A DNA stretch of 59,195 bases, filler included. It is 5 parts of 5 records of this genome, joined end to end, with 100 filler letters (N's around TTAATTAATTAA, not from the genome) between each part and the next. Parts side by side here need not be neighbours in the genome. Positions count along the whole stretch, not along the records: positions 30,029 to 37,235 come from SRR20825006_2484; 4 more parts are not named here. One strand, written 5' to 3'. Shown piece by piece: positions 1 to 59,195 of this stretch. The stretch's first letter is position 1. Each line of letters opens with the position of its first letter. The translations under genes were made by a program, and so were the position numbers. Below the pieces are notes generated by a model. It was given only the letters and a program-made list of their open reading frames with translations. It did no database searches and was not told the DNA's origin.

Positions 1-1650
1 GATCTGTTCGGCGCCGTTGGAATGGCCGTCGAGGCCCGGCTTGCCGAGCACATAGGTCAGCTGGCGCCCGAGCGCTTCGGAAACACGCTCGACGTCCTTG
101 CGGACAGCGGCCGCATCTTCCTCGCCATCGGTCTTGATAACCATGGCGACGCCCGTGGGTGCTCGGAATTCGCCAAACACGTCCCGCATTGCCGTGCCCC
201 ATTCACCTGTCGTGACGCCGGCCTTCGCGCAGGCAATCGAGGGCTCCATGATATTGGTCCCGTCCTGTGCGGCTTGCTTCAGCGCGGCGAGCGCATTTTC
301 AACGGCGCTTGCATCTCGCTTGCTGCGCCATTCTTTCAGGTCGCGAACCTGGGCGGATTCCTCTGCCGGGTCGACCGTTTGGATCGATCCGTCGCCGCCT
401 GCGAGTGGGCTCTCCGCCGTCTCGACATAGCGGTTGACGCCAACCACGGTCAGATCACCGCTCTCAATCGCCTTGATGCGATCAATATGTGCGCCGACGA
501 GGCTCTCCTTCATATGGTCGATCGACTGGATTGCGCCGCCCCGCGCATCGAGGTCAGCCAGCGTATCCCGGGCCAGCGCCTTCAGCTCTTCTGTTTTGGA
601 TTCGATGACATGGCTGCCGTCGAAGATGTCTTCGTATTCCAGGAGGTCTGTTTCATAGGCGAGGATCTGCTGCAGACGCAGCGACCATTGCTGGTCCCAC
701 GGGCGTGGCAGGCCCAGCGCCTCATTCCAGGCCGGCAGCTGCAGGGCCCGGCAGCGAGCCTTCTTCGACAGGGTGACGGCCATTGCCTCGATCAGGATGC
801 GATAGACATTGTTTTCAGGCTGCGGCTCGGTCAGGCCAAGCGAGTTCACCTGTACGCCATAGCGGAACAGCAGCGCCTTCGGACTGGTCACGCCATAGCG
901 TTCGCGGCCAATCTCTTCCCAGAGTTCCACAAAGGCACGCATCTTACAAAGTTCCGTAACGAAACGAACTCCGGCGTTCACGAAGAAGGAAATTCGACCG
1001 AAGACCGTTTCAAAGTCTGATTCCGGAACCTGCCCTCCGGCTTTTACGGTATCCAGCACCGAGATTGCCGTGGCCAAAGCATAGGCGAGTTCCTGTTCCG
1101 GCGTCGCGCCCGCTTCCTGCAAATGGTAAGAGCAGACATTCATCGGATTCCATTTCGGGACCTCGGTGTAGCACCAGCTGACCATATCCGAGATCAGACG
1201 CAGGCTCGGTTCCGGCGGGAATACATAGGTGCCGCGCGAGAGGTATTCCTTCACAATGTCATTCTGAGTGGTGCCGCGCAGTTTCTTGCGATCATCTCCG
1301 CGCTCATCCGCCAGTGCCACATACAGCGCCAGCATCCAGGCGGCTGGCGCATTGATCGTCATTGATGTGTTCATCTCTTCCAGCGGCAGCTGGTCGAACA
1401 GGAGGCGCATGTCGCCGAGATGCTTGACCGGCACGCCCACTTTGCCAACTTCGCCCTTGGAGAGGATGTGGTCTGCGTCATACGCGGTCTGGGTGGGCAG
1501 GTCGAAGGCAATCGACAAGCCTGTCTGACCCTTGGCGAGGTTGCCGCGATACAGTTCGTTGGATTTTGTTGCCGTTGAATGTCCGGCATAGGTCCGGAAA
1601 ATCCACGGGCGGTCCGGTGCGTGCTGGTATGCTTTATCCATGTCTGCCAC
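1..1650 (-). CDS. ecm: Ethylmalonyl-CoA mutase (MeaA/Ecm, B12-dependent); 3' end runs off the window start
   Basis: Absent from the ORF track because there is no stop inside the window. Manual minus-strand translation from GTG 1650 (RBS AGGGGAG) gives MADMDKAYQHAPDRPWIFRTYAGHSTATKSNELYRGNLAKGQTGLSIAFDLPTQTAYD, the typical MeaA N-terminus; ccr is nearby. Confidence 0.92.
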   Translation of the reverse strand, partial: MADMDKAYQHAPDRPWIFRTYAGHSTATKSNELYRGNLAKGQTGLSIAFDLPTQTAYDADHILSKGEVGKVGVPVKHLGDMRLLFDQLPLEEMNTSMTINAPAAWMLALYVALADERGDDRKKLRGTTQNDIVKEYLSRGTYVFPPEPSLRLISDMVSWCYTEVPKWNPMNVCSYHLQEAGATPEQELAYALATAISVLDTVKAGGQVPESDFETVFGRISFFVNAGVRFVTELCKMRAFVELWEEIGRERYGVTSPKALLFRYGVQVNSLGLTEPQPENNVYRILIEAMAVTLSKKARCRALQLPAWNEALGLPRPWDQQWSLRLQQILAYETDLLEYEDIFDGSHVIESKTEELKALARDTLADLDARGGAIQSIDHMKESLVGAHIDRIKAIESGDLTVVGVNRYVETAESPLAGGDGSIQTVDPAEESAQVRDLKEWRSKRDASAVENALAALKQAAQDGTNIMEPSIACAKAGVTTGEWGTAMRDVFGEFRAPTGVAMVIKTDGEEDAAAVRKDVERVSEALGRQLTYVLGKPGLDGHSNGAEQI

Positions 1651-1667
1651 GGAATTCTCCCCTTGTT

Positions 1668-1684
1668 ATGTTGCGGCGCAGCAT
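1668..1684. promoter_or_regulatory. Palindromic TGC-N3-GCA operator (PhaR-like) upstream of ecm
   Basis: ATGTTGCGGCGCAGCAT, a near-perfect inverted repeat; a related site lies at 3556-3572. Confidence 0.5.
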
Positions 1685-1766
1685 GCCGCGTGCAACGTCA
1701 CAAGGCAAGCGCTGCTGCTTGCGTCAGGATGTCTGAACAACCAGATGTAGGCGAGAGGAGATTGCC

Positions 1767-2285
1767 GTGAACCCACCGACCAATGTGATCCAGACTGCCC
1801 TGCTTTTGCGGATTGTCGCTATCCTGGCCTTTCCGGTCGGTGTGGTGATTGCAGCGCTGATGGAGCGTAGTGTGCTCATGGTCGCCTTGCTCGCAGCGGG
1901 CATGTTGGCGGTCAGCTGGGTCGAGCGGTTTCGACTGCACCGGTTGTCCGGGAATGATGCGTACCCCGCCATCACGGGATTATTGCCCGGCTTTGCTGTG
2001 CGAGCAGGCTTTCTGGCTGGCCTGTTCATTGTCAGCCTTGGCGTGCTCGCTCTGTTTCGTGAGACCATTCTGGCGCGGGGGCTCGGTCTGACTGATCTTG
2101 GTCTTTTTTCTGCCGTGGCTGGCGTTACTCTGCTGGCCAATGCCATCAGCGCGCGCATGGCGACCCGGGAAGTGTCGAGTGTCATGGCCCAGATGAACGC
2201 CAATATCACGCCGCCGGGCGGGGCGTCTCAGGCTGGCGTAGGGCCGGGTGAAATCATCGAAGGCGAAGTGATCGACCGCGACTGA
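1767..2285 (+). CDS. Hypothetical multi-TM membrane protein
   Basis: GTG start after GAGGAG; about 4 hydrophobic segments; C-terminal IIEGEVID tail. Confidence 0.7.
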   Translation: MNPPTNVIQTALLLRIVAILAFPVGVVIAALMERSVLMVALLAAGMLAVSWVERFRLHRLSGNDAYPAITGLLPGFAVRAGFLAGLFIVSLGVLALFRETILARGLGLTDLGLFSAVAGVTLLANAISARMATREVSSVMAQMNANITPPGGASQAGVGPGEIIEGEVIDRD

Positions 2286-2398
2286 AACGGGTATGGTCTC
2301 GTTACCGCAAACATTCATGAGCACCATGCGATTCCAGGCGGTTTCGTGAGGGCTGCAAATCGGCTATACGGCGCGGGCTCTAAAGGAATTTCCCCTCA

Positions 2399-2701
2399 AT
2401 GTCTGACATGATTGGCCTGATGGCCGCAGCTCTGACGACCCTGTCTTTCCTGCCTCAGGCCCTGATGGTCATTCGCACCGGAAGGACTGATGGGATTTCG
2501 CTGATCATGTATGCGATGTTCACTACCGGCGTCGCAGGTTGGCTGGTCTATGGCATTCTGCTGGGATCGCTCCCCATGATCGTGGCCAATAGCGTCACGC
2601 TGCTGTTGGCCAGTATGATCCTGGCCCTCAAAGTGCGTCACTCGCTTCAGGCCAAAGCCCAAGCCGCGACCTTTTCCACATCAGCGCCAATCGCCTCATA
2701 A
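2399..2701 (+). CDS. SemiSWEET (PQ-loop) sugar transporter
   Basis: IGLMAAALTTLSFLPQ...TDGISLIMY...WLVYG...PMIVAN motifs; overlaps the convergent aminotransferase gene by 55 bp. Confidence 0.9.
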   Translation: MSDMIGLMAAALTTLSFLPQALMVIRTGRTDGISLIMYAMFTTGVAGWLVYGILLGSLPMIVANSVTLLLASMILALKVRHSLQAKAQAATFSTSAPIAS

Positions 2702-3531
2702 TAGAGGCGCTGTACTTGCCGCGTAACAGGGCCCGGCTTGCCGGTGCCGACCGGTCGATCCTCCAGCTGTATGACAGGCGCAATCATAGCCCCCGCTGAG
2801 GTCGTGAAAATCTCCTTGGCAGCGTATGCCTCATTCGGTGTGAAGGCGCGCTCCTCGATATCCAGTCCCTGATTGCGAAGCCGGGCAATGACATGGGCGC
2901 GCGTAATTCCGGGCAGTATGTCGCTGGACAGATTGCGCGTGATGATCCGGCCCTCCTCGGTCACGATCCATGTATTGGCTGAGGCCGCTTCGGTGACGTG
3001 GCCGTCCTCGACCATGAACGCGGTTTCGGCGCCGGCTTCGCGCGCAGCGCGGTAGGCGAGGGCCTGCGACAGGAGTTGAGTTGTCTTGATATCGCGCCGA
3101 CGCCAGCGAATGTCGTTCAGGAAGATGGCGCGAATGCCCTGTTCGGCTTTCTCACTGATCAGGGGGCGATGATCCGCATACAGGAAAATTGTGGGTGTGA
3201 AGGTCTCCGGGCCAGCAAAATCCCGGGAGTCGTAGGCGCCTGCTGAAACTTCGAGATAGATCAGTCCCTCTGAAAGGCCGTTGCGGGCAATCAACTGGCT
3301 GTGAATGTCCTCCCACGCGGCCGCGTCATGTGGGTTAGGGATGGAAATTGCTTCCAGCGTGTTGCCGAGGCGCGACACATGACCTTCGAAATCGATCAGT
3401 TTTCCGCCGTAAACAGCGGTCACTTCATAGGCTGCGTGGGAAAACAGGAATCCCCGGTCCAGCGGGGAGATCAGGGCGTCTTTCCGCTGGGTGAAGACTC
3501 CGTTCAGATAAACCGTGTCGCCGATAGACAT
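2647..3531 (-). CDS. dat: Class IV PLP aminotransferase, D-amino-acid transaminase type
   Basis: Start re-assigned to MSIGDTVYLNG; ISPLDRGFLF, RRDIKTTQLL (catalytic Lys) and ILPGITR motifs. Confidence 0.85.
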   Translation of the reverse strand: MSIGDTVYLNGVFTQRKDALISPLDRGFLFSHAAYEVTAVYGGKLIDFEGHVSRLGNTLEAISIPNPHDAAAWEDIHSQLIARNGLSEGLIYLEVSAGAYDSRDFAGPETFTPTIFLYADHRPLISEKAEQGIRAIFLNDIRWRRRDIKTTQLLSQALAYRAAREAGAETAFMVEDGHVTEAASANTWIVTEEGRIITRNLSSDILPGITRAHVIARLRNQGLDIEERAFTPNEAYAAKEIFTTSAGAMIAPVIQLEDRPVGTGKPGPVTRQVQRLYYEAIGADVEKVAAWALA

Positions 3532-3555
3532 GATTGCAACGCCCCTTTTTCGAAA

Positions 3556-3572
3556 TTTGTGCAGCGCAACAA
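3556..3572. promoter_or_regulatory. TGC-N3-GCA operator-like site in the dat/ccr divergent region
   Basis: TTTGTGCAGCGCAACAA with AT-rich flanks; resembles the site upstream of ecm. Confidence 0.45.
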
Positions 3573-3693
3573 AATTCTTGCAAGCTCTTCGTTCAGCGGC
3601 CAAGGTGGCGGGAACCGGGTGGTTTGTGAAGCCACGAATAATTGTGCGCCAGACCATCCCGGAAATGTAATCAAGGAGGAGGGCCCCCCTGCC

Positions 3694-4950
3694 ATGGCAA
3701 GGGAAACCAAAGATATTTACGAGCTCGGCGAGATCCCGCCGGAGTTCCACGTTCCGAAGATGATGCACGCCTGGGCGATCCGCCGCGACCGTCACGGGCG
3801 TCCGTCAACGGCGATGCAGCTGGAACAGGTTCCGGTTCCGGAAATCGATTCCGACGAAGTGCTGGTCCTCGTGATGGCAGCTGGCGTGAACTATAATGGC
3901 ATCTGGGCCGCACTTGGCGAGCCGATGTCCGTATTCGACGTTCACAAGCAGGATTTCCACGTTGCAGGGTCCGACGCGTCCGGGATCGTATGGGCTGTCG
4001 GTCGCAAAGTGACACGCGTGAAGCCGGGTGACGAAGTGGTCATCCACTGCAACCAGGATGATGGCGACGACGAGGAATGTAATGGCGGCGACCCGATGTT
4101 CTCGCCCAGTCAGCGTATCTGGGGCTACGAAACTCCAGACGGCTCCTTCGCCCAATTCTGCCGCGTGCAGGCGCGCCAATGCATGCCGCGCCCCAAGCAT
4201 CTGACCTGGGAAGAGAGCGCCTGCTACACACTGACGCTTGCCACAGCCTACCGCATGCTGTTCGGCCACCGCCCGCACATCGTGAAGCCGGCAGACAATG
4301 TCCTTGTCTGGGGCGCCTCGGGCGGCCTTGGCAGCTTCGGTGTCCAGCTTTGTGCTGTCACGGGGGCGAACGCGATTGGGGTCGTCGGAAGCGATGACAA
4401 GAAAGAGCATGTGCTCAGTCTCGGTGCCAAAGGCGTGCTCAACCGCAAGGACTTCAATTGCTGGGGGCAGCTGCCAACGGTGAATGGTCCGGAATTCAAT
4501 GACTATATGAAAGAGAGCCGAAAGTTCGGCAAGGCGATCTGGGAACTCACTGACAAGAAGGATGTCGACATCGTCTTCGAACATCCGGGTGAGTCGACTT
4601 TCCCTGTGTCTGTGTTCGTTGTGAAGCGTGGCGGCATGGTCGTCATCTGCGCCGGCACGACCGGCTTCAACCTGACCATGGATGCGCGCTTCCTCTGGAT
4701 GCGGCAGAAGCGGGTACAGGGCAGCCATTTCGCAAACCTGAAACAGGCAAGCGCCGCGAACCAATTGGTGATCAACCGGCGCATTGATCCGGGCATGTCC
4801 GAAGTCTTCCCGTGGGAAGACATTCCGGCCGCGCACGACAAGATGCTGGACAACAAGCATCTGCCTGGAAACATGGCTGTTCTGGTGACCTCACCAAAGC
4901 CGGGTCTCCGAACGGTTGAAGATGTTCTGGCGGTAAACGGCCAAGCCTAG
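3694..4950 (+). CDS. ccrA: Crotonyl-CoA carboxylase/reductase
   Basis: Start re-assigned to MARETKDIYELGEIPP; MAAGVNYNGIWA, QRIWGYETPDGSFAQF and WMRQKRVQGSHFAN motifs. Confidence 0.96.
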   Translation: MARETKDIYELGEIPPEFHVPKMMHAWAIRRDRHGRPSTAMQLEQVPVPEIDSDEVLVLVMAAGVNYNGIWAALGEPMSVFDVHKQDFHVAGSDASGIVWAVGRKVTRVKPGDEVVIHCNQDDGDDEECNGGDPMFSPSQRIWGYETPDGSFAQFCRVQARQCMPRPKHLTWEESACYTLTLATAYRMLFGHRPHIVKPADNVLVWGASGGLGSFGVQLCAVTGANAIGVVGSDDKKEHVLSLGAKGVLNRKDFNCWGQLPTVNGPEFNDYMKESRKFGKAIWELTDKKDVDIVFEHPGESTFPVSVFVVKRGGMVVICAGTTGFNLTMDARFLWMRQKRVQGSHFANLKQASAANQLVINRRIDPGMSEVFPWEDIPAAHDKMLDNKHLPGNMAVLVTSPKPGLRTVEDVLAVNGQA

Positions 4951-4961
4951 TAACAGGCCGT

Positions 4962-5315
4962 ATGGCCAGACTGGACGCTGATTCGTTTGCCCGTGAATGG
5001 GTAGCAGCCTGGAATGATCACGACCTCGACGCTGTGCTGTCGCACTATGCCGACGGGGTCGTGTTCCATTCGCCGCGCATTGCGCTGGTGATGGGGACGG
5101 ATGAGGATTTCCTGACTGGAAAAGCGGGGCTGCGCAAATACTGGCAGGCCGCAATGGCCAGCGCGAGTGATCTGTATTTTGAACTGGAAGACGTGTTGAC
5201 CGGATCAGACGCGATCACGTTGCTTTACACCAACCATCGCGGCCAGAACGCGGCTGAAACTTTTATTTTCGATGAGGATGGCGAAATCTGTATCGCTGTC
5301 GCGACCTACGGCTAA
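4962..5315 (+). CDS. SnoaL/NTF2-like protein
   Basis: FAREWVAAWNDHDLDAVLSHYADGVVFHSP motif. Confidence 0.85.
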   Translation: MARLDADSFAREWVAAWNDHDLDAVLSHYADGVVFHSPRIALVMGTDEDFLTGKAGLRKYWQAAMASASDLYFELEDVLTGSDAITLLYTNHRGQNAAETFIFDEDGEICIAVATYG

Positions 5316-6052
5316 AGCTCGTCCATGCCGCCCGGATTGCGCCGACGGCGGACCAACCACATAACGCCCCGCAAATCGGACAGGGCATCGGCCAATCGGC
5401 CAAAATTCGTATAGTTCGATGTTCCGCTACGACGCTCGCGATGATTCACGTCGCGATATTCCACATCGAAGCCTTCGGCCTGCATCAGGGCAGGGACGTA
5501 GCGATGGATATGATCGAAATAGGGCAACCTCAGGAAGGCTTCCCGATAGATCGCCTTCACGCCACAGCCGGCATCGTCACAATCATCCCGCAGCAGGCGT
5601 TTGCGGATCTTGTTGGCAAAACTGCTGCCAAACCGCTTCCAGGCAGTGTCTTTACGCTTGGTGCGGCGGCCCATAACCATTTTCAGCGATTCCGGCGCAT
5701 CTGCCCGCGTCAGCTGGCGGTACAGGTCTGGCAGATCGGCTGGATCGTTCTGTCCATCGCCATCCAGCGTGCCAATCACCGGCGCGCGCGCCGCCATTAT
5801 TCCGGAACGGATGGCCCGGCTCTGCCCGGCATTGTTGCGGTGCCCGATCACGCGCAACATCGGAAAGCGCTCCTTCAGTTCGATCAGGCGTGCCCGCGTG
5901 TCATCGGTCGACGCATCATCGACGAACACCATTTCGAATGCGCGCCCATCGAGCGCGCGGTGAATCTCGGTGATCAGGGATTCGACATTGCCGGATTCAT
6001 TATGAACCGGAACAACGATGGAAAATTCAAGCGACTGGGCCACGGCTGGCAC
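5312..6052 (-). CDS. GT2 polyprenol-phosphate glycosyltransferase (ArnC/DPM1-like)
   Basis: SIVVPVHNE, VDDASTD, LDGDGQNDPAD and DAGCGVK motifs. Confidence 0.9.
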   Translation of the reverse strand: MPAVAQSLEFSIVVPVHNESGNVESLITEIHRALDGRAFEMVFVDDASTDDTRARLIELKERFPMLRVIGHRNNAGQSRAIRSGIMAARAPVIGTLDGDGQNDPADLPDLYRQLTRADAPESLKMVMGRRTKRKDTAWKRFGSSFANKIRKRLLRDDCDDAGCGVKAIYREAFLRLPYFDHIHRYVPALMQAEGFDVEYRDVNHRERRSGTSNYTNFGRLADALSDLRGVMWLVRRRRNPGGMDEL

Positions 6053-6198
6053 CTTTCAGGCAGGGGCTCGCGAGCGCGCGAGGCAGGTTTCGCACGCTCA
6101 TACAAAGCGATTTGACGCAAGGCGAGCCCTGCGGCGCATTTGTCACGCTAGGAATCTCAGCGCAAAACCCTGAAGACGCGCGGACATGAACAAGGTAA

Positions 6199-8262
6199 AT
6201 GGCAATCATGACTTTGCTTGATCGACTTTCCACCGGCTGGAAACCCTGGTTCGTCCTGTTCATCCTTACATTCGGCGCTGCCGCGCCCGGCGTGTTCAAT
6301 TTGCCTGCCCTCGACAGGGATGAGAGCCGGTTTGCGCAGGCCTCGAAGGAAATGCTGGAGGAGCAGGATTATATCCGCATCCAGTATCAGGATGAGCTGC
6401 GCAACAAGAAGCCGGCAGGCATTCACTGGCTGCAGGCCGCCTCGACGGCAGTGTTTACGGGGCCCGAGGCAAAGCAGATCTGGACCTATCGCGTGCCGAG
6501 CTGGTTGGGGGCCGCCTTCGGAACGCTTGCCTGTTTCTGGGCCGGACTGGTCCTGGTTGGGCGAAGGGCCAGCTTTGTCGGCTCAGCCTTGTTCGGCGCG
6601 ACGCTCCTTCTGACATCGGAAGCGCACATCTCGAAAACAGACGGAATGCTCGTTTTCCTGACAACGCTCAGTATAGGTGCGCTTGCGCGCCTTTATATGC
6701 GCCGTGACCAGTCGAAAAAGATGGCGCTGCTCTTCTGGTTTTGCATGGGCACCAGCTTCCTGATCAAGGGGCCAGTGACGCCGATGGTGGCCGCCTATGC
6801 CGGGATCGGGGCATGGGTTTGGGCCAAGGCGACTGACGGAAAAGGAGGCGACTGGTGGCGCGTTTTGCTCTGGTGGCCGGGGCCAGCGATTTTCGTGGCA
6901 ATGGTGCTGCCCTGGTTTCTCTGGATTCAGGCTGCGACTGATGGGCAATACATCAAGGGCGCGGTCGGCAAGGATCTGAAAGACAAGTTCACCGGCGCCT
7001 CTGAGGGGCATGGTGGCTGGCCATTCTACCATCTTACCCATATTCCGGCCTGGTTCTTCCCGGCGACCCTGTTCATCATTCCCGGCTTTGTGGCGGCGTG
7101 GAAGACGTTGAAGCCCATCAAGCCGCAAGGCGCGGCATGGCTGAAGCACGTTTTGTTGGTGGGCGCGGCATTGTTCGCGGTCTTGTTGATCTTGAGTTAT
7201 CTGCTGCCCTTCCTGCCGCGCCCGGCAGGAACGGGACTGGCAGCACAAGCGCTGAACACAATTGCCACCCTCAAGCCGCTGCCAGCATGGCCAGCAGTCT
7301 TGCTCGCCTATTTCTGGTGGGTGTCGGGGCGCGACACATGGATGGCGAAGCATCCGGTCGGAGAAGCGATCATACCTGACGAGACGCGCGCGGTCCGCAT
7401 GCTCGTGGCCTGGGCGGTCCTGACCTATGCCTTCTTCGAACTGATGCCGACACTGCTCAGTCACTACATCCTTCCGGCCTATCCTGCCTTCGGACTGCTC
7501 GCAGGCTATGCAGCGGCTAAAATGATGGAAGGGGAATTGTGGCCCGTTACGCGATGGGCGTCCCTGATCCTGTTCGCGTTGGGGGCGATCCTCTTACTTG
7601 CCGCGTCATTCCCCGGTGTGACAACCCATTTCATGGCGGAAACGGCGGGCGATTTCTCGACAGCCTTTCCCGAAGACGTGCTCGCATCATGGGCGGATTA
7701 TCGGGCGTTCCCACTTTGGTTCTGGTGGATCGGCTTTGGCCTTTGTGGAGTTGCCATCATCGAGTTCAGTCGGCGCCATGAGTGCAATGCTGCCATGTTC
7801 GCCATCTATGCGGCCGTCGCAATCGGCTGGCATATCCGCATCTTCATGCTGCCGAGCCAGGTCTGGGTGCAGCCGACCGAAACGGCGCGGTTGGCGCTGG
7901 AGGATGTCTGCGGTGTGCCGGGCGAGGCGTGTGACTGGCAGCCGCCGGAACGCATCCTGGCGCTTGGCTATGCCGAGCCCTCCTATGTGCTGACCCTTGG
8001 CACGCAGAATCTCCACCCGCCGGAAACCCCGCTCGACCTGCCTCAAGACCCGTCCGCTTATCCGGTTGTCTATCTCGTCAATTTCGAGGATCGCAAGGCC
8101 GAGCCGCCGATCGAAGACGAGATCCGCCATTTGCGCGCTCAGGCCGACCAGATGCGCCTCTGTGTCACCGAGACCGAGCCTTACTATGCGTTGAATTATT
8201 CGAACGGGGACCCGGTCAATTTCCGGGTCCTCCGCTTCGATTATGGCGACTGCCCAGGTTGA
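6199..8262 (+). CDS. ArnT/PMT-family (GT-C) integral membrane glycosyltransferase
   Basis: DRDESRFAQASKEM, RNKKPAGIHW, YRVPS, LIKGP and HYILPAYP motifs; many TM segments. Confidence 0.88.
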   Translation: MAIMTLLDRLSTGWKPWFVLFILTFGAAAPGVFNLPALDRDESRFAQASKEMLEEQDYIRIQYQDELRNKKPAGIHWLQAASTAVFTGPEAKQIWTYRVPSWLGAAFGTLACFWAGLVLVGRRASFVGSALFGATLLLTSEAHISKTDGMLVFLTTLSIGALARLYMRRDQSKKMALLFWFCMGTSFLIKGPVTPMVAAYAGIGAWVWAKATDGKGGDWWRVLLWWPGPAIFVAMVLPWFLWIQAATDGQYIKGAVGKDLKDKFTGASEGHGGWPFYHLTHIPAWFFPATLFIIPGFVAAWKTLKPIKPQGAAWLKHVLLVGAALFAVLLILSYLLPFLPRPAGTGLAAQALNTIATLKPLPAWPAVLLAYFWWVSGRDTWMAKHPVGEAIIPDETRAVRMLVAWAVLTYAFFELMPTLLSHYILPAYPAFGLLAGYAAAKMMEGELWPVTRWASLILFALGAILLLAASFPGVTTHFMAETAGDFSTAFPEDVLASWADYRAFPLWFWWIGFGLCGVAIIEFSRRHECNAAMFAIYAAVAIGWHIRIFMLPSQVWVQPTETARLALEDVCGVPGEACDWQPPERILALGYAEPSYVLTLGTQNLHPPETPLDLPQDPSAYPVVYLVNFEDRKAEPPIEDEIRHLRAQADQMRLCVTETEPYYALNYSNGDPVNFRVLRFDYGDCPG

Positions 8263-8265
8263 TTT

Positions 8266-10506
8266 CTAGAACTCGTAGCCGATCCGCACGCCATAGGTGC
8301 GCGGGTCGGAACGGAATGTGTCATACCCGATAAAGCCATAGCCTGAGACGGCATAGTCTTCATCGGTCAAGTTCCGTCCCCATACGGTCAAGCTGAGACC
8401 GGTATCTGTAAACACGAAGTTCGCCTCTGCCTGCAGGGTCGTGAAGCCGTCCTGCATGCGGCTGTCCAGGCCCTCTGGGTCGAGATAGTAATCACCGCGA
8501 TACTTGACGTGTGCGGCGAGGCTGGCCTCGATCGTTTCCGTAACCGCGAACTCGTAGCGTCCGCCGAGGGTGGCGGAGACATCTGGTGCGAAGGGGAGGG
8601 GGGTGCCGTCAAATGTGTCGGCATTTCCGCCAATGTCGGACGACTGATCAATCTCGGTTTCCAGAAGCGTCAAGCCACCATCCAGCAAAAGTTGCTCCGT
8701 AGCCTGCCATGTCAAATCGACTTCCACCCCGTAGGATGTCGCTTCATCAAGATTGGACAGCGAGTTGGACGTAATGCTTGAACCGTCGGGCAAGGCGAAA
8801 TTCACGAAGATGCGCGCCTGCGGGTCTTGATAATCCTGAAGAAATGCAGCGATGCTGTAAGTGAACGTATCGTCTGGTCGGCTCTTGTAGCCGACCTCAT
8901 AGGCTGTGACGGTCTCTGCGTCGAACAAGCCCGCATCAGCGAAATGAGTGGCGTTATTCTGGACTTCGCCATTGAAGCCGCCCGATTTGTAGCTGTTGGA
9001 AACCGAGACATAAGCGCTGCCTTGACCGAGTTCGTAGGAGAGGGCCGCGTTGCCCGAAAGCCGCGTCTCTTCGATCTCGTTCGCGCCTGCCGCCAGGCCG
9101 AGACCCCCGACATTGTTGAAGCCAATGGTGCCATCCTCAAAGATGTGACGGCCGCTTCCCTGACCCTCAATCCGCTCATGCGTTACCCGCGCGCCGAGTG
9201 TAGCGGTCAACCGATCAGAGAGGTCGAATTCATTATAAGTGAAGGCGGCCAGAGCCGAACGGTCCTGCCTGATATCTGTGATCAGAGTCATCGCCCGTGC
9301 ATCTGAGGCCGGGGTTGGCCCTGCCCGGCTGGCGGCGCCGACATAAGGACAGGTGCCGAGCAGCGTGTCGGCATCCAGGTCGCCGCACCAGATCGTATAG
9401 GTCTGGCTGAAATCTTCCAGCGATCCCGAAACACCGATCATGGTGCTGGCGCCGTCCCAGTCTGTCTGCAGGCGGAATTCCTGCGAGTACTGCCGGAAGT
9501 CGCGGATATAGGCGAGGTTGGCGTTGAAGTTCGGATTGTCGAACAGGGCGACGGCCCCGTCAAAGTCAAACCCGTAATCCTGATTGTACCCTTCGAAGGC
9601 CGTGAGAGATGTCAGCGTCCACCGCCCGACAGCGCGCTCATATTCTGCCGAGACACCATAGAATTCATTATCAGTATCCTGAACGCCGTCACGGCCCACC
9701 GCGATCTCATGGTCGTTAAGGTCAAGTGTATCATTGCGCGGCGCGGCATTGACGCCATTGTCTTCCTCATAGTGCGTGCGCACGAGCAGGGACCCACCAA
9801 ACGCCTTGTCCCAATTGAGGCCGAGGCGCAAACCGAATTCGTCCCGCACACCGCCCGCATCTTCCGGGCCGGCAATATTGTCGAGTGCGGCGTCGCGCGA
9901 CAAGTACCGCCCGGCGAGGCGATAGCTGAAGCCATTATCGTAGTGCTCCCCATAGGCGCCATCCAGGTCAGCGCGATTCAGGTTGCCATAGCCCGCCCGA
10001 ACATACCGGCGCTGGTCCTCGCCAGGTTTCGCGGAGATGAAATTGATCGCGCCCCCGGACGCGTTGCGGCCATACAGCGTGCCTTGCGGGCCTTTCAGAA
10101 CTTCCACACGGGCAAGATCATACAGCATCAGGCCCGTCTGGACGTTGGTCGCCAGATAGACGCCATCGGAATAGACCGCAGCGGCGGTGGGCGTCAGGGC
10201 CTGATGGTCAACCGCGCCGATGCCGCGAATCTGGAAGGCGACCTGCGTACCGTTTGCGACAGCGGCCTCAACCCCGGTCAGCAGGTCAGTCATGTCCTCG
10301 GCGCTGACATAAGCATCCGCCAGCGACAGATCCCTGGTATCAATCACGCTGACGGACATCGGAATGTCTGTCAGAGGCGTGGCGCTCGGGGTGGCGGTGG
10401 TGACGATCGTGTCCAGCCGGTTCACCGGGTCATCGGACTGGGCCGTGGCTGGGAGGGCAAAAGCGAGGAGGGCGAGCGGGGCGACTGAGCACTGAAATTT
10501 TTTCAT
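8266..10506 (-). CDS. TonB-dependent receptor
   Basis: Signal peptide, TonB box (DTIVTTA), RVEVLKGPQGTLYGRNASGGAINFIS, C-terminal PRTYGVRIGYEF. Confidence 0.95.
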   Translation of the reverse strand: MKKFQCSVAPLALLAFALPATAQSDDPVNRLDTIVTTATPSATPLTDIPMSVSVIDTRDLSLADAYVSAEDMTDLLTGVEAAVANGTQVAFQIRGIGAVDHQALTPTAAAVYSDGVYLATNVQTGLMLYDLARVEVLKGPQGTLYGRNASGGAINFISAKPGEDQRRYVRAGYGNLNRADLDGAYGEHYDNGFSYRLAGRYLSRDAALDNIAGPEDAGGVRDEFGLRLGLNWDKAFGGSLLVRTHYEEDNGVNAAPRNDTLDLNDHEIAVGRDGVQDTDNEFYGVSAEYERAVGRWTLTSLTAFEGYNQDYGFDFDGAVALFDNPNFNANLAYIRDFRQYSQEFRLQTDWDGASTMIGVSGSLEDFSQTYTIWCGDLDADTLLGTCPYVGAASRAGPTPASDARAMTLITDIRQDRSALAAFTYNEFDLSDRLTATLGARVTHERIEGQGSGRHIFEDGTIGFNNVGGLGLAAGANEIEETRLSGNAALSYELGQGSAYVSVSNSYKSGGFNGEVQNNATHFADAGLFDAETVTAYEVGYKSRPDDTFTYSIAAFLQDYQDPQARIFVNFALPDGSSITSNSLSNLDEATSYGVEVDLTWQATEQLLLDGGLTLLETEIDQSSDIGGNADTFDGTPLPFAPDVSATLGGRYEFAVTETIEASLAAHVKYRGDYYLDPEGLDSRMQDGFTTLQAEANFVFTDTGLSLTVWGRNLTDEDYAVSGYGFIGYDTFRSDPRTYGVRIGYEF

Positions 10507-10615
10507 GAGCGGCGATTACCAGCCGTTCAGAATGCGACGCAACTGCATTTAGCTGATGCCGAAGCTGCGTCAGCCAAAGCGACGTATTCTGGCAACACTA
10601 TTACAGGATACAGGT

Positions 10616-11188
10616 TTAGCGCGGGGCGCGTTTTGCAAGGATGCGTTGCAGCGTCCGTCGGTGCATGTTCAGGCGGCGCGCGGTTTCCGAGACGTTGTGA
10701 TTGCACAGCTCATAGACGCGCTGAATATGCTCCCAGCGAACCCGGTCGGCCGACATTGGATTTTCTGGCGGAGCGGGCTTTTCGTCAGGTGATGCGGCGA
10801 GCGCGCGAATGATGTCTTCCACATCTGCAGGCTTCGACAAATAGTCCACAGCGCCAGCTTTCACAGCGGCGACGGCTGTCGCAATGGCGCCATACCCGGT
10901 CAGGATAACAGCGCGGGCATCCGGGCGGTGCTTGTGCAGTACTTCCACCACATCCAGCCCGCTGCCATCTTCCAGGCGCAGGTCCAGAACGGCAAAGGCC
11001 GGTGGGTTCAGGCGGGCAATATCCTTGCCTTCGGACACGGTCGAGACGGCAGAGACCACGAAACCGCGCTGGGCGAGCGCGCGGGCCATGCGTTGCACAA
11101 ACGGACCATCATCGTCCATTACGAGACATGAGCGATCCTCAACATCCTTGAGGCTCTCGTGCAAATTCACAGTGATGGGCCGTTCCAT
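10616..11188 (-). CDS. regA: Redox response regulator RegA/PrrA/ActR
   Basis: Receiver domain plus the invariant PPENPMSADRVRWEHIQRVYELCNHNVSETARRLNMHRRTLQRILAKRAPR; start at MERPITV is inferred. Confidence 0.96.
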   Translation of the reverse strand: MERPITVNLHESLKDVEDRSCLVMDDDGPFVQRMARALAQRGFVVSAVSTVSEGKDIARLNPPAFAVLDLRLEDGSGLDVVEVLHKHRPDARAVILTGYGAIATAVAAVKAGAVDYLSKPADVEDIIRALAASPDEKPAPPENPMSADRVRWEHIQRVYELCNHNVSETARRLNMHRRTLQRILAKRAPR

Positions 11189-11235
11189 TGGCTTTTCCTT
11201 GATGTAACAACCGTCATATAGGTCTGAACCGGTCA

Positions 11236-12606
11236 TTAATCCAAGTCAGGCGCCTGCAAAATGCCAAGGGGCCATAGAGTCTGGACGACCGCGCCCTTTT
11301 TCGGCGGGGTCCTGTTTCGGGTCGCGATGCGGCCGCCGGTGCGCTCAATAAGCGTTTTTGCGATGAAGAATCCAAGCCCCATGTCACCCCCGCCCAGATG
11401 CGCCTCGCCGCGTTGCGAGACATAGGGCTCGCCCAGTTTCGGCAGCACTTCGGCGGCAAAGCCGGGGCCGTCATCGCTGATTGTGACCATGATCTGGTCT
11501 GCAGTCCAAGTTGCCACGACGTTCACGCGCGTATCGGCGAAACTCACCGCATTTTCGATGAAGGCACCCAGCGCGTGCAAAACTTCCGGACTGCGTTTCA
11601 GGGTCGGCGCACGTGGTGTGCCATCTTCAGCAGGTTCCGCCCGGACGGTCAGATCCACGCCCAACCCCTTGAATGGCGCAGCGGCCTCGGCCACCAGCGC
11701 ATCCAGCGGGATTCGCGCATGCACGATGTCGGTTGCTTCGCGCGCTTCACGGATCGTGGCGAGGATCGCGCGGCACCGGTCGGCCTGTTCGGCAATCAAG
11801 ATGATGTCCTCGGCGCGCGGATCCTCGGGGTCGAGATCCGCCTGCAATTCCTTCGCGACGAGATGGATCGTGGCAAGCGGGGTTCCCAACTCATGTGTGG
11901 TCATTGCAGACATTGCACCGAGCGCGGACAGGCGTTGCTCCCGCGCCATGACGACCCCCGCTGCATCGAGCGCGCGCACGAGCCGGGCCTCATCCTGACT
12001 GACCCGCGCCGCTGACAAGGCAAAGAAGACCACACCGACAGCAAGGGCTGCGAACTGGCCAAGCTGGAACAGAGGCGGCAGCGCAATCGAAGAGTTCGCC
12101 ACACCCCAGGGCAGGGGCATGTGAATAAGCGGCATCAGGGCCGCCAATACCAAGGCAAGCAAAGCGATAAGGGAGGCCCTGAACGAGCTGAGACTGAGCG
12201 CAGCAACAGTCACGGGGGCAACCAGAAGCAACAGGAACGGGTTTGACAGTCCACCCGTCGCGGCGATCAGCGCAGCCAATTGTACCGTATCGAATGCCAA
12301 TTGCAGGGTCGCCTCCCACCCGCGCGTCAGGCGCTGGCTCTGGAAGGCAAAAGACAGGAACACGTTCAACCAGGCCGACGCCGCAATGATCGACAGGCAG
12401 AGCGCAAGCGGCATGTCGAAGCCAAGTCCGAACGCCACGAACAATACCGCTGCCGTTTGCCCGGCCACGGCCAGCCAGCGCAGCGTGATGAAAGTGCGCA
12501 GGCGCGTGCGCCCGAGGGCGGATTGCGCCGAACCCAACCCTTCTGGGGGAAGGGTGAAGATCGCATCGTCGAGATCTATGTGTCCGTCGCGGGCCAAATC
12601 ATCCAT
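11236..12606 (-). CDS. regB: Redox sensor histidine kinase RegB/PrrB/ActS
   Basis: LRWLAVAGQ, GGLSNPF quinone-binding motif, HELGTPLATI H-box, redox Cys in ADRCRAIL; start at MDDLARDG is inferred. Confidence 0.95.
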   Translation of the reverse strand: MDDLARDGHIDLDDAIFTLPPEGLGSAQSALGRTRLRTFITLRWLAVAGQTAAVLFVAFGLGFDMPLALCLSIIAASAWLNVFLSFAFQSQRLTRGWEATLQLAFDTVQLAALIAATGGLSNPFLLLLVAPVTVAALSLSSFRASLIALLALVLAALMPLIHMPLPWGVANSSIALPPLFQLGQFAALAVGVVFFALSAARVSQDEARLVRALDAAGVVMAREQRLSALGAMSAMTTHELGTPLATIHLVAKELQADLDPEDPRAEDIILIAEQADRCRAILATIREAREATDIVHARIPLDALVAEAAAPFKGLGVDLTVRAEPAEDGTPRAPTLKRSPEVLHALGAFIENAVSFADTRVNVVATWTADQIMVTISDDGPGFAAEVLPKLGEPYVSQRGEAHLGGGDMGLGFFIAKTLIERTGGRIATRNRTPPKKGAVVQTLWPLGILQAPDLD

Positions 12607-12616
12607 TAGCGCCTTA

Positions 12617-12632
12617 TGCGGCAGCGTGACGC
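12617..12632. promoter_or_regulatory. RegA/RegR-type binding box in the regB/senC divergent region
   Basis: TGCGGC-AGCGT-GACGC fits the GCGGC-N5-GNCGC consensus. Confidence 0.55.
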
Positions 12633-12667
12633 TTGCGCCAAGCGCCGCTTGCGGCGCATATCCCCCT

Positions 12668-13309
12668 ATGATGCTCAGATCGATTGCAACGTCATCCGCC
12701 CTGCTCGCCACCGCCGTATTGGCCGCCTGCTCTCCCGCCAGCGCGCCGGAGAAAGACTCCGCCGGAGCGGTAAAGTCCGGAGGTGCGCAGGCCAGTTGCC
12801 TCAGCCGTGCCTATCCGGAGATTGGCGGGCCGATCTCACTCGTCTCCGATTCCGGGGCGCGCGTGACGGAAGCCGATTTCAAAGGTCGTCCGACGCTGAT
12901 CTATTTCGGGTTCACCTATTGCCCGGACGTCTGCCCGATGACGCTCGTCAATGTGGAGCGCGCCTATGAGCAGCTGCCCGAAAGTGTTGAGCCGCCGCAG
13001 ACATTGCTCATTTCGGTGGATCCGGAACGGGACACGCCCGAAGTTCTGGCCAGCTATGTGAAGGCGCCGCGCTTTCCGAAAAACCTCGTCGGTCTGACGG
13101 GCACGCCAGAGGAAATTCGCGCGGCCGCGGATGAGTTCCTGTCGGACTTTTCGCGCGTAGAGCAATCTGAAAGCCAGTCCGAATACACAATGGACCATAC
13201 GTCGCTGCTCTATCTGATGGATGAGAACTGGCAGTTGAAGACCTTCTTCACGCATGAAGACACGGCTGAAACCATCTCGGCCTGTCTCGGAGAGATCCTG
13301 CAGGATTAG
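12668..13309 (+). CDS. senC: SCO1/SenC copper chaperone lipoprotein
   Basis: Lipobox LAAC, FGFTYCPDVCP, YTMDHT; divergent from regB. Confidence 0.93.
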   Translation: MMLRSIATSSALLATAVLAACSPASAPEKDSAGAVKSGGAQASCLSRAYPEIGGPISLVSDSGARVTEADFKGRPTLIYFGFTYCPDVCPMTLVNVERAYEQLPESVEPPQTLLISVDPERDTPEVLASYVKAPRFPKNLVGLTGTPEEIRAAADEFLSDFSRVEQSESQSEYTMDHTSLLYLMDENWQLKTFFTHEDTAETISACLGEILQD

Positions 13310-13314
13310 GATGA

Positions 13315-13340
13315 AGGGCCCGACTTTCCAGCCGGGCCCT
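13315..13340. terminator. Hairpin between convergent senC and merT-like genes
   Basis: AGGGCCCG...CGGGCCCT 8-bp stem. Confidence 0.55.
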
Positions 13341-13347
13341 GAACATC

Positions 13348-13734
13348 TTAGATGAACAGGCTTGCCGCGAAGAAGGCGAAGAACCCGCCAACCAGAAATG
13401 CGACAACGCTGACCCACCAGACGACCCAACTGAGCTGGCGCGCGCGCGTACACGCCCGTGCCTTCACCGGGTCAATTGGACAGGGCAGCGACCTTGCATG
13501 CCATTGCCAGGCCCCCGCCAACGCGATCATCAACGCTGCGATGCCGAACACGAGACCCTTGTTCTTGCCGAGCCAGGTGATCTGCGGCACGGCCTCGATC
13601 AGGCCTGCCATCACCGCGCCGGCGCCGATGCTGACCAGCAGGGCCGGTAGGGCGCAGCAGATCAGTGTTCCGGTTGAAGTGAACAGCGACAGGAAGGCAG
13701 GCAGGGTGCTGGGAGATTTTACATCTTCGCTCAT
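13348..13734 (-). CDS. MerT/MerF-like heavy-metal inner-membrane transporter
   Basis: LICCALP Cys pair in TM1, second Cys pair (LPCP...AC), 3 TMs; overlaps the upstream HMA gene by 4 bp. Confidence 0.75.
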   Translation of the reverse strand: MSEDVKSPSTLPAFLSLFTSTGTLICCALPALLVSIGAGAVMAGLIEAVPQITWLGKNKGLVFGIAALMIALAGAWQWHARSLPCPIDPVKARACTRARQLSWVVWWVSVVAFLVGGFFAFFAASLFI

Positions 13735-14135
13735 GCGTCGCCACCGCGGTCAATGCTGACGAGCGAATAACCGGACTTGCGGATCAGCTTTTCGATCGTT
13801 TCATCATCCATCATCGCGCCAGCCTTCAGGCCAAGGACGATTTCGCCATTGTCCAGGTCGACATTGACGCTTTCGACGGCGTCCTGCTTCTTGAACACCT
13901 TGCGGACGGCCTGTGCGCAAAAATCGCAGACGAGGCCGTTCACCTTGGCGGTGACGGTCTGGGCTGAAGCGGCCGGGTCGGCATCGGTATTGGGTTCAGC
14001 GACCATGTCGGCATGCGCCGAATGATCCATCTTGGAATGATCCATCTTGGAATGATCCATCGTTTCATCCGCCAGTGCCGGAGCGGCGAGCAGGCAAAAA
14101 GCGAGGGACGCGAAAGCGGGTTTAATCAGTTTCAT
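13731..14135 (-). CDS. Periplasmic heavy-metal-associated (HMA, MerP/CopZ-like) protein with His/Met-rich linker
   Basis: Signal peptide MKLIKPAF...ALA, MDHSKMDHSKMDHSAHADM, VNGLVCDFCA CxxC motif. Confidence 0.88.
   Translation of the reverse strand: MKLIKPAFASLAFCLLAAPALADETMDHSKMDHSKMDHSAHADMVAEPNTDADPAASAQTVTAKVNGLVCDFCAQAVRKVFKKQDAVESVNVDLDNGEIVLGLKAGAMMDDETIEKLIRKSGYSLVSIDRGGDA
14021..14061. repeat. 15-bp coding tandem repeat (MDHSK, about 2.7 copies)
   Basis: (AATGATCCATCTTGG)2 AATGATCCATC on the + strand. Confidence 0.9.
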
Positions 14136-14154
14136 GAGTAGTATCCTTTGAAAG

Positions 14155-14802
14155 TCAGAACCGGACGATCCAGTTCGCGAGCAGCTCTTCGGTTTCCAGC
14201 GTGTAGCCGAGCTCGACCATCTGGACGCCCTTGAAGAACCGGACGAGGGGGGTTGTGGTAACGGGCTCATTGCTTTCGGGGTGGTTATCCACCTGCAGCA
14301 TCAACCATGTGTGAAGGTCGCCATAGTCGCCGATATACGGGGCAACGCCGACGCGGCCGCTATGGCGCACGCTCTTGTTGCCGGCATAGTCGGTGGCTTT
14401 TGCCTCATAGGAGGTGAACCAGCGGCGGGTTTCCCAGTCCGCGGCGAAAGCGGCAAAACCGGACAGTTCAGGAGACTCACTCCCGAACGGATCGGCCTGA
14501 CCCACACCCAATTTGAAATAGGTGTTCGCCTGGCTTGAAGGGCCGTTCCAGCGTTTCAGCAGCCGGTTGTATTGCAGGCCGGTGAACTGGACGTCTTCGG
14601 CCCAGTTACGCTCTGCATAGAACCCGATCGAGTCCGATGCGGTGGGTGAATAGTGTGCATGCAGCGAGGAGGAATCTCCATTGTTCATCTGCATGACCGT
14701 CCAGCCGCCTGGGTAGGAGACGGGACGGGCCTCTGCCATGGGAGCGAGGGCCGCCCATGTGAGACAGGCCGCGAAAGGCGCGGCGCGGGAAAGGAAGGAC
14801 AA
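14155..14802 (-). CDS. Hypothetical exported protein, probable small outer-membrane beta-barrel
   Basis: Signal peptide, RPVSYPGGW mature N-terminus, aromatic alternating strands, C-terminal WIVRF. Confidence 0.7.
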   Translation of the reverse strand: MSFLSRAAPFAACLTWAALAPMAEARPVSYPGGWTVMQMNNGDSSSLHAHYSPTASDSIGFYAERNWAEDVQFTGLQYNRLLKRWNGPSSQANTYFKLGVGQADPFGSESPELSGFAAFAADWETRRWFTSYEAKATDYAGNKSVRHSGRVGVAPYIGDYGDLHTWLMLQVDNHPESNEPVTTTPLVRFFKGVQMVELGYTLETEELLANWIVRF

Positions 14803-14849
14803 GGCCTTCTCCTTTGTTCCGGGTTGATCCTGAGATTATGAGAGGATCA

Positions 14850-15206
14850 TCAGGCCCGGGGAGGAGGCGGCTCCGGAACGGATGCGACCGAGATTGGCGT
14901 CGCATCCAGAGGAATATTGAACAGGGGCGGATAAAGGTCGCTATGGCCTTCAGGTGCTGCCGCTATCGGCAGGGCGGCGACGATCGCCGGACAGCAACAA
15001 GCCGTATCGTGCGATGGCCCGTCCTGATCTTTTGGCTGGGAGTGGTCCATGGACCCCATCCCCATGTCGCAATCCCCATTCATTGCAGGCATCACATGCG
15101 TCATCTGGCCCGCATCCGATGCAGGACAGCTGTCCTGCGCGGCGCTTGCCGTACCGGATGCGATCAGCAACAGGCTGAGGCAAAGAAGGGCGATTCTTTG
15201 GAACAT
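14850..15206 (-). CDS. CopL/DUF2946-like metal-binding leader protein
   Basis: Signal-like N-terminus, Cys/His/Met-rich core (CCCP), C-terminal PEPPPPRA; first gene of the metal operon. Confidence 0.65.
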   Translation of the reverse strand: MFQRIALLCLSLLLIASGTASAAQDSCPASDAGQMTHVMPAMNGDCDMGMGSMDHSQPKDQDGPSHDTACCCPAIVAALPIAAAPEGHSDLYPPLFNIPLDATPISVASVPEPPPPRA

Positions 15207-15259
15207 CGTCGTTTTCTATCTCGCACGATAGCTGCGCCGTCAAATGACCTTTCAGTGAG

Positions 15260-16042
15260 CTATTGTGCCACCCAGCCGCCGTCCATGGAGAGGTCGGCCC
15301 CATTGATCTGGTCAGCATCCGGCGAGCAGAGGAAGGCAACGAAGCCGCCAATCTGCTCGGCAGTCACGAATTCCTTGGTTGGCTGGGCGGCGAGCAGCAC
15401 GTTTTTCACAACTTCATCACGCGTCATGCCGCGCGCCTTTGCCGTATCGTCGATCTGGCCATCGACCAGCGGCGTGTGGACATAGCCGGGACAGACCAGA
15501 TTGCACCGTACGCCGTGTTCCGCACCCTCCAGAGCCGTCACCTTGGTCAGGCCGGAAAGCCCATGCTTGGCCGCGACATAGGCTGACTTGAACGGGGAAG
15601 CGACCTTGGCGTGGGCGCTGCCGGTATTGATGATGCGGCCCCAGCCTTTTTCTTTCATGGGTCCAATCGCCATCCGGGTCGTGTGAAAGGCAGCTGACAA
15701 GTTCAGCGCCATGATCAGATCCCATTTGGCCACTGGGAATTCTTCGAGGGGTGACACAAATTGCGTGCCGGCATTGTTGACCAGAATATCGGTACCGCCA
15801 AAATCGGTTGTCACATAGGCCATCATCTCTTCAATCGCGTCCGGATTGGTCAGGTCAGCGCCTGAATAGCCGATCTGTACGCCGTGTTCCTTTCCCATTT
15901 CAGCCTGCAGGGCCTTGATCTCATCGGCGTCGCCAAATCCGTTCAGCACGACATTGCAGCCTTCCTGCGCAAGACGGTCTGCAATAGCCTTCCCGATCCC
16001 GCTGGTGGAGCCGGTAACGAGGGCGGTTTTCCCCTTGATCAT
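15260..16042 (-). CDS. bdhA: D-3-hydroxybutyrate dehydrogenase
   Basis: TGSTSGIG, NNAGTQFV, ASPFKSAYVAAKHG, QPTKEFV motifs. Confidence 0.93.
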   Translation of the reverse strand: MIKGKTALVTGSTSGIGKAIADRLAQEGCNVVLNGFGDADEIKALQAEMGKEHGVQIGYSGADLTNPDAIEEMMAYVTTDFGGTDILVNNAGTQFVSPLEEFPVAKWDLIMALNLSAAFHTTRMAIGPMKEKGWGRIINTGSAHAKVASPFKSAYVAAKHGLSGLTKVTALEGAEHGVRCNLVCPGYVHTPLVDGQIDDTAKARGMTRDEVVKNVLLAAQPTKEFVTAEQIGGFVAFLCSPDADQINGADLSMDGGWVAQ

Positions 16043-16135
16043 GAATATGTCTCCTTGAGGCTGTGGCGTGCTATGGGTAGGAATAGGTCTGGCTCTGATA
16101 GAGCCGATTGATATTAGAGGAAATAGTGAGCGTTT

Positions 16136-16567
16136 ATGGGCGGTGAAACTCTTGCCTTTGTCGAGGCATTCCCACGCTTTCTGTTATGGACAGCAGCGGC
16201 TGGCGCGATGCTTGCCATCGCCAGCACCATATACGTGCTGCTGACCCCGTGGAAGGAGCTGGCGCTCGTAAAGGAAGGCAATTCGGCCGCAGGATTTGCA
16301 TTGGCCGGGGCCATTGTTGGTCTTGCGATCCCCATTGCCTCCTGTCTGGCCTCCAGTGTCACCCTGATAGACTTGGCCATCTGGGGGGTCGTCTCACTCC
16401 TGATCCAGCTCCTCGTCTACCGTCTCGTCGATGTCTTGCTCACCGATATTCCCAAACGGATCGAAAAGGAGGAGGCTGGCGCAGCCGTCGTCCTTGTTGC
16501 GGCAAAGCTGGCATCAGCCCTGATCATTGCAGCGGGTCTCTGGGACCCGGTCCTGCAGAGGTTCTAA
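16136..16567 (+). CDS. DUF350 membrane protein
   Basis: YVLLTPWKELALVKEGNSAA repeat-type motif; 4 TMs. Confidence 0.85.
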   Translation: MGGETLAFVEAFPRFLLWTAAAGAMLAIASTIYVLLTPWKELALVKEGNSAAGFALAGAIVGLAIPIASCLASSVTLIDLAIWGVVSLLIQLLVYRLVDVLLTDIPKRIEKEEAGAAVVLVAAKLASALIIAAGLWDPVLQRF

Positions 16568-16586
16568 CGGAGGTACTCAGGCAGTG

Positions 16587-17408
16587 ATGCGTTCGTTTGA
16601 CTGGGTGATCTATGCATTGGTTCTGGGCGTCGTCGTCTGGACCATGTTTTCGCAGGATCCAAAAGCTGACGCACCTGAGCCGCCGCCAACCGTCCTGGAA
16701 TCCGAAGGTCCGACCCTGCCGCCGCCGTCGCCATTGGACGAACAGGTGCTTGTCCAGGTCAGCGAGCCCAAGGACGGGATCGGCACTGCTTTCGCCGTGA
16801 ACAAGAATGGTCAGTGGATCACGGCCCGGCATGTCGTGGACGGTTGCAACTCTGTCGGCCTGCTGGTGGCGCCCGGGCAATATGTGCCGGTCGACAGCAT
16901 CGTCGTTGATCCGGATCATGACCTTGCCCTTCTTTCAACAGGTCGCAGCCCCAACTCGGTAAAACTTGATCTCGTATCTCCGCTTCGCATCGGCACGCAT
17001 GGTTATCATGTTGGCTACCCTCAGGGACGACCGGGAGAAGTGGCCACGAAACTCATGTCCCGCTCGAAACTCATCACGCGCGGGCGCCGGGAAGGCGCTG
17101 AACCTATTCTTGCCTGGGCCGAGATTGGCCGGACGCGTGGCTTGAACGGTTCGTTGGGGGGAATTTCTGGCGGACCGGTCTTTGATGCGGGGGGAACTGT
17201 GCGCGGCGTGATCGTGGCCGAGAGCCCGCGGCGCGGGCGTATCTATACGGCTGCGCCGACATCTATAGATGCCTTCCTGACCAGCCTGAGCGTGGAGCGC
17301 GAGGATGGCCCGACCGAGATTTTTGCCGAGGAGACTTACGGCCCGATGTCAGACAATGCCCGCCGCCGTCTTCAGGTCGTGAAAGTGGCCTGCCGGGTCA
17401 CCCCATGA
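16587..17408 (+). CDS. Membrane-anchored trypsin-like serine protease
   Basis: Catalytic triad in TARHVV, DLALL and GGISGGPV; N-terminal TM. Confidence 0.88.
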   Translation: MRSFDWVIYALVLGVVVWTMFSQDPKADAPEPPPTVLESEGPTLPPPSPLDEQVLVQVSEPKDGIGTAFAVNKNGQWITARHVVDGCNSVGLLVAPGQYVPVDSIVVDPDHDLALLSTGRSPNSVKLDLVSPLRIGTHGYHVGYPQGRPGEVATKLMSRSKLITRGRREGAEPILAWAEIGRTRGLNGSLGGISGGPVFDAGGTVRGVIVAESPRRGRIYTAAPTSIDAFLTSLSVEREDGPTEIFAEETYGPMSDNARRRLQVVKVACRVTP

Positions 17409-18304
17409 CCAGCTTTGCCTCTCGCCTCATCGCTGGCGCGCGCCAGTTGGGCCCACTCTGCGTGGGTATCGACCCGCATCCTGGCCGTATCCCGGACCTG
17501 TTCGGCGGGGACACGCCCGAAGGGGTGGCCGCTTGGGGCGAAGCAGTCGTGGCGGCGGCGGCCGGACGCGCCTGCGTGGTCAAGCCGCAAGTCGGCCTGT
17601 TTGAGCGGCACGGGCCTGACGGAATGCGCGCATTGCAACGCGTCTGCGAAGCTTCAAGAGAGGCGGGCCTTCTTGTTCTCGCGGATGCCAAGCGCGGCGA
17701 CATCGGGACAACAGCCAGAGGCTATGCAGCCGCATACTTGTCAGAAGCGGCGCCGTTCCCCTCCGATGCCGTGACGGTAAACCCTTATATGGGCCTCGAT
17801 ACGTTGGAGCCCTTCCTCGAAGAGGCCGAGGCAAACGGCAAGGGGGTCGTCGTGCTCGCGCGCACGTCCAATCCCGGCTCAGCCGATTTTCAGGCGAGAG
17901 ATCTTGAGGGCGCCCCACTCTATGCACGCGTCGTTGAGGCGCTCGCCCCGGCGATCCAGCGCCTGAAGGGGGCGGGCGAATGGTCCGGCCTGATGCTGGT
18001 GGCGGGCGCGACGGGCCCGGATGAGGCCCGCCAATTGCGACAGCTCGCGCCGGACGCGCTGTTTCTGGTGCCGGGCTATGGCGCGCAGGGCGGCGGGGCC
18101 GAAGATGCGCTTGCGGGATTCAAGGCGGTTTCAAATCGCCTCGAAGGCGGCGTCGTGAATGCATCGCGCTCCGTCACATTCCCGGCCGGATCAGACACCG
18201 TAGAAAGCCAAGCCGACTGGCACGCGCTCATTGTGGCCGCCATTGAAGCTGCTCAGACTGATCTCTCCATACATGCCGGACGCGTGCCTGTAGCGTCGGG
18301 CTGA
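17405..18304 (+). CDS. pyrF: Orotidine-5'-phosphate decarboxylase
   Basis: LCVGIDP, DAKRGDIGTT, RTSNPGS, LVPGYGAQGG motifs. Confidence 0.96.
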   Translation: MTSFASRLIAGARQLGPLCVGIDPHPGRIPDLFGGDTPEGVAAWGEAVVAAAAGRACVVKPQVGLFERHGPDGMRALQRVCEASREAGLLVLADAKRGDIGTTARGYAAAYLSEAAPFPSDAVTVNPYMGLDTLEPFLEEAEANGKGVVVLARTSNPGSADFQARDLEGAPLYARVVEALAPAIQRLKGAGEWSGLMLVAGATGPDEARQLRQLAPDALFLVPGYGAQGGGAEDALAGFKAVSNRLEGGVVNASRSVTFPAGSDTVESQADWHALIVAAIEAAQTDLSIHAGRVPVASG

Positions 18305-18404
18305 CCTTAAGACAGGCCTCGACAATCGGCCTGCCTCATCTACTCTTTCCTGTGAGCGCGGCGTAAGACCGTTTTGAGGAAACAGACAGGGGAGTGAAAC
18401 GGCC

Positions 18405-20561
18405 ATGGCGAACTGGCAGTCCACCTTGATTGCGGGAGCATCCTTCGCAATCCTTGCCGCCTGCGGGCAGGCAAAAACAGCAGACACTGAGACACCTTCG
18501 GAACCGGAAGCCTTTGCGGCGGTCGACACGAACCGGATAAGTACCGCGAGCGCAGCTGACGAATGGCTGACATATGGTGGGACTTATGACGAGCAGCGCC
18601 ATTCGAGCCTGATAGATGTGAACAAGGAAACCGTCGCAGACCTGGGCGTCGCGTGGACTTATGACCTTGCCACCAATCGCGGCGTGGAATCGACGCCGAT
18701 TGTCGTGGACGGCGTGATGTACGTCACCTCTGCCTGGTCGCTGGTCTATGCGCTTGATGCCAAGACGGGTGAGGAATTGTGGGTTTACGATCCGGATGTG
18801 GACCGCGCCGTCGGCGTGAAAGCCTGCTGCGATGTCGTAAACCGTGGCGTGGCTGTTTATGACGGCAAGGTCTTCGTGGGCGTGATTGATGGGCGGCTCG
18901 AAGCGCTTGATGCCGAAACGGGCGAAGTTGTCTGGAGCAAGGTCACCGTTGATCAGTCCAAGCCCTATACGATCACCGGTGCGCCGCGTGTGGTGAATGG
19001 CAAAGTGTTGATTGGCAATGGCGGCGCCGAGCTCGGCGTGCGCGGTTATCTTTCGGCTTATGATGCCAATACCGGAGACAAGGTCTGGCGGTTCTACACT
19101 GTTCCGAACCCGGAGAAACAGCCAGACGGCGAGATCTCGGACGCAGCCTTTGAAGACATCGGCAATGTCACCTGGGGTGACGAAGGCGCCTGGGTCACCG
19201 ATGGTGGCGGCGGAACTGTCTGGGACTCCATCGTCTATGATGAGGTCAACGACCAGATCATCTTCGGGGTCGGCAATGGTTCGCCGTGGAACCGGGAATT
19301 CCGCGATCCGTCTGGTGGCGACAATCTCTTCCTGTCCTCCATCGTTGCGGTGGATGCCGAAACCGGTGCGTACAAGTGGCATTTCCAGACCACACCCGGC
19401 GACAATTGGGACTATACAGCCACGCAGACCATCATTCTGGCAGACTTGCCTGTTGGTGAAGATGGTGAAGCGCGCCGTGTCGCGATGCAGGCTCCGAAGA
19501 ATGGCTTCTTCTACGTACTGGACGCGGAATCCGGCGAGTTCATCTCCGGCGATGCGTTCGTGCCGATGAACTGGGCAGAGGGCCTCGACGAAAACGGTCG
19601 TCCGATTGAAATCGCCGATGCACGGTATGGCGCCGTCCCTTACGAGCAGCTGCCAGGCCCCCTCGGTGCACACAACTGGCATCCGATGGCCTTCAATCCG
19701 GATTTGAACCTCGCCTATATTCCAGCGCAGGAAATTCCGCAGGCCTATGCTCGCGATCCGCGCTTCGAGACCCAGCCTGTCGGCTGGAATACGGGCGCAG
19801 ACTTCTCTGCTGGCGTCCCGCCGATCGCGCCGCCGGAAGTCGCCAAATTCCTGCGCTCAACCCTCAAGGGACGCTTGATCGCATGGGATCCCATTGCCCG
19901 CGAAGCGCGCTGGTCGGTGGAACATGGCAATGCCTGGAATGGCGGCGTGCTGTCCACGGCAGGCGGTCTGGTTTTCCAGGGCAAGCTGAATGGCGATTTC
20001 GTCGCCTATGATGCCGAAACGGGCGACAAGCTCTGGAATCATGAACTCAAATCCGGCGGCGCGTCCGGCCCCGGCACCTACATGATCGATGGTGAGCAAT
20101 ACGTCACGATTACGACTGGTTGGGGCAGTGCCTTTGGTCTCTCTGCAGGCTTCGCCTATGACGAGACCGTGCCCTCTACAGTCGGCAAGGTCGTCACCTT
20201 CAAGCTGGGCGGCACGGGCGAAATCGCCGACCCGGATTTCCCGATGATCGACAAGACCCCGAAAGCCGACTCGTTCGGGGACGAGACCATGATCGCCGAG
20301 GGATCGGTTCACTATGCCCGTAACTGTACCGTCTGCCACGGTCCGCTGGCGGTCAGCTCGGGCGTTCTGCCGGACCTGCGCTGGTCGGCGATCAGTGGCA
20401 ACGAAATGGCGTGGAAAGGTGTGGTGGTCGACGGAAACCTCGCCGCCAATGGCATGGTCTCGTTCGCAGATCATCTGACGCCGGATCAGGTGGAATCGAT
20501 CCGCGCCTATGTGCTGGCGCAGGCCCATGCCGCTGTCCCGGCTGGCTCCGGGGGCGAATGA
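18405..20561 (+). CDS. PQQ-dependent quinohemoprotein alcohol dehydrogenase (type II), lipoprotein
   Basis: Lipobox LAAC, vicinal CC (ACCDVVNRG), WDYTATQ, GAHNWHPM, C-terminal cytochrome c CTVCH. Confidence 0.93.
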   Translation: MANWQSTLIAGASFAILAACGQAKTADTETPSEPEAFAAVDTNRISTASAADEWLTYGGTYDEQRHSSLIDVNKETVADLGVAWTYDLATNRGVESTPIVVDGVMYVTSAWSLVYALDAKTGEELWVYDPDVDRAVGVKACCDVVNRGVAVYDGKVFVGVIDGRLEALDAETGEVVWSKVTVDQSKPYTITGAPRVVNGKVLIGNGGAELGVRGYLSAYDANTGDKVWRFYTVPNPEKQPDGEISDAAFEDIGNVTWGDEGAWVTDGGGGTVWDSIVYDEVNDQIIFGVGNGSPWNREFRDPSGGDNLFLSSIVAVDAETGAYKWHFQTTPGDNWDYTATQTIILADLPVGEDGEARRVAMQAPKNGFFYVLDAESGEFISGDAFVPMNWAEGLDENGRPIEIADARYGAVPYEQLPGPLGAHNWHPMAFNPDLNLAYIPAQEIPQAYARDPRFETQPVGWNTGADFSAGVPPIAPPEVAKFLRSTLKGRLIAWDPIAREARWSVEHGNAWNGGVLSTAGGLVFQGKLNGDFVAYDAETGDKLWNHELKSGGASGPGTYMIDGEQYVTITTGWGSAFGLSAGFAYDETVPSTVGKVVTFKLGGTGEIADPDFPMIDKTPKADSFGDETMIAEGSVHYARNCTVCHGPLAVSSGVLPDLRWSAISGNEMAWKGVVVDGNLAANGMVSFADHLTPDQVESIRAYVLAQAHAAVPAGSGGE

Positions 20562-20572
20562 TCGAATTGTGA

Positions 20573-20599
20573 GTAGCGCGGCCTGCCGGGCCGCGCTAC
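20573..20599. terminator. GC-rich hairpin after the ADH gene (terminator or REP-like)
   Basis: GTAGCGCGGCC-TGCCG-GGCCGCGCTAC, 11-bp perfect stem, no U-tract. Confidence 0.5.
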
Positions 20600-20608
20600 A
20601 TACGCCGA

Positions 20609-21148
20609 ATGCATATAGTCATCCTCATTCTGGGTATCCTGACAACGATCGGCATCTGGTCGTGGCGTATCCAGATGGCCCGCCGCGGCGCGAAAGTGGC
20701 GATGGATGCGGCGCGCACGCTTACGAATACGCCTCGCCGCTTTGCCTTCAAATACAAGGCAGGCCGCAATGGCATCAGCCTGATCGAAGACCCGCGCGAA
20801 GCCGCCGCCGTCATGATGATGGAAGTTGCCCGTGGCCGGGAAGGGCCTCTGACCGAACGACAGGCGCGCATCATAGATGATGAGATGATGCAGAATTTCA
20901 GCTTCACCCAGGCTGAGGCTGATGAATTGTCCGCCCATGCGGCTTGGGTCACCAATTCCGCGCCGGATCCCCAGCGCGCCATGCGCAAGCTGAGCGAATT
21001 GATCGTCAGTTCCCCGCAGCTTGGCCCAAAGGAAATTGTCGATCTCGACGCGATGCTGGTGGCGGTGTCCGAGGCGGAAGGCGTGCCGACGCGCGAACAA
21101 CTGGCCCTCCTGCAAGTGTTCCGGGACAAGGCAGGCCTCAAGACCTGA
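20609..21148 (+). CDS. TerB-like domain protein with N-terminal TM
   Basis: IEDPREAAAVMM...G.LT..Q and VAVSEAEG.PTREQ TerB-type patterns. Confidence 0.7.
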   Translation: MHIVILILGILTTIGIWSWRIQMARRGAKVAMDAARTLTNTPRRFAFKYKAGRNGISLIEDPREAAAVMMMEVARGREGPLTERQARIIDDEMMQNFSFTQAEADELSAHAAWVTNSAPDPQRAMRKLSELIVSSPQLGPKEIVDLDAMLVAVSEAEGVPTREQLALLQVFRDKAGLKT

Positions 21149-21208
21149 GTCTTCCAACCGCTCAAGAACAGTTGCGCCTTTCGCCCTGGCACAATAGGGA
21201 ATTTGGCC

Positions 21209-22033
21209 ATGTCAAAGTCACTTCCCAGCGAATACCGCGCCAAGGTTCTCAATGAGTCCTGGACGAATTTTTCCGTCCTGCGTCATGGCCGGTTTGATGG
21301 CCTGCTCGTTACCTCCAAGAATTCCGGTACGCACTGGCTGAAATACATGCTGGCAGTGGCGCTGGCGGAAACCCATGGCATTCCTCACCCGCAATACTTT
21401 TCGGAGAATGCGGTGCGCCCCTATATCGGTTGGCCGAAGGACGATGAGACCTTTCCGGAACTGCCGCGCCTGGCGTTCAGTCACACGATCCCCCACCATC
21501 TGGCCGAATGGGGCTGGGCCCGCAGCCTCGCCAGCCTGCCGCCATATGTGCTGGCTGTACGACACCCGATGGCGATCCTGGCCAGTCACCACGCCAAATG
21601 GGAGTACGACATCAAGGTTGACTGGTTGACCTATCTGAAGGGCGATCCGGGCGGATCGAAATATCGCTGCGATCTCTACTGGCTCGCGCGCTTCTGGAAC
21701 CGTTGGGGTGATATTCGTGCGCGTCATGGCGACTCGATCCAGCTGATCCAGTATGAGCGGACCCAGCAAGACCCCCGCGCTGCGTTGGAAGCGGTCTCGA
21801 AGCATTGGTCTCTCGGGCTCAGTGCCGATGCCATCAATGTAGCGCTCGCGGCGGGCACGAAGGACGCCATGGCGCAGAAGATCGATCCGGATGCGGAGCC
21901 CAATGTGCTGCAGAACCGCAAGACACCGCTAACCGAACTCTTCACCGGCGAAGCACTGGATATCTACACAGATCATATCCGGACGCTGTTCCGGCATGAT
22001 CTGGATTATGACCTGTTCAGCCTTCCGGCTTGA
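21209..22033 (+). CDS. Sulfotransferase-domain protein
   Basis: PAPS-binding motifs SKNSGTHWL and VRHPMAILAS. Confidence 0.7.
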   Translation: MSKSLPSEYRAKVLNESWTNFSVLRHGRFDGLLVTSKNSGTHWLKYMLAVALAETHGIPHPQYFSENAVRPYIGWPKDDETFPELPRLAFSHTIPHHLAEWGWARSLASLPPYVLAVRHPMAILASHHAKWEYDIKVDWLTYLKGDPGGSKYRCDLYWLARFWNRWGDIRARHGDSIQLIQYERTQQDPRAALEAVSKHWSLGLSADAINVALAAGTKDAMAQKIDPDAEPNVLQNRKTPLTELFTGEALDIYTDHIRTLFRHDLDYDLFSLPA

Positions 22034-22697
22034 GATAGCCGCTTGAGCGTCCGTCGGCGGTGTATTTGATCCACCACGGTTCGGCTTCCGCCTGTTTCTC
22101 CAGTTCAAGGAAGACCGGGTCTTCAAGGATGGCCGCCGAATATTCGGCCGCGGCCCCTGTCAGGGGCAGGCCATAGGTGCGGAACCGCGTCACAACCGGC
22201 GTGTAGAACGCATCCGCAGCGCTCCATTTGCCGAACAGGTATGGGCCGCCATCGCCATGTTCAGTGCGCATCTGGTCCCACATGGTCTGGATGCGGGCAA
22301 TGTCAGCCTCAAGACCTTCGGTCATTTCCGGCGTGGCTTCCCGGCCGCGAATATCCATCGGACAGGCCTTGCGCAGGGCGGGGAAACCCGCATGCATTTC
22401 GGAAGTCACCGCGCGGGCAATCGCCCGCTTGGCGGCGTCTTCTGGCCAGACCTCTCCAGTCGGCGCCCAATCGGCGATCCATTCCGTGATCGCAAGGCTT
22501 TCCCAGACCGTGACATCATCCCAGATCAACAGTGGCACTTTTGCTGTCGGGCTGATCTCTTTCAGTTTTGCCGATGTGTCGGGAAAGTCGAGCGGCACGA
22601 TCACTTCTTCCACCGGCAGGCCCACGCGCCGCGCGGCAAGCAATGGCCTGATCGACCAGCTGGAATAGTTCAGATTTCCAAGGACCAGCTGTCTCAT
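22017..22697 (-). CDS. Glutathione S-transferase
   Basis: GNLNYSSWSIRP, SPTAKVP, WESLAI, EMHAGF and ADAFYTPV motifs. Confidence 0.92.
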   Translation of the reverse strand: MRQLVLGNLNYSSWSIRPLLAARRVGLPVEEVIVPLDFPDTSAKLKEISPTAKVPLLIWDDVTVWESLAITEWIADWAPTGEVWPEDAAKRAIARAVTSEMHAGFPALRKACPMDIRGREATPEMTEGLEADIARIQTMWDQMRTEHGDGGPYLFGKWSAADAFYTPVVTRFRTYGLPLTGAAAEYSAAILEDPVFLELEKQAEAEPWWIKYTADGRSSGYLKPEG

Positions 22698-22990
22698 GCG
22701 CGCTTTCCTTGCCCGATCAGCCATTTCGTTTCGCGCACGTCCACGCGGTCGAACACTCCTGCCTTGTTATACGGGTCCTGCTCGGCCAACGCCTTGGCCG
22801 AAGCCAGGTCATCGGCCTCGACCAGGAAGACAGACCCGATCATCGCGCCATCCTCGGACAGCAGCGGCCCGGCCATGCGTAGCCGGTCCCCCAATCCTGC
22901 AGCCCATTCCAGATGGGCCGGCCGGGTCGCGGCGCGCAACTCGGCACCATTGGTTTCATTGTCCAGATTGTGAAAACAGAAAAGGCGCAT
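22694..22990 (-). CDS. YciI family protein
   Basis: R...RPAHL, AGPLL...GS and DPY motifs; start re-assigned to MRLFCF. Confidence 0.88.
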   Translation of the reverse strand: MRLFCFHNLDNETNGAELRAATRPAHLEWAAGLGDRLRMAGPLLSEDGAMIGSVFLVEADDLASAKALAEQDPYNKAGVFDRVDVRETKWLIGQGKRA

Positions 22991-23127
22991 GACGAACGAC
23001 TCCGAATGAAGGCAAGATTTCCTGTTTCTATTGCACACTGCCTGCAACCTGCCCAGAGTCCGCAATAGTGGAACAAATGGGCTGAATGAATCATTGATCC
23101 TTCAGTAACAGGGAGTATGGTGGCGCC

Positions 23128-23748
23128 ATGAACGATACAACAGACACCCGCCAACAGATCTTGGAAGCCGCGATGGAACGCATCGTTCACTACGGTTATT
23201 CCAAGACGACGATGTCGGAGATTGCCAAGGACTGCAACATGTCCGCGGGCAATATCTACCGCTTCTTCGCGTCCAAACTCGATATTGCCGAAGCCATCGG
23301 TCGCAAGTTCAATTCAGAACTCTACCAGACTTATGCCAGCATCTGTCGAAAGCCAATCACGGCGGCAGATCGTCTGCGCCAGTTTTTTGAGTTCAGCATG
23401 GTGCGTACCTATGAGGCACTGGAAGAAAAGGACAAGCTGGTCGAGCTGGCCGAGACGCTGGCAGATGAGCGGCCTCTGTTCATGAATGAACAGCTGGCCC
23501 AAGAGCGGGTCTATCTGGTTCAGATTCTCGAGAACGGCATTGAGGCCGGTGAGTTTCGTCCGCTCGACCGAAAGGAAGAGACGGCGGAAATGATTCAGGC
23601 ATCGATGATGAAGTTTCGCTTTCCCCAGATGTTCTCGCACCTGACATTGCCGAAATTGAAGCGTGAACTGGCGGGTGTGATGGACCTGGTTCTGGCTGGA
23701 TTGTCAGCTGGCGCGGTCGTTCCGGAGCGTCAGATAGATAAATTCTGA
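23128..23748 (+). CDS. TetR/AcrR family regulator
   Basis: GYSKTTMSEIAKDCNMSAGNIYRFFASK HTH. Confidence 0.93.
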   Translation: MNDTTDTRQQILEAAMERIVHYGYSKTTMSEIAKDCNMSAGNIYRFFASKLDIAEAIGRKFNSELYQTYASICRKPITAADRLRQFFEFSMVRTYEALEEKDKLVELAETLADERPLFMNEQLAQERVYLVQILENGIEAGEFRPLDRKEETAEMIQASMMKFRFPQMFSHLTLPKLKRELAGVMDLVLAGLSAGAVVPERQIDKF

Positions 23749-23767
23749 ATAATTTCGTTTTTGTTCA

Positions 23768-23796
23768 TTGATAAATATTCAGATGATTGCTATATG
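23768..23796 (+). promoter_or_regulatory. Sigma70-type promoter for the small ORF
   Basis: TTGATA-N17-TATATG in an AT-rich island, overlapped by the TCTGAATA/TATTCAGA inverted repeat. Confidence 0.6.
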
Positions 23797-23848
23797 GCAG
23801 TCAACGGCAGCGATGGTCGCTGTCGGTAAATGCTGAAAGACCAAATCA

Positions 23849-23962
23849 ATGACATTGTCCAAGACCGAAGCTCGCCAGTCCCTGGCCGCCTTGCTTGCGG
23901 CGCTTCCTATGGCCATCGCCATCCTTGCGGCGACCTATTCGCTTGCTGAATTCGCGGTTTAG
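23849..23962 (+). CDS. 37-aa single-TM small protein
   Basis: MTLSKTEARQSLAALLAALPMAIAILAATYSLAEFAV*; GAAAGA 8 nt upstream; shorter than anything in the ORF track. Confidence 0.6.
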   Translation: MTLSKTEARQSLAALLAALPMAIAILAATYSLAEFAV

Positions 23963-23974
23963 AATGCGGCCTGA

Positions 23975-25075
23975 TCAGGCCTTGGCACCCCGGCGGCCCG
24001 TTCCATAGACGGGCGCTGATTGCGCCGCCGCTTCATCGAGCGGCCAGCGGGGTCTCGCCCCGGTGCCAAGGTCCCCGGCCTCGCCTTTGACGAGGCCCGC
24101 CGCCAGTCTTTCCGCTCCGGCCAGAGCGATCATGGCGGCATTATCCGTACAATGTCTTAGCGGCGGCGCAATCAGGCGCGCACCTGCGCCTTTGGCCACG
24201 TCGTCCAGTGCGGCACGGATGGCCTTGTTGGCCGCGACGCCGCCCGCCACGACGAACCGCTTCGTGCCATCCTCACCCGGATCAAACGCCTCAAGCGCCA
24301 GCGCGGCCTTTGTGGCGAGAATATCGGTCACCGCCGTCTGGAAACTCGCGCAGAGATCCTTCATCCGATCCTCATTCATCTCGTCTTCGGCCGCGGCGCG
24401 CGCAACAGCCGTCTTCAGCCCTGCAAAGCTCATATCGAGACCCGGCCTGTTCAGCAGCGGGCGGGGCAGGGCAAAAGCCTCTGGATTGCCCCCCTCTGCG
24501 AGGCGCTCGACCGCAGGCCCGCCGGGAAAGCCGAGCCCCAGCGTCTTGGCTGTCTTGTCGAAGGCTTCGCCCACCGCATCATCAATCGTCGAGCCGAGCC
24601 GGCGATAATTTCCGAGGCCGCGCACTTCCAGGAATTGGCAATGCCCGCCCGAAACAAGCAACAGCAAATAGGGGAACGGGCAATCATTGCCGAGCCGAGG
24701 GCTGAGCGCGTGCCCTTCCAGATGGTTGACCGCGATGAAGGGCTTTCCGGCCGCCTGCGCGATGGCCTTTCCGGTCATCATGCCCACCAGCACGCCGCCG
24801 ATCAGGCCGGGACCGGACGTGGCGGCGATCCCGTCTAGCGCTGAATAGGAAATGCCTGCTTCATGCATCGCGGCTTTCACGGTCAAATCAGCCAGTTCGG
24901 CGTGTGCGCGCGCAGCGATTTCCGGTACCACACCCAGATAGGGCGCGTGTTCTTCCAGTTGCGTGCGGATCACGTCCGAGACCAGCTCTGCCCGGCCATC
25001 GGTCAGGCGCAGCACAGCCGCGGCCGTCTCGTCACAGCTTGTCTCGATGCCCAGAACTGTCAGCGTCTTGCTCAT
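23975..25075 (-). CDS. tsaD: tRNA N6-adenosine threonylcarbamoyltransferase
   Basis: [35 protein letters not shown] and CTDNAAMIA motifs. Confidence 0.97.
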
Positions 25076-25160
25076 CCGCTGCATGTAGGACCCCAGAACG
25101 GATTTGGAAAGCGCAGCCCGCAGGCCCTATAGTCGAAGGAAAAGACCGGGAGGCAGAAGT

Positions 25161-26018
25161 TTGGCGAAACCGTTTCGATGGAACATCGCACAGCGCGAGC
25201 AATTGGGCGGCCTGATTACAGGCGCGACCGAGACGCGCTCATTGAACGACATGTTCCTTGAATCCCTGCGATCCACGGCTGCCCGCATTCTGGCGCATGC
25301 GAACCGGTCAGACCTCGCCTTTATCGGGAGGACGCCCGAAAACCTGTATGATTATCTGTCTGGCTGTTTCGAAGGGCTGCGCGACACGCCGCGGCTTCAC
25401 CTCATCCAGTTCTCTCTGCGCAATGCCAGCGCGGTCGATCAATTGCCGGAACCGGCATTGCAGGGTCTGTTCGAGTATCTCACCGCCGAAGGTCTCGGCC
25501 CCAAGGCGATCGCCACCGGTTCGCGCCCCATTGCCCTGGTCGACTTTGTTGCCTCCGGTCGAACGATGGAGGGCCTGATCCGCCTCATGAAACTGCAAGC
25601 CGAGCGGGAAGGACAAGACTGGACCGCCGTTCAGCGCCGCCTACGCATCATCGGGCTGCGCGTGCGTACAAAGAATTCCCCCAACACTTGGCGCTGGCAA
25701 CAGCATCAGGACTGGCTGCACTTCATTCCGGATGCGATCATTCGAAATGTTTCCGCGCCTGCAGCCTTCCTCCATTATCTCGGCAATGATCAGCCCAAAG
25801 TGACCGCCAGCTTTCATCCGGGCCGCTGGGCGGAGGAGGAGGGCGCCGCCCGCCGACCGAACAGCGACCAGCAGGCTGCGCTGGGCTTTGCGGCGCAGCT
25901 CTATGATCTTGGTCGCACCCGCGAGGAACGCCAGAATCTTGCAAAGCGGATTGCCCGACACCGCAAGATGAGCCAGCGCGCCACGCGTCGCCTCGTCCTG
26001 CGATTGCGCGGGGGCTGA
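25161..26018 (+). CDS. Hypothetical protein with a PRTase-like loop
   Basis: TTG start after GGAGG; AFIGRTPENLYDYL and IALVDFVASGRT motifs. Confidence 0.65.
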   Translation: MAKPFRWNIAQREQLGGLITGATETRSLNDMFLESLRSTAARILAHANRSDLAFIGRTPENLYDYLSGCFEGLRDTPRLHLIQFSLRNASAVDQLPEPALQGLFEYLTAEGLGPKAIATGSRPIALVDFVASGRTMEGLIRLMKLQAEREGQDWTAVQRRLRIIGLRVRTKNSPNTWRWQQHQDWLHFIPDAIIRNVSAPAAFLHYLGNDQPKVTASFHPGRWAEEEGAARRPNSDQQAALGFAAQLYDLGRTREERQNLAKRIARHRKMSQRATRRLVLRLRGG

Positions 26019-26037
26019 GCCGCCGGTAGGGTAAGGA

Positions 26038-26439
26038 ATGGCCGCATCTGAACCCATCATGCTTTCGCTTGAACGCTTCGGAGAGATTTGCGCTGATCCC
26101 GCGCCATTGATCTATCGGCGCCTCTTCGCACAGCATCCCGAATTTGAAGACCTGTTCGCGATGGACACGGATGGTGGCGTGCGCGGTTCCATGCTGACAA
26201 CCTGCTTCGACTGCATCATCGGTCTTACCGAGGGCAGTCGATTGCCGCGCTTTGAACTTCAGTCTGCCCGCCTGTCGCACCAGGGGTATGGCGTGCCGGA
26301 ATCCCAACTGGATGACATGTTCACAGCCATCCGCGACACTTGCCGGGAAGCGCTGGCAGGGGAGTGGACGCCCGCCATGGAAACCGCATGGGCGGAGATG
26401 CTGGCCGAGATTGCGCGAATGGGGTTCGCGCCAGCCTGA
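26038..26439 (+). CDS. Single-domain globin
   Basis: IYRRLFAQHPEFEDLF, H..YGV and WTPAMETAW globin motifs. Confidence 0.85.
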   Translation: MAASEPIMLSLERFGEICADPAPLIYRRLFAQHPEFEDLFAMDTDGGVRGSMLTTCFDCIIGLTEGSRLPRFELQSARLSHQGYGVPESQLDDMFTAIRDTCREALAGEWTPAMETAWAEMLAEIARMGFAPA

Positions 26440-26451
26440 CACTGGCCGGGG

Positions 26452-27258
26452 CTAACGCCCCTTGAATTCCGCCGGGCGCTTCTCAAGAAACGCCATCATG
26501 CCTTCACGCGCGTCTTCCGTTTTCAGCAGCGGCAGCAATTGCAGGAAGACGTGATGGACATGTTCGGTGAAAGGCTCCGACAGGCCCATCCGCATCAGGC
26601 GTTTTGAGGCTTGTACGGCCAGTGGCGCGTTCGCGGCGATGTCGGCGGCCAGGGCGCGTGCTTCGTCCATCAGCGTATCATGCGGCACCACTTTTGCGCA
26701 CAATTGCTCGGCGAGGCATTCCTCTGCGGTCAGGGTGCGGCCGGTGAAGATCAGTTCGCAGGCCTTCTCCCAGCCGAGCATGCGCGGCAGGAACCAGGTG
26801 CCGCCGGATTCCGGCAGGATGCCGCGCTTGGTGAAGGCTGCGGCCATCTTGGCCTTGTCCGACATGATGCGGATGTCACAGCCGAGCGCCGTGTCCATGC
26901 CATAGCCTGCCGCGCCGCCATTGATGGCACAGATGGTTGGCGTGTCCATATTGAACAATACGGTCGGCGGCGTGTTGCGCAGATCCAGCGTGGCGCTGGC
27001 CACAGCGCCGGATCCGATGCCTTCGCCCTTGGTGGCACTTTCCAGGTTCAAACCCGCGCAGAAGGCCCGGCCCGCACCGGTCAGGATCACGCAGCGCACA
27101 TCTTTGTCGGCGTCCGCTTTCAGCAGCGCCTCGCACAATTCATCCAGCATGGGGCCGGAAATCGTGTTCATCCGCTCCGGCGCATTCAGGGTGATGGTCG
27201 CCACATGGTCGGCCACCTCATAAAGAATTTCGGCTGGTTTGGTGGCGGTGTCTGGCAT
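26452..27258 (-). CDS. Enoyl-CoA hydratase/isomerase
   Basis: TGAGRAFCAGLNL, AINGGAAGYG and FLEKRPAEFKGR motifs. Confidence 0.92.
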   Translation of the reverse strand: MPDTATKPAEILYEVADHVATITLNAPERMNTISGPMLDELCEALLKADADKDVRCVILTGAGRAFCAGLNLESATKGEGIGSGAVASATLDLRNTPPTVLFNMDTPTICAINGGAAGYGMDTALGCDIRIMSDKAKMAAAFTKRGILPESGGTWFLPRMLGWEKACELIFTGRTLTAEECLAEQLCAKVVPHDTLMDEARALAADIAANAPLAVQASKRLMRMGLSEPFTEHVHHVFLQLLPLLKTEDAREGMMAFLEKRPAEFKGR

Positions 27259-27401
27259 GGCGTATCTCCCTCTTGTTTTGGAAGGGAAGGTAACGCGGTC
27301 AGGCGAGTGGGCCTAGGCTGCCCTCGCGGCATTGTTTTGTCATGGCGGACCGATTTGCAGATTTTGTGTAAGAAAGTCGGGCCGCGGTGGACTAAACAGA
27401 C

Positions 27402-27923
27402 ATGACACACGCAAAAGATCAGGAAGATCACTACCGAGATGCGGCCGAGACCCACGGGCCAGCCATGCAACGGCTCGCATATGCGACAGAGGCCAATCCC
27501 GCCCGGCAGGCCGATTTGCTGCAGGATATGCATGTCGCGCTATGGCAGAGCCTTGCCCGGTTCGACGGCCGGTGCAGCCTCGGCACCTGGGTCTATCGGG
27601 TTACGCACAATGTGGCGGCCGACCATGTCCGGCGCGAACGCCGCCACCGACAGGCCGCTGTGCCCCTCGATTCTGTCGGCCAGATGCCGGACGGTCGCAA
27701 TGTCTCTGCCGAGCGGGAACAGGCCGATGCGCTGGCCCGCCTGCATCAGTGGATCCGGGGATTGGGGCCGCCCGACCGGCAAGTCATGCTGCTTTACCTC
27801 GAAGAAGTGAGCGCAGCTGACATTTCCGATATCACAGGCCTCACGCCCGGCGCTGTGGCCACCCGCATTTCTCGTCTCAAAACCCGCCTCAGTTCAGATT
27901 TCAAGGAGTCCCGTCATGACTGA
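27402..27923 (+). CDS. ECF RNA polymerase sigma factor
   Basis: DLLQD..VALW, TWVYRVTHN and region 4 (ISDITGLTPGAVATRISRLK). Confidence 0.92.
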   Translation: MTHAKDQEDHYRDAAETHGPAMQRLAYATEANPARQADLLQDMHVALWQSLARFDGRCSLGTWVYRVTHNVAADHVRRERRHRQAAVPLDSVGQMPDGRNVSAEREQADALARLHQWIRGLGPPDRQVMLLYLEEVSAADISDITGLTPGAVATRISRLKTRLSSDFKESRHD

Positions 27924-28512
27924 TTTCGACCAGATTCGCGCCCTGTGGACCGCCCAGCCTGTCGAGCCGTTTACACTGTCCGTAGACCAGGTGCGCAAGC
28001 GCACTGGGCAGTTTCAAGCCCGGATCCACCAGCGGAACATTACAGAGTATCTCGCCGCCCTTCTGGTGATCGGTGTGTTCGGCTGGATGGCGTGGCTCAT
28101 TCCGGTGTTCACGGTCAAGGCAGGCACGATCCTGATCATTCTCGGGGCGTTCTATGTTTGCTGGAAGCTGCACAAGATCGCCGGGCGGGAGGCTGGTCAG
28201 CAGGCGGATAATGCGGCCCGCCTGCTGGACCATTACCGAAGCGAACTGATGCGCCAGCGTGATGCGCTCGCCTCGGTCTGGCGCTGGTATCTCGCCCCGT
28301 TCGTGCCCGGCGCGGTGCTGTTCGTGGCCGGTGTGACCTTTTCGCCCGACACCGGCATGCCCTTCCTGGCAGGGCTGACAACTTTCGTCATCTCCATGGC
28401 GATCATGGGCGGCGTGTTCGCCGGCGTCATCTGGCTGAACGATCGCGCAGTGAAGCAGCTCGATGCAGAGATTGCCGAACTGAATCGGGCGTGGAGTGCG
28501 GACGACGCCTAA
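27916..28512 (+). CDS. Putative 4-TM anti-sigma factor
   Basis: Overlaps the ECF sigma gene by 8 bp; 4 TMs; WYLAP motif. Confidence 0.7.
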   Translation: MTDFDQIRALWTAQPVEPFTLSVDQVRKRTGQFQARIHQRNITEYLAALLVIGVFGWMAWLIPVFTVKAGTILIILGAFYVCWKLHKIAGREAGQQADNAARLLDHYRSELMRQRDALASVWRWYLAPFVPGAVLFVAGVTFSPDTGMPFLAGLTTFVISMAIMGGVFAGVIWLNDRAVKQLDAEIAELNRAWSADDA

Positions 28513-29348
28513 GTCGCCCTCGCGGCAGTCTTCCAGCAGGCTGCCGTGAAGACGATTTCATCTCCCACGGCAAATTCCATGAAGGCAGCCCGGACCACTT
28601 CGATCACCTTTTCCTTGGTCGCCTCATCCACGCCTTGCGCCATCGCATAGCCGACCGGACCCATCAGAGAGACATAGAGGTCCATGGCGGAGAGAGGGAA
28701 CCGGCACTCGACGTCCAGTTTCTCGTTGGTCACGTCCTGCCATCCGGCCTCGGACAGGATGCGCTCCACGCGCGCAGAATCCGCAAAGCCGAACTGGCCA
28801 CGCGCGTTCGGCTCGCGCACTGGAAGGTCTGGCAGCAAGGGGCGGGCGGCGGCTTCAGCGGCCGTCATGAACGGGTTCTCTGCCGGGTCACGCCAGCTGA
28901 GCAGGACCATACTGGCCCCCGGCGCAGTGGCGCGGTTCAAATTGCGAAAGGCCGAGACGGGATCTTCAAAGAACATCACGCCGAAGCGGGAGGTGATCAG
29001 ATCATGATGATTGGCGGCAAACTCATGCGTCTGGGCATCGGCCACAACGAATTCGGCGTTTGACCCGGCTTCAGCAGCGCGCTTGCGGGCATGCGTGATC
29101 ATTGTCTCGGAAATGTCGAGGCCGAGGCATTCTGCATCCGGGCCAAGGGCTCTGCTCATCGCCAGCGTCGTCGCGCCAGTGCCGCAGCCAATGTCGAGCA
29201 CGCGGGCCGCCCCCGCTGCCGTCGCGGTCTCAACCAGTATGCGCTCAAATGGCGTGAAGGCCGCATCCAGCAGCGCCTGCGCCCGCACCCAGGCCTTGCC
29301 TCCGGGGCCGTTCCATATCTCTTCCTGATCCTTGTTTGCCATGCTCAT
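28509..29348 (-). CDS. Class I SAM-dependent methyltransferase
   Basis: VLDIGCGTG and SRFGVMFFEDP motifs; start re-assigned to MSMANK. Confidence 0.9.
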   Translation of the reverse strand: MSMANKDQEEIWNGPGGKAWVRAQALLDAAFTPFERILVETATAAGAARVLDIGCGTGATTLAMSRALGPDAECLGLDISETMITHARKRAAEAGSNAEFVVADAQTHEFAANHHDLITSRFGVMFFEDPVSAFRNLNRATAPGASMVLLSWRDPAENPFMTAAEAAARPLLPDLPVREPNARGQFGFADSARVERILSEAGWQDVTNEKLDVECRFPLSAMDLYVSLMGPVGYAMAQGVDEATKEKVIEVVRAAFMEFAVGDEIVFTAACWKTAARAT

Positions 29349-29396
29349 GTGCGCGCGTGCTCCTTGTTTTTGCGATCTTGTGGAGGCACCCTGCCA

Positions 29397-29418
29397 CTTC
29401 AAGCCGACTTGAGGTCAA
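29397..29418 (-). promoter_or_regulatory. MerR-family operator overlapping the -35 of the methyltransferase promoter
   Basis: Minus strand TTGACCTCAAGTCGGCTTGAAG: -35 TTGACC plus a dyad resembling the SoxR-type box. Confidence 0.75.
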
Positions 29419-29427
29419 GAGTGTATC

Positions 29428-29856
29428 ATGGAAATTTCCGACGTTGCCAAACAATCCGGGATACCGGCCTCCACGCTGCGCTATTATGAAGAGCGCGGCC
29501 TGATCCGGTCCACCGGGCGGCGCGGCCTGCGTCGCCTGTTCGATGAAGACGTACTTGAACGGCTGGGCCTCATCTCCCTCGGCCGGGCCGCAGGTTTCAC
29601 GCTGGACGAAATCGCCGCCATGATGTCGGAAGAGGGGCCCCGCATCGAGCGCGCCGCGCTGATGTCCAAGGCAGAGGAGCTGGACGAGAAAATCCGTCAG
29701 TTGACGATCATGCGCGACGGCCTGCGCCACGCCGCCAAGTGCCGCGCGCCGAGCCATATGGAATGCCCCAGCTTCCGCCGCATCCTCCGCGCCGCCATGA
29801 CGGGGAGAATCTCAGCGAAGGGCAATCCGGTTGGGCTGGCAAACCGAAAAGGCTAA
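29428..29856 (+). CDS. MerR family regulator
   Basis: ISDVAKQSGIPASTLRYYEERGLI HTH; C-terminal CRAPSHMEC. Confidence 0.92.
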   Translation: MEISDVAKQSGIPASTLRYYEERGLIRSTGRRGLRRLFDEDVLERLGLISLGRAAGFTLDEIAAMMSEEGPRIERAALMSKAEELDEKIRQLTIMRDGLRHAAKCRAPSHMECPSFRRILRAAMTGRISAKGNPVGLANRKG

Positions 29857-29928
29857 TCCCCATCCATCCGCAAGGCAGCCACAAACGCTTCCTGAGGAAT
29901 CTCGACCTTGCCGAACTGGCGCATGCGC
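29853..29928 (-). CDS. lepA: Elongation factor 4 (LepA), C-terminal fragment at the contig end
   Basis: Manual translation RMRQFGKVEIPQEAFVAALRMDGD*, the conserved LepA C-terminus. Confidence 0.9.
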
Positions 29929-30028
29929 NNNNNNNNNNNNNNNNNNNNNNNNNNNNNNNNNNNNNNNNNNNNTTAATTAATTAANNNNNNNNNNNNNNNN
30001 NNNNNNNNNNNNNNNNNNNNNNNNNNNN
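29929..30028. other. Artificial contig spacer
   Basis: N44-TTAATTAATTAA-N44 (stops in all six frames); abrupt GC-rich to AT-rich switch across it. Confidence 0.98.
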
Positions 30029-31096
30029 TGGTCCTGCTATAATTATAGAGACAGTATTATTTGCTATAGCCAAATTTATACTGCTTACTAGAGCACCAAT
30101 GCCAAGCTGAGCAGTTACTTTATTTTTTATTAAAGACTTAATCTTATCCAAAATAAACTGTATACCGCCATGTTTTGCAACTAAAGCTGCTAAACCTCCA
30201 GTAAGTAGAGAGAGTAAGAAAATTTCTGTCATACTGGTAAAACCTGTATATGCTAATGTTGTAAACTCAATAATGGTGAAATCTGCATAGGCCAAACCTA
30301 AAACTCCTGCAGCAATAACACCTAATAGCAATACTACAAATACATTTATTCCTATAATACTTAATGCTATAACTAACAGGTATGGTAATATTTTTAAAAT
30401 TGAATACTGTTGTGAGGCTTCTATTACCTCTGTTGGCTGAAATCCGAATCCTTGTATAATAAGTATAATAATGGTTGCAAATGCAGCAGGTAATGCAATT
30501 TTAATATTCTGTTTAAACTTGTCACTCATTTTACATCCTAAAGATTGTGTGGCAGCAATTGTAGTATCAGATATTACAGAAAGGTTGTCGCCAAACATTG
30601 CTCCACCAAGTAAACCACCACAAAGTATAGGTAAGGATACACCACCTTGATCTGCAATACCTACTACAATTGGGGCTAGAGCTACAATTGCACCAACAGA
30701 TGTACCTGTTGAAACAGATAAGAATGCTGCAATAATAAATACTTCAAAATAAATATATTGAATAGGAATAACATCTAAGCCTAAGCTTACTATAGCATCT
30801 ACACTTCCTGTTGCTTTGGTAACTGTTGCAAAAGCTCCCGCAAGCAAATAGATGAGGCACATTGTTAGGATTTTGTCATCTCCGCAGCCTTTAAGTAAAG
30901 TATTTATTTTAGCATTTATTGTGTCTTTAAAAAGTATAAATGCGGTTATAATACCAACAATTACTGCGATGGGAGAAGGAAGTGCATAAAAATCTCCCTG
31001 ATAAATACCTACGCCTAAAAAGGTAAATACAAATACAAATAGTGGGAGTAAAGCTTTAGAACTTGATTTTGGGGATACTAAAGGTGTTTCTGTCAT
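30029..31096 (-). CDS. NhaC-family transporter, probably MetT-like methionine transporter; 3' truncated
   Basis: GTSVGAI and GAMFGDNLSVISDTTIAAT NhaC motifs; SAM-type riboswitch upstream. Confidence 0.85.
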
Positions 31097-31178
31097 AATA
31101 TGTTTTATTACAGAATCACAAAAGATGTTAGGAAGCGCAAATGGGTATGAATTAACATTTTTTCCAATTGAATTTGGC

Positions 31179-31241
31179 TTATCTATTTTAGCACCTTGCT
31201 CGTTATTGCAGGTTGCTATCTCTCTTTGAGATTCTTGATAA
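31179..31241 (-). ncRNA. Minimal SAM-I-clan riboswitch aptamer (63 nt)
   Basis: UUAUC-AAGA-[AUCUC AAAGA GAGAU]-AGCAACC-UGC...GCA-AGGUGCU-AAAAUA-GAUAA: P1, J1/2 and P3 core match SAM-I; lies between the promoter and the NhaC gene. Confidence 0.8.
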
Positions 31242-31250
31242 TTAAGGCTT

Positions 31251-31258
31251 CAAAAGTA
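31251..31258 (-). promoter_or_regulatory. Bacteroidota -7 promoter box
   Basis: TACTTTTG (TAnnTTTG) 9 nt upstream of the riboswitch P1. Confidence 0.7.
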
Positions 31259-31335
31259 CATGATAACTCATAGAAACCATATGCTTTTAAAGTAATTTTT
31301 AAATGAATTTAAAACCGAAAATATGGTAAAATTAT

Positions 31336-31367
31336 AATGCGCTTAAGGACAAAGCCTTAAGCGCATT
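31336..31367 (-). terminator. Terminator hairpin after the DJ-1 gene
   Basis: AATGCGCTTAAGG-ACAAAG-CCTTAAGCGCATT, 13-bp perfect stem. Confidence 0.8.
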
Positions 31368-31387
31368 TTATTAGATTGTAAGTGAGC

Positions 31388-32191
31388 TTACTTAAGGGAT
31401 TCTAACAATTTTTCTGCAACTAACTCAGATGATGCTGGGTTTTGACCCGTAATAAGGTTACCGTCTTGCAATGCATAGGCACCCCAATCTTCTGTTTTAG
31501 AATACTCACCTCCGTTTTCTTTAAGCATGTCTTCAACTAAAAAAGGAACAACATCTGTAAGCTGTACAGCTTCTTCTTCTGTATTTGTAAAACCAGTTAC
31601 TTTTTTACCTTTAACTAAAGGTGTACCGTCTTGAGACTTCACATTTTTTAAAGCTGCTGGTGCGTGACATACAAAAGCTATTGGCTTATTTTGAGAATTA
31701 AACGTTTCTATTAACTTAATAGAAGTTTCATCTGTTGCTAAATCCCATAAAGGTCCATGACCACCAGGATAAAATACAGCGTCAAAATCTTCTGCATTTA
31801 CAGTAGATAGAATTTTTGTGTTAGCAATTAATTTTTGAGTCTCCTCGTCGTTATTAAAGCGTTTAGTATCTTCTGTACTTGCGCTTTCATCATCACTTTT
31901 AGGGTCTATTGGTGCTGCGCCACCTTTTGGAGTTGCAATAGTTATGTTTGCTCCTTTATCTTTTAACGTGTAATATGGATTTGCAAATTCTTCAATCCAA
32001 AATCCAGTTTTTTCTCCAGTATCTCCTAGTTGATCGTGAGATGTTAATACAAATAAAATATTCATAGTTTTTTCGTTTTGTTGTGATGCTTCTGCAAGTG
32101 TATCAGAAGCGTTTTGTTTAGATTCACTTTTACAACTTGTAGCTGTAATCACTAATGCTATTAGTGTGGTGATTTTTAAAAAATTGGTCAT
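31388..32191 (-). CDS. DJ-1/PfpI (Hsp31/glyoxalase III-like) protein with lipoprotein signal
   Basis: TGFWIEE, YPGGHGP, FVCHAP and ITGQNPAS motifs; N-terminal ITATSC lipobox. Confidence 0.9.
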   Translation of the reverse strand: MTNFLKITTLIALVITATSCKSESKQNASDTLAEASQQNEKTMNILFVLTSHDQLGDTGEKTGFWIEEFANPYYTLKDKGANITIATPKGGAAPIDPKSDDESASTEDTKRFNNDEETQKLIANTKILSTVNAEDFDAVFYPGGHGPLWDLATDETSIKLIETFNSQNKPIAFVCHAPAALKNVKSQDGTPLVKGKKVTGFTNTEEEAVQLTDVVPFLVEDMLKENGGEYSKTEDWGAYALQDGNLITGQNPASSELVAEKLLESLK

Positions 32192-32197
32192 TATATA

Positions 32198-32830
32198 TTA
32201 ATCTAGTACTGTTACTAATTGTTCTTTAGGTTTTCTAACCTTAACTTGGTTTGCCAACCAATCATTATCTTCATCTCTATATCCTAATGGTAATAATACA
32301 GCACTACGTAAACCTTTTTCTCGTAGGCCTAAAATTTTATCTACAGCATCTGGATCAAAACCTTCCATTGGCGTGGCATCTACTCCTTCGTAGGCAGCAG
32401 CTGCAACAGCAAGTCCAAATGCAATGTATGCTTGTTTAGAGGCGTGAATAAAATTTTCTTCGGCATCCTTTTGAGGATATGTATTAAGTAACATTTGTCT
32501 GTAATTCTCAAAACCTTCATTTTCGTAACCTCTTACAGAGTTTGTCATATCAAAAACTTGGTTTATACGTTCTGCAGTGTAGGTATCCCAAGCAGCAAAA
32601 ACAAGAAGGTGAGAACTGTCTGTAATAACAGATTGATCCCAAGCTACAGGTTTTATTTGTCCTTTTATATCATTGTTGGTAATCACAATTATTTCGAATG
32701 GTTGTAAACCACTAGATGTTGGAGCTAAACGTGCTGCTTCTAAAATCCTGTCGATTTTGTCTTCATCTACAGTCTTTCCGTTCATTGCTTTTGTAGCGTA
32801 TCTCCAATTTAATTTATCTAATAACTCCAT
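32198..32830 (-). CDS. Nitroreductase family NAD(P)H oxidoreductase
   Basis: WRYATK, APTSSGLQP, DATPMEGF and KVRK motifs. Confidence 0.92.
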   Translation of the reverse strand: MELLDKLNWRYATKAMNGKTVDEDKIDRILEAARLAPTSSGLQPFEIIVITNNDIKGQIKPVAWDQSVITDSSHLLVFAAWDTYTAERINQVFDMTNSVRGYENEGFENYRQMLLNTYPQKDAEENFIHASKQAYIAFGLAVAAAAYEGVDATPMEGFDPDAVDKILGLREKGLRSAVLLPLGYRDEDNDWLANQVKVRKPKEQLVTVLD

Positions 32831-33044
32831 TATAAAATGTTTATGACGGTTAAAATATTCAACATAAAATCTATTTGCTAATTTGTGTTTTTAGTGAGTT
32901 TATATTGATTGTTAGTGCAAATTTATTTCAAATTTTAGCACTACATTTATTTTTAACTAACCTTAATTCTTTTGATTAACCTAGGTTAAATAAGACAAGA
33001 ATAAGTGCTGAAGAAATTGATTATCTTGGATAAAAATTAAACGA

Positions 33045-33422
33045 ATGTCATTAGAACAAAATAAAAACAGAGCCATTGCTTTTTATGAAATGGCCTACAA
33101 TGGAAACCCTAAAAAAGCGATTGAAAATTTTGTTGGAAAGGAGTATATACAACACAATCCAGATGTTGCAGATGGAACTTGGGGTTTCATTAATTATTTT
33201 GAACGTATGCACGCCGAATACCCTAATAAAAGTATAGAGTTTATAAGATGTATTGCAGAAGGTGATTTAGTTGCCCTACATACACATCAAACTTGGCCAG
33301 ATCAAGATGAATATGTAACTATGGATTTCTTTAAATTTGATGATAACGGGAAAATCTGTGAACATTGGGATGTTATACAACAAATTCCTAAGGTCTCTAA
33401 AAACTTAAATACAATGTATTAA
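33045..33422 (+). CDS. SnoaL-like protein
   Basis: YIQHNP, IAEGDLV and KICEHWD motifs. Confidence 0.88.
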   Translation: MSLEQNKNRAIAFYEMAYNGNPKKAIENFVGKEYIQHNPDVADGTWGFINYFERMHAEYPNKSIEFIRCIAEGDLVALHTHQTWPDQDEYVTMDFFKFDDNGKICEHWDVIQQIPKVSKNLNTMY

Positions 33423-33430
33423 TATTTTGA

Positions 33431-33461
33431 TTGGCGTTGGAACGCGTTGTACCAACGCCAA
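33431..33461. terminator. Hairpin between convergent snoaL and yceI genes
   Basis: TTGGCGTTGG-N11-CCAACGCCAA. Confidence 0.7.
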
Positions 33462-33470
33462 AATTTTGCA

Positions 33471-34031
33471 TTATTTAAACTTTAGGTACACATTAAACTC
33501 TACAGCTTCTGAAATTGTACTGTCTTTTAAATCGTGATTGTAATTAATTTGCCATCGAGATCTATCTATTTTAAATCTTGCGGTCATCGTGTTATTGTTA
33601 CCATCTGCTTTAGCTGTAAATTTTATAGGCTTAGAAACATCCTTAATAGTTAACATCGCATCAATTAAATGTTCATTAATGCTTTTATTATATACCACAT
33701 TTGTAAATTCTATATAAGCTGTGGGATATTTATAAATATCAAAAAAGTCCTCATTCTTTAAATGTGATACCAAACCTTCATTATAGCCACCGTCAATATT
33801 TTCAATTGTTGTCATATCTATAGTGAAATGACCACCAGTAATGTTTCCGTTTATGGTAATAAGTTTTCCGTCGTTAAACTTAACAAAGCCATGATGACCA
33901 GCAATTTTAAAAACATAATCAGATTTCCAATTTAGTAGACTTTCATCTGTATCTAAATCATACATCTTTTGAGAATTTGAGATGCAAACAGATAGCATCA
34001 TCACGCCAAGGCAAATAAGTAGTTTATTCAT
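33471..34031 (-). CDS. YceI family exported protein
   Basis: HLKNEDFFDIYKYPTA, LTIKDVSK and IDRSRW motifs; signal peptide. Confidence 0.88.
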   Translation of the reverse strand: MNKLLICLGVMMLSVCISNSQKMYDLDTDESLLNWKSDYVFKIAGHHGFVKFNDGKLITINGNITGGHFTIDMTTIENIDGGYNEGLVSHLKNEDFFDIYKYPTAYIEFTNVVYNKSINEHLIDAMLTIKDVSKPIKFTAKADGNNNTMTARFKIDRSRWQINYNHDLKDSTISEAVEFNVYLKFK

Positions 34032-34077
34032 AATTTTTATATTTTAGAGTAAAGCTACTTTTAGGGATATTTAAAAG

Positions 34078-34117
34078 TGTCAAAAGAATGTAAAAGAAGT
34101 GTCAACAGCTGTAAAAA
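34078..34117. promoter_or_regulatory. Four OmpR/PhoB-type direct repeats
   Basis: TGTCAAA (34078), TGTAAAA (34089), TGTCAAC (34100), TGTAAAA (34110); spacing 11/11/10. Confidence 0.7.
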
Positions 34118-34149
34118 TTCAGCAAATTGCGTGTTATTTGCACTATATT

Positions 34150-35019
34150 ATGAAGTTTAGATATCATTATTTTATTATATTTACAGCAACGTTGTTTCTA
34201 TTGCTCACTTTGAGTTGTTCCACTAAGGAAAAACCTGAAGTGTCCTCAGAACATATTAAAGTTGCTTTAAGAAGTGTTGGGCATCAACTATTATTGTTAG
34301 AAAACGACAGTACTTCTTTAGTAAAGCCTATTGAGAAAACAAACGCTACTACGTATAAGTTATCTTTTGAACGCTCATTTCAAATAGATCCTGAAGTATT
34401 AAATGCTACAATAGATAATGTCTTTAAGTCTAAACTAAACATCCATAATTATTTAGTTGAAGTGGTAGATTGTACCTCGAATGAAGTTGCATATAGTTAT
34501 GTTACAACAGCTTTTAAAGATGAAGATATAGTGCCTTGTAGTGGTCGTGTTTTACCAAATGATTGTTACACCATACTAGTAATGCTAACAGAAATACCAG
34601 TAAAAACATCTTCAACTAAAACTATAATATTCTACATATTAGTTACATTGGTGTTGGCATTTCTTGTACTTGTGTTTTATAGTAAATATGCAAGCTATAA
34701 AAGAGAGCAGCAAGAAGAACAAAACACAAACTATATAGGTCATTTTAAATTTTATCCAGATCAATTAATTTTGGTAAAAGAAGCAGAGGAAATCCAACTA
34801 TCTAATAAAGAATGCGAACTACTGGCATTATTTGTAGCTAAGCCAAATGAAGTTATAAAGAGAGAAGAACTTACCAAAAAAGTGTGGGAAGATAATGGAG
34901 TTGTAGTTGGGCGTAGTTTAGACACCTACATTTCTAAATTACGAAAGAAACTTGCTTCAGATGCTTCTATACAGCTAATAAACGTACACGGTGTTGGTTA
35001 TAAACTTGTAACCAATTAA
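34150..35019 (+). CDS. Membrane-anchored regulator with C-terminal OmpR-type winged helix
   Basis: Signal/lipobox LTLSC, Cys-containing exported domain, TM, then LSNKECELL...VWEDNG...RSLDTYISKLRKKL...VHGVGYKL. Confidence 0.85.
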   Translation: MKFRYHYFIIFTATLFLLLTLSCSTKEKPEVSSEHIKVALRSVGHQLLLLENDSTSLVKPIEKTNATTYKLSFERSFQIDPEVLNATIDNVFKSKLNIHNYLVEVVDCTSNEVAYSYVTTAFKDEDIVPCSGRVLPNDCYTILVMLTEIPVKTSSTKTIIFYILVTLVLAFLVLVFYSKYASYKREQQEEQNTNYIGHFKFYPDQLILVKEAEEIQLSNKECELLALFVAKPNEVIKREELTKKVWEDNGVVVGRSLDTYISKLRKKLASDASIQLINVHGVGYKLVTN

Positions 35020-35123
35020 CCACTATCATAAACAAAGAGTATAACTAAACCTCAAATCGTATTGTAGCTCTTAAACTCTATCTATCTTTGCTGTACACAA
35101 GATGCACTTAAACTTTGAGAAAA

Positions 35124-36437
35124 ATGGCTACAGATATAAAAACCCAAAAGGAAATTCTAGATAAGCTTAATATTAAAACGCTTAATCCTATGCAGGAGGA
35201 AGCACTGTTAGCAATCACATCTACAGCAAATACAGTATTACTATCTCCAACAGGTACAGGAAAGACCGTAGCTTTTTTATTACCATTAATTAACGACTTA
35301 AATAGAGATATAGAACAAGTACAGGCTCTAATTTTAGTTCCATCTAGAGAACTAGCCATACAAATTGAGCAGGTTATAAGAGAAATGGGTTCTGGCTTTA
35401 AAGCTAATGCGGTATATGGTGGAAGGCCATTTTCGAAAGATAAAATTGAACTCTCTCACGCACCAGCTATTTTAATTGGAACGCCTGGTAGAGTAGCAGA
35501 CCATTTAAGACGAGGAACTTTTGAGACTGCTGAATTAAAGACTTTAGTTTTAGACGAGTTTGATAAGTCTCTGGAAGTTGGGTTTGAAACAGAGATGAAA
35601 GAAATTATTGAAGCGTTACCAACTATTGAAAAACGCATCCTAACATCTGCAACCCAATTAGATGAGATACCTGTTTTTGTTGGTGTCACAAAAGAATTAA
35701 CTATAGACTATTTAGATACAAAACGCTCTAAATTAGAAATTAAAAAGGTTATATCTCCTAATAAGAATAAACTTGAAACCTTAGCTCAACTCTTACATCA
35801 TATTGGTAATAAGCCTGGTATCATATTCTGTAATTTTAAAGACACTATACGCTTTGTAAGTGACTTTTTGTTAAATGAAGGCATACCACACGGTTGTTTC
35901 TTTGGAGGCATGGATCAAATAGATAGAGAACGTGCTCTCATAAAATTTAGAAATGGAACTCATCAAATTATCGTTGCCACAGATTTGGCTGCACGCGGTT
36001 TAGATATACCTGAGTTAAGTTACATTATACATTTTCAGCTTCCCTTAAAAGCAGAAGAATTTACTCATAGAAATGGCCGTACCGCACGTATGAACTCTGA
36101 AGGTACAGCATATGTATTGCAATGGAAAGAAGAATATTTGCCAGAATTTATAACCGCTAAGCAAATTATCACACCAGAAGTTAATGTTCCTAAATTAGCT
36201 TCAACTTGGGCAACACTGTTTATATCTGGTGGTCGAAAAGATAAAATTTCAAAAGGAGATATTGCGGGACTATTGTTTAAACAAGGACAACTTGATAAAC
36301 ATGAAGTTGGTATAATAGAACTTAAGCAAGACTGTGCGTTTGTTGCTGTACCTGCTAAAAAAGCGCAACAAATAGCAAATAAAACTACAGATACTCGCTT
36401 AAAAAAGAAGAAAGTAAGAATTACAGTTTTAGAGTAA
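35124..36437 (+). CDS. dbpA: DEAD-box RNA helicase, DbpA type
   Basis: SPTGTGKT, PSRELA, DEFD, SAT and HRNGRTAR motifs; C-terminal GGRKDKISKGDI. Confidence 0.9.
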   Translation: MATDIKTQKEILDKLNIKTLNPMQEEALLAITSTANTVLLSPTGTGKTVAFLLPLINDLNRDIEQVQALILVPSRELAIQIEQVIREMGSGFKANAVYGGRPFSKDKIELSHAPAILIGTPGRVADHLRRGTFETAELKTLVLDEFDKSLEVGFETEMKEIIEALPTIEKRILTSATQLDEIPVFVGVTKELTIDYLDTKRSKLEIKKVISPNKNKLETLAQLLHHIGNKPGIIFCNFKDTIRFVSDFLLNEGIPHGCFFGGMDQIDRERALIKFRNGTHQIIVATDLAARGLDIPELSYIIHFQLPLKAEEFTHRNGRTARMNSEGTAYVLQWKEEYLPEFITAKQIITPEVNVPKLASTWATLFISGGRKDKISKGDIAGLLFKQGQLDKHEVGIIELKQDCAFVAVPAKKAQQIANKTTDTRLKKKKVRITVLE

Positions 36438-36621
36438 CAAGAACTTTATTCAAGTATTTGTATAAGTTTTATTAGTCTAGATTGCAGGTTTTTCAATGCT
36501 CTTCATCAAATCGCTTTTTCTGTCTGATTTTCAAAAGTTAAGCATCTAAAATTAAATGCTTAATACATAAGCATGCAGACTAAAAATAAGCGTACTTTCG
36601 CGCCTTCAAAAAAGATAAACT

Positions 36622-37071
36622 ATGAAACGCATTTCAGAATATAAGAAGTTGTTTGGTGTAGAAAAGGAAATAGAGTTAAAGACTTTAAAGAAAAGCTACC
36701 GCAACTTAGTAAAAGAATGGCACCCTGATAAATTTCAGAGTGACGATGCAAAAAAAGCTGAAGCCGAAATACAAAGCCGAAAAATTATTGATGGATACCA
36801 CTTCTTAGTAAGCATGGCACCAGAAACAAAGGCTGCAAATCTTGAGGCTTATACTAAAACTATAACTACAGAGAGTATTGCAGACTACCACCATAAAGGT
36901 ATGCTGTTAGAAGTAACCTTTACAGACGGTACTACGTATGAGTATTTTGGTGTAACAAAGCCAGTTTATATCAAGTTGGTAAATGCTGGAAACTTAAACC
37001 GTTTTGCAAAACGAAACATTTATCCAAAGTTTGTACACAGACAATCTAAGCGTAATTTACAAGACGCCTAA
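36622..37071 (+). CDS. J-domain / KTSC-domain fusion protein
   Basis: LKKSYRNLVKEWHPDKF (HPD) plus LLEVTFTDGTTYEYFGV. Confidence 0.85.
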   Translation: MKRISEYKKLFGVEKEIELKTLKKSYRNLVKEWHPDKFQSDDAKKAEAEIQSRKIIDGYHFLVSMAPETKAANLEAYTKTITTESIADYHHKGMLLEVTFTDGTTYEYFGVTKPVYIKLVNAGNLNRFAKRNIYPKFVHRQSKRNLQDA

Positions 37072-37092
37072 TTTATAAAGACACTCGCTGCT

Positions 37093-37235
37093 ATGAGCAA
37101 GGCTACAAATAATGAAGATATAAATGCTTGTATTGCAACGTTGCAATCTCTTTTAGAAGACACCAATAGGTTGTTTGATTTACCAGAAGAGCAACGCATA
37201 GCTTTATTTAAAGCAGCTGGTGCCTTAACTAGACC
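37093..37235 (+). CDS. N-terminal fragment, possibly of an SDR-family oxidoreductase; truncated
   Basis: ORF runs into the spacer; the assignment is from recall of similar flavobacterial N-termini and no catalytic motif is visible. Confidence 0.45.
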
Positions 37236-37335
37236 NNNNNNNNNNNNNNNNNNNNNNNNNNNNNNNNNNNNNNNNNNNNTTAATTAATTAANNNNNNNNN
37301 NNNNNNNNNNNNNNNNNNNNNNNNNNNNNNNNNNN
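37236..37335. other. Artificial contig spacer
   Basis: N44-TTAATTAATTAA-N44. Confidence 0.98.
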
Positions 37336-38172
37336 GCTACTCTCATTATAACTCATAGCATTATCATCTTGCGACATTTGTACTTCAGCTTTTTCTAGGC
37401 CTTTTGCGCCATACGGTATATAGGTGTTATTCAATTTTGTGTTTAATTTTAAAATAGCATCATCGTATGGAGAGGCAACGTGTACTATGGCCTTATTATG
37501 ATCTATTGCCATATAATCGCCTCCAGTAAGTAGTGCACCATCTCGCCAATAAGAAGAAACGCCATGATTGTAGCTTCCGCAGAACATAGTATTTACAATA
37601 ATGCCATGTTCTTTAGCATTTTGTGAGGCATCAACATAGTTTATTTGTCCTTGCGTATACGGTTCATTTCCTGCTATAAAAATAAGCTTTAAGGTTTCGT
37701 CTTCGTTTTCCCATTCTAAATTGGTTACTGCAGTTTGTACAACTGTACCACAATATTCACTGCCGCCATTAGTAGTTAAAGAAAATAATGCTTTTGAGAC
37801 ATCATCTAAATCTTGTGTGAACTCTAAAATTTTGCGAGTATAGCCGTCATATTGAGAAAGGTTACTATTTCCATACTCATACAAAGCAATACTTAAGGTT
37901 GGTGCTTTTCCATAACATTTAGCTAAGGATAACTCATTTACAATATCCCAAAGTTGAGCTCTTGCTTGGTCTATTAATCCATCCATACTATTACTGGTAT
38001 CTAACAATAATGCAACCTGTATTTTTGGAGTCTCATTAGTCGCAGGTGTGTGTAATTGGTGAGTAACTTCTGGAGCATCTGCTAAGAGAGCTTCAGATTT
38101 TGAATTTGCATTTACGCAGCCAATAAGACTTAAACAACTTACAATAATTGGTAGGGCATTAATTTTCATCAT
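37336..38172 (-). CDS. von Willebrand factor A domain lipoprotein; 3' truncated
   Basis: Lipobox LIGC, MIDAS LLDTSNSM, GGSEYCG and IAGNEP motifs. Confidence 0.88.
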
Positions 38173-38230
38173 CTTTTTTTTAATTGAACATCATAAAAGT
38201 ACTTGTACAGCAGTGCAATAAAAATTGGTA

Positions 38231-38318
38231 ATGAGTAACTGGTACATACTATTGAGTGAATAGCACATATGAATGATTCAGCTATTCAAAATGAGAACAA
38301 AAACGTATTAAATTGAGT
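38231..38318. promoter_or_regulatory. LytTR-type direct repeats
   Basis: TGAGT 38232, TGAGT 38253, TGATT 38274 (21-bp period); second pair TGAGA 38292 / TGAGT 38314. Confidence 0.55.
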
Positions 38319-38385
38319 ATTTACAGCACATCTGCATTTTTTTGAACCGTTTTATTGTAGTAGGTTTAACCTTTCAAAAGTACTT

Positions 38386-40575
38386 ATGAAACACATTTTT
38401 ATCATCTTATTTTTCATATGTTCAGTGCCTTGTTGTGTTGCTCAAATTGGAGAACAAACTATTGTGAGAGGTACAGTTTTAGAAGAAGGTACATACAATC
38501 CTTTTTCCAACGCTAATGTTGAGGTTGTTGGAGGCGCTTATACGACCACAAATGCGGCTGGCGAATTTAGGTTACAGGCAAGAATAGGAGAAGAGCTTGT
38601 AATTAGACACGAAGATTTTGAAACGGTGTATCATACCATTGGTAGAAACGACAATATTAAACTCACAGTTGCACCAAACAAAACAAAACCTAAAGCTGTA
38701 AAGCGAAATAAACAGGTTACTCAAGAACGTTTTCAGCAGTATTTAGACTCTGCCAAAAATGTACTAAAAAAAGATGCAAAAATAAGTATCGAGTATGTTG
38801 CTAAGGCCTTGGCAACAGATCAAGAACAAGCGTTATCTAAACTTCAAAAAGCAAAGGCTTATGAGTTGCTGGGCGATATTTACACGTATTGGAAACAGCA
38901 TGATTTAGCAGTCAGCAATTACAAGTTTGCTATACGAGATAATGTTTCTACACAACGGCAGCTAAAATTGGCAAAAGCTTATACACTCAATAAGAACTAC
39001 CAAGAAAGTATATCTCTTTATAATGAGCTAAAAAATAAATCGCTTTCTAATTATAATGAAGTTTTACGATTAGAAGGTTTGGGAGATACCTATAAAAATA
39101 CTGGTGATTTAAATAAAGCTATTACCCAATATCAACAAGCGCTTACCTTGGCAGAAAAGCATTTGTTTACGCCAAAAGTTACAGACTTAAATTCCAAAAT
39201 CGCGGAGGCTTATGATGCTAAAGGAGCTACTAAGCCTGCAGAAGATTATTATGAAAATTCTTTAAACCTTGCTAATAAGGAAACACGTAAACGTGCTGCA
39301 GAAGAAAAAACTAAGGTAGCAGATTTTTACAGTAAGAAAAGATCTTATAGAGAAGAAATTCAATTACGCCAAGAGGCCTTAAAAGATATTGAGGTATTGT
39401 CTGAAGATGCTGTGGAGAAAGAACAGGAAATTGATAACGAGAGTGCATTAACACCACAAAAACAAAACTATAAAATTGCAAACGCCTACGCTGCGCAGGA
39501 AAATATTGAAGATGCCATACCGTATTTACAAAAGAGTATAAAAGAAGCCAAGACAAACAATGATTTGGTGGTGCAAAAGGACGCAACAAGAAAATTAGGA
39601 GAGCTTTATAGAGCAAAGGGAGATATAACTAAAGCCGAAGAAACGTTTAAGGATTATGAAGTTGTTGTAGATCAACTTTACGTTCAGAAAGAACAGGAAA
39701 TTTCTCAGGCAGCTCGGTTTAGTAGAGATCTCACACTAAAACAAACTCGAATAGAAAGCTTAGAAAAAGACAGAGCGCTAAATGAGTCGCGTTACCAATT
39801 AGCGGTGGAAAATCAAAGCTTAGTAAACCAAAGCAACAGAAGGCAAAAATGGATTATTGGTGTTTTAATTGCATTGGCGTTTGCACTATTGGTTGCAGCA
39901 TATTTAATGTACAGGAACAACAAACAGCAAAAATTTGCAAATAACTTATTGGCTTTAAAGTCGCTGCGCTCACAAATGAATCCGCACTTTATATTTAACG
40001 CACTCAACTCTGTAAACAGCTTTATAGCAACTAATGATGAGCGTGCCGCTAACAGATATCTATCCGAGTTTTCTGGGCTTATGAGAGCTGTTTTAGAAAA
40101 CAGTGAGGAAGATTTTATACCATTATCAAAAGAGATAGAGCTGCTTCAAAAGTATACCAAGTTAGAGCACTTTAGGTTTCAGGATAAGTTTGATTATGAT
40201 ATTTTGGTCGATGATGCAATACCTACAGATCAATTTAAAATTCCTCCTATGTTATTACAGCCTTATGTAGAAAATGCAGTGTGGCACGGCTTGAGGTATA
40301 AGGAAGATAAAGGTAATTTGTTGGTACATTTTCAATTAAAAGATGAGCATACAGTAGTTATTATAATTGAAGATGATGGAATTGGCAGAGCCCAATCTAA
40401 AGCTATTAAAACAGACAATCAGAAAAAACAAAAGTCTCAAGGCATGAGTAATATACAACGTCGCATTTCAATATTAAACGATATGTATAGTGACACTATT
40501 GCAATTGCCATTTCAGATAAAGACCAAACTAACCACACAGGAACTCGTGTTGCTGTAACCTTAAAGAAACACTAA
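38386..40575 (+). CDS. LytS-family sensor kinase with periplasmic TPR region
   Basis: Signal peptide, carboxypeptidase-regulatory-like N-domain, TPRs, TM, then LRSQMNPHFIFNALNS, QPYVENAVWHG and DDGIG. Confidence 0.93.
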   Translation: MKHIFIILFFICSVPCCVAQIGEQTIVRGTVLEEGTYNPFSNANVEVVGGAYTTTNAAGEFRLQARIGEELVIRHEDFETVYHTIGRNDNIKLTVAPNKTKPKAVKRNKQVTQERFQQYLDSAKNVLKKDAKISIEYVAKALATDQEQALSKLQKAKAYELLGDIYTYWKQHDLAVSNYKFAIRDNVSTQRQLKLAKAYTLNKNYQESISLYNELKNKSLSNYNEVLRLEGLGDTYKNTGDLNKAITQYQQALTLAEKHLFTPKVTDLNSKIAEAYDAKGATKPAEDYYENSLNLANKETRKRAAEEKTKVADFYSKKRSYREEIQLRQEALKDIEVLSEDAVEKEQEIDNESALTPQKQNYKIANAYAAQENIEDAIPYLQKSIKEAKTNNDLVVQKDATRKLGELYRAKGDITKAEETFKDYEVVVDQLYVQKEQEISQAARFSRDLTLKQTRIESLEKDRALNESRYQLAVENQSLVNQSNRRQKWIIGVLIALAFALLVAAYLMYRNNKQQKFANNLLALKSLRSQMNPHFIFNALNSVNSFIATNDERAANRYLSEFSGLMRAVLENSEEDFIPLSKEIELLQKYTKLEHFRFQDKFDYDILVDDAIPTDQFKIPPMLLQPYVENAVWHGLRYKEDKGNLLVHFQLKDEHTVVIIIEDDGIGRAQSKAIKTDNQKKQKSQGMSNIQRRISILNDMYSDTIAIAISDKDQTNHTGTRVAVTLKKH

Positions 40576-41306
40576 TGATCTTAGATGCCATTTTAGTTGA
40601 AGATGAGGCAAGAAGCCGTGATATTCTTAGAAATTACATTACTAAATACTGTCCAAATATTAATTTGGTAGGCGAAGCAAGTGGTGTAGATGAAGGTCTT
40701 GAGCTTATAAGAAATCATCAATTAGATCTTGTGTTTCTAGACGTTGAAATGCCGTATGGTAATGCGTTCGACCTTCTTGAAAAAGTAGGCGACCGCACAT
40801 TTGAAACGGTTTTTGTTACCGCTTATGATCATTATGCAAAAGACGCCTTAAATGCTCACGCTTCGTACTATCTTTTAAAACCAATAAATATAGATGAGCT
40901 TATAAAAGCTGTAGATTATGTGGTGGCTATAAAAACCAAAGAATCACAGTTAAAGGATAAAGTGCTTTCTGCAAATATAAAAGCTGTAGATGGTAAAATA
41001 ACCATTCCTACACAAGAGGGTTTTGAGGTCTTACAGGTTAATAACATTTTATACTGCGAAGCAGATAACAACTACACTACCATTTATTTAGAAGACACTA
41101 AAAAAGTGGTGAGCAAAACTCTTAAGTATTTTGAGGATGCGCTAACAGATTCTGGTTTTGCCAGAATACACAAATCCTATCTTGTTAATGTAAACGCCAT
41201 TACCAAATATATAAAGGGAAAAGGTGGCCAAGTAGAGTTAAAAAACGGTAAAGTACTTTCTGTTTCTGCATCTAAGAAAGCAGATCTTTTAAATTATTTT
41301 TCCTGA
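40575..41306 (+). CDS. LytTR response regulator
   Basis: FLDVEMP, FVTAYD, YLLKP and FARIHKSYLVN motifs. Confidence 0.95.
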   Translation: MILDAILVEDEARSRDILRNYITKYCPNINLVGEASGVDEGLELIRNHQLDLVFLDVEMPYGNAFDLLEKVGDRTFETVFVTAYDHYAKDALNAHASYYLLKPINIDELIKAVDYVVAIKTKESQLKDKVLSANIKAVDGKITIPTQEGFEVLQVNNILYCEADNNYTTIYLEDTKKVVSKTLKYFEDALTDSGFARIHKSYLVNVNAITKYIKGKGGQVELKNGKVLSVSASKKADLLNYFS

Positions 41307-43390
41307 TCTTCTAATATAGTTAGTGCAAACTTAAGTTTCCAATACGGTATGGTTTCTTCAAAATGAAGGTAGTAGGGTTTTAAACCTTCAGGATGGTTTA
41401 AGGTTTTACTTGCAGTCTTAACTTTAGAAAGTTCTTCATCTGTTACAAATTCATTTAAGTTTAATGAAAGTTTATCTTCTAAATGAAGCTTTAGTAAGTG
41501 GCTGTAAATAGTGTTTAAAGACAAATCACGCTCTTTGCTAATATCTTCAACAGGCATTCCTTGCGTATATAATTGAAGCGTTTGTTGGTACGTGTCTACC
41601 TTAGGTTTTTGTTGTGCTTTATATGTTTTAATTACATCAATAAACGGTTCTGCATAGCTCTCTAACTTAGCTTTACCAACACCACTAATATCTGCAAAAG
41701 CTTCAATTGTGGTAGGTTGTTTCTTAATCATATCTTTTAAGCTGGCATCACTAAAAATAATATAGGCAGGCACATTTTTTTCAGCAGCTATAGCAGAACG
41801 CTTGTTTCGCAATTGCTCAAATAGGCTGTCATTCTTAGTTACTTTAGTAGTCTTAGCATCTTTTAAAGCTTTCACATCTTCGGTATGTGCTAGTTGAATG
41901 CTCTGCCCTTCAAATAAAATTGCCTTTGCTAAAGGTGTAAGCACTAATCTTCCATTTTCGTGAAAGTAAACCTCCAACACACCAAGATTTATTAATTGAA
42001 TAATGTATTGTTGTAAATCGTTCCACGAGACATTGCTTATAGCACCATAGGTCTTTATATGCTGGTATCCTTTATCAAATACTTGTGCATTTTTGGCACC
42101 GCGTAACACATCAACAATCATAGTGACACCTTCTTGTTCTTTAACGCGTGCCACTGCAGAGCAAACCTTTTGCGCTATAACTGTTCCGTCTACATATTTA
42201 GGCGGATTTTGACAAACATCACAATACCCACAATCTTTAGTAAGATGTTCTCCAAAATAATTAAGCAAGGCTTTTCTGCGGCAACTTAATGCTTCAGCGT
42301 AATGTTGCATACGCTCTAATTTTGCCAACTGAAACTCTTCTGTAGCTGTGCCTTCGGTAAATCTTCGTAATTGTATCACATCTGCATAACTGTAAAACAG
42401 TAAGGTGTGTGCTTTTAAGCCATCTCGTCCTGCACGACCAATTTCTTGATAATAGCCTTCAATATTCTTAGGCATATTATAATGTATAACCCAACGCACA
42501 TTACTTTTATCTATTCCCATACCAAAGGCAATGGTTGCCACAATAATGGGTGTGGTGTCATTTACAAAATCCTCTTGTATGCTAGCACGATCTTCTGGAG
42601 ATAAACCTGCGTGATATGCTTTAGCCTTATAGCCAGCTTGTTTTAGTTTTTGGGCAAGCTTTTCTGTACTCTTTCTGCTCAGGCAATAAATAATACCGCT
42701 TTGGGCACCTCGAGGACCTAAAAATTTAAGAATTTGTTTAATGCGACTTTGACCTGGTCTTACATCTAAAAATAAATTTTGCCTATCAAAAGAGGCCAAG
42801 TGCTTTTTAGCGTGAGAGATATTAAGCTGTTTGCTAATATCGTCTTGTGTTGCCTTATCGGCAGTTGCTGTAAGAGCAATTATGGGAATTTGTGGAAATT
42901 CCTGTTTTAAACTCCCAAGTTTAGTGTAGGCTGGTCTAAAATCATGTCCCCAAGCAGAAATACAATGCGCCTCATCTACCGCAATTAGGTTAAGAGTAAT
43001 TGTACTAATGGTGTGGCGTAAGTTTGGTAAGCTTTCTGGTGCCACATAAAATAAAGACAACTCATCTTGTGTAAGTTGTTGCAACACGTGTTGCTGCTCT
43101 TCTTCTGGTTGGCTACTGTTGTAATAAGCAGCAGATATACCATTGGCTCGCAATGCATCTACCTGATCTTTCATAAGAGCAATTAATGGCGAAATAACCA
43201 AAGCAGTTCCTTCTTTGGCTAATGCAGGCAATTGGTAGCACAACGATTTTCCACCACCAGTAGGCATAATAGCTAAGGTGTCTTTCCCCGAAAGCACATC
43301 GTTTATAATGGCTTCTTGGTTGGGCTTAAAGCTGTCATAACCAAAATGAGTTTTTAATAGTTGGGTGATAGATGAAGTAGTAGATGTCAT
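41294..43390 (-). CDS. recQ: DNA helicase RecQ
   Basis: MPTGGGKS, DEAHCISAWGHDFRP, QEIGRAGRDG, Zn/RQC and HRDC domains. Confidence 0.97.
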   Translation of the reverse strand: MTSTTSSITQLLKTHFGYDSFKPNQEAIINDVLSGKDTLAIMPTGGGKSLCYQLPALAKEGTALVISPLIALMKDQVDALRANGISAAYYNSSQPEEEQQHVLQQLTQDELSLFYVAPESLPNLRHTISTITLNLIAVDEAHCISAWGHDFRPAYTKLGSLKQEFPQIPIIALTATADKATQDDISKQLNISHAKKHLASFDRQNLFLDVRPGQSRIKQILKFLGPRGAQSGIIYCLSRKSTEKLAQKLKQAGYKAKAYHAGLSPEDRASIQEDFVNDTTPIIVATIAFGMGIDKSNVRWVIHYNMPKNIEGYYQEIGRAGRDGLKAHTLLFYSYADVIQLRRFTEGTATEEFQLAKLERMQHYAEALSCRRKALLNYFGEHLTKDCGYCDVCQNPPKYVDGTVIAQKVCSAVARVKEQEGVTMIVDVLRGAKNAQVFDKGYQHIKTYGAISNVSWNDLQQYIIQLINLGVLEVYFHENGRLVLTPLAKAILFEGQSIQLAHTEDVKALKDAKTTKVTKNDSLFEQLRNKRSAIAAEKNVPAYIIFSDASLKDMIKKQPTTIEAFADISGVGKAKLESYAEPFIDVIKTYKAQQKPKVDTYQQTLQLYTQGMPVEDISKERDLSLNTIYSHLLKLHLEDKLSLNLNEFVTDEELSKVKTASKTLNHPEGLKPYYLHFEETIPYWKLKFALTILEDQEK

Positions 43391-43460
43391 TTAAAAGTGA
43401 GCTTTCTATAGTATACGTTGCGCCGTTAAGGTAAGAATTAGGGATGAGTGAAAAACGAAA

Positions 43461-43503
43461 AGCGAAGAAAAATATATGTAATATATATGTTGTTTTCTTC
43501 GCT
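43461..43503 (-). terminator. Terminator after ssb
   Basis: AGCGAAGAAAA...TTTTCTTCGCT stem, followed by a U-rich tract on the minus strand. Confidence 0.75.
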
Positions 43504-43523
43504 ATTGTTTTCTGACTTTAAAA

Positions 43524-43856
43524 TTATTTAGACATCATTAGCAGCTCACTGCAAACCACTTCTGTGGTGTAGCGTTTGTTGCCATCTTTATCGTCCCAAG
43601 AACGGTTGGTAAGCTTTCCCGTTATGGCTACTTCTTTACCTTTACACACATAATTTTCTACAATCTCTGCGGTTTTGCCCCAAGCTACAATATTGTGCCA
43701 ATAGGTTTGTTCTACCTTTTCTCCATTTTTGTCTTTATAAGATTCGTTTGTGGCGATTGAAAATTTAGCCAGTTTCTTACCTGACTCTAAGTTGATAATT
43801 TCTGGGTCTTGTCCCAAATTCCCGATCAATTGTACGTTGTTTCTTAGCGTTTGCAT
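43524..43856 (-). CDS. ssb: Single-stranded DNA-binding protein, short form without acidic tail
   Basis: NNVQLIGNLGQDPE, WHNIVAWGK and RYTTEV motifs; ends ELLMMSK. Confidence 0.93.
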   Translation of the reverse strand: MQTLRNNVQLIGNLGQDPEIINLESGKKLAKFSIATNESYKDKNGEKVEQTYWHNIVAWGKTAEIVENYVCKGKEVAITGKLTNRSWDDKDGNKRYTTEVVCSELLMMSK

Positions 43857-43950
43857 AATAATTAGTTTTTAAATTAAACAATTGAGATAATGACAGATTA
43901 GTTGTATTGACTGCCGATGCAAAGATGTAGCAGCGTTCTTGTATTAATCG

Positions 43951-44004
43951 GTAAGTAAATATTTGTAAACGATTGTAAGTGTTTGTTGTCGCTTGTAAAT
44001 GTTT
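43951..44004. repeat. 10-bp-period direct repeat array upstream of ssb
   Basis: GTAAGTAAAT/ATTTGTAAAC/GATTGTAAGT/GTTTGTTGTC/GCTTGTAAAT. Confidence 0.7.
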
Positions 44005-44071
44005 AAATAATTACAAATCAATTTATTATGTTAATTTAAAAATTATAAGTTTTTTAATGTGTTTTATTGAT

Positions 44072-44113
44072 TAAGTTTGGAGTTACGCTTATAAACTAGT
44101 TGTAGGTAATTTT
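44072..44113 (+). promoter_or_regulatory. Promoter (-7 TAAGTTTG) and attI-like junction preceding the cassette
   Basis: TAnnTTTG at 44072-44079; GTTGTAGGTAATTTT at 44099-44113 is complementary (14/15) to 44672-44686. Confidence 0.6.
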
Positions 44114-44872
44114 GGCAAACGTTAAACTATGATAATAAAAATAGGTTTTTTGCTACTTTCAATAATTTTCATTGGATGTGATAGTAACGAGAAAAAGAGT
44201 ATGTATAATAGCGGATTAAAACAAGAATCACAACAATTACTAATCGAACCCGACACTATTTATGATGTTGAACTTGCAATAAAATTGTGGGAAAAACAAG
44301 ATACTGTAAGCGCAATTATAATTGATACAGCTTGTATAAAACAAAAGGAAAGAGCAAAAACTGATATAGATAATGGCAAACTGATTTATTATCGCTCGAA
44401 AATTTGGTATGAATGGAAAGAAATGGCGGAATTGTTATCGGACTATGATATTGAATACAAAGATTTTGACCACTTTTGTTTCGGACCACCACCTGGATTT
44501 GAATATGATTGTTATGAAAAAGAAATGTGGAATGCCATAAACAATAAACTTGGAGCGAACACAATCGATTCATTATGGCAAATAGCGGAAAAAAAGTTCG
44601 TTTTAAAATATCCAGACAGTGTTTATATAAAGGACGGAATTGACATAAGGAGTAAATATCTGACTGAGTAAAAAACTACCTACAACAATGTATATAAAAA
44701 ATAGCGCGATCAGCTGAAAACACAGACGTTCGGGCACTTTTTCGAGGTCGCCAAATTTTTAAATTTGGCTATTTGAGAAAAGAAATATAAATAGAAAAAT
44801 TTAAAAATTCGGCTCGAGTACAACCGAACGGTTAGCGCCCTTTTTCAGCGCTACTTTTCATATACTGAGACG
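44100..44872 (+). mobile_element. Putative integron-like gene cassette (773 bp)
   Basis: Single ORF bounded by G|TT sites, with a 3' attC-like hairpin. Confidence 0.7.
44129..44671 (+). CDS. Orphan lipoprotein (cassette cargo)
   Basis: MIIKIGFLLLSIIFIGC lipobox; no family recognised. Confidence 0.8.
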   Translation: MIIKIGFLLLSIIFIGCDSNEKKSMYNSGLKQESQQLLIEPDTIYDVELAIKLWEKQDTVSAIIIDTACIKQKERAKTDIDNGKLIYYRSKIWYEWKEMAELLSDYDIEYKDFDHFCFGPPPGFEYDCYEKEMWNAINNKLGANTIDSLWQIAEKKFVLKYPDSVYIKDGIDIRSKYLTE

Positions 44873-44877
44873 TTGTA
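44681..44877. repeat. 197-bp imperfect palindrome, attC-like
   Basis: Nested pairings TACAAC/GTTGTA, 44690-707/44848-865 (16/18), 44727-33/44824-30, 44750-66/44797-813 (16/17), 44769-74/44789-94. Confidence 0.85.
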
Positions 44878-44899
44878 ATGCAAGTTGAGCAACGAAACG

Positions 44900-44999
44900 N
44901 NNNNNNNNNNNNNNNNNNNNNNNNNNNNNNNNNNNNNNNNNNNTTAATTAATTAANNNNNNNNNNNNNNNNNNNNNNNNNNNNNNNNNNNNNNNNNNNN
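44900..44999. other. Artificial contig spacer
   Basis: N44-TTAATTAATTAA-N44. Confidence 0.98.
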
Positions 45000-46185
45000 G
45001 ATCATAGAAATGTTCATGTAAATGATCTACGTATTCAATAATGCGATTTTCAAGAGATCCGCTAATAGCAATATAATCAATCATGGAAAGGTGTTGTACA
45101 TACTCACAAAGTCCTACACCTCCTGCATGAGGACATACCGGAATATTAAATTTTGCAGCCATAAATAGTACAGCTAATACTTCATTCACCCCGGCTAGTC
45201 TACAACTATCTATTTGACAGATCTCAATAGCACCAGCCTGCATTAATTGTTTAAAAATGATTCTATTTTGACAATGTTCTCCGGTAGCAACTTTTATAGG
45301 CTTAATGGCATTCGCAATTTTAGCATGACCTAAAATGTCATCAGGACTGGTAGGTTCTTCAATCCACCAAGGATTGAATTTTTTCAGTTGATTCATAGCT
45401 AAAATTGCTTCGTCAACATCCCACTTTTGATTAGCATCCATCATCAATTTAAGATCATCTCCTATTTCTTCTCTAATAATCTGTGCCCTTCGCATATCAT
45501 CCTTAAGATCTTTACCGACTTTAATTTTCATATGTTTAAAACCTTCATTTTTAGCTTCACGGCATAGTTTGCGCATTTTTTCGTCGGTATATCCTAACCA
45601 ACCTGCTGAAGTCGTATATGCAGGATAGCCATTCTTCATTAAATCAGATATTCGTTCTTGTTTAGAAGATTCTAGTTTTTGAAGCATCAAAAGTGCTTCT
45701 TCTGGCTTTATAACGTCTGTGATGTAACTGAAGTCAACACATGATACTAGTTCTTCTGGAGTCATATCAGCCAGAAGTTTCCATAAAGGTTTATTTTCAC
45801 TTTTAGCATACAAATCCCAAACGGCGTTTACGATAGCTCCAGTTGCTAAATGAATAATCCCTTTATCAGGCCCCAACCATCTTAACTGACTATCACCGGT
45901 AATCATTTTCCAGAATTTTCCCATGTTAGAAGTAAAACTATACAGCGATTTATTTAAGATAAGTGGCATAATAGATTTTATAGCCGCCACACACAGTTCA
46001 TTACCTCTGCCAATAGTAAAAGTTAATCCATGCCCTTCAAAATCTTTATTATCAGTCTTGAGAATTACATATGCCGCAGAATAGTCAGGATCCGGATTCA
46101 TAGCGTCTGATCCATCTAGCAATTTGCTGGTAGGAAATCGTACATCAACAACTTCAAAATCAATTATGATTAGATCTTTGCTCAT
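45000..46185 (-). CDS. fucD: L-fuconate dehydratase (enolase superfamily); 3' truncated
   Basis: DVRFPTS...GSDAMNPDPDYSAAY, YTTSAGWLGY, KIKVG, WIEEPTSPDD and CPHAGGVGLCE motifs. Confidence 0.92.
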
Positions 46186-46282
46186 AGTTTGAGTTTAACA
46201 GGATTACTCAAAACTAGAAATAGTTGTCCAATACATCGTTTGAATTTTTGGCAAGTACTGATACTATTTTTGCTTAAATAAT

Positions 46283-47152
46283 TTAATCTGTAGCTTCCGT
46301 GTAATTTTTAGCATACTCCGATGGTGATTTTCCAGTAATAATTTTAAACTGTCTGTTAAAATTAGATAGGTTGTTAAACCCTGATGAATAGCAGGTTTCA
46401 CTTATGGAATTGGATTGATCCACAAGCATTTTACAGGCATAACCTATACGAATCTCATTAAGGTATCGAATAAAGCTTTTTTTATGAAACCTACTAAAAA
46501 GTCGGCTAAAAGAAGAAGGGTTCATTGGTATTAACGAGGCTACTTCACTAAGTTTTATAGGGTCTCTAAAATTTTTAAATACATATTCATACACAATACT
46601 AAACCTATTATTTGAATCTGAGTTTTGAGAAATTAAATATCCTTCGCTATTGATTAATTCTTGTTGAGCCATAGTAAGCTCTTGTAATACTAATAGCATT
46701 CCTACGGTTCGTTCAAAAGGCGATAACTTCCTTAGATTTTGTAACCGTTTAATAATTGATGGGTTGATATTCTTAAACAGAACCCCTCGTTTTGCACGTG
46801 CTAAAAGTTTAGCAATAGAGGTCATCTCAGAAACACTAAAGAAATCTTTTCCTAAAAAATCTTCAGTAAAATGTACAGCAATGGCTTTTGCCTTTAATGA
46901 GCTATTATGATCAAAATAGATAGTGTCATTTAGCCACATATGCGGGAGATTTGCTCCCAACAAAACCAATTCTCCTGCCTCAAATTTAGCAATAGAATTA
47001 CCAATAAACCGTGTACCTGAGCTCTCTAGAATATACACCAATTCTAATTCTGGATGATAATGCCAAGTTTTTAAAAAATGTGGTTCCTTGGTTTCACTGA
47101 CAGTAAAAGAGGTAGCTGTGGGGCTTTCGCGATTAATTTTAAAAAGTTTCAT
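46283..47152 (-). CDS. AraC family regulator
   Basis: WHYHPELEL cupin; SGFNNLSNFNRQFK HTH. Confidence 0.93.
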   Translation of the reverse strand: MKLFKINRESPTATSFTVSETKEPHFLKTWHYHPELELVYILESSGTRFIGNSIAKFEAGELVLLGANLPHMWLNDTIYFDHNSSLKAKAIAVHFTEDFLGKDFFSVSEMTSIAKLLARAKRGVLFKNINPSIIKRLQNLRKLSPFERTVGMLLVLQELTMAQQELINSEGYLISQNSDSNNRFSIVYEYVFKNFRDPIKLSEVASLIPMNPSSFSRLFSRFHKKSFIRYLNEIRIGYACKMLVDQSNSISETCYSSGFNNLSNFNRQFKIITGKSPSEYAKNYTEATD

Positions 47153-47154
47153 GC

Positions 47155-48021
47155 TTAGGTGATTTGCAAATTTTGTTTACGATAAGCGCCAGGGGTGATT
47201 TGAACATGTTTTTTAAAAATTTTACTAAAGTGGGGTAAGTTGTTAAAACCTGTTTCAAGAGCAATATCAAGGAGCGTTTTATTTGTCGTTATAATTAAGT
47301 ATTGCGAATGTTCAATACGTTTTTGATGAATATAGGCTAACGGACGTTGACCAGTATGTTTTAGAAACTGCCTTGAAAAATAATCAGGACTAAAATTCAT
47401 GAGACTGGCTAAATCTTGAATTGTAAGTTTTTGTTTTAAATTGAGCTGTATATGGTTGATTACCTTTAAAACCATTGAAGAGATCTCTTGACTTTCTTTA
47501 GATCTATACTTTAAATTTTCCAAAAACCTTGATATAAGGATTAATAAGATACCTTGATTTTCCATTTGCTCAGCATTAGAAAGCTTTTGATTCAATTCAC
47601 GATATTCTTTATAATATATTTCTTTCTCATAAACCTCAGGGTTATCTGAGCGGTTGATACCTCTACCAGGATTTATTTTCAGTAATTTTTTTATGAGCGT
47701 AATGTCTAATGTAGTGGCCTGTAACTTCAGCATACAACGATGCTGTTCAAATAAAGAAATACCATTTACCAGATTTTCAAAAAACTGAATATAATATTGA
47801 CTTAGAAATCCCGTACACTTAAAACTACATAACGTGAAACTTGGTATTAAGTATAGATTTCCTGGGGTTAACTCGAGTTCTTGATTCGGGCTTGATAATA
47901 TACCGTGACCATTATCAATATAATATAGTCTGTAATAGGGACTGATCACACTTTTGTAGTTCCATCTTTTGTCAAGATTTACGTGGTCAACATTGAGTAA
48001 AGAAAAGGTACGATTTATCAT
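47155..48021 (-). CDS. AraC family regulator
   Basis: SPYYRLY N-domain; TGFNNLPHFSKIFKK HTH; alternative TTG start at 48036. Confidence 0.92.
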   Translation of the reverse strand: MINRTFSLLNVDHVNLDKRWNYKSVISPYYRLYYIDNGHGILSSPNQELELTPGNLYLIPSFTLCSFKCTGFLSQYYIQFFENLVNGISLFEQHRCMLKLQATTLDITLIKKLLKINPGRGINRSDNPEVYEKEIYYKEYRELNQKLSNAEQMENQGILLILISRFLENLKYRSKESQEISSMVLKVINHIQLNLKQKLTIQDLASLMNFSPDYFSRQFLKHTGQRPLAYIHQKRIEHSQYLIITTNKTLLDIALETGFNNLPHFSKIFKKHVQITPGAYRKQNLQIT

Positions 48022-48287
48022 TTTGATCAAATGCAATTGCTAATTCCATATTGATGATTCGAATCTGATATGGATATAAACAAGTCGGTTTTATATAAAA
48101 TGAAAGATTAATTACTGATTAGATTTGACAAATAAAATTATAATAATTCTTTCGAAATCGATTGAATTAAAGCTTTTTGTTAGGTAATGCTTGTTATGTC
48201 TAAATCTAGTGCATCGGAAATATAGAATAATAGCAATTGAATGAATTATACAATAAGAGTAATAATGTTTAAAATTATTATTGGATA

Positions 48288-49298
48288 ATGAAATATATTA
48301 TATGCGAAGAACCGGGTAGGTTTGTATTAAAAGAAAAGGTAATACCGAAGCCTAAAAAAGGTGAATCATTATTAAAAATAGATAGGGTTGGGGTTTGCGG
48401 TACAGACATTCATGCCTACGGTGGTTCTCAACCTTTTTTCAATTATCCAAGAATTTTAGGACACGAAGTAGCTGCTACATACATTGAAGGAGAAGCGCCT
48501 GGGTTTGTAAAGGGTGATGCTTTGACCTTTATACCTTACTTCAATTGTGACCAATGTATTGCTTGTAAAAATGGAAGGCCCAATTGTTGTTCGTCTATTG
48601 CAGTATTCGGGGTACATATTGATGGGGCTATGGCTGAATATGTAGTTATTCCTGATCAATTTCTTATTTCTGGTCAAGGTCTTAATTATTCAGAACTTGC
48701 TTTGGTTGAGCCTTTAGCAATTGCAGCGCACGGGATAAGACGTGCAGCAGTAAACTCAAACGATATCGTATTGGTTATGGGTGCAGGCCCAATTGGTTTA
48801 GGTGTAATACAATTTGCAAAATTGACCGGAGCACGAGTGCTGATAATGGATATCAATGAACATCGCTTGTCGTACTGTAAAAATGAACTTGGAATTACAT
48901 CAATAATTAATCCCAACCAAGATGATGTCTATAGTAAACTATCTCAATTAACTGAAGGTTCAATGCCTACAGTAATAGTTGATGCTACAGGAAACCAAAG
49001 GGTTATGAATAATGCTTTTGGATATATGGCCCACGGGGGACGCTATGTTTTAGTAGGGCTTCAAAAGGGTGATCTTACATTTAATCATCCGGAGTTTCAT
49101 AAACGGGAATCCACTCTTTTAAGTAGTAGAAATGCTACAAGAGAAGATTTTAACTATGTGATCGAATGTATTAAATCTAAAAAAATTAATGCGAAAAAAT
49201 TTATCACGCATCAAATCCAATTTGATGAAATGCCGCAAAGGTTTGATGAGATGTTTTCTCCAGAGAATAAGGTTATAAAAGCTTTAATTAATTTCTAG
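48288..49298 (+). CDS. Zn-dependent dehydrogenase, L-galactonate 5-dehydrogenase (YjjN/LgoD)-like
   Basis: CGTDIHA, YPRILGHE, structural Zn Cys cluster, HPEFHKRESTLLSSRNAT. Confidence 0.8.
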   Translation: MKYIICEEPGRFVLKEKVIPKPKKGESLLKIDRVGVCGTDIHAYGGSQPFFNYPRILGHEVAATYIEGEAPGFVKGDALTFIPYFNCDQCIACKNGRPNCCSSIAVFGVHIDGAMAEYVVIPDQFLISGQGLNYSELALVEPLAIAAHGIRRAAVNSNDIVLVMGAGPIGLGVIQFAKLTGARVLIMDINEHRLSYCKNELGITSIINPNQDDVYSKLSQLTEGSMPTVIVDATGNQRVMNNAFGYMAHGGRYVLVGLQKGDLTFNHPEFHKRESTLLSSRNATREDFNYVIECIKSKKINAKKFITHQIQFDEMPQRFDEMFSPENKVIKALINF

Positions 49299-49301
49299 GA
49301 T

Positions 49302-50129
49302 ATGATTATTGATTCGCATCAACATTTTTGGAATTATAATTCACAACGCCATTCTTGGATCTCAGAAGACATGAAAGCTATAAGGCGAGATTTTTTACCA
49401 GAGGATTTATATTCATTGTATAAAGCGAATGACATAAGTGGGTGTATCGCTGTACAGGCAGACCAAACTTTGGATGAGAATCAATTTTTACTTCAATTGT
49501 GTCAAGAACATAAATTTATAAAAGGAGTAATTGGATGGGTCGACTTTCAGCAAGATGGAGTTGAATCTATATTAGAAGAACATGACTATCAGCCGCTTAT
49601 AAAAGGATATAGGCACGTAGTTCAAAATGAAAGTGACAATACTTTTCTTCTCAGACCTCGTTTTGTTGAAGGAATATCATTGTTAAAAAATCGAAATCTC
49701 GTTTACGAAATATTGGTCTATTGGCATCAACTACCTGCAGTTTTAGAATTCGCTAAACTTTTTCCTAATCAGCAATTCGTCGTAGATCACATTGCAAAAC
49801 CAGATATAAAAAATAAATATCGCAGCGCCTGGGAACTGTTAATCAAAGAACTCGCAAAATTTTCCAACGTAAGTTGTAAAATTTCTGGTATGGTTACCGA
49901 AGCTGATTCTAATAATTGGGATTTAGATCAATTTTTACCTTATACGGATGTGGTTTTGGAAGCTTTTGGGTCAGACCGCATTATGTATGGTTCAGATTGG
50001 CCGGTGTGTTTAGTCGCAGCGAATTATTCTCAGGTATTACACATTGCTAAATCTTTTGCAAACCAACTTTCCACCGACGAACAAGCTAATTTTTTTTATA
50101 AGAATGCACTTCGTACTTACAACCTATAA
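49302..50129 (+). CDS. Amidohydrolase, L-fucono-1,5-lactonase-like
   Basis: IDSHQHFW, VDHIAKP and YGSDWPV motifs. Confidence 0.88.
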   Translation: MIIDSHQHFWNYNSQRHSWISEDMKAIRRDFLPEDLYSLYKANDISGCIAVQADQTLDENQFLLQLCQEHKFIKGVIGWVDFQQDGVESILEEHDYQPLIKGYRHVVQNESDNTFLLRPRFVEGISLLKNRNLVYEILVYWHQLPAVLEFAKLFPNQQFVVDHIAKPDIKNKYRSAWELLIKELAKFSNVSCKISGMVTEADSNNWDLDQFLPYTDVVLEAFGSDRIMYGSDWPVCLVAANYSQVLHIAKSFANQLSTDEQANFFYKNALRTYNL

Positions 50130-50132
50130 TTT

Positions 50133-50927
50133 ATGAATTTACAACTTAAAAATAAAATTGTTCTTGTTACAGGTTCGGCTGGTATGCCTGAGAGCATTGG
50201 TCATACCTTAATATTTAAACTAGCCGATGAAGGTGCGATACCGATATTATTAGATCGGAATGAAAGAGGATATGAATATCAAAAACAACTTGGAGAAAAA
50301 GGGATACCAAGTAATTTTTATCAAATTGATTTAGCTGATCCCAACCAGATTGAAGATGCCATTAATAAGGCCGTTAATCAGTATGGAAGAATTGATGTAG
50401 TAATTAACAATGTGGGAGTAAATGATGGTATAAGCCTAGATCATTCTATTAATGATTTTATGTATTCCTTAAAGCTTAATCTGGTGAGTTTCTTTGCAAC
50501 TGTAAAATATGCATTGCCGCACTTAAAGAAAAGTAAAGGTAATATTCTTAACGTAGGATCTAAAGTGGCACTTACTGGACAAGGAGGAACTTCTGGTTAT
50601 GCTGCAGCTAAAGGAGGAGTTCTAGGGTTAACTCGTGAATGGGCTGTTGATTTAATTACTTATGGTATACGTTGTAATGCATTAATAATAGCAGAATGTT
50701 ATACACCAGCTTATGAAAATTGGATTGAATCTCTTGAAAACGGGGCGGAGAAACTTGAGGCAATAAAAAACTGTATACCGTTAGAATCTAGAATGACCAA
50801 GACTGATGAAATCGCAGATACTATTCTGTTCACAATATCTAATCGATCATCTCACACAACTGGTCAATTTCTTTTTGTAGATGGGGGTTACGTGCATTTA
50901 GATCGGGCCATTCTCCCATTCAAATAA
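50133..50927 (+). CDS. SDR oxidoreductase, L-fucose dehydrogenase-like
   Basis: NNVGVND, SKVALTGQGGTSGYAAAKG and VDGGYVHLDRA motifs. Confidence 0.8.
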   Translation: MNLQLKNKIVLVTGSAGMPESIGHTLIFKLADEGAIPILLDRNERGYEYQKQLGEKGIPSNFYQIDLADPNQIEDAINKAVNQYGRIDVVINNVGVNDGISLDHSINDFMYSLKLNLVSFFATVKYALPHLKKSKGNILNVGSKVALTGQGGTSGYAAAKGGVLGLTREWAVDLITYGIRCNALIIAECYTPAYENWIESLENGAEKLEAIKNCIPLESRMTKTDEIADTILFTISNRSSHTTGQFLFVDGGYVHLDRAILPFK

Positions 50928-50932
50928 AGTAG

Positions 50933-52252
50933 ATGATGGAAAAACAGTTTAAAACACCTATAGTTTCAAAATCGGTAATACTACCATTTGTACTTATAAC
51001 CTCATTGTTTGCTTTATGGGGATTTGCCAATGATATAACCAACCCTATGGTATCTGCATTTAAGAAAGTACTAGAGTTAAACAACTTCCAAGCTTCATTA
51101 GTGCAATTGGCTTTTTACGGAGGATATTTTACAATGGCATTACCAGCCGCATTATTTGTCAATAAATATTCGTACAAAAAAGGAATATTGGTTGGACTGA
51201 CATTGTATGCAATTGGGGCACTTCTTTTTTATCCAGCTGCAGCTTATGAAGAATTTACATTTTTTTTAGCAGCATTATATATCTTGACATTTGGTTTAGC
51301 ATTTTTAGAAACCACAGCTAATCCGTACATATTAGCTATGGGATCAGAACAAACAGCTACTCAACGTTTGAATCTTGCTCAGGCCTTCAATCCCATGGGG
51401 GCTTTATTGGGATTAATTGTAGCTCAGAAATTCATATTAGCTGCGCTGCAATCAGATGATGTCTTAGAAAACGGTAGTTTAAAATATAGTACTTTAACAA
51501 ATCAAGCAAAAGCTGTAGTTCGTTCAGCAGACCTGGCAATTATTAGAGATCCCTATGTTGTTCTAGGTTTAGTGGTTATCGGATTCTTTATCGTCATTTT
51601 AGTAGTTAAGATGCCTAGGAATGAGCAAAAAGAAGCTAAGGTTTCCATCGTTCAATCAGTGATACACTTATTTAAATCTAAACGTTTTGTAGGTGGGGTA
51701 ATTTCCCAGATATTTTATGTGGGTGCGCAAATTATGTGCTGGACGTATTTGTATCAATATGCTGAATCTATAGGGATATCCAATACCGAAGCGGTAAATT
51801 ATGGAATTGCTGCACTTGTTGTTTTTCTGTTAGGAAGATGGATAGGTACAGGGCTTTTAAACTATACGAATTCAGGTAAATTGCTATTGATTTTTGCAGC
51901 TGGGGCTTGTATAGCTACGCTTATAACAATTTTTCTGCAAGGTACTATAGGCTTATATGCTTTGGTTTCAATTTCTTTTTTTATGTCTATTATGTTTCCA
52001 ACTATTTATGGAGTTGCTCTAGAGGGGCAAGGCGAGCATGCAAAGTTTGGAGCTGCATTTTTAGTTATGGCTATAGTAGGAGGGGCCTTGATGCCCACTC
52101 TTCAAGGCTTGATTCTTGATCTTGGTGGAGCTGGGTATAATGATATCAGAATTTTAGGTGTTCCAGAGGTTAATTTTTCATTTATTCTACCATTCATTTG
52201 CTTTATTATAATTGGTGTTTATGGAAGAGACGTTTATAAAAAATATAATTAG
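50933..52252 (+). CDS. fucP: L-fucose:H+ symporter (MFS)
   Basis: LFALWGFANDITNP, FLETTANPY, RLNLAQAFNP and SIMFPTIY motifs. Confidence 0.92.
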   Translation: MMEKQFKTPIVSKSVILPFVLITSLFALWGFANDITNPMVSAFKKVLELNNFQASLVQLAFYGGYFTMALPAALFVNKYSYKKGILVGLTLYAIGALLFYPAAAYEEFTFFLAALYILTFGLAFLETTANPYILAMGSEQTATQRLNLAQAFNPMGALLGLIVAQKFILAALQSDDVLENGSLKYSTLTNQAKAVVRSADLAIIRDPYVVLGLVVIGFFIVILVVKMPRNEQKEAKVSIVQSVIHLFKSKRFVGGVISQIFYVGAQIMCWTYLYQYAESIGISNTEAVNYGIAALVVFLLGRWIGTGLLNYTNSGKLLLIFAAGACIATLITIFLQGTIGLYALVSISFFMSIMFPTIYGVALEGQGEHAKFGAAFLVMAIVGGALMPTLQGLILDLGGAGYNDIRILGVPEVNFSFILPFICFIIIGVYGRDVYKKYN

Positions 52253-52260
52253 CATCACAT

Positions 52261-52599
52261 ATGACAGAAACTAAAAATTATTGTTTTGCTTGTGACCTCA
52301 AGGATGATCCAGAATTGATAAAAGAATATCAAGTTCAACATCAGAAAGTATGGCCCGAGATAATTGAAAGTATAAAGGATTCAGGAATATTAAGTATGAA
52401 GATTTACCTGGTACATAATCGTTTATTTATGATAACAGAGGTGTCAGAAAATTTTAGTTTAGAAAGAAAAAAGACGATGGATTTGAATAACGCTAAAGTA
52501 CAAGAATGGGAAAAACTCATGTGGAAATATCAACAAGCATTACCTAAAGCAAACCCTAATGATAAATGGTTATTAATGGACTGTATTTTTAAAATCTAG
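52261..52599 (+). CDS. L-rhamnose/L-fucose mutarotase
   Basis: DLKDDPELIKEY...H..VWPE and VQEWEKLM motifs. Confidence 0.9.
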   Translation: MTETKNYCFACDLKDDPELIKEYQVQHQKVWPEIIESIKDSGILSMKIYLVHNRLFMITEVSENFSLERKKTMDLNNAKVQEWEKLMWKYQQALPKANPNDKWLLMDCIFKI

Positions 52600-52618
52600 T
52601 TTAGACGTTAATTATAAG

Positions 52619-52718
52619 NNNNNNNNNNNNNNNNNNNNNNNNNNNNNNNNNNNNNNNNNNNNTTAATTAATTAANNNNNNNNNNNNNNNNNNNNNNNNNN
52701 NNNNNNNNNNNNNNNNNN
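52619..52718. other. Artificial contig spacer
   Basis: N44-TTAATTAATTAA-N44. Confidence 0.98.
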
Positions 52719-52782
52719 TTGACAACTATAAATTACTTTTTAGATAGCTATAAAAAAACTATATAAATTTCAAGATTATATA

Positions 52783-54078
52783 TTAAAACCCAAACAAACT
52801 AGGTAACCACAATGTAAGTTGTGGAAAATATGTCACCAAAAATAAGGCGAATATCATAGCTAGAAATAAAGGGATTAATGGTTTTATTACTTTTTGAATA
52901 CTCGTTTTGGCTACTCCAACTCCTACAAAGAGGACTGAGCCAACGGGTGGGGTACAAAGTCCAATACATAAATTAAGAACCATAATAATTCCGAATTGAA
53001 CTGGATCCATTCCAAGCTTAGTTACTACAGGTAAAAAGATAGGCGTAAAGATGAGCACTGCTGGCGTCATATCCATAAAGATTCCTACAAAAAGTAAGAG
53101 TAGGTTTATAATTAATAAGATAACAATAGGATTGTCGCTTAATCCTAAAAGCAAGCTACTTATATTTTGAGGAATATTCTCATATGACATTACCCAAGAC
53201 ATACTCATAGAAGCGCCAATTAAAAGCATTACAATAGCTGTGGTTGAAGCAGAATTAAGCAATACTTCGGGGAGGTTTTTAAAGGAAATCTCTCTGTATA
53301 TAAATCCTAGAATAAGGGTGTATAAAACAGCAATTGCAGAAGCTTCTGTAGCTGTAAAAATTCCAATTACAATACCTCCAATAACTATAACTAACAAAAG
53401 CAAGCTAGGAACAGCATCTATAAAAGTGCTAAAAACTTGTTTTAATGTACTTCTCTTTCCTACATTATATTTTTTCTTTTTTGCCCAAATAGCGGCTACT
53501 ATCATTAAGAATAAACCTGTTAAAATACCAGGAATGTATCCTGCTAAAAATAGGGCGGCAATAGAAACACCACCACTAGCTAGCGAGTAAACAATAAGCA
53601 CATTACTTGGAGGGATTATTAGTCCAGTTGTTGCAGAGGTAATATTTACTGCTACTCCAAATTCTTTTGAATAGCCTTCTTTTTCCATTTCAGGTCCTAA
53701 AATACTTCCCATAGCAGATGCAGATGCCATTGCAGAACCAGCAATAGCTCCCATTAGCATTGCAGCAATTACATTTATTAATGCTAGTCCGCCAGGAAAT
53801 GATCCTACCAATGTTTTAGCAAATGCAATGAGTCGATGGGCTATTCCTCCTTTATTCATGAGCTCTCCAGAGAGGACAAAAAACGGAATGGCAAGGAGAG
53901 CAAAGCTATCGAGACCAGTAGCCATTCGTTGCGAAACAGTGGTAAAAGCTGGCATAGCTGGAATGGTTACCAGCATGGTTAATAAGGATGAAATGGTAAT
54001 ACTCCAAGCAACTGGAGTACCAATTGCCAAAAGGCATATAAAACTTATGACTAATACGAGAACTGGGATATATTCCAT
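52783..54078 (-). CDS. TRAP transporter large permease (DctM)
   Basis: LLAIPFF, IIPPSN, FTATEA and CTPPVG motifs. Confidence 0.95.
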   Translation of the reverse strand: MEYIPVLVLVISFICLLAIGTPVAWSITISSLLTMLVTIPAMPAFTTVSQRMATGLDSFALLAIPFFVLSGELMNKGGIAHRLIAFAKTLVGSFPGGLALINVIAAMLMGAIAGSAMASASAMGSILGPEMEKEGYSKEFGVAVNITSATTGLIIPPSNVLIVYSLASGGVSIAALFLAGYIPGILTGLFLMIVAAIWAKKKKYNVGKRSTLKQVFSTFIDAVPSLLLLVIVIGGIVIGIFTATEASAIAVLYTLILGFIYREISFKNLPEVLLNSASTTAIVMLLIGASMSMSWVMSYENIPQNISSLLLGLSDNPIVILLIINLLLLFVGIFMDMTPAVLIFTPIFLPVVTKLGMDPVQFGIIMVLNLCIGLCTPPVGSVLFVGVGVAKTSIQKVIKPLIPLFLAMIFALFLVTYFPQLTLWLPSLFGF

Positions 54079-54083
54079 AATAA

Positions 54084-54542
54084 TTATTTCTTTAAAATAT
54101 CTGAGGTTTTGTAATAAATAATAAGCAATCCGCTAATAGGAATAACTAGATATACTGCAAAGAGCGGCATATTTAAAGCAGGAGAATGCTGACCCAAAAT
54201 GTAGCTGATATATACAAGTCGGATACCTCCGATAACAAAAGCTAATAATGAAAATATAATGATGAGTGCATTCACAATTACTGCTAATTTCTTTTGAGTT
54301 TTTGCGCTAGATTTTGAAGGAAGTACATCAATGGCAACATGCATATTTCTTCCAGATACATAAGCTGCTCCTAAAATACCAACCCAAATCATTAAGTATC
54401 GTGCCAATTCGTCTGTAAAAGAGCTAGGAGTACCAGTAACATAGCGTGTAAAAACTTGCCATAAAACATTAATTACCATCAGGCTCATTATAAAAACTAA
54501 TGCTCTACTTAAAACGAAGTCTACTTTCTTTCTAAAATTCAT
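54084..54542 (-). CDS. TRAP transporter small permease (DctQ)
   Basis: QVFTRY...TDELARY...HVAID; 4 TMs. Confidence 0.93.
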   Translation of the reverse strand: MNFRKKVDFVLSRALVFIMSLMVINVLWQVFTRYVTGTPSSFTDELARYLMIWVGILGAAYVSGRNMHVAIDVLPSKSSAKTQKKLAVIVNALIIIFSLLAFVIGGIRLVYISYILGQHSPALNMPLFAVYLVIPISGLLIIYYKTSDILKK

Positions 54543-54543
54543 T

Positions 54544-55524
54544 TTATTTAGTGTTTCTAATTTCTTGGATTAGGGAATACATTTCTTTATTGCTTTTATA
54601 TGCGTCATATATACTTTGAACTTCTTCTGCAAATGGCTCTTTATCAGGATAGATTACTTCAACGCCTTCTTTTTGCACAGCTTCCAAAGCTTCTTTCTCC
54701 GACTTAGCCCATAGTTTACGCTGATTTACAACAGATCTATCGGCTGCTTCTTGAAGCCATTCTTGTTCTTGTTCATTCAAACTATTCCATAAATGGGTTC
54801 CTACTACCAAAACATCTGGCAATACTGTATGCTCGTCTAAAGAATAGTATTTACATACTTCGTAATGTTTTGATAAATAGAAGCTTGGAGGGTTGTTTTC
54901 TGCTCCATCTACAACGCCTTGTTGTAATGATGTGTATAATTCTCCCCATGAAATTGGAGTAGGTGAGCCTCCTAAACTACGAACCATATTCATAGCAGTT
55001 GCGCTTTCCATAACTCGAATTTTCATTCCTTCTAAATCTGAAGGAGAATTTACGGGTCTTTCTTTAGTGTAGAAACTACGACTTCCAGCATCGTAATAAC
55101 AAAGGCCTTTGAGCCAAAATTGAGTTCCTTCATTAAGGAGCGATTTTCCAATTGGACCATCCAAAACATTGAAAGAATGTTGTTTGCTTTTAAATAGAAA
55201 TGGAAGTCCTAAAACCTTCATTTTAGGAGCAAAATTTTCTAAAACTCCAACAGAAACTTTTGTCATATCTAAACTACCAATTTGCAGAAGTTCTAAACAT
55301 TCTCGTTCAGAACCTAATTGCTGATTGGGATAAATCTTGATATTCATTTTTCCGCCAGAAATTTCTTCTAAGTCTTTTCCCATTTGAAGCATCGCTTTGT
55401 GTACGGAATGGTTTACATCCAAACCATGCGCTAGCTTAATGGTTTTGTGAGAACTAATTTGATTGCAAGAAATGCAAATCAAAAAAGTAAGCAGTGTTAG
55501 GGAGATTTTTAAGGTAGCTTTCAT
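54544..55524 (-). CDS. TRAP substrate-binding lipoprotein (DctP), probably hexuronate-binding
   Basis: Lipobox CISC; KIRVM and LQQGVVDGAENN motifs; operon context. Confidence 0.92.
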   Translation of the reverse strand: MKATLKISLTLLTFLICISCNQISSHKTIKLAHGLDVNHSVHKAMLQMGKDLEEISGGKMNIKIYPNQQLGSERECLELLQIGSLDMTKVSVGVLENFAPKMKVLGLPFLFKSKQHSFNVLDGPIGKSLLNEGTQFWLKGLCYYDAGSRSFYTKERPVNSPSDLEGMKIRVMESATAMNMVRSLGGSPTPISWGELYTSLQQGVVDGAENNPPSFYLSKHYEVCKYYSLDEHTVLPDVLVVGTHLWNSLNEQEQEWLQEAADRSVVNQRKLWAKSEKEALEAVQKEGVEVIYPDKEPFAEEVQSIYDAYKSNKEMYSLIQEIRNTK

Positions 55525-55541
55525 GTATTATTAATTATATT

Positions 55542-55680
55542 TTAATCCCTCACAGAGGGCTTAATTCTCCGAAGCATGCCCTGAGTTTGTCGAAGGGCTC
55601 TGCATCGAAATGAATTAAGGTTGTTGTGTTTGTATACCTCGAGAACTTGCCTCAAGGGCTTGCCCCGAGGTAGTTTACTA
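55542..55680. repeat. Composite intergenic REP/MITE-like element
   Basis: CCCTC-ACA-GAGGG hairpin, CCCTGAGTTTGTCGAAGGG unit, ACCTCG...CGAGGT arms; a degenerate homologue lies at 57607-57708. Confidence 0.65.
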
Positions 55681-55752
55681 AAGCTCTTTTTTAAAATATG
55701 TTAAGTTTTGGTTGGTTATTCTTAATCCCTTATGGACTTACCAAAAGAGCGT

Positions 55753-56418
55753 TTATTTAAGTTTTTTTATAATTTGTAGGGCATTTGCTACTGTTTCTTT
55801 TAAAAGGTTATAATCTTTATTTGCTATAATTTCCTTTGAAATAAGTTGAGATCCCATTCCTACACAGGTTACGCCTGCTTTAAACCACTCACTAAGGTTT
55901 TCCTTAGTTGGAGAAACACCACCTGTAGGCATAATGCTTGTCCATGGACAAGGGCCTTTTATTGCTTTAACAAATTTTGGTCCGTAAATTCCACCAGGGA
56001 ATAATTTTACTACTTCACAACCAAGTTCTTCTGCTTTTGCAATTTCTGTAAGTGTAGCACAACCCGGCGACCATAATACTTTTCTACGATTGCACACAAG
56101 GGCAATATCTTCTCTAAGTACTGGGGTTACAATGAATTGAGCACCCATTTGCATGTATAAAGAAGCGGCTGCCGCATCTGTTACAGAACCTACACCGAGA
56201 ATTAAATCTGGACATTCTTTAGCACAAAATTTAATTAATTCTGAAAATACTTCATGGGCAAAAGCTCCTCTAGCAGTAAACTCAAATAAGCGGGCACCTC
56301 CATCATAACAAGCTTTTACAACTTGTTTTACAATAGCTACATCTTCATGATAGAAAAGTGGTACTAAACCAGTTTCTTTCATTTTAGTTGCCACTTCTAT
56401 TCTTGTATATGTTTTCAC
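55753..56418 (-). CDS. eda: KDPG/KHG aldolase
   Basis: FEFTARG, VKLFPG and MPTGGV motifs. Confidence 0.93.
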   Translation of the reverse strand: MKTYTRIEVATKMKETGLVPLFYHEDVAIVKQVVKACYDGGARLFEFTARGAFAHEVFSELIKFCAKECPDLILGVGSVTDAAAASLYMQMGAQFIVTPVLREDIALVCNRRKVLWSPGCATLTEIAKAEELGCEVVKLFPGGIYGPKFVKAIKGPCPWTSIMPTGGVSPTKENLSEWFKAGVTCVGMGSQLISKEIIANKDYNLLKETVANALQIIKKLK

Positions 56419-56573
56419 ATGAATAAATTTAAGTTAAACGATTGATTTTTATGTCATTATATAATTAAGCAACAAATCAATACCCTTTAAAAGCCTTTGA
56501 TTTGTTCATCTCCTTTTGTGGAGGTATTATAAATTCCTCTATGAGGGTTTCATCTGTATATTTTAAAATAAAA

Positions 56574-57584
56574 TTACCTTTTCACTCTTCCAGAAACATT
56601 CCCTCCCATTAAATCTTCTACATCTTCTTTTGAAACCAAGTTTGCATCTCCATAAATAGTATGTTTTAAACAAGAAGCTGCTACTGCAAAATCTAATGCT
56701 TTCTGATCTTCATAATAATTGAGACCATATATCAAAGCTCCCATAAAACTATCTCCAGCACCAATTCTATCAACAATATCGGTAATATTATAAGATTCCG
56801 ACTCTAAAAGATTTTTTCCATCATATAAAACAGCAGACCATGTGTTGTGCATAGCACTTATATTTTTTCGGTTGGTAATAATTATTTTTTCTGATGAAGG
56901 AAAACGTTCTTTTAGTTTTTCGCAAAGCGATTGTTGGAGCTCTTTTTCTGTAGCCCCCTCTGGATCAATATCAAAATATTGTTTGGAAGCATAATCTCCT
57001 GCTAGAATAACCTGACATTTAGCAACCATTTTTTCCATAACTTCTCCAGGAGTTTTCCCATAATTCCAAAGATTGGCACGGTAGTTAAAATCTGTAGAAA
57101 TAGTAAGTCCCATCTCTGAAGCTACTTCAATGGCTTCCATGCAAACATCTGCAGCTCCTTGAGATACGCCAGGCGTAATACCAGACCAATGAAACCAAGT
57201 AGCGTCTTTAAAAGCAGCTTTCCAATCAATCATTCCCTTTTCTATGTGTGCAAAAGAAGAATAAGCGCGGTCGTATATAATTTTACTCCCTCGTACAGAG
57301 GCTCCTTTTTCTAGAAAATAAAGTCCTAGTCGGTCGCCACCTTTTGCAATAAAATTGGTACCAACATTATATTTACGCATTTGCATCAGTGCAGTTTCTG
57401 CTATATCGTTTGCGGGAAGACGCGTAATCATTTCAGACTTCATCCCAAAATTAGACAGACCCGTAAGCACATTTAATTCACTTCCGCCATAATCGGCATT
57501 CATTTCTATCGCTTGCGAAAATTTAAGATGATCTTTGGTTGATAATCTTAATAAAACTTCTCCTAAGGCTATTACTTTTTTCAA
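56574..57584 (-). CDS. kdgK: 2-keto-3-deoxygluconate kinase (PfkB family)
   Basis: GEVLLRL, DFNYRANLW and VDRIGAGDSF motifs; operon context. Confidence 0.9.
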   Translation of the reverse strand: MKKVIALGEVLLRLSTKDHLKFSQAIEMNADYGGSELNVLTGLSNFGMKSEMITRLPANDIAETALMQMRKYNVGTNFIAKGGDRLGLYFLEKGASVRGSKIIYDRAYSSFAHIEKGMIDWKAAFKDATWFHWSGITPGVSQGAADVCMEAIEVASEMGLTISTDFNYRANLWNYGKTPGEVMEKMVAKCQVILAGDYASKQYFDIDPEGATEKELQQSLCEKLKERFPSSEKIIITNRKNISAMHNTWSAVLYDGKNLLESESYNITDIVDRIGAGDSFMGALIYGLNYYEDQKALDFAVAASCLKHTIYGDANLVSKEDVEDLMGGNVSGRVKR

Positions 57585-57606
57585 TATTTAAAGTTTTAGT
57601 TTTTTG

Positions 57607-57708
57607 TTTAATCCCTCAAAAAGGGTTTTTATCTCCAACTCATGTCGAAGTAGGTTAATGTTGTTTCGTTTAAATCCACAGCGGACTTTGTAACGAGGTT
57701 ATTTATTT
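57607..57708. repeat. Degenerate copy of the 55542-55680 element
   Basis: Shares TTAATCCCTC...AGGG, CTCC...CATG, TCGAA, TTAA.GTTGT and CGAGGT..TTTA in the same order. Confidence 0.6.
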
Positions 57709-59112
57709 TTAAAAATCAAAATATTCCTGAGCATTATTGTAAGAAATATCTTCAACAATTTTTCCAATCCATTCCATGTCGTTTGGAAGCTCACCGTTTT
57801 CAATTTCTTCTCCTAAGAGGTTACATAAAATTCTTCTAAAATATTCGTGTCGTGGGTAAGATAAGAAACTCCTAGAATCTGTAAGCATTCCAATAAAGCA
57901 ACTTATAAGTCCCATGTTTGACAAAGCATTCATTTGTTTTGTCATTCCGTCTTTTTGATCTAGAAACCACCATCCAGAACCAAACTGTACTTTTCCTTTT
58001 ACAGAACCATCATTGAAATTACCAATCATAGTTGCCATAACCTCATTATCGGCAGGGTTTAGATTGTAGATAATAGTTTTAGAAAGTTTATCTTTTCCGT
58101 CAAGACTATTTAAAAATTTAGATAATTTCTCTGCTTGTGGATAGTCAGAAATAGAATCCCATCCTGTGTCAGGACCTAATTTAGCTAACATTCTGGTGTT
58201 ATTATTTCTAAGTGCTCCTAAGTGGAATTGTTGAATCCAACCGAGCGAATGGTATTGTTCTGCTAAAAATTGTAAAACAGCACTTTCAAATTTTTCTATT
58301 TCTAGGAATGAAAGTTGTTCATTTTTAAGACGTTTCTTTAAAATTTGATCTACTTCAGCTTCAGAATAAGGAGCAAATGGAATGCTATTTAATCCGTGGT
58401 CGGAAACTTTACATCCATTCTCATTAAAATACTGAACTCTTTTTACAAGAGCGTCCAATAAATCTTGATAAGACGTAATACTAATATCTGCAGCCTTTTC
58501 TAACTTACCTAAATATTCAATAAAACCATCATTTCCAATCATGATAGCTTTATCTGGACGAAAAGAAGTGCTTATATGCGTATCGAAATTACTTTTTGCT
58601 AATTGCTGATGATGCTCTAGAGTATCAATAGGATCTTCAGTAGTACAAACAACTTTTACATTCATTTTAGAAAGTAATTGTTGACAACTATAGTCTGATG
58701 AATTTAATTTATCAGAAGAGATTTTATAAATTTCCTTGGCATTTTTCTCATTTAAAAGCTCATACACATCAAAATAACGAGCAAGTTCTAATTGAGTCCA
58801 ATGGAATAGGGGGTTACGAAGTGTATAAGGTACAGTTTTCGCCCATTGTTGGAATTTTTCTTCATCGGAAGCATTTCCAGTAATGTATTTTTCATTAATA
58901 CCTAAGGTTCTCATTGCTCTCCATTTGTAATGGTCGCCATCAAGCCATGCTTTCGTAATATTTTCAAAAACTCTATTTTCTGCTATATCTTTTGGAGATA
59001 AATGGCAATGGTAATCAATAATTGGCATTTTACTCGCATGGTTATGATAAAGCTCTTCTGCATATTTGTTACGAAGTAAAAAATTATCGTTTATAAATTT
59101 AGTAGTGTTCAT
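57709..59112 (-). CDS. uxaC: Uronate (glucuronate) isomerase
   Basis: IIDYHCHL, GDHYKWRAMR, GSGWWFLDQ and TDSRSFLSYPRHEYFRR motifs. Confidence 0.97.
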   Translation of the reverse strand: MNTTKFINDNFLLRNKYAEELYHNHASKMPIIDYHCHLSPKDIAENRVFENITKAWLDGDHYKWRAMRTLGINEKYITGNASDEEKFQQWAKTVPYTLRNPLFHWTQLELARYFDVYELLNEKNAKEIYKISSDKLNSSDYSCQQLLSKMNVKVVCTTEDPIDTLEHHQQLAKSNFDTHISTSFRPDKAIMIGNDGFIEYLGKLEKAADISITSYQDLLDALVKRVQYFNENGCKVSDHGLNSIPFAPYSEAEVDQILKKRLKNEQLSFLEIEKFESAVLQFLAEQYHSLGWIQQFHLGALRNNNTRMLAKLGPDTGWDSISDYPQAEKLSKFLNSLDGKDKLSKTIIYNLNPADNEVMATMIGNFNDGSVKGKVQFGSGWWFLDQKDGMTKQMNALSNMGLISCFIGMLTDSRSFLSYPRHEYFRRILCNLLGEEIENGELPNDMEWIGKIVEDISYNNAQEYFDF

Positions 59113-59195
59113 AATGTTTTAATCTTCATTTTAATCTCTCATAAGAGAGTTTATAGCTATTTTATGTTACTCGATAATCGAGATTTGAATGCTCC

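Follow-up and report, generated by a model that had tools for sequence, protein, structure and literature searches.

The riboswitch lies on a low-GC contig from a marine flavobacterium. The window, meaning the whole analyzed stretch of 59,195 nucleotides with filler included, consists of five contigs joined by N44-TTAATTAATTAA-N44 linkers (29929-30028, 37236-37335, 44900-44999, and 52619-52718). The first contig (1-29928) has a GC content of 60%, the riboswitch-bearing contig (30029-37235) has 33%, and the other three have 34-35%. The 60% GC contig has a 98% match to genome G001 and the 33-35% GC contigs have a 99% match to the flavobacterial genome G159, and cross-matches (G001 to a low-GC contig, G159 to the 60% GC contig) were not found. 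Since the two kinds of contig match different genomes, the assembly mixes two organisms. G159 is from the same species as the riboswitch contig, with 98.8% identity across 2718 bp. The best protein matches of this contig are from Lacinutrix, Zobellia, Winogradskyella, Leeuwenhoekiella, and Gelidibacter (74-78%), and the host is therefore a marine member of the Flavobacteriaceae. The comparisons were centered on genomes of this family and not on kin of the 60% GC contig.

The riboswitch is flanked by genes on its own strand, the minus strand. Downstream is a gene for an NhaC-superfamily, MetT-like transporter (31096-30029) with a match to PF03553, in agreement with the preliminary description, which had called it NhaC/MetT-type. 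The window holds its first 356 codons. The open reading frame that begins at 31096 runs into the linker at 30028, where the contig ends, so the apparent stop is an artifact. The copy in G159 (locus L091) is complete, with 441 amino acids, is 97.5% identical over 356 amino acids, and scores 82.7 bits against PF03553. The score against the NCBIfam NhaC equivalog is 89.5 bits, compared to a cutoff of 370, and the transporter is therefore an NhaC-superfamily protein of another subfamily. Upstream are a DJ-1/PfpI-family gene (31388-32191) and a nitroreductase-family gene (32198-32830). A terminator-like hairpin of 13 pairs (31367-31336) is the sole such site in 30900-31500. It follows the DJ-1/PfpI-family gene, to which it belongs, and precedes the riboswitch promoter box; the earlier observation that no intrinsic terminator stands before the ATG of the transporter thus holds.

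The RNA upstream of the transporter is a full-length SAM-I/IV aptamer by its Rfam match. When the whole window was scanned against 4227 Rfam families, one match exceeded its gathering score, that to RF01725 on the minus strand (31246-31148). It spans model positions 1-99 of 99, is not truncated, and scores 56.4 bits against a gathering cutoff of 41.1 (window-wide E = 1.2e-06); in clan competition among the SAM models RF01725 was the match retained. A Bacteroidota-type -7 promoter box, TACTTTTG (31258-31251), ends 4 nt before the match. The motif TAnnTTTG, the Bacteroidota -7 box consensus, was seen by eye just 5' of the aptamer in 17 of 17 leaders inspected. A core of 63 nt, from P1 to P1 (31241-31179), encloses J1/2, P2, P3, and J3/1. 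P1 is formed by UUAUC (31241-31237) and GAUAA (31183-31179), and J1/2 (AAGA) lies between the P1 5' strand and P2. P2 (AUCUC-AAAGA-GAGAU, 31232-31218) is a simple hairpin of 5 bp that has a loop of 5 nt and no internal loop. The P3 stem-loop, AGCAACC UGC AAUAACGA GCA AGGUGCU (31217-31190), has AAUAACGA as its loop and carries the conserved internal loop GCAACC / AAGGUGC. Inspection of the sequence between P3 and the P1 3' strand found AAAAUA alone and no helix. The distance from the 3' end of P1 to the ATG at 31096 is 82 nt. Promoter box, P1, J1/2, P2, P3, the 63-nt span, and the 82 nt are all exactly as the preliminary description gave them.

The aptamer continues past this core. The P1 3' strand GAUAA is followed by a G, a CCAA/UUGG hairpin, an A-rich linker, and a tail that contains UGUUA. 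The hairpin, CCAA-AUUCAA-UUGG (31177-31164, with CCAA at 31177-31174 and UUGG at 31167-31164), lies outside the junction and is the last helix of the model. A pseudoknot joins UAACG in the P3 loop (31205-31201) to UGUUA in the 3' tail (31157-31153). Because the 3' hairpin and the pseudoknot tail are present, the aptamer is about 99 nt long rather than 63 nt. Both elements had been missed: a 3' P5 of the SAM-I/IV type was reported as not seen and the pseudoknot partner as absent, while the hairpin aligns with the model and, like the UAACG/UGUUA pairing, covaries. Reading the core by eye suggested a minimal aptamer because these elements lie outside the part enclosed by P1.

The pairing pattern of related leaders indicates that the whole structure is conserved. 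Loci were gathered from named genomes by the relatedness of their encoded protein to the transporter of the window. A covariance model, R1, was built from 17 aptamers with nested helices only, so that the alignment was not fitted to the pseudoknot; it gives the window aptamer 108.8 bits. R1 is narrower than the Rfam model and misses most of a second SAM-I/IV subgroup described below. Its matches were aligned (27 from 43 sources, 26 of them distinct), and pairs were counted with the pseudoknot added. This model-based alignment was used in place of one made with MAFFT, in which P2, the 3' hairpin, and one tail were misregistered. Across the 26 distinct sequences, standard pairs occupy 92.3% of cells versus 82.4% in shuffles, and none of 500 shuffles attains any of five covariation measures. 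Sliding the registers by 1-3 columns leaves 30-41% paired.

Each helix contributes to this result. P1 and P2 are both 97.7% paired, with changes on both sides in three of five and four of five pairs, respectively, and P2 differs in length between genera. P3 is 99.0% paired and is near-invariant in 17 sequences. The 3' hairpin is 90.4% paired and has changes on both sides in all four pairs. In the pseudoknot, pair 76-132 is UA in 12 sequences, CG in nine, and AU in one, with two unpaired and two gapped, and pair 80-128 is AU in 13, GU in six, and GC in five, with two unpaired. Pairs 77-131, 78-130, and 79-129 are nearly invariant, and the two outer pairs are formed in a subset only (14 and 18 unpaired cells of 26). 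Five helices, including the pseudoknot, are thus conserved with compensatory changes. The letters of the SAM-I-type core (P1, J1/2 AAGA, and the P3 internal loop) match the model consensus and are invariant in 17 homologs, and the G159 copy is identical to that of the window in both aptamer and spacer. An intact SAM-I-type core in an aptamer of the SAM-I clan had been claimed from the outset, and this was correct.

The features that had been taken as signs of minimization are those that define the SAM-I/IV class. The window RNA has in common with RF01725 the SAM-I-type core, the plain P2, the lack of PK-1, the hairpin 3' of P1, and PK-2. No structural difference separates the two; what is particular to this lineage is the expression platform and, in Flavobacteriales genomes, the exclusive tie to one transporter gene. 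A crystal structure of SAM-I/IV is reportedly the subject of a 2014 paper by Trausch et al. With SAM-I, or S-box (RF00162), the RNA shares the binding core (P1, J1/2 AAGA, and the P3 internal loop) and the regulation of the same gene family, but it has no kink-turn, PK-1, or in-junction P4. With SAM-IV (RF00634) it shares the hairpin after P1 and PK-2, which pairs the P3 loop with the 3' end. In the passages of Zhang et al. 2019 (PMC6890682) drawn on here, SAM-I is characterized by a P2 kink-turn, PK-1, and a P4 within the four-way junction; PK-2 of SAM-IV connects the region of the P3 loop with the 3' end, past a hairpin; and in SAM-I/IV P2 is undivided (no P2a/P2b) and PK-1 is absent. By the same passages SAM-IV has P2a/P2b and PK-1, whereas the window RNA has a single 5-bp P2. 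An excerpt of Weinberg et al. 2010 (PMC2864571) similarly presents the 'SAM-I-IV-variant' RNAs (RF01725, 'several phyla, marine') as having features of SAM-I and SAM-IV without an internal loop in P2. Because SAM-I/IV, as these excerpts describe it, lacks the split P2 and PK-1, what looked like a stripped scaffold is the definition of the class. The short P2 and the lack of a kink-turn, PK-1, and in-junction P4 were rightly noted, but SAM-I/IV's own scaffold is present. The good full-length Rfam match removes the novelty, as the preliminary description had itself said such a match would, and the window element is an ordinary, already known member of a catalogued class in a typical gene context.

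The association of this aptamer with the transporter gene is widespread in Bacteroidota. Sixty of 80 transporter loci were scanned with Rfam and the other 20 with R1 alone. A full-length SAM-I/IV is directly upstream of the transporter in 16 of the 19 Bacteroidota loci in the Rfam scan, and the Pontibacter locus has a classical SAM-I upstream. Two Flavobacteriales loci, that of Paenimyroides (L024) and that of a Capnocytophaga MAG (L033), and one Fusobacterium locus had no Rfam riboswitch match upstream. In a set of 20 non-Bacteroidota transporter loci, Rfam gave no SAM-clan match. Twenty further loci included two Bacillota with SAM-I (L079 and L081) and Paraclostridium with a T-box (L077), so that 37 of the 40 non-Bacteroidota homologs scanned with Rfam have no such leader. 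The totals for the 60 loci are 16 SAM-I/IV, three SAM-I, and one T-box. The 20 loci searched with R1 alone added nothing beyond the 17 known matches. A RAGATH-18 RNA was found directly upstream of a transporter homolog in Tissierella simiarum, a member of the Bacillota (L052:1371-1433), with 57.2 bits against 44.9.

In three lineages, the transporter family is thus preceded by leader RNAs of presumed SAM- or methionine-sensing type. In the part of PMC3228920 drawn on here, MetT is an NhaC-family predicted methionine transporter that was first recognized in Gram-positives and is under MetJ control in Vibrio and Shewanella. The transporter of the window shares the NhaC superfamily (PF03553) with MetT, and a Vibrio homolog (L061) is 48% identical. 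Judged from sequence, the regulatory contexts of the transporter loci fit the MetT family, and the transporter is probably a methionine importer. We conclude with high confidence that the RNA is a canonical SAM-I/IV riboswitch of about 99 nt. Its promoter is of the Bacteroidota type, and in this marine flavobacterium it would control the MetT-like transporter of the NhaC family.

Genome searches extend the transporter-linked group and place it beside other SAM riboswitches. An RF01725 match is present in 23 of 121 sampled Flavobacteriaceae genomes, and in 22 of those 23 it is above the cutoff. Lacinutrix mariniflava, Zobellia barbeyronii, and Winogradskyella eximia have one match each, upstream of the transporter. 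Of 24 new RF01725 loci examined, five precede the transporter (L086, L089, L091, L096, and L097); L083 and L087 are the same records as L004 and L043, judged by coordinates and score. In all, 21 Flavobacteriales transporter-linked leaders have a common SAM-I/IV architecture, which rules out a private deletion from a longer SAM-I. Two other SAM classes are represented once each in G159, SAM-I (RF00162, 77.5 bits) and SAM-II (RF01726, 53 bits). Since this genome has a true, full-length SAM-I elsewhere, the leader of the transporter belongs to a separate, conserved class and is not a private deletion. The SAM-II (minus strand) and SAM-I (plus strand) of G159 diverge from each other about 210 nt apart (G159:C1:1343495-1343926, L113), and the same pairing occurs in Lacinutrix (G042) and Zobellia (G043). 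A search for RF00521 gave no match in any genome, and as the controls were likewise silent it is uninformative.

Other SAM-I/IV matches have different surroundings. A second, more divergent subgroup in Flavobacteriaceae genomes (L090, L093-L095, L098, L100, L101, and L103-L106) is not linked to the transporter and precedes small open reading frames of 86-132 amino acids that start 37-83 nt downstream. None of seven of these tested against Pfam and none of three tested against NCBIfam could be assigned to a family. Four pairs of the small or next open reading frames are homologous (E 1e-10 to 1e-38), and the subgroup may represent an uncharacterized small-protein operon under SAM control. G123 has four RF01725 matches, three of which are low-scoring (41.9-49.3 bits; L108-L110); a VapE-like open reading frame follows L108 and one of the phage-integrase family follows L109. 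The low-scoring matches may belong to a mobile element or may be spurious. In the GC-rich genus of the 60% GC contig, genome G023 has a SAM-I/IV match of 63.8 bits (L001:1440-1660), followed by a GC-rich stem and a T-run that by eye resemble an intrinsic terminator. Expression platforms of SAM-I/IV may differ between phyla.

The locus also occurs in marine metatranscriptomes. Fourteen runs contain 59-81% of the sampled words of 30029-31400, and in three of four runs compared, the leader, the coding region, and the upstream gene are spanned by one contig that is at least 99% alike; these data show only that the locus occurs, because the contigs give no transcript starts, ends, levels, or strand and DNA may be present. 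Four assemblies have no variant positions in 31097-31246, 12 in the coding part, and five upstream of 31246, and no insertions or deletions are listed in the contigs compared. In run X4, a contig with the transporter and leader (depth 9) ends at 31308, 50 nt upstream of the -7 box, and is followed by 22 adapter-like letters. The next contig of this run begins at 31510, with no cover of 31309-31509.

The spacer between aptamer and start codon contains elements that could pair with either. The spacer is 36-81 nt long in the 21 transporter-linked leaders. In the window, CAUUUGCGCUUC (31143-31132, minus strand) complements AAGCCAAAU, a stretch that takes in the P1 3' strand as well as the 5' half of the 3' hairpin, and is the candidate for an anti-P1 helix (helix B). 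A second element, GUGAUUCUGU (31119-31110, minus strand), can pair with J1/2-P2 (AGAAUC, 31235-31230; helix A) or with the start-codon region. The latter pairing is part of a predicted start-codon hairpin of 13 pairs (31119-31084, minus strand) that would bury the AUG (31096-31094) and codons 2-4 and has a predicted energy of -9.9 kcal/mol when folded alone. Flavobacteriales largely do without Shine-Dalgarno-based initiation. Helix A of the window (AGAAUC with GAUUCU) has an RNAduplex energy of -6.6 kcal/mol, reached by 1% of 200 shuffles, and helix B has -6.9 kcal/mol, reached by 6.5%. Helix A is reached by at most 1% of shuffles in five of the 21 leaders, including the window, and helix B by at most 5% in seven, its complements being lineage-specific. 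Counting either helix, 12 of the 21 leaders pass. By the same measure (RNAduplex, 200 shuffles), 14 of the 21 leaders show no helix A pairing beyond chance, and the same number holds for helix B. Compensatory variants of helix A occur in Cloacibacterium (L028, CAGGAAC/GUUCCUG) and Flavobacterium difficile (L011, UCACGAAU/AUUCGUGA).

Predicted folds of the leaders suggest that the spacer exchanges partners when the aptamer is formed. The leaders were folded free and locked; for the locked state the helices of the aptamer were imposed and the bases of the pseudoknot were kept unpaired. In the free folds of most leaders, the pyrimidine-rich spacer pairs with J1/2-P2, the P1 3' strand, and the 3' hairpin, and P3 survives; in the locked folds this region pairs with the start region instead. 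The U-run CUUUUG was considered as a terminator tract and rejected, and in free folds of relatives its partner is the A-rich loop and stem of P2. Locking lowers the accessibility of -15 to +12 by at least 0.05 in 14 of the 21 leaders, leaves it within 0.05 in six, including the window, and raises it in one (L010). The mean drop is 0.114, versus 0.034 when the switching part of the spacer alone is shuffled (14 shuffles per leader), in leaders that are related and not independent. In 14 of the 21, the actual spacer gives a larger drop than its shuffles do on average; this drop is reached by none of the 14 shuffles in six leaders and by one of 14 in two more.

In the leader of the window, the predicted accessibility of the start region stays at 0.38 on locking, and 11 of 14 spacer shuffles give an equal or larger drop. 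The minimum-energy fold of the full-length leader keeps the start-codon hairpin (-30.6 kcal/mol, versus -27.4 with the anti-aptamer fold forced). Because this hairpin is present whether the RNA is free or locked, no equilibrium switch is predicted for the window, and any choice would be made co-transcriptionally. The anti-aptamer fold, with the helix A pairing, is the minimum-energy structure of transcripts of 137-153 nt. It is thus favored before the 3' strand of the start-codon hairpin is made, and a kinetic switch is proposed on this basis.

The model proposed for the window is a translational OFF switch that is decided kinetically. Without SAM, 31143-31132 would pair with the P1 3' strand and the 3' hairpin, and 31119-31110 would pair with J1/2-P2. 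The aptamer would unfold, and the second element, GUGAUUCUGU, being bound to it, would be kept off the start codon. In the presence of SAM, aptamer and pseudoknot would lock, and the freed GUGAUUCUGU would fold with the AUG and codons 2-4 and block initiation. On the basis of the folding models, the chance that this describes the window leader is put at even or slightly better. A more general form is tentative and less likely to be right than wrong. It holds that the metT leader of Flavobacteriales is a kinetic translational switch in which one pyrimidine-rich element toggles between J1/2-P2 and the start codon with an anti-P1 helper, and that SAM-I/IV is kept for this transporter while the back-to-back SAM-I and SAM-II serve other genes.

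The main rival to translational control is Rho-dependent termination, whether as the main output or as a result of translational repression, and it is considered unlikely though far from negligible. SAM would expose to Rho a C-rich spacer or an untranslated mRNA. The leader has no intrinsic terminator, either in its sequence or in the aptamer-locked folds, 31163-31120 is predicted to be unpaired when the aptamer is locked, and the spacer of the window has 11 C and 5 G in 51 nt, all of which would suit Rho. The C-rich, G-poor bias that first suggested this output is not general, since C is at least twice G in only three of 21 spacers (the window, L004, and L010) and several have at least as much G as C. 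At 36-81 nt, the spacers are also short for a site at which Rho loads. Moreover, polarity could be a mere consequence of translational repression.

A switch of opposite sign is highly improbable. The A6-UGUUA tail (31163-31153) and UAACAUCUUUU (31130-31120) are complementary at 10 of 11 positions as read from the sequence, and a U-run follows. They could form a terminator-like hairpin that the pseudoknot prevents, so that SAM would turn the gene on and an exporter would be induced. This hairpin would have a 22-nt loop and a stem made almost entirely of A-U pairs, and it is absent from all predicted folds. No equivalent complement was seen by eye in the other leaders inspected, which limits it to this species, and the free folds of relatives have the U-run paired to the P2 region.

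Two readings of the aptamer itself are still less credible. One is that of the preliminary description, a new, naturally minimized 63-nt aptamer of the SAM-I clan that functions without a peripheral scaffold. The 63-nt core is as it was described and P2 is a plain 5-bp hairpin, but the next 36 nt form the SAM-I/IV 3' hairpin and pseudoknot tail and align to the full model. The changes on both sides of all four hairpin pairs and the UA/CG and AU/GC/GU exchanges in the pseudoknot also argue against it, and the plain P2 is a hallmark of SAM-I/IV in the passages cited above (PMC2864571 and PMC6890682). The other, equally improbable, is a decaying, non-functional remnant, for which nothing specific speaks and against which stand the many aptamer positions invariant in 17 sequences from many genera, the compensatory changes in every helix, the identical aptamer in G159, and the lack of variant positions in 31246-31148 as compared to 12 in the coding part (four metatranscriptome assemblies).

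The analysis mainly corrects the reading of an ordinary SAM-I/IV riboswitch as a new minimal aptamer. The conserved link between SAM-I/IV and the transporter in Flavobacteriales speaks for a substrate related to methionine in this NhaC subfamily. The expression platforms of this phylum are poorly understood, and the leaders offer a testable model of translational control. The same-species genome G159 uses three classes of SAM riboswitch. If the kinetic translational switch proposed here is true, the locus would provide a worked example of expression-platform logic and of the division of labor among three SAM riboswitch classes in one Bacteroidota genome.

Follow-up and report, generated by a model that had tools for sequence, protein, structure and literature searches.

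Does the predicted lipoprotein gene at positions 44072-44899, which is enclosed by two complementary 15-mers and followed by a long fold-back at the end of its contig, represent a mobile gene cassette, and if so, what kind of system would move it? The window, i.e. the whole stretch of 59,195 nucleotides that was analysed, consists of several contigs joined by N linkers and mixes two organisms (a chimeric bin), with a GC content of ~60% at positions 1-29928 and ~33% in the remainder. The contig with the cassette (37336-44899) carries recQ and ssb. Because its RecQ is 57-69% identical to that of Patiriisocius, Marinirhabdus, Ulvibacter, Aequorivita and other genera of the family, it is assigned to the marine Flavobacteriaceae, where it has no close relative among the species compared. 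The ssb gene (43524-43856, minus strand; Pfam SSB, E 1.5e-34), which adjoins recQ in most of 80 related loci, is a fixed chromosomal flank; the array begins 243 nt from its start codon and is directed away from it. On the evidence presented here, positions 44100-44872 are likely to be a mobile gene cassette of 773 nt in an integron-like gene-capture system. By analogy, the array in the window corresponds to a CALIN, in being a cluster of sites with no recombinase nearby, though its sites are not canonical attC.

A predicted lipoprotein gene and a foldable site

The 5' end of the cassette, corresponding to an R' half-site, is GTTGTAGGTAATTTT (44099-44113, plus strand); it has the form GTT-N7-ATTT, with GTAGGTA as the N7 word, and its reverse complement recurs at 44672-44686, where 14/15 positions agree. 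The ORF that follows (44129-44671, plus strand; ATG at 44129, stop codon TAA at 44669-44671) encodes a predicted lipoprotein of 180 aa, which carries a lipoprotein-type signal and matched no Pfam family. Abutting the stop codon is the 3' end of the cassette (R''), AAAACTACCTACAAC (44672-44686, plus strand), of the form AAAC-N7'-AAC. The attC-like site body (44687-44871, plus strand) folds as single-stranded DNA. In terms of the top strand, the left terminal box TACAAC (44681-44686) lies opposite GTTGTA (44872-44877), and inside these boxes are asymmetric spacers, AAT on the left (44687-44689) and TGAGAC on the right (44866-44871). Next come two 18-nt arms (44690-44707 and 44848-44865) with 16/18 positions paired, both mismatches being A.C on the top strand, and between the arms there is a nested interior of 140 nt. 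The second GTT opens cassette 2, G|TTGTAATGC... (44872-44899, plus strand), which is truncated by the contig end at 44899, 27 nt past the G of this triplet. We infer that the crossover of cassette 1 lies between G 44099 and T 44100, although the exact cleavage point has not been shown; the stretch from TT at 44100 to G at 44872 measures 773 nt. An earlier note, made from sequence alone, had described these 15-mers, ORF, boxes, spacers, arms and contig end, had reported no integrase in the window and had claimed a better fold for the bottom strand; all of this held, with every feature where the note had placed it.

As single-stranded DNA, the top strand folds at -33.8 kcal/mol (z -3.7) and the bottom strand at -39.2 kcal/mol (z -5.8), and none of 200 shuffles folds equally well for either strand. 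With up to two mismatches, the 15-mer occurs at just these two places in the window against an expectation of 0.20, and two or more occurrences were seen in 2 of 100 shuffles. In ~1.1 Mb of related loci there are 168 inverted 13-mer pairs of the GTT...AAC type, compared with a mean of 170 for six control triplets. A bare GTT...AAC inverted pair is thus not rare, and its significance therefore requires the hairpin and comparative data. An Rfam search with the hairpin, suggested earlier as a check of novelty, returned at E<=10 only eukaryotic and other chance matches and no family.

The hairpin interior also holds terminator-like stem-loops followed by T runs. It resembles a site in Marinirhabdus (L107) and a decayed site in another recQ-ssb locus (L017), whose left half is 77% identical to the window's hairpin over 101 nt.

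Sites, cassette ends and cassette movement

Ten short sites (143-148 nt including flanks) could be aligned, with AAC and GTT invariant; of the 18 pairs in their consensus stem, 10 show compensatory changes. The covariance model R1, trained without the window's site, matches the window at 44673-44886 with 34.1 bits (E 4e-4 over 1 Mb). Three carrier genomes have 31, 22 and 18 matches, which cluster within arrays or small contigs, and the model matches 126 of 151 sampled Flavobacteriaceae species genomes (E<=1e-6, no more than 20 candidates being scored in each). In a GC-rich control family there is one weak match in each of 2 of 101 genomes. The site is hence multi-copy and family-wide in the Flavobacteriaceae. 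Measured from AAC to GTT the sites are 115-203 nt long, and those examined begin at a stop codon or a few nucleotides past it and end 20-55 nt ahead of the next start codon.

Some weaker matches were set apart. Run unfiltered on 1.2 kb, R1 gave only fragmentary alignments, including a 15.9-bit match upstream of ssb. L009, a 2-kb contig of AT-rich DNA from a genome in the GC-rich family, has the same outer architecture with a shorter interior and is likely to be a contaminant of that genome. Two putative relatives (L012, L011) were dismissed as GC-rich chance matches, and two putative sites (L065, L069) as motif matches within coding sequence.

The rules of the cassette ends emerge from 17 cassettes in six loci (L112, L111, L016, L077, L107, L108). 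Each cassette has the form 5' GTT-N7-ATTT ... AAAC-N7'-AAC 3', where the two ends of one cassette are mutual reverse complements. The match between own ends averages 12.3/14, and 110 of 119 N7 positions are paired. Non-own end pairs average 2.43/7, and none of 20000 permutations attains the observed sum. This per-cassette covariation, together with the architecture of cassette and site, is shown directly. The N7 words are diverse (16 distinct ones in 17 cassettes), while position 11 bears the same mismatch in 17/17, with A at the 5' end and C at the 3' end, i.e. a G.T on the bottom strand. The one outlier is cassette 2 of L112, whose own ends match at 7/14 and whose 5' end fits the 3' end of another cassette, in L110. 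For a site in place, its two boxes agree at only 6.8/14 positions on average (19 sites), and rebuilding a site with the 5' end of its own cassette improves the fold in 15/15 cases. All 19 complete sites have the AAC...GTT inverted triplets and an imperfect stem. The bottom strand is the better folder in 17 of the 19, and predicted G.T pairs number 59/976 on the bottom strand versus 11/882 on the top strand. Cassettes are 400-1700 nt long, and their ORFs are co-oriented with the array in 17/17. Pfam exceeded its cut-off for a single one of 17 cassette proteins (FMN_red, in L017). No immunity family was seen among the 17 by Pfam, which small orphan proteins may escape.

The break of the window's contig is bridged by a metagenome contig, L112, which is 99.98% identical to it over 4771 nt and extends beyond it with cassettes 2-5 (the ORF of cassette 2 encodes 98 aa) and three further sites, making four sites in 2.3 kb. 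The window cassette is thereby shown to be the first in an array of at least five. A second contig, L110, matches L112 with 98.8% identity as far as the final T of the site 2 GTT (position 5235) and has unrelated cassettes beyond. Cassettes have therefore been replaced between strains with the breakpoint at GTT. A homologue of the window gene with 82% aa identity sits in a different array, L111, where nucleotide homology to the window starts at the G of GTTGTAGG and ends directly after CTACAAC. Homologues occur in three metagenome loci and, of 401 genomes sampled from the family, in only two, L143 (51% aa) and L144 (33% aa). All of these homologues lie in arrays, and those of L111, L143 and L144 each lie between R1 matches. 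The terminal 14-mers of L111 and L143 are identical to those of the window; in L143 the untranslated leader differs and the homology ends directly after AAC. The window gene is thus neither fixed nor syntenic, being patchily distributed in different arrays. At the ssb flank, R1 matches adjoin the gene in 3 of 80 recQ-ssb loci, namely L016 (Marinirhabdus gelatinilytica), L026 and L077. The two cassettes of L016 and the one of L077 each start with GTTGT... and close with the reverse complement of their own start, and their cassette words differ.

These comparisons bear out the following predictions of the earlier note for a cassette system: a multi-copy hairpin, copies between unrelated co-oriented ORFs (at the loci examined), a 5' GTT-N7 complementary to its own 3' N7-AAC (in the 17 cassettes), strain differences at the ssb locus (with a break at GTT) and a first position in an array (through L112). 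The findings that it had named as refuting the idea did not materialize, as the hairpin is not single-copy, has no target-site duplication and accompanies a lipoprotein gene that is not fixed.

The same data bear on three alternatives to a cassette. The hairpin might be a MITE or REP-like repeat, spread by transposition and serving to terminate transcription or stabilise mRNA, the inverted repeat around the gene being coincidental. In favor of this, the hairpin is multi-copy, its arms resemble terminal inverted repeats, it contains the terminator-like stem-loops with T runs, and a catalogue made by automated screens lists thousands of MITEs in Flavobacterium, among which these hairpins may figure (PMC11602168). 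The sites share with MITEs and REPs their short length, multiple copies, hairpin formation and intergenic location. However, no target-site duplication flanks the window's hairpin, the flanks of which differ, and copies always start at a stop codon and end just ahead of the next co-oriented ORF. Moreover, insertion of a repeat cannot account for cassette-specific flanks and end covariation, homology breaks at GTT and AAC rather than at the repeat ends, and the linked gene encodes a tyrosine recombinase, not a transposase. We regard this explanation as very unlikely.

A second alternative holds that the 14-nt inverted repeats are inversion sites for invertases of the Bacteroidota type. An inverted repeat of 14-15 nt does flank each ORF, and the recombinase weakly matches invertase models (48-51 bits). 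Against it, the cassette ORFs are co-oriented throughout, the A and C at position 11, which inversion would swap, keep to their respective ends in every cassette, and the strain differences are replacements, not inversions; invertible segments are thus a very remote possibility. The third alternative is an RNA-level element, be it an antisense RNA or a signal for processing or termination, in which the G.T pairs would be G.U pairs of a bottom-strand transcript. The bottom-strand G.T bias is equally compatible with an antisense RNA. Nevertheless, this explanation finds no support from an Rfam family and leaves unexplained the end-to-end pairing of cassettes of 400-1700 nt, the GTT breakpoints and the linkage to a recombinase, and on sequence evidence alone it too appears highly improbable.

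The linked tyrosine recombinase and known systems

In M. gelatinilytica (G263:C9) and likewise in G264:C3, a gene for a tyrosine recombinase of 387 aa directly heads an array on the same strand; there are at least seven cassettes in the G264:C3 array. Of 151 sampled genomes, 77 have full-length homologues (34-68% identity, E<=1e-60). Across the 30 best homologue loci there are 28 R1 matches, all downstream and co-oriented and none upstream, which fall in 18 loci; 8 of the 12 match-free loci have less than 500 nt of downstream sequence. Sites consequently lie downstream of the recombinase in 18 of 22 testable loci, and in the remaining four, which have the full flank, there is no site within 1.5 kb. 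A further copy, in G265, has no adjoining array. The first site behind the recombinase, at 1761-1907 of L107, already belongs to this hairpin family. Arrays and the recombinase gene are thus shown to be physically linked, whereas the role of the enzyme as the catalyst is inferred. The earlier note had proposed a linked recombinase, and this held in other genomes, the enzyme being a tyrosine recombinase but not an integron integrase. No recombinase gene is present in the window or in L110/L112 (8.5 kb for L112), and catalysis in trans is therefore assumed.

The recombinase has an integrase catalytic domain and a SAM-like domain preceded by ~100 extra N-terminal residues. Among NCBIfam models, NF040815 ('site-specific tyrosine recombinase/integron integrase') fits it best, with 218 bits where 220 are required, and it scores under every curated Xer cut-off. 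The integron-integrase model gives 208 bits, in two pieces, against a cut-off of 265, and models of tyrosine-type DNA invertases match it only weakly, at 48-51 bits. The best solved structure is XerA (5hxy, 139.8 bits), and RKHRHY-type catalytic motifs are visible in the alignment. When it is aligned to VchIntIA (2a3v), chain residues ~209-240, which we take to be the IntI-specific additional domain or helix, have no counterpart. Its nearest Atlas clusters are all from Bacteroidota. It thus resembles Xer proteins in its best structural match and its shared catalytic motifs. Unlike archaeal XerA and bacterial XerC/XerD, which act at a single dif site, it has cassette arrays behind its gene and the extra ~100 aa at the N-terminus.

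These features bear on whether the arrays are remnants of canonical integrons, with true attC sites, a classical IntI elsewhere and the window as an ordinary CALIN. Integrons comprise IntI, attI and cassettes bounded by attC, with R boxes of the consensus RYYYAAC/GTTRRRY; they include sedentary chromosomal integrons, and clusters without an integrase are known as CALINs (Cury et al. 2016). Like integrons, the flavobacterial arrays string together mostly orphan genes in one orientation, with a folded site running from AAC to GTT behind each of them, and the 5' end of a cassette is complementary to its own 3' box. The spacer is unpaired and asymmetric, folding favors the bottom strand, a recombinase is missing from some clusters, and the enzyme is a tyrosine recombinase of the Xer/IntI branch. 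Bacteroidota are, besides, listed among the phyla with integrons (PMC8618304). However, the integron-integrase model TIGR02249 reaches its cut-off in none of the three carrier genomes, and the linked recombinase lacks the counterpart of VchIntIA ~209-240, stays under IntI cut-offs and has its own N-terminal extension of ~100 aa. In place of a simple attI and a divergent intI, the recombinase gene is co-oriented with the cassettes and the first site behind it is a hairpin. The R boxes in the window, CTACAAC and GTTGTAA, misfit the consensus, the R stem is 14 bp long with a free 7-nt core, the sites are longer (115-203 nt), and a gene is passed on without the hairpin body. IntegronFinder 2.0 reported only In0 elements earlier in Bacteroidetes and a single complete integron, in Salinibacter ruber (10.1101/2022.02.28.482270). 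A canonical integron remnant is accordingly very unlikely, and the flavobacterial system is in all likelihood not a canonical integron, its recombinase being simpler than IntI and without the IntI-specific domain.

The closest published system, by analogy, is rAID-1 (Ross et al., 10.1101/471110), a set of recombinase-associated acquired interbacterial defence clusters from gut Bacteroidales; homology between the two is untested. In rAID-1, the gene for an XerD-like tyrosine recombinase opens, at the 5' end, an array of small co-directional genes, and the intergenic repeats were termed 'reminiscent of integrons' by the authors (10.1101/471110). Such clusters number 226 in 423 Bacteroidales genomes, counted by genome, according to the authors; their criteria call for a 5' XerD-like recombinase with >=44% identity to BF9343_RS08045, and close homologues of the recombinase (>50% identity) are, per the authors, limited to Bacteroidales (10.1101/471110). 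The flavobacterial system belongs to the same phylum and has two or more co-directional genes behind the recombinase in G263:C9 and G264:C3, but it occurs in another order, and the window's own array has no recombinase. The rAID-1 arrays carry T6SS immunity genes, whereas 16 of 17 flavobacterial cassette proteins have no Pfam family. Complementarity of a cassette's own ends and the G|TT point belong to the flavobacterial site anatomy and do not appear in the sections of the rAID-1 text examined. In the literature searched, which excluded the supplements of the rAID-1 and MITE papers, no description of the flavobacterial system was found.

A proposed mechanism and what does not fit it

Cassettes are separated by hairpin-forming sites, in which AAC is followed by a short spacer, then by a long imperfect stem whose interior varies, a spacer of 5-6 nt and GTT. 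We propose that these sites recombine at or next to GTT through a Xer/IntI-like tyrosine recombinase specific to Bacteroidota, whose gene, in the case of the window, would lie elsewhere in the genome, with the folded bottom strand as the probable substrate. Excision would yield a circle in which the two ends of the cassette form a 14-bp stem beside the hairpin, and the circle would re-insert at another site. That the substrate is single-stranded, where exactly it is cleaved, that a circle forms and that this recombinase is the catalyst are all inferred. The claim of the earlier note that the cassette is moved by a recombinase recognising ssDNA hairpins therefore holds only in part: a recombinase is linked to such arrays elsewhere, while recognition of single-stranded DNA and cleavage at G|TT remain inferences.

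Three observations count against a simple integron mechanism. Firstly, the hairpin body was not inherited with the gene in either comparison, of the window with L111 or with L143, where the bodies differ; a single G|TT crossover does not predict that the hairpin body stays behind, and the earlier likening to a classical cassette is to this extent not upheld. Secondly, the R stem is mostly unpaired in place, which leaves the recognition of sites inside an array unexplained. Thirdly, cassette 2 of L112 has a foreign 5' end. It remains possible that exchange takes place on both sides of the hairpin, or that duplex DNA recombines with N7 as the overlap; neither is excluded.

A bolder reading, against which we lean slightly at present, is that of an IntI-independent, family-wide capture system in which the mobile unit runs from GTT to AAC and the hairpin bodies are the array's own. 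Under this reading, the unit would be tagged at both ends by a cassette-specific complementary 7-nt word, and exchange would occur on both sides of the hairpin, at R' and R'' or on either strand. This would account for the identical terminal 14-mers at 51% protein identity and for the same gene preceding different hairpins.

The integron is the textbook gene-capture system and is by definition dependent on IntI. The present data indicate an integron analogue with a simpler Xer-like enzyme, its catalysis being inferred, with sites in most sampled genomes of a major marine family and cassette genes almost all of unknown function. If this is true, the integron concept would be widened, and there would be a large mobile gene pool that probably goes unreported by current tools; the IntegronFinder 2.0 text examined lists no Flavobacteriaceae integron (10.1101/2022.02.28.482270). 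The cultured strain Marinirhabdus gelatinilytica DSM 101478 offers a tractable model for the evolution of recombination at hairpin sites, which also bears on the relation to the rAID-1 arrays of gut Bacteroides. The system, if real, would further account for the assembly of these genomes into small contigs at such sites.

Parts of L112:3700-6900 are present in 18 public sequencing runs from 7 studies, 12 of the 18 holding only about half of its words. In the contigs of four runs we found no excised circle or empty site; the joints seen were weak, with sides of less than 30 nt, and may stem from other organisms. Cassettes 3-4 of L112 are uncovered in three of these four runs, which proves nothing. 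In one run, X6, a contig breaks at 3944-3973, at the first GTT, a mere hint of a variant. Compared with L112, the contigs of the four runs have breaks inside sites in 4/4, with depth spikes there, as fits a repeat.

Contigs of two organisms in the window

The window combines contigs of two organisms: GC content is about 60% in positions 1-29928, whereas it is about 33% in positions 30029-59195. Because of this difference the bin appears chimeric. The kinship of the "nearest genome" (G001) extends only to the GC-rich part. An AT-rich 2-kb contig bearing a flavobacterial-type site (locus L009, G085:C210) lies within a genome of the GC-rich family, and is probably a contaminant of the G085 assembly.

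Repeats upstream of ssb and a shared cassette word

Upstream of ssb, positions 43945-44000 of the window hold a series of repeats resembling GTTTGTAA/GTTTATAA, and conservation of this series extends to many of the 80 related recQ-ssb loci. With filters off, R1, the covariance model of the hairpin site, gives a match of 15.9 bits at 43957-43998, which resembles a pair of R boxes, the terminal boxes of the site, without the hairpin body. It is conceivable that these repeats have a role in ssb regulation; alternatively, they might be the reason why arrays repeatedly settle beside this gene.

The 5' word GTTGTAATGCAA, found at position 4744 of the metagenome contig L112 and position 5233 of the related strain L110, is common to two different cassettes. 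It heads cassette 2 in both strains as well as cassette 3 of L110, and only this last cassette has the matching 3' end. The shared word could be left over from an exchange at a point other than G|TT.

Surroundings of the recombinase and ORFs within a cassette

In the G263 locus (L107, G263:C9) a comparatively GC-rich non-coding stretch of about 280 nt (1908-2189) separates the stop codon of the recombinase from the first site, and a promoter or regulatory structure of the platform may reside there. The recombinase homologue of G265 (L109, G265:C25) has no adjoining array; next to it is an ORF of 266 aa (285-1085), which we take, by sequence appearance only, to resemble an rRNA adenine methyltransferase. 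Within the G264 array (L108, G264:C3) a single 1746-nt "cassette" contains two ORFs, 257 and 152 aa long, that overlap each other (2047-3299). By sequence appearance alone, these resemble a transposase pair of the IS3 type.
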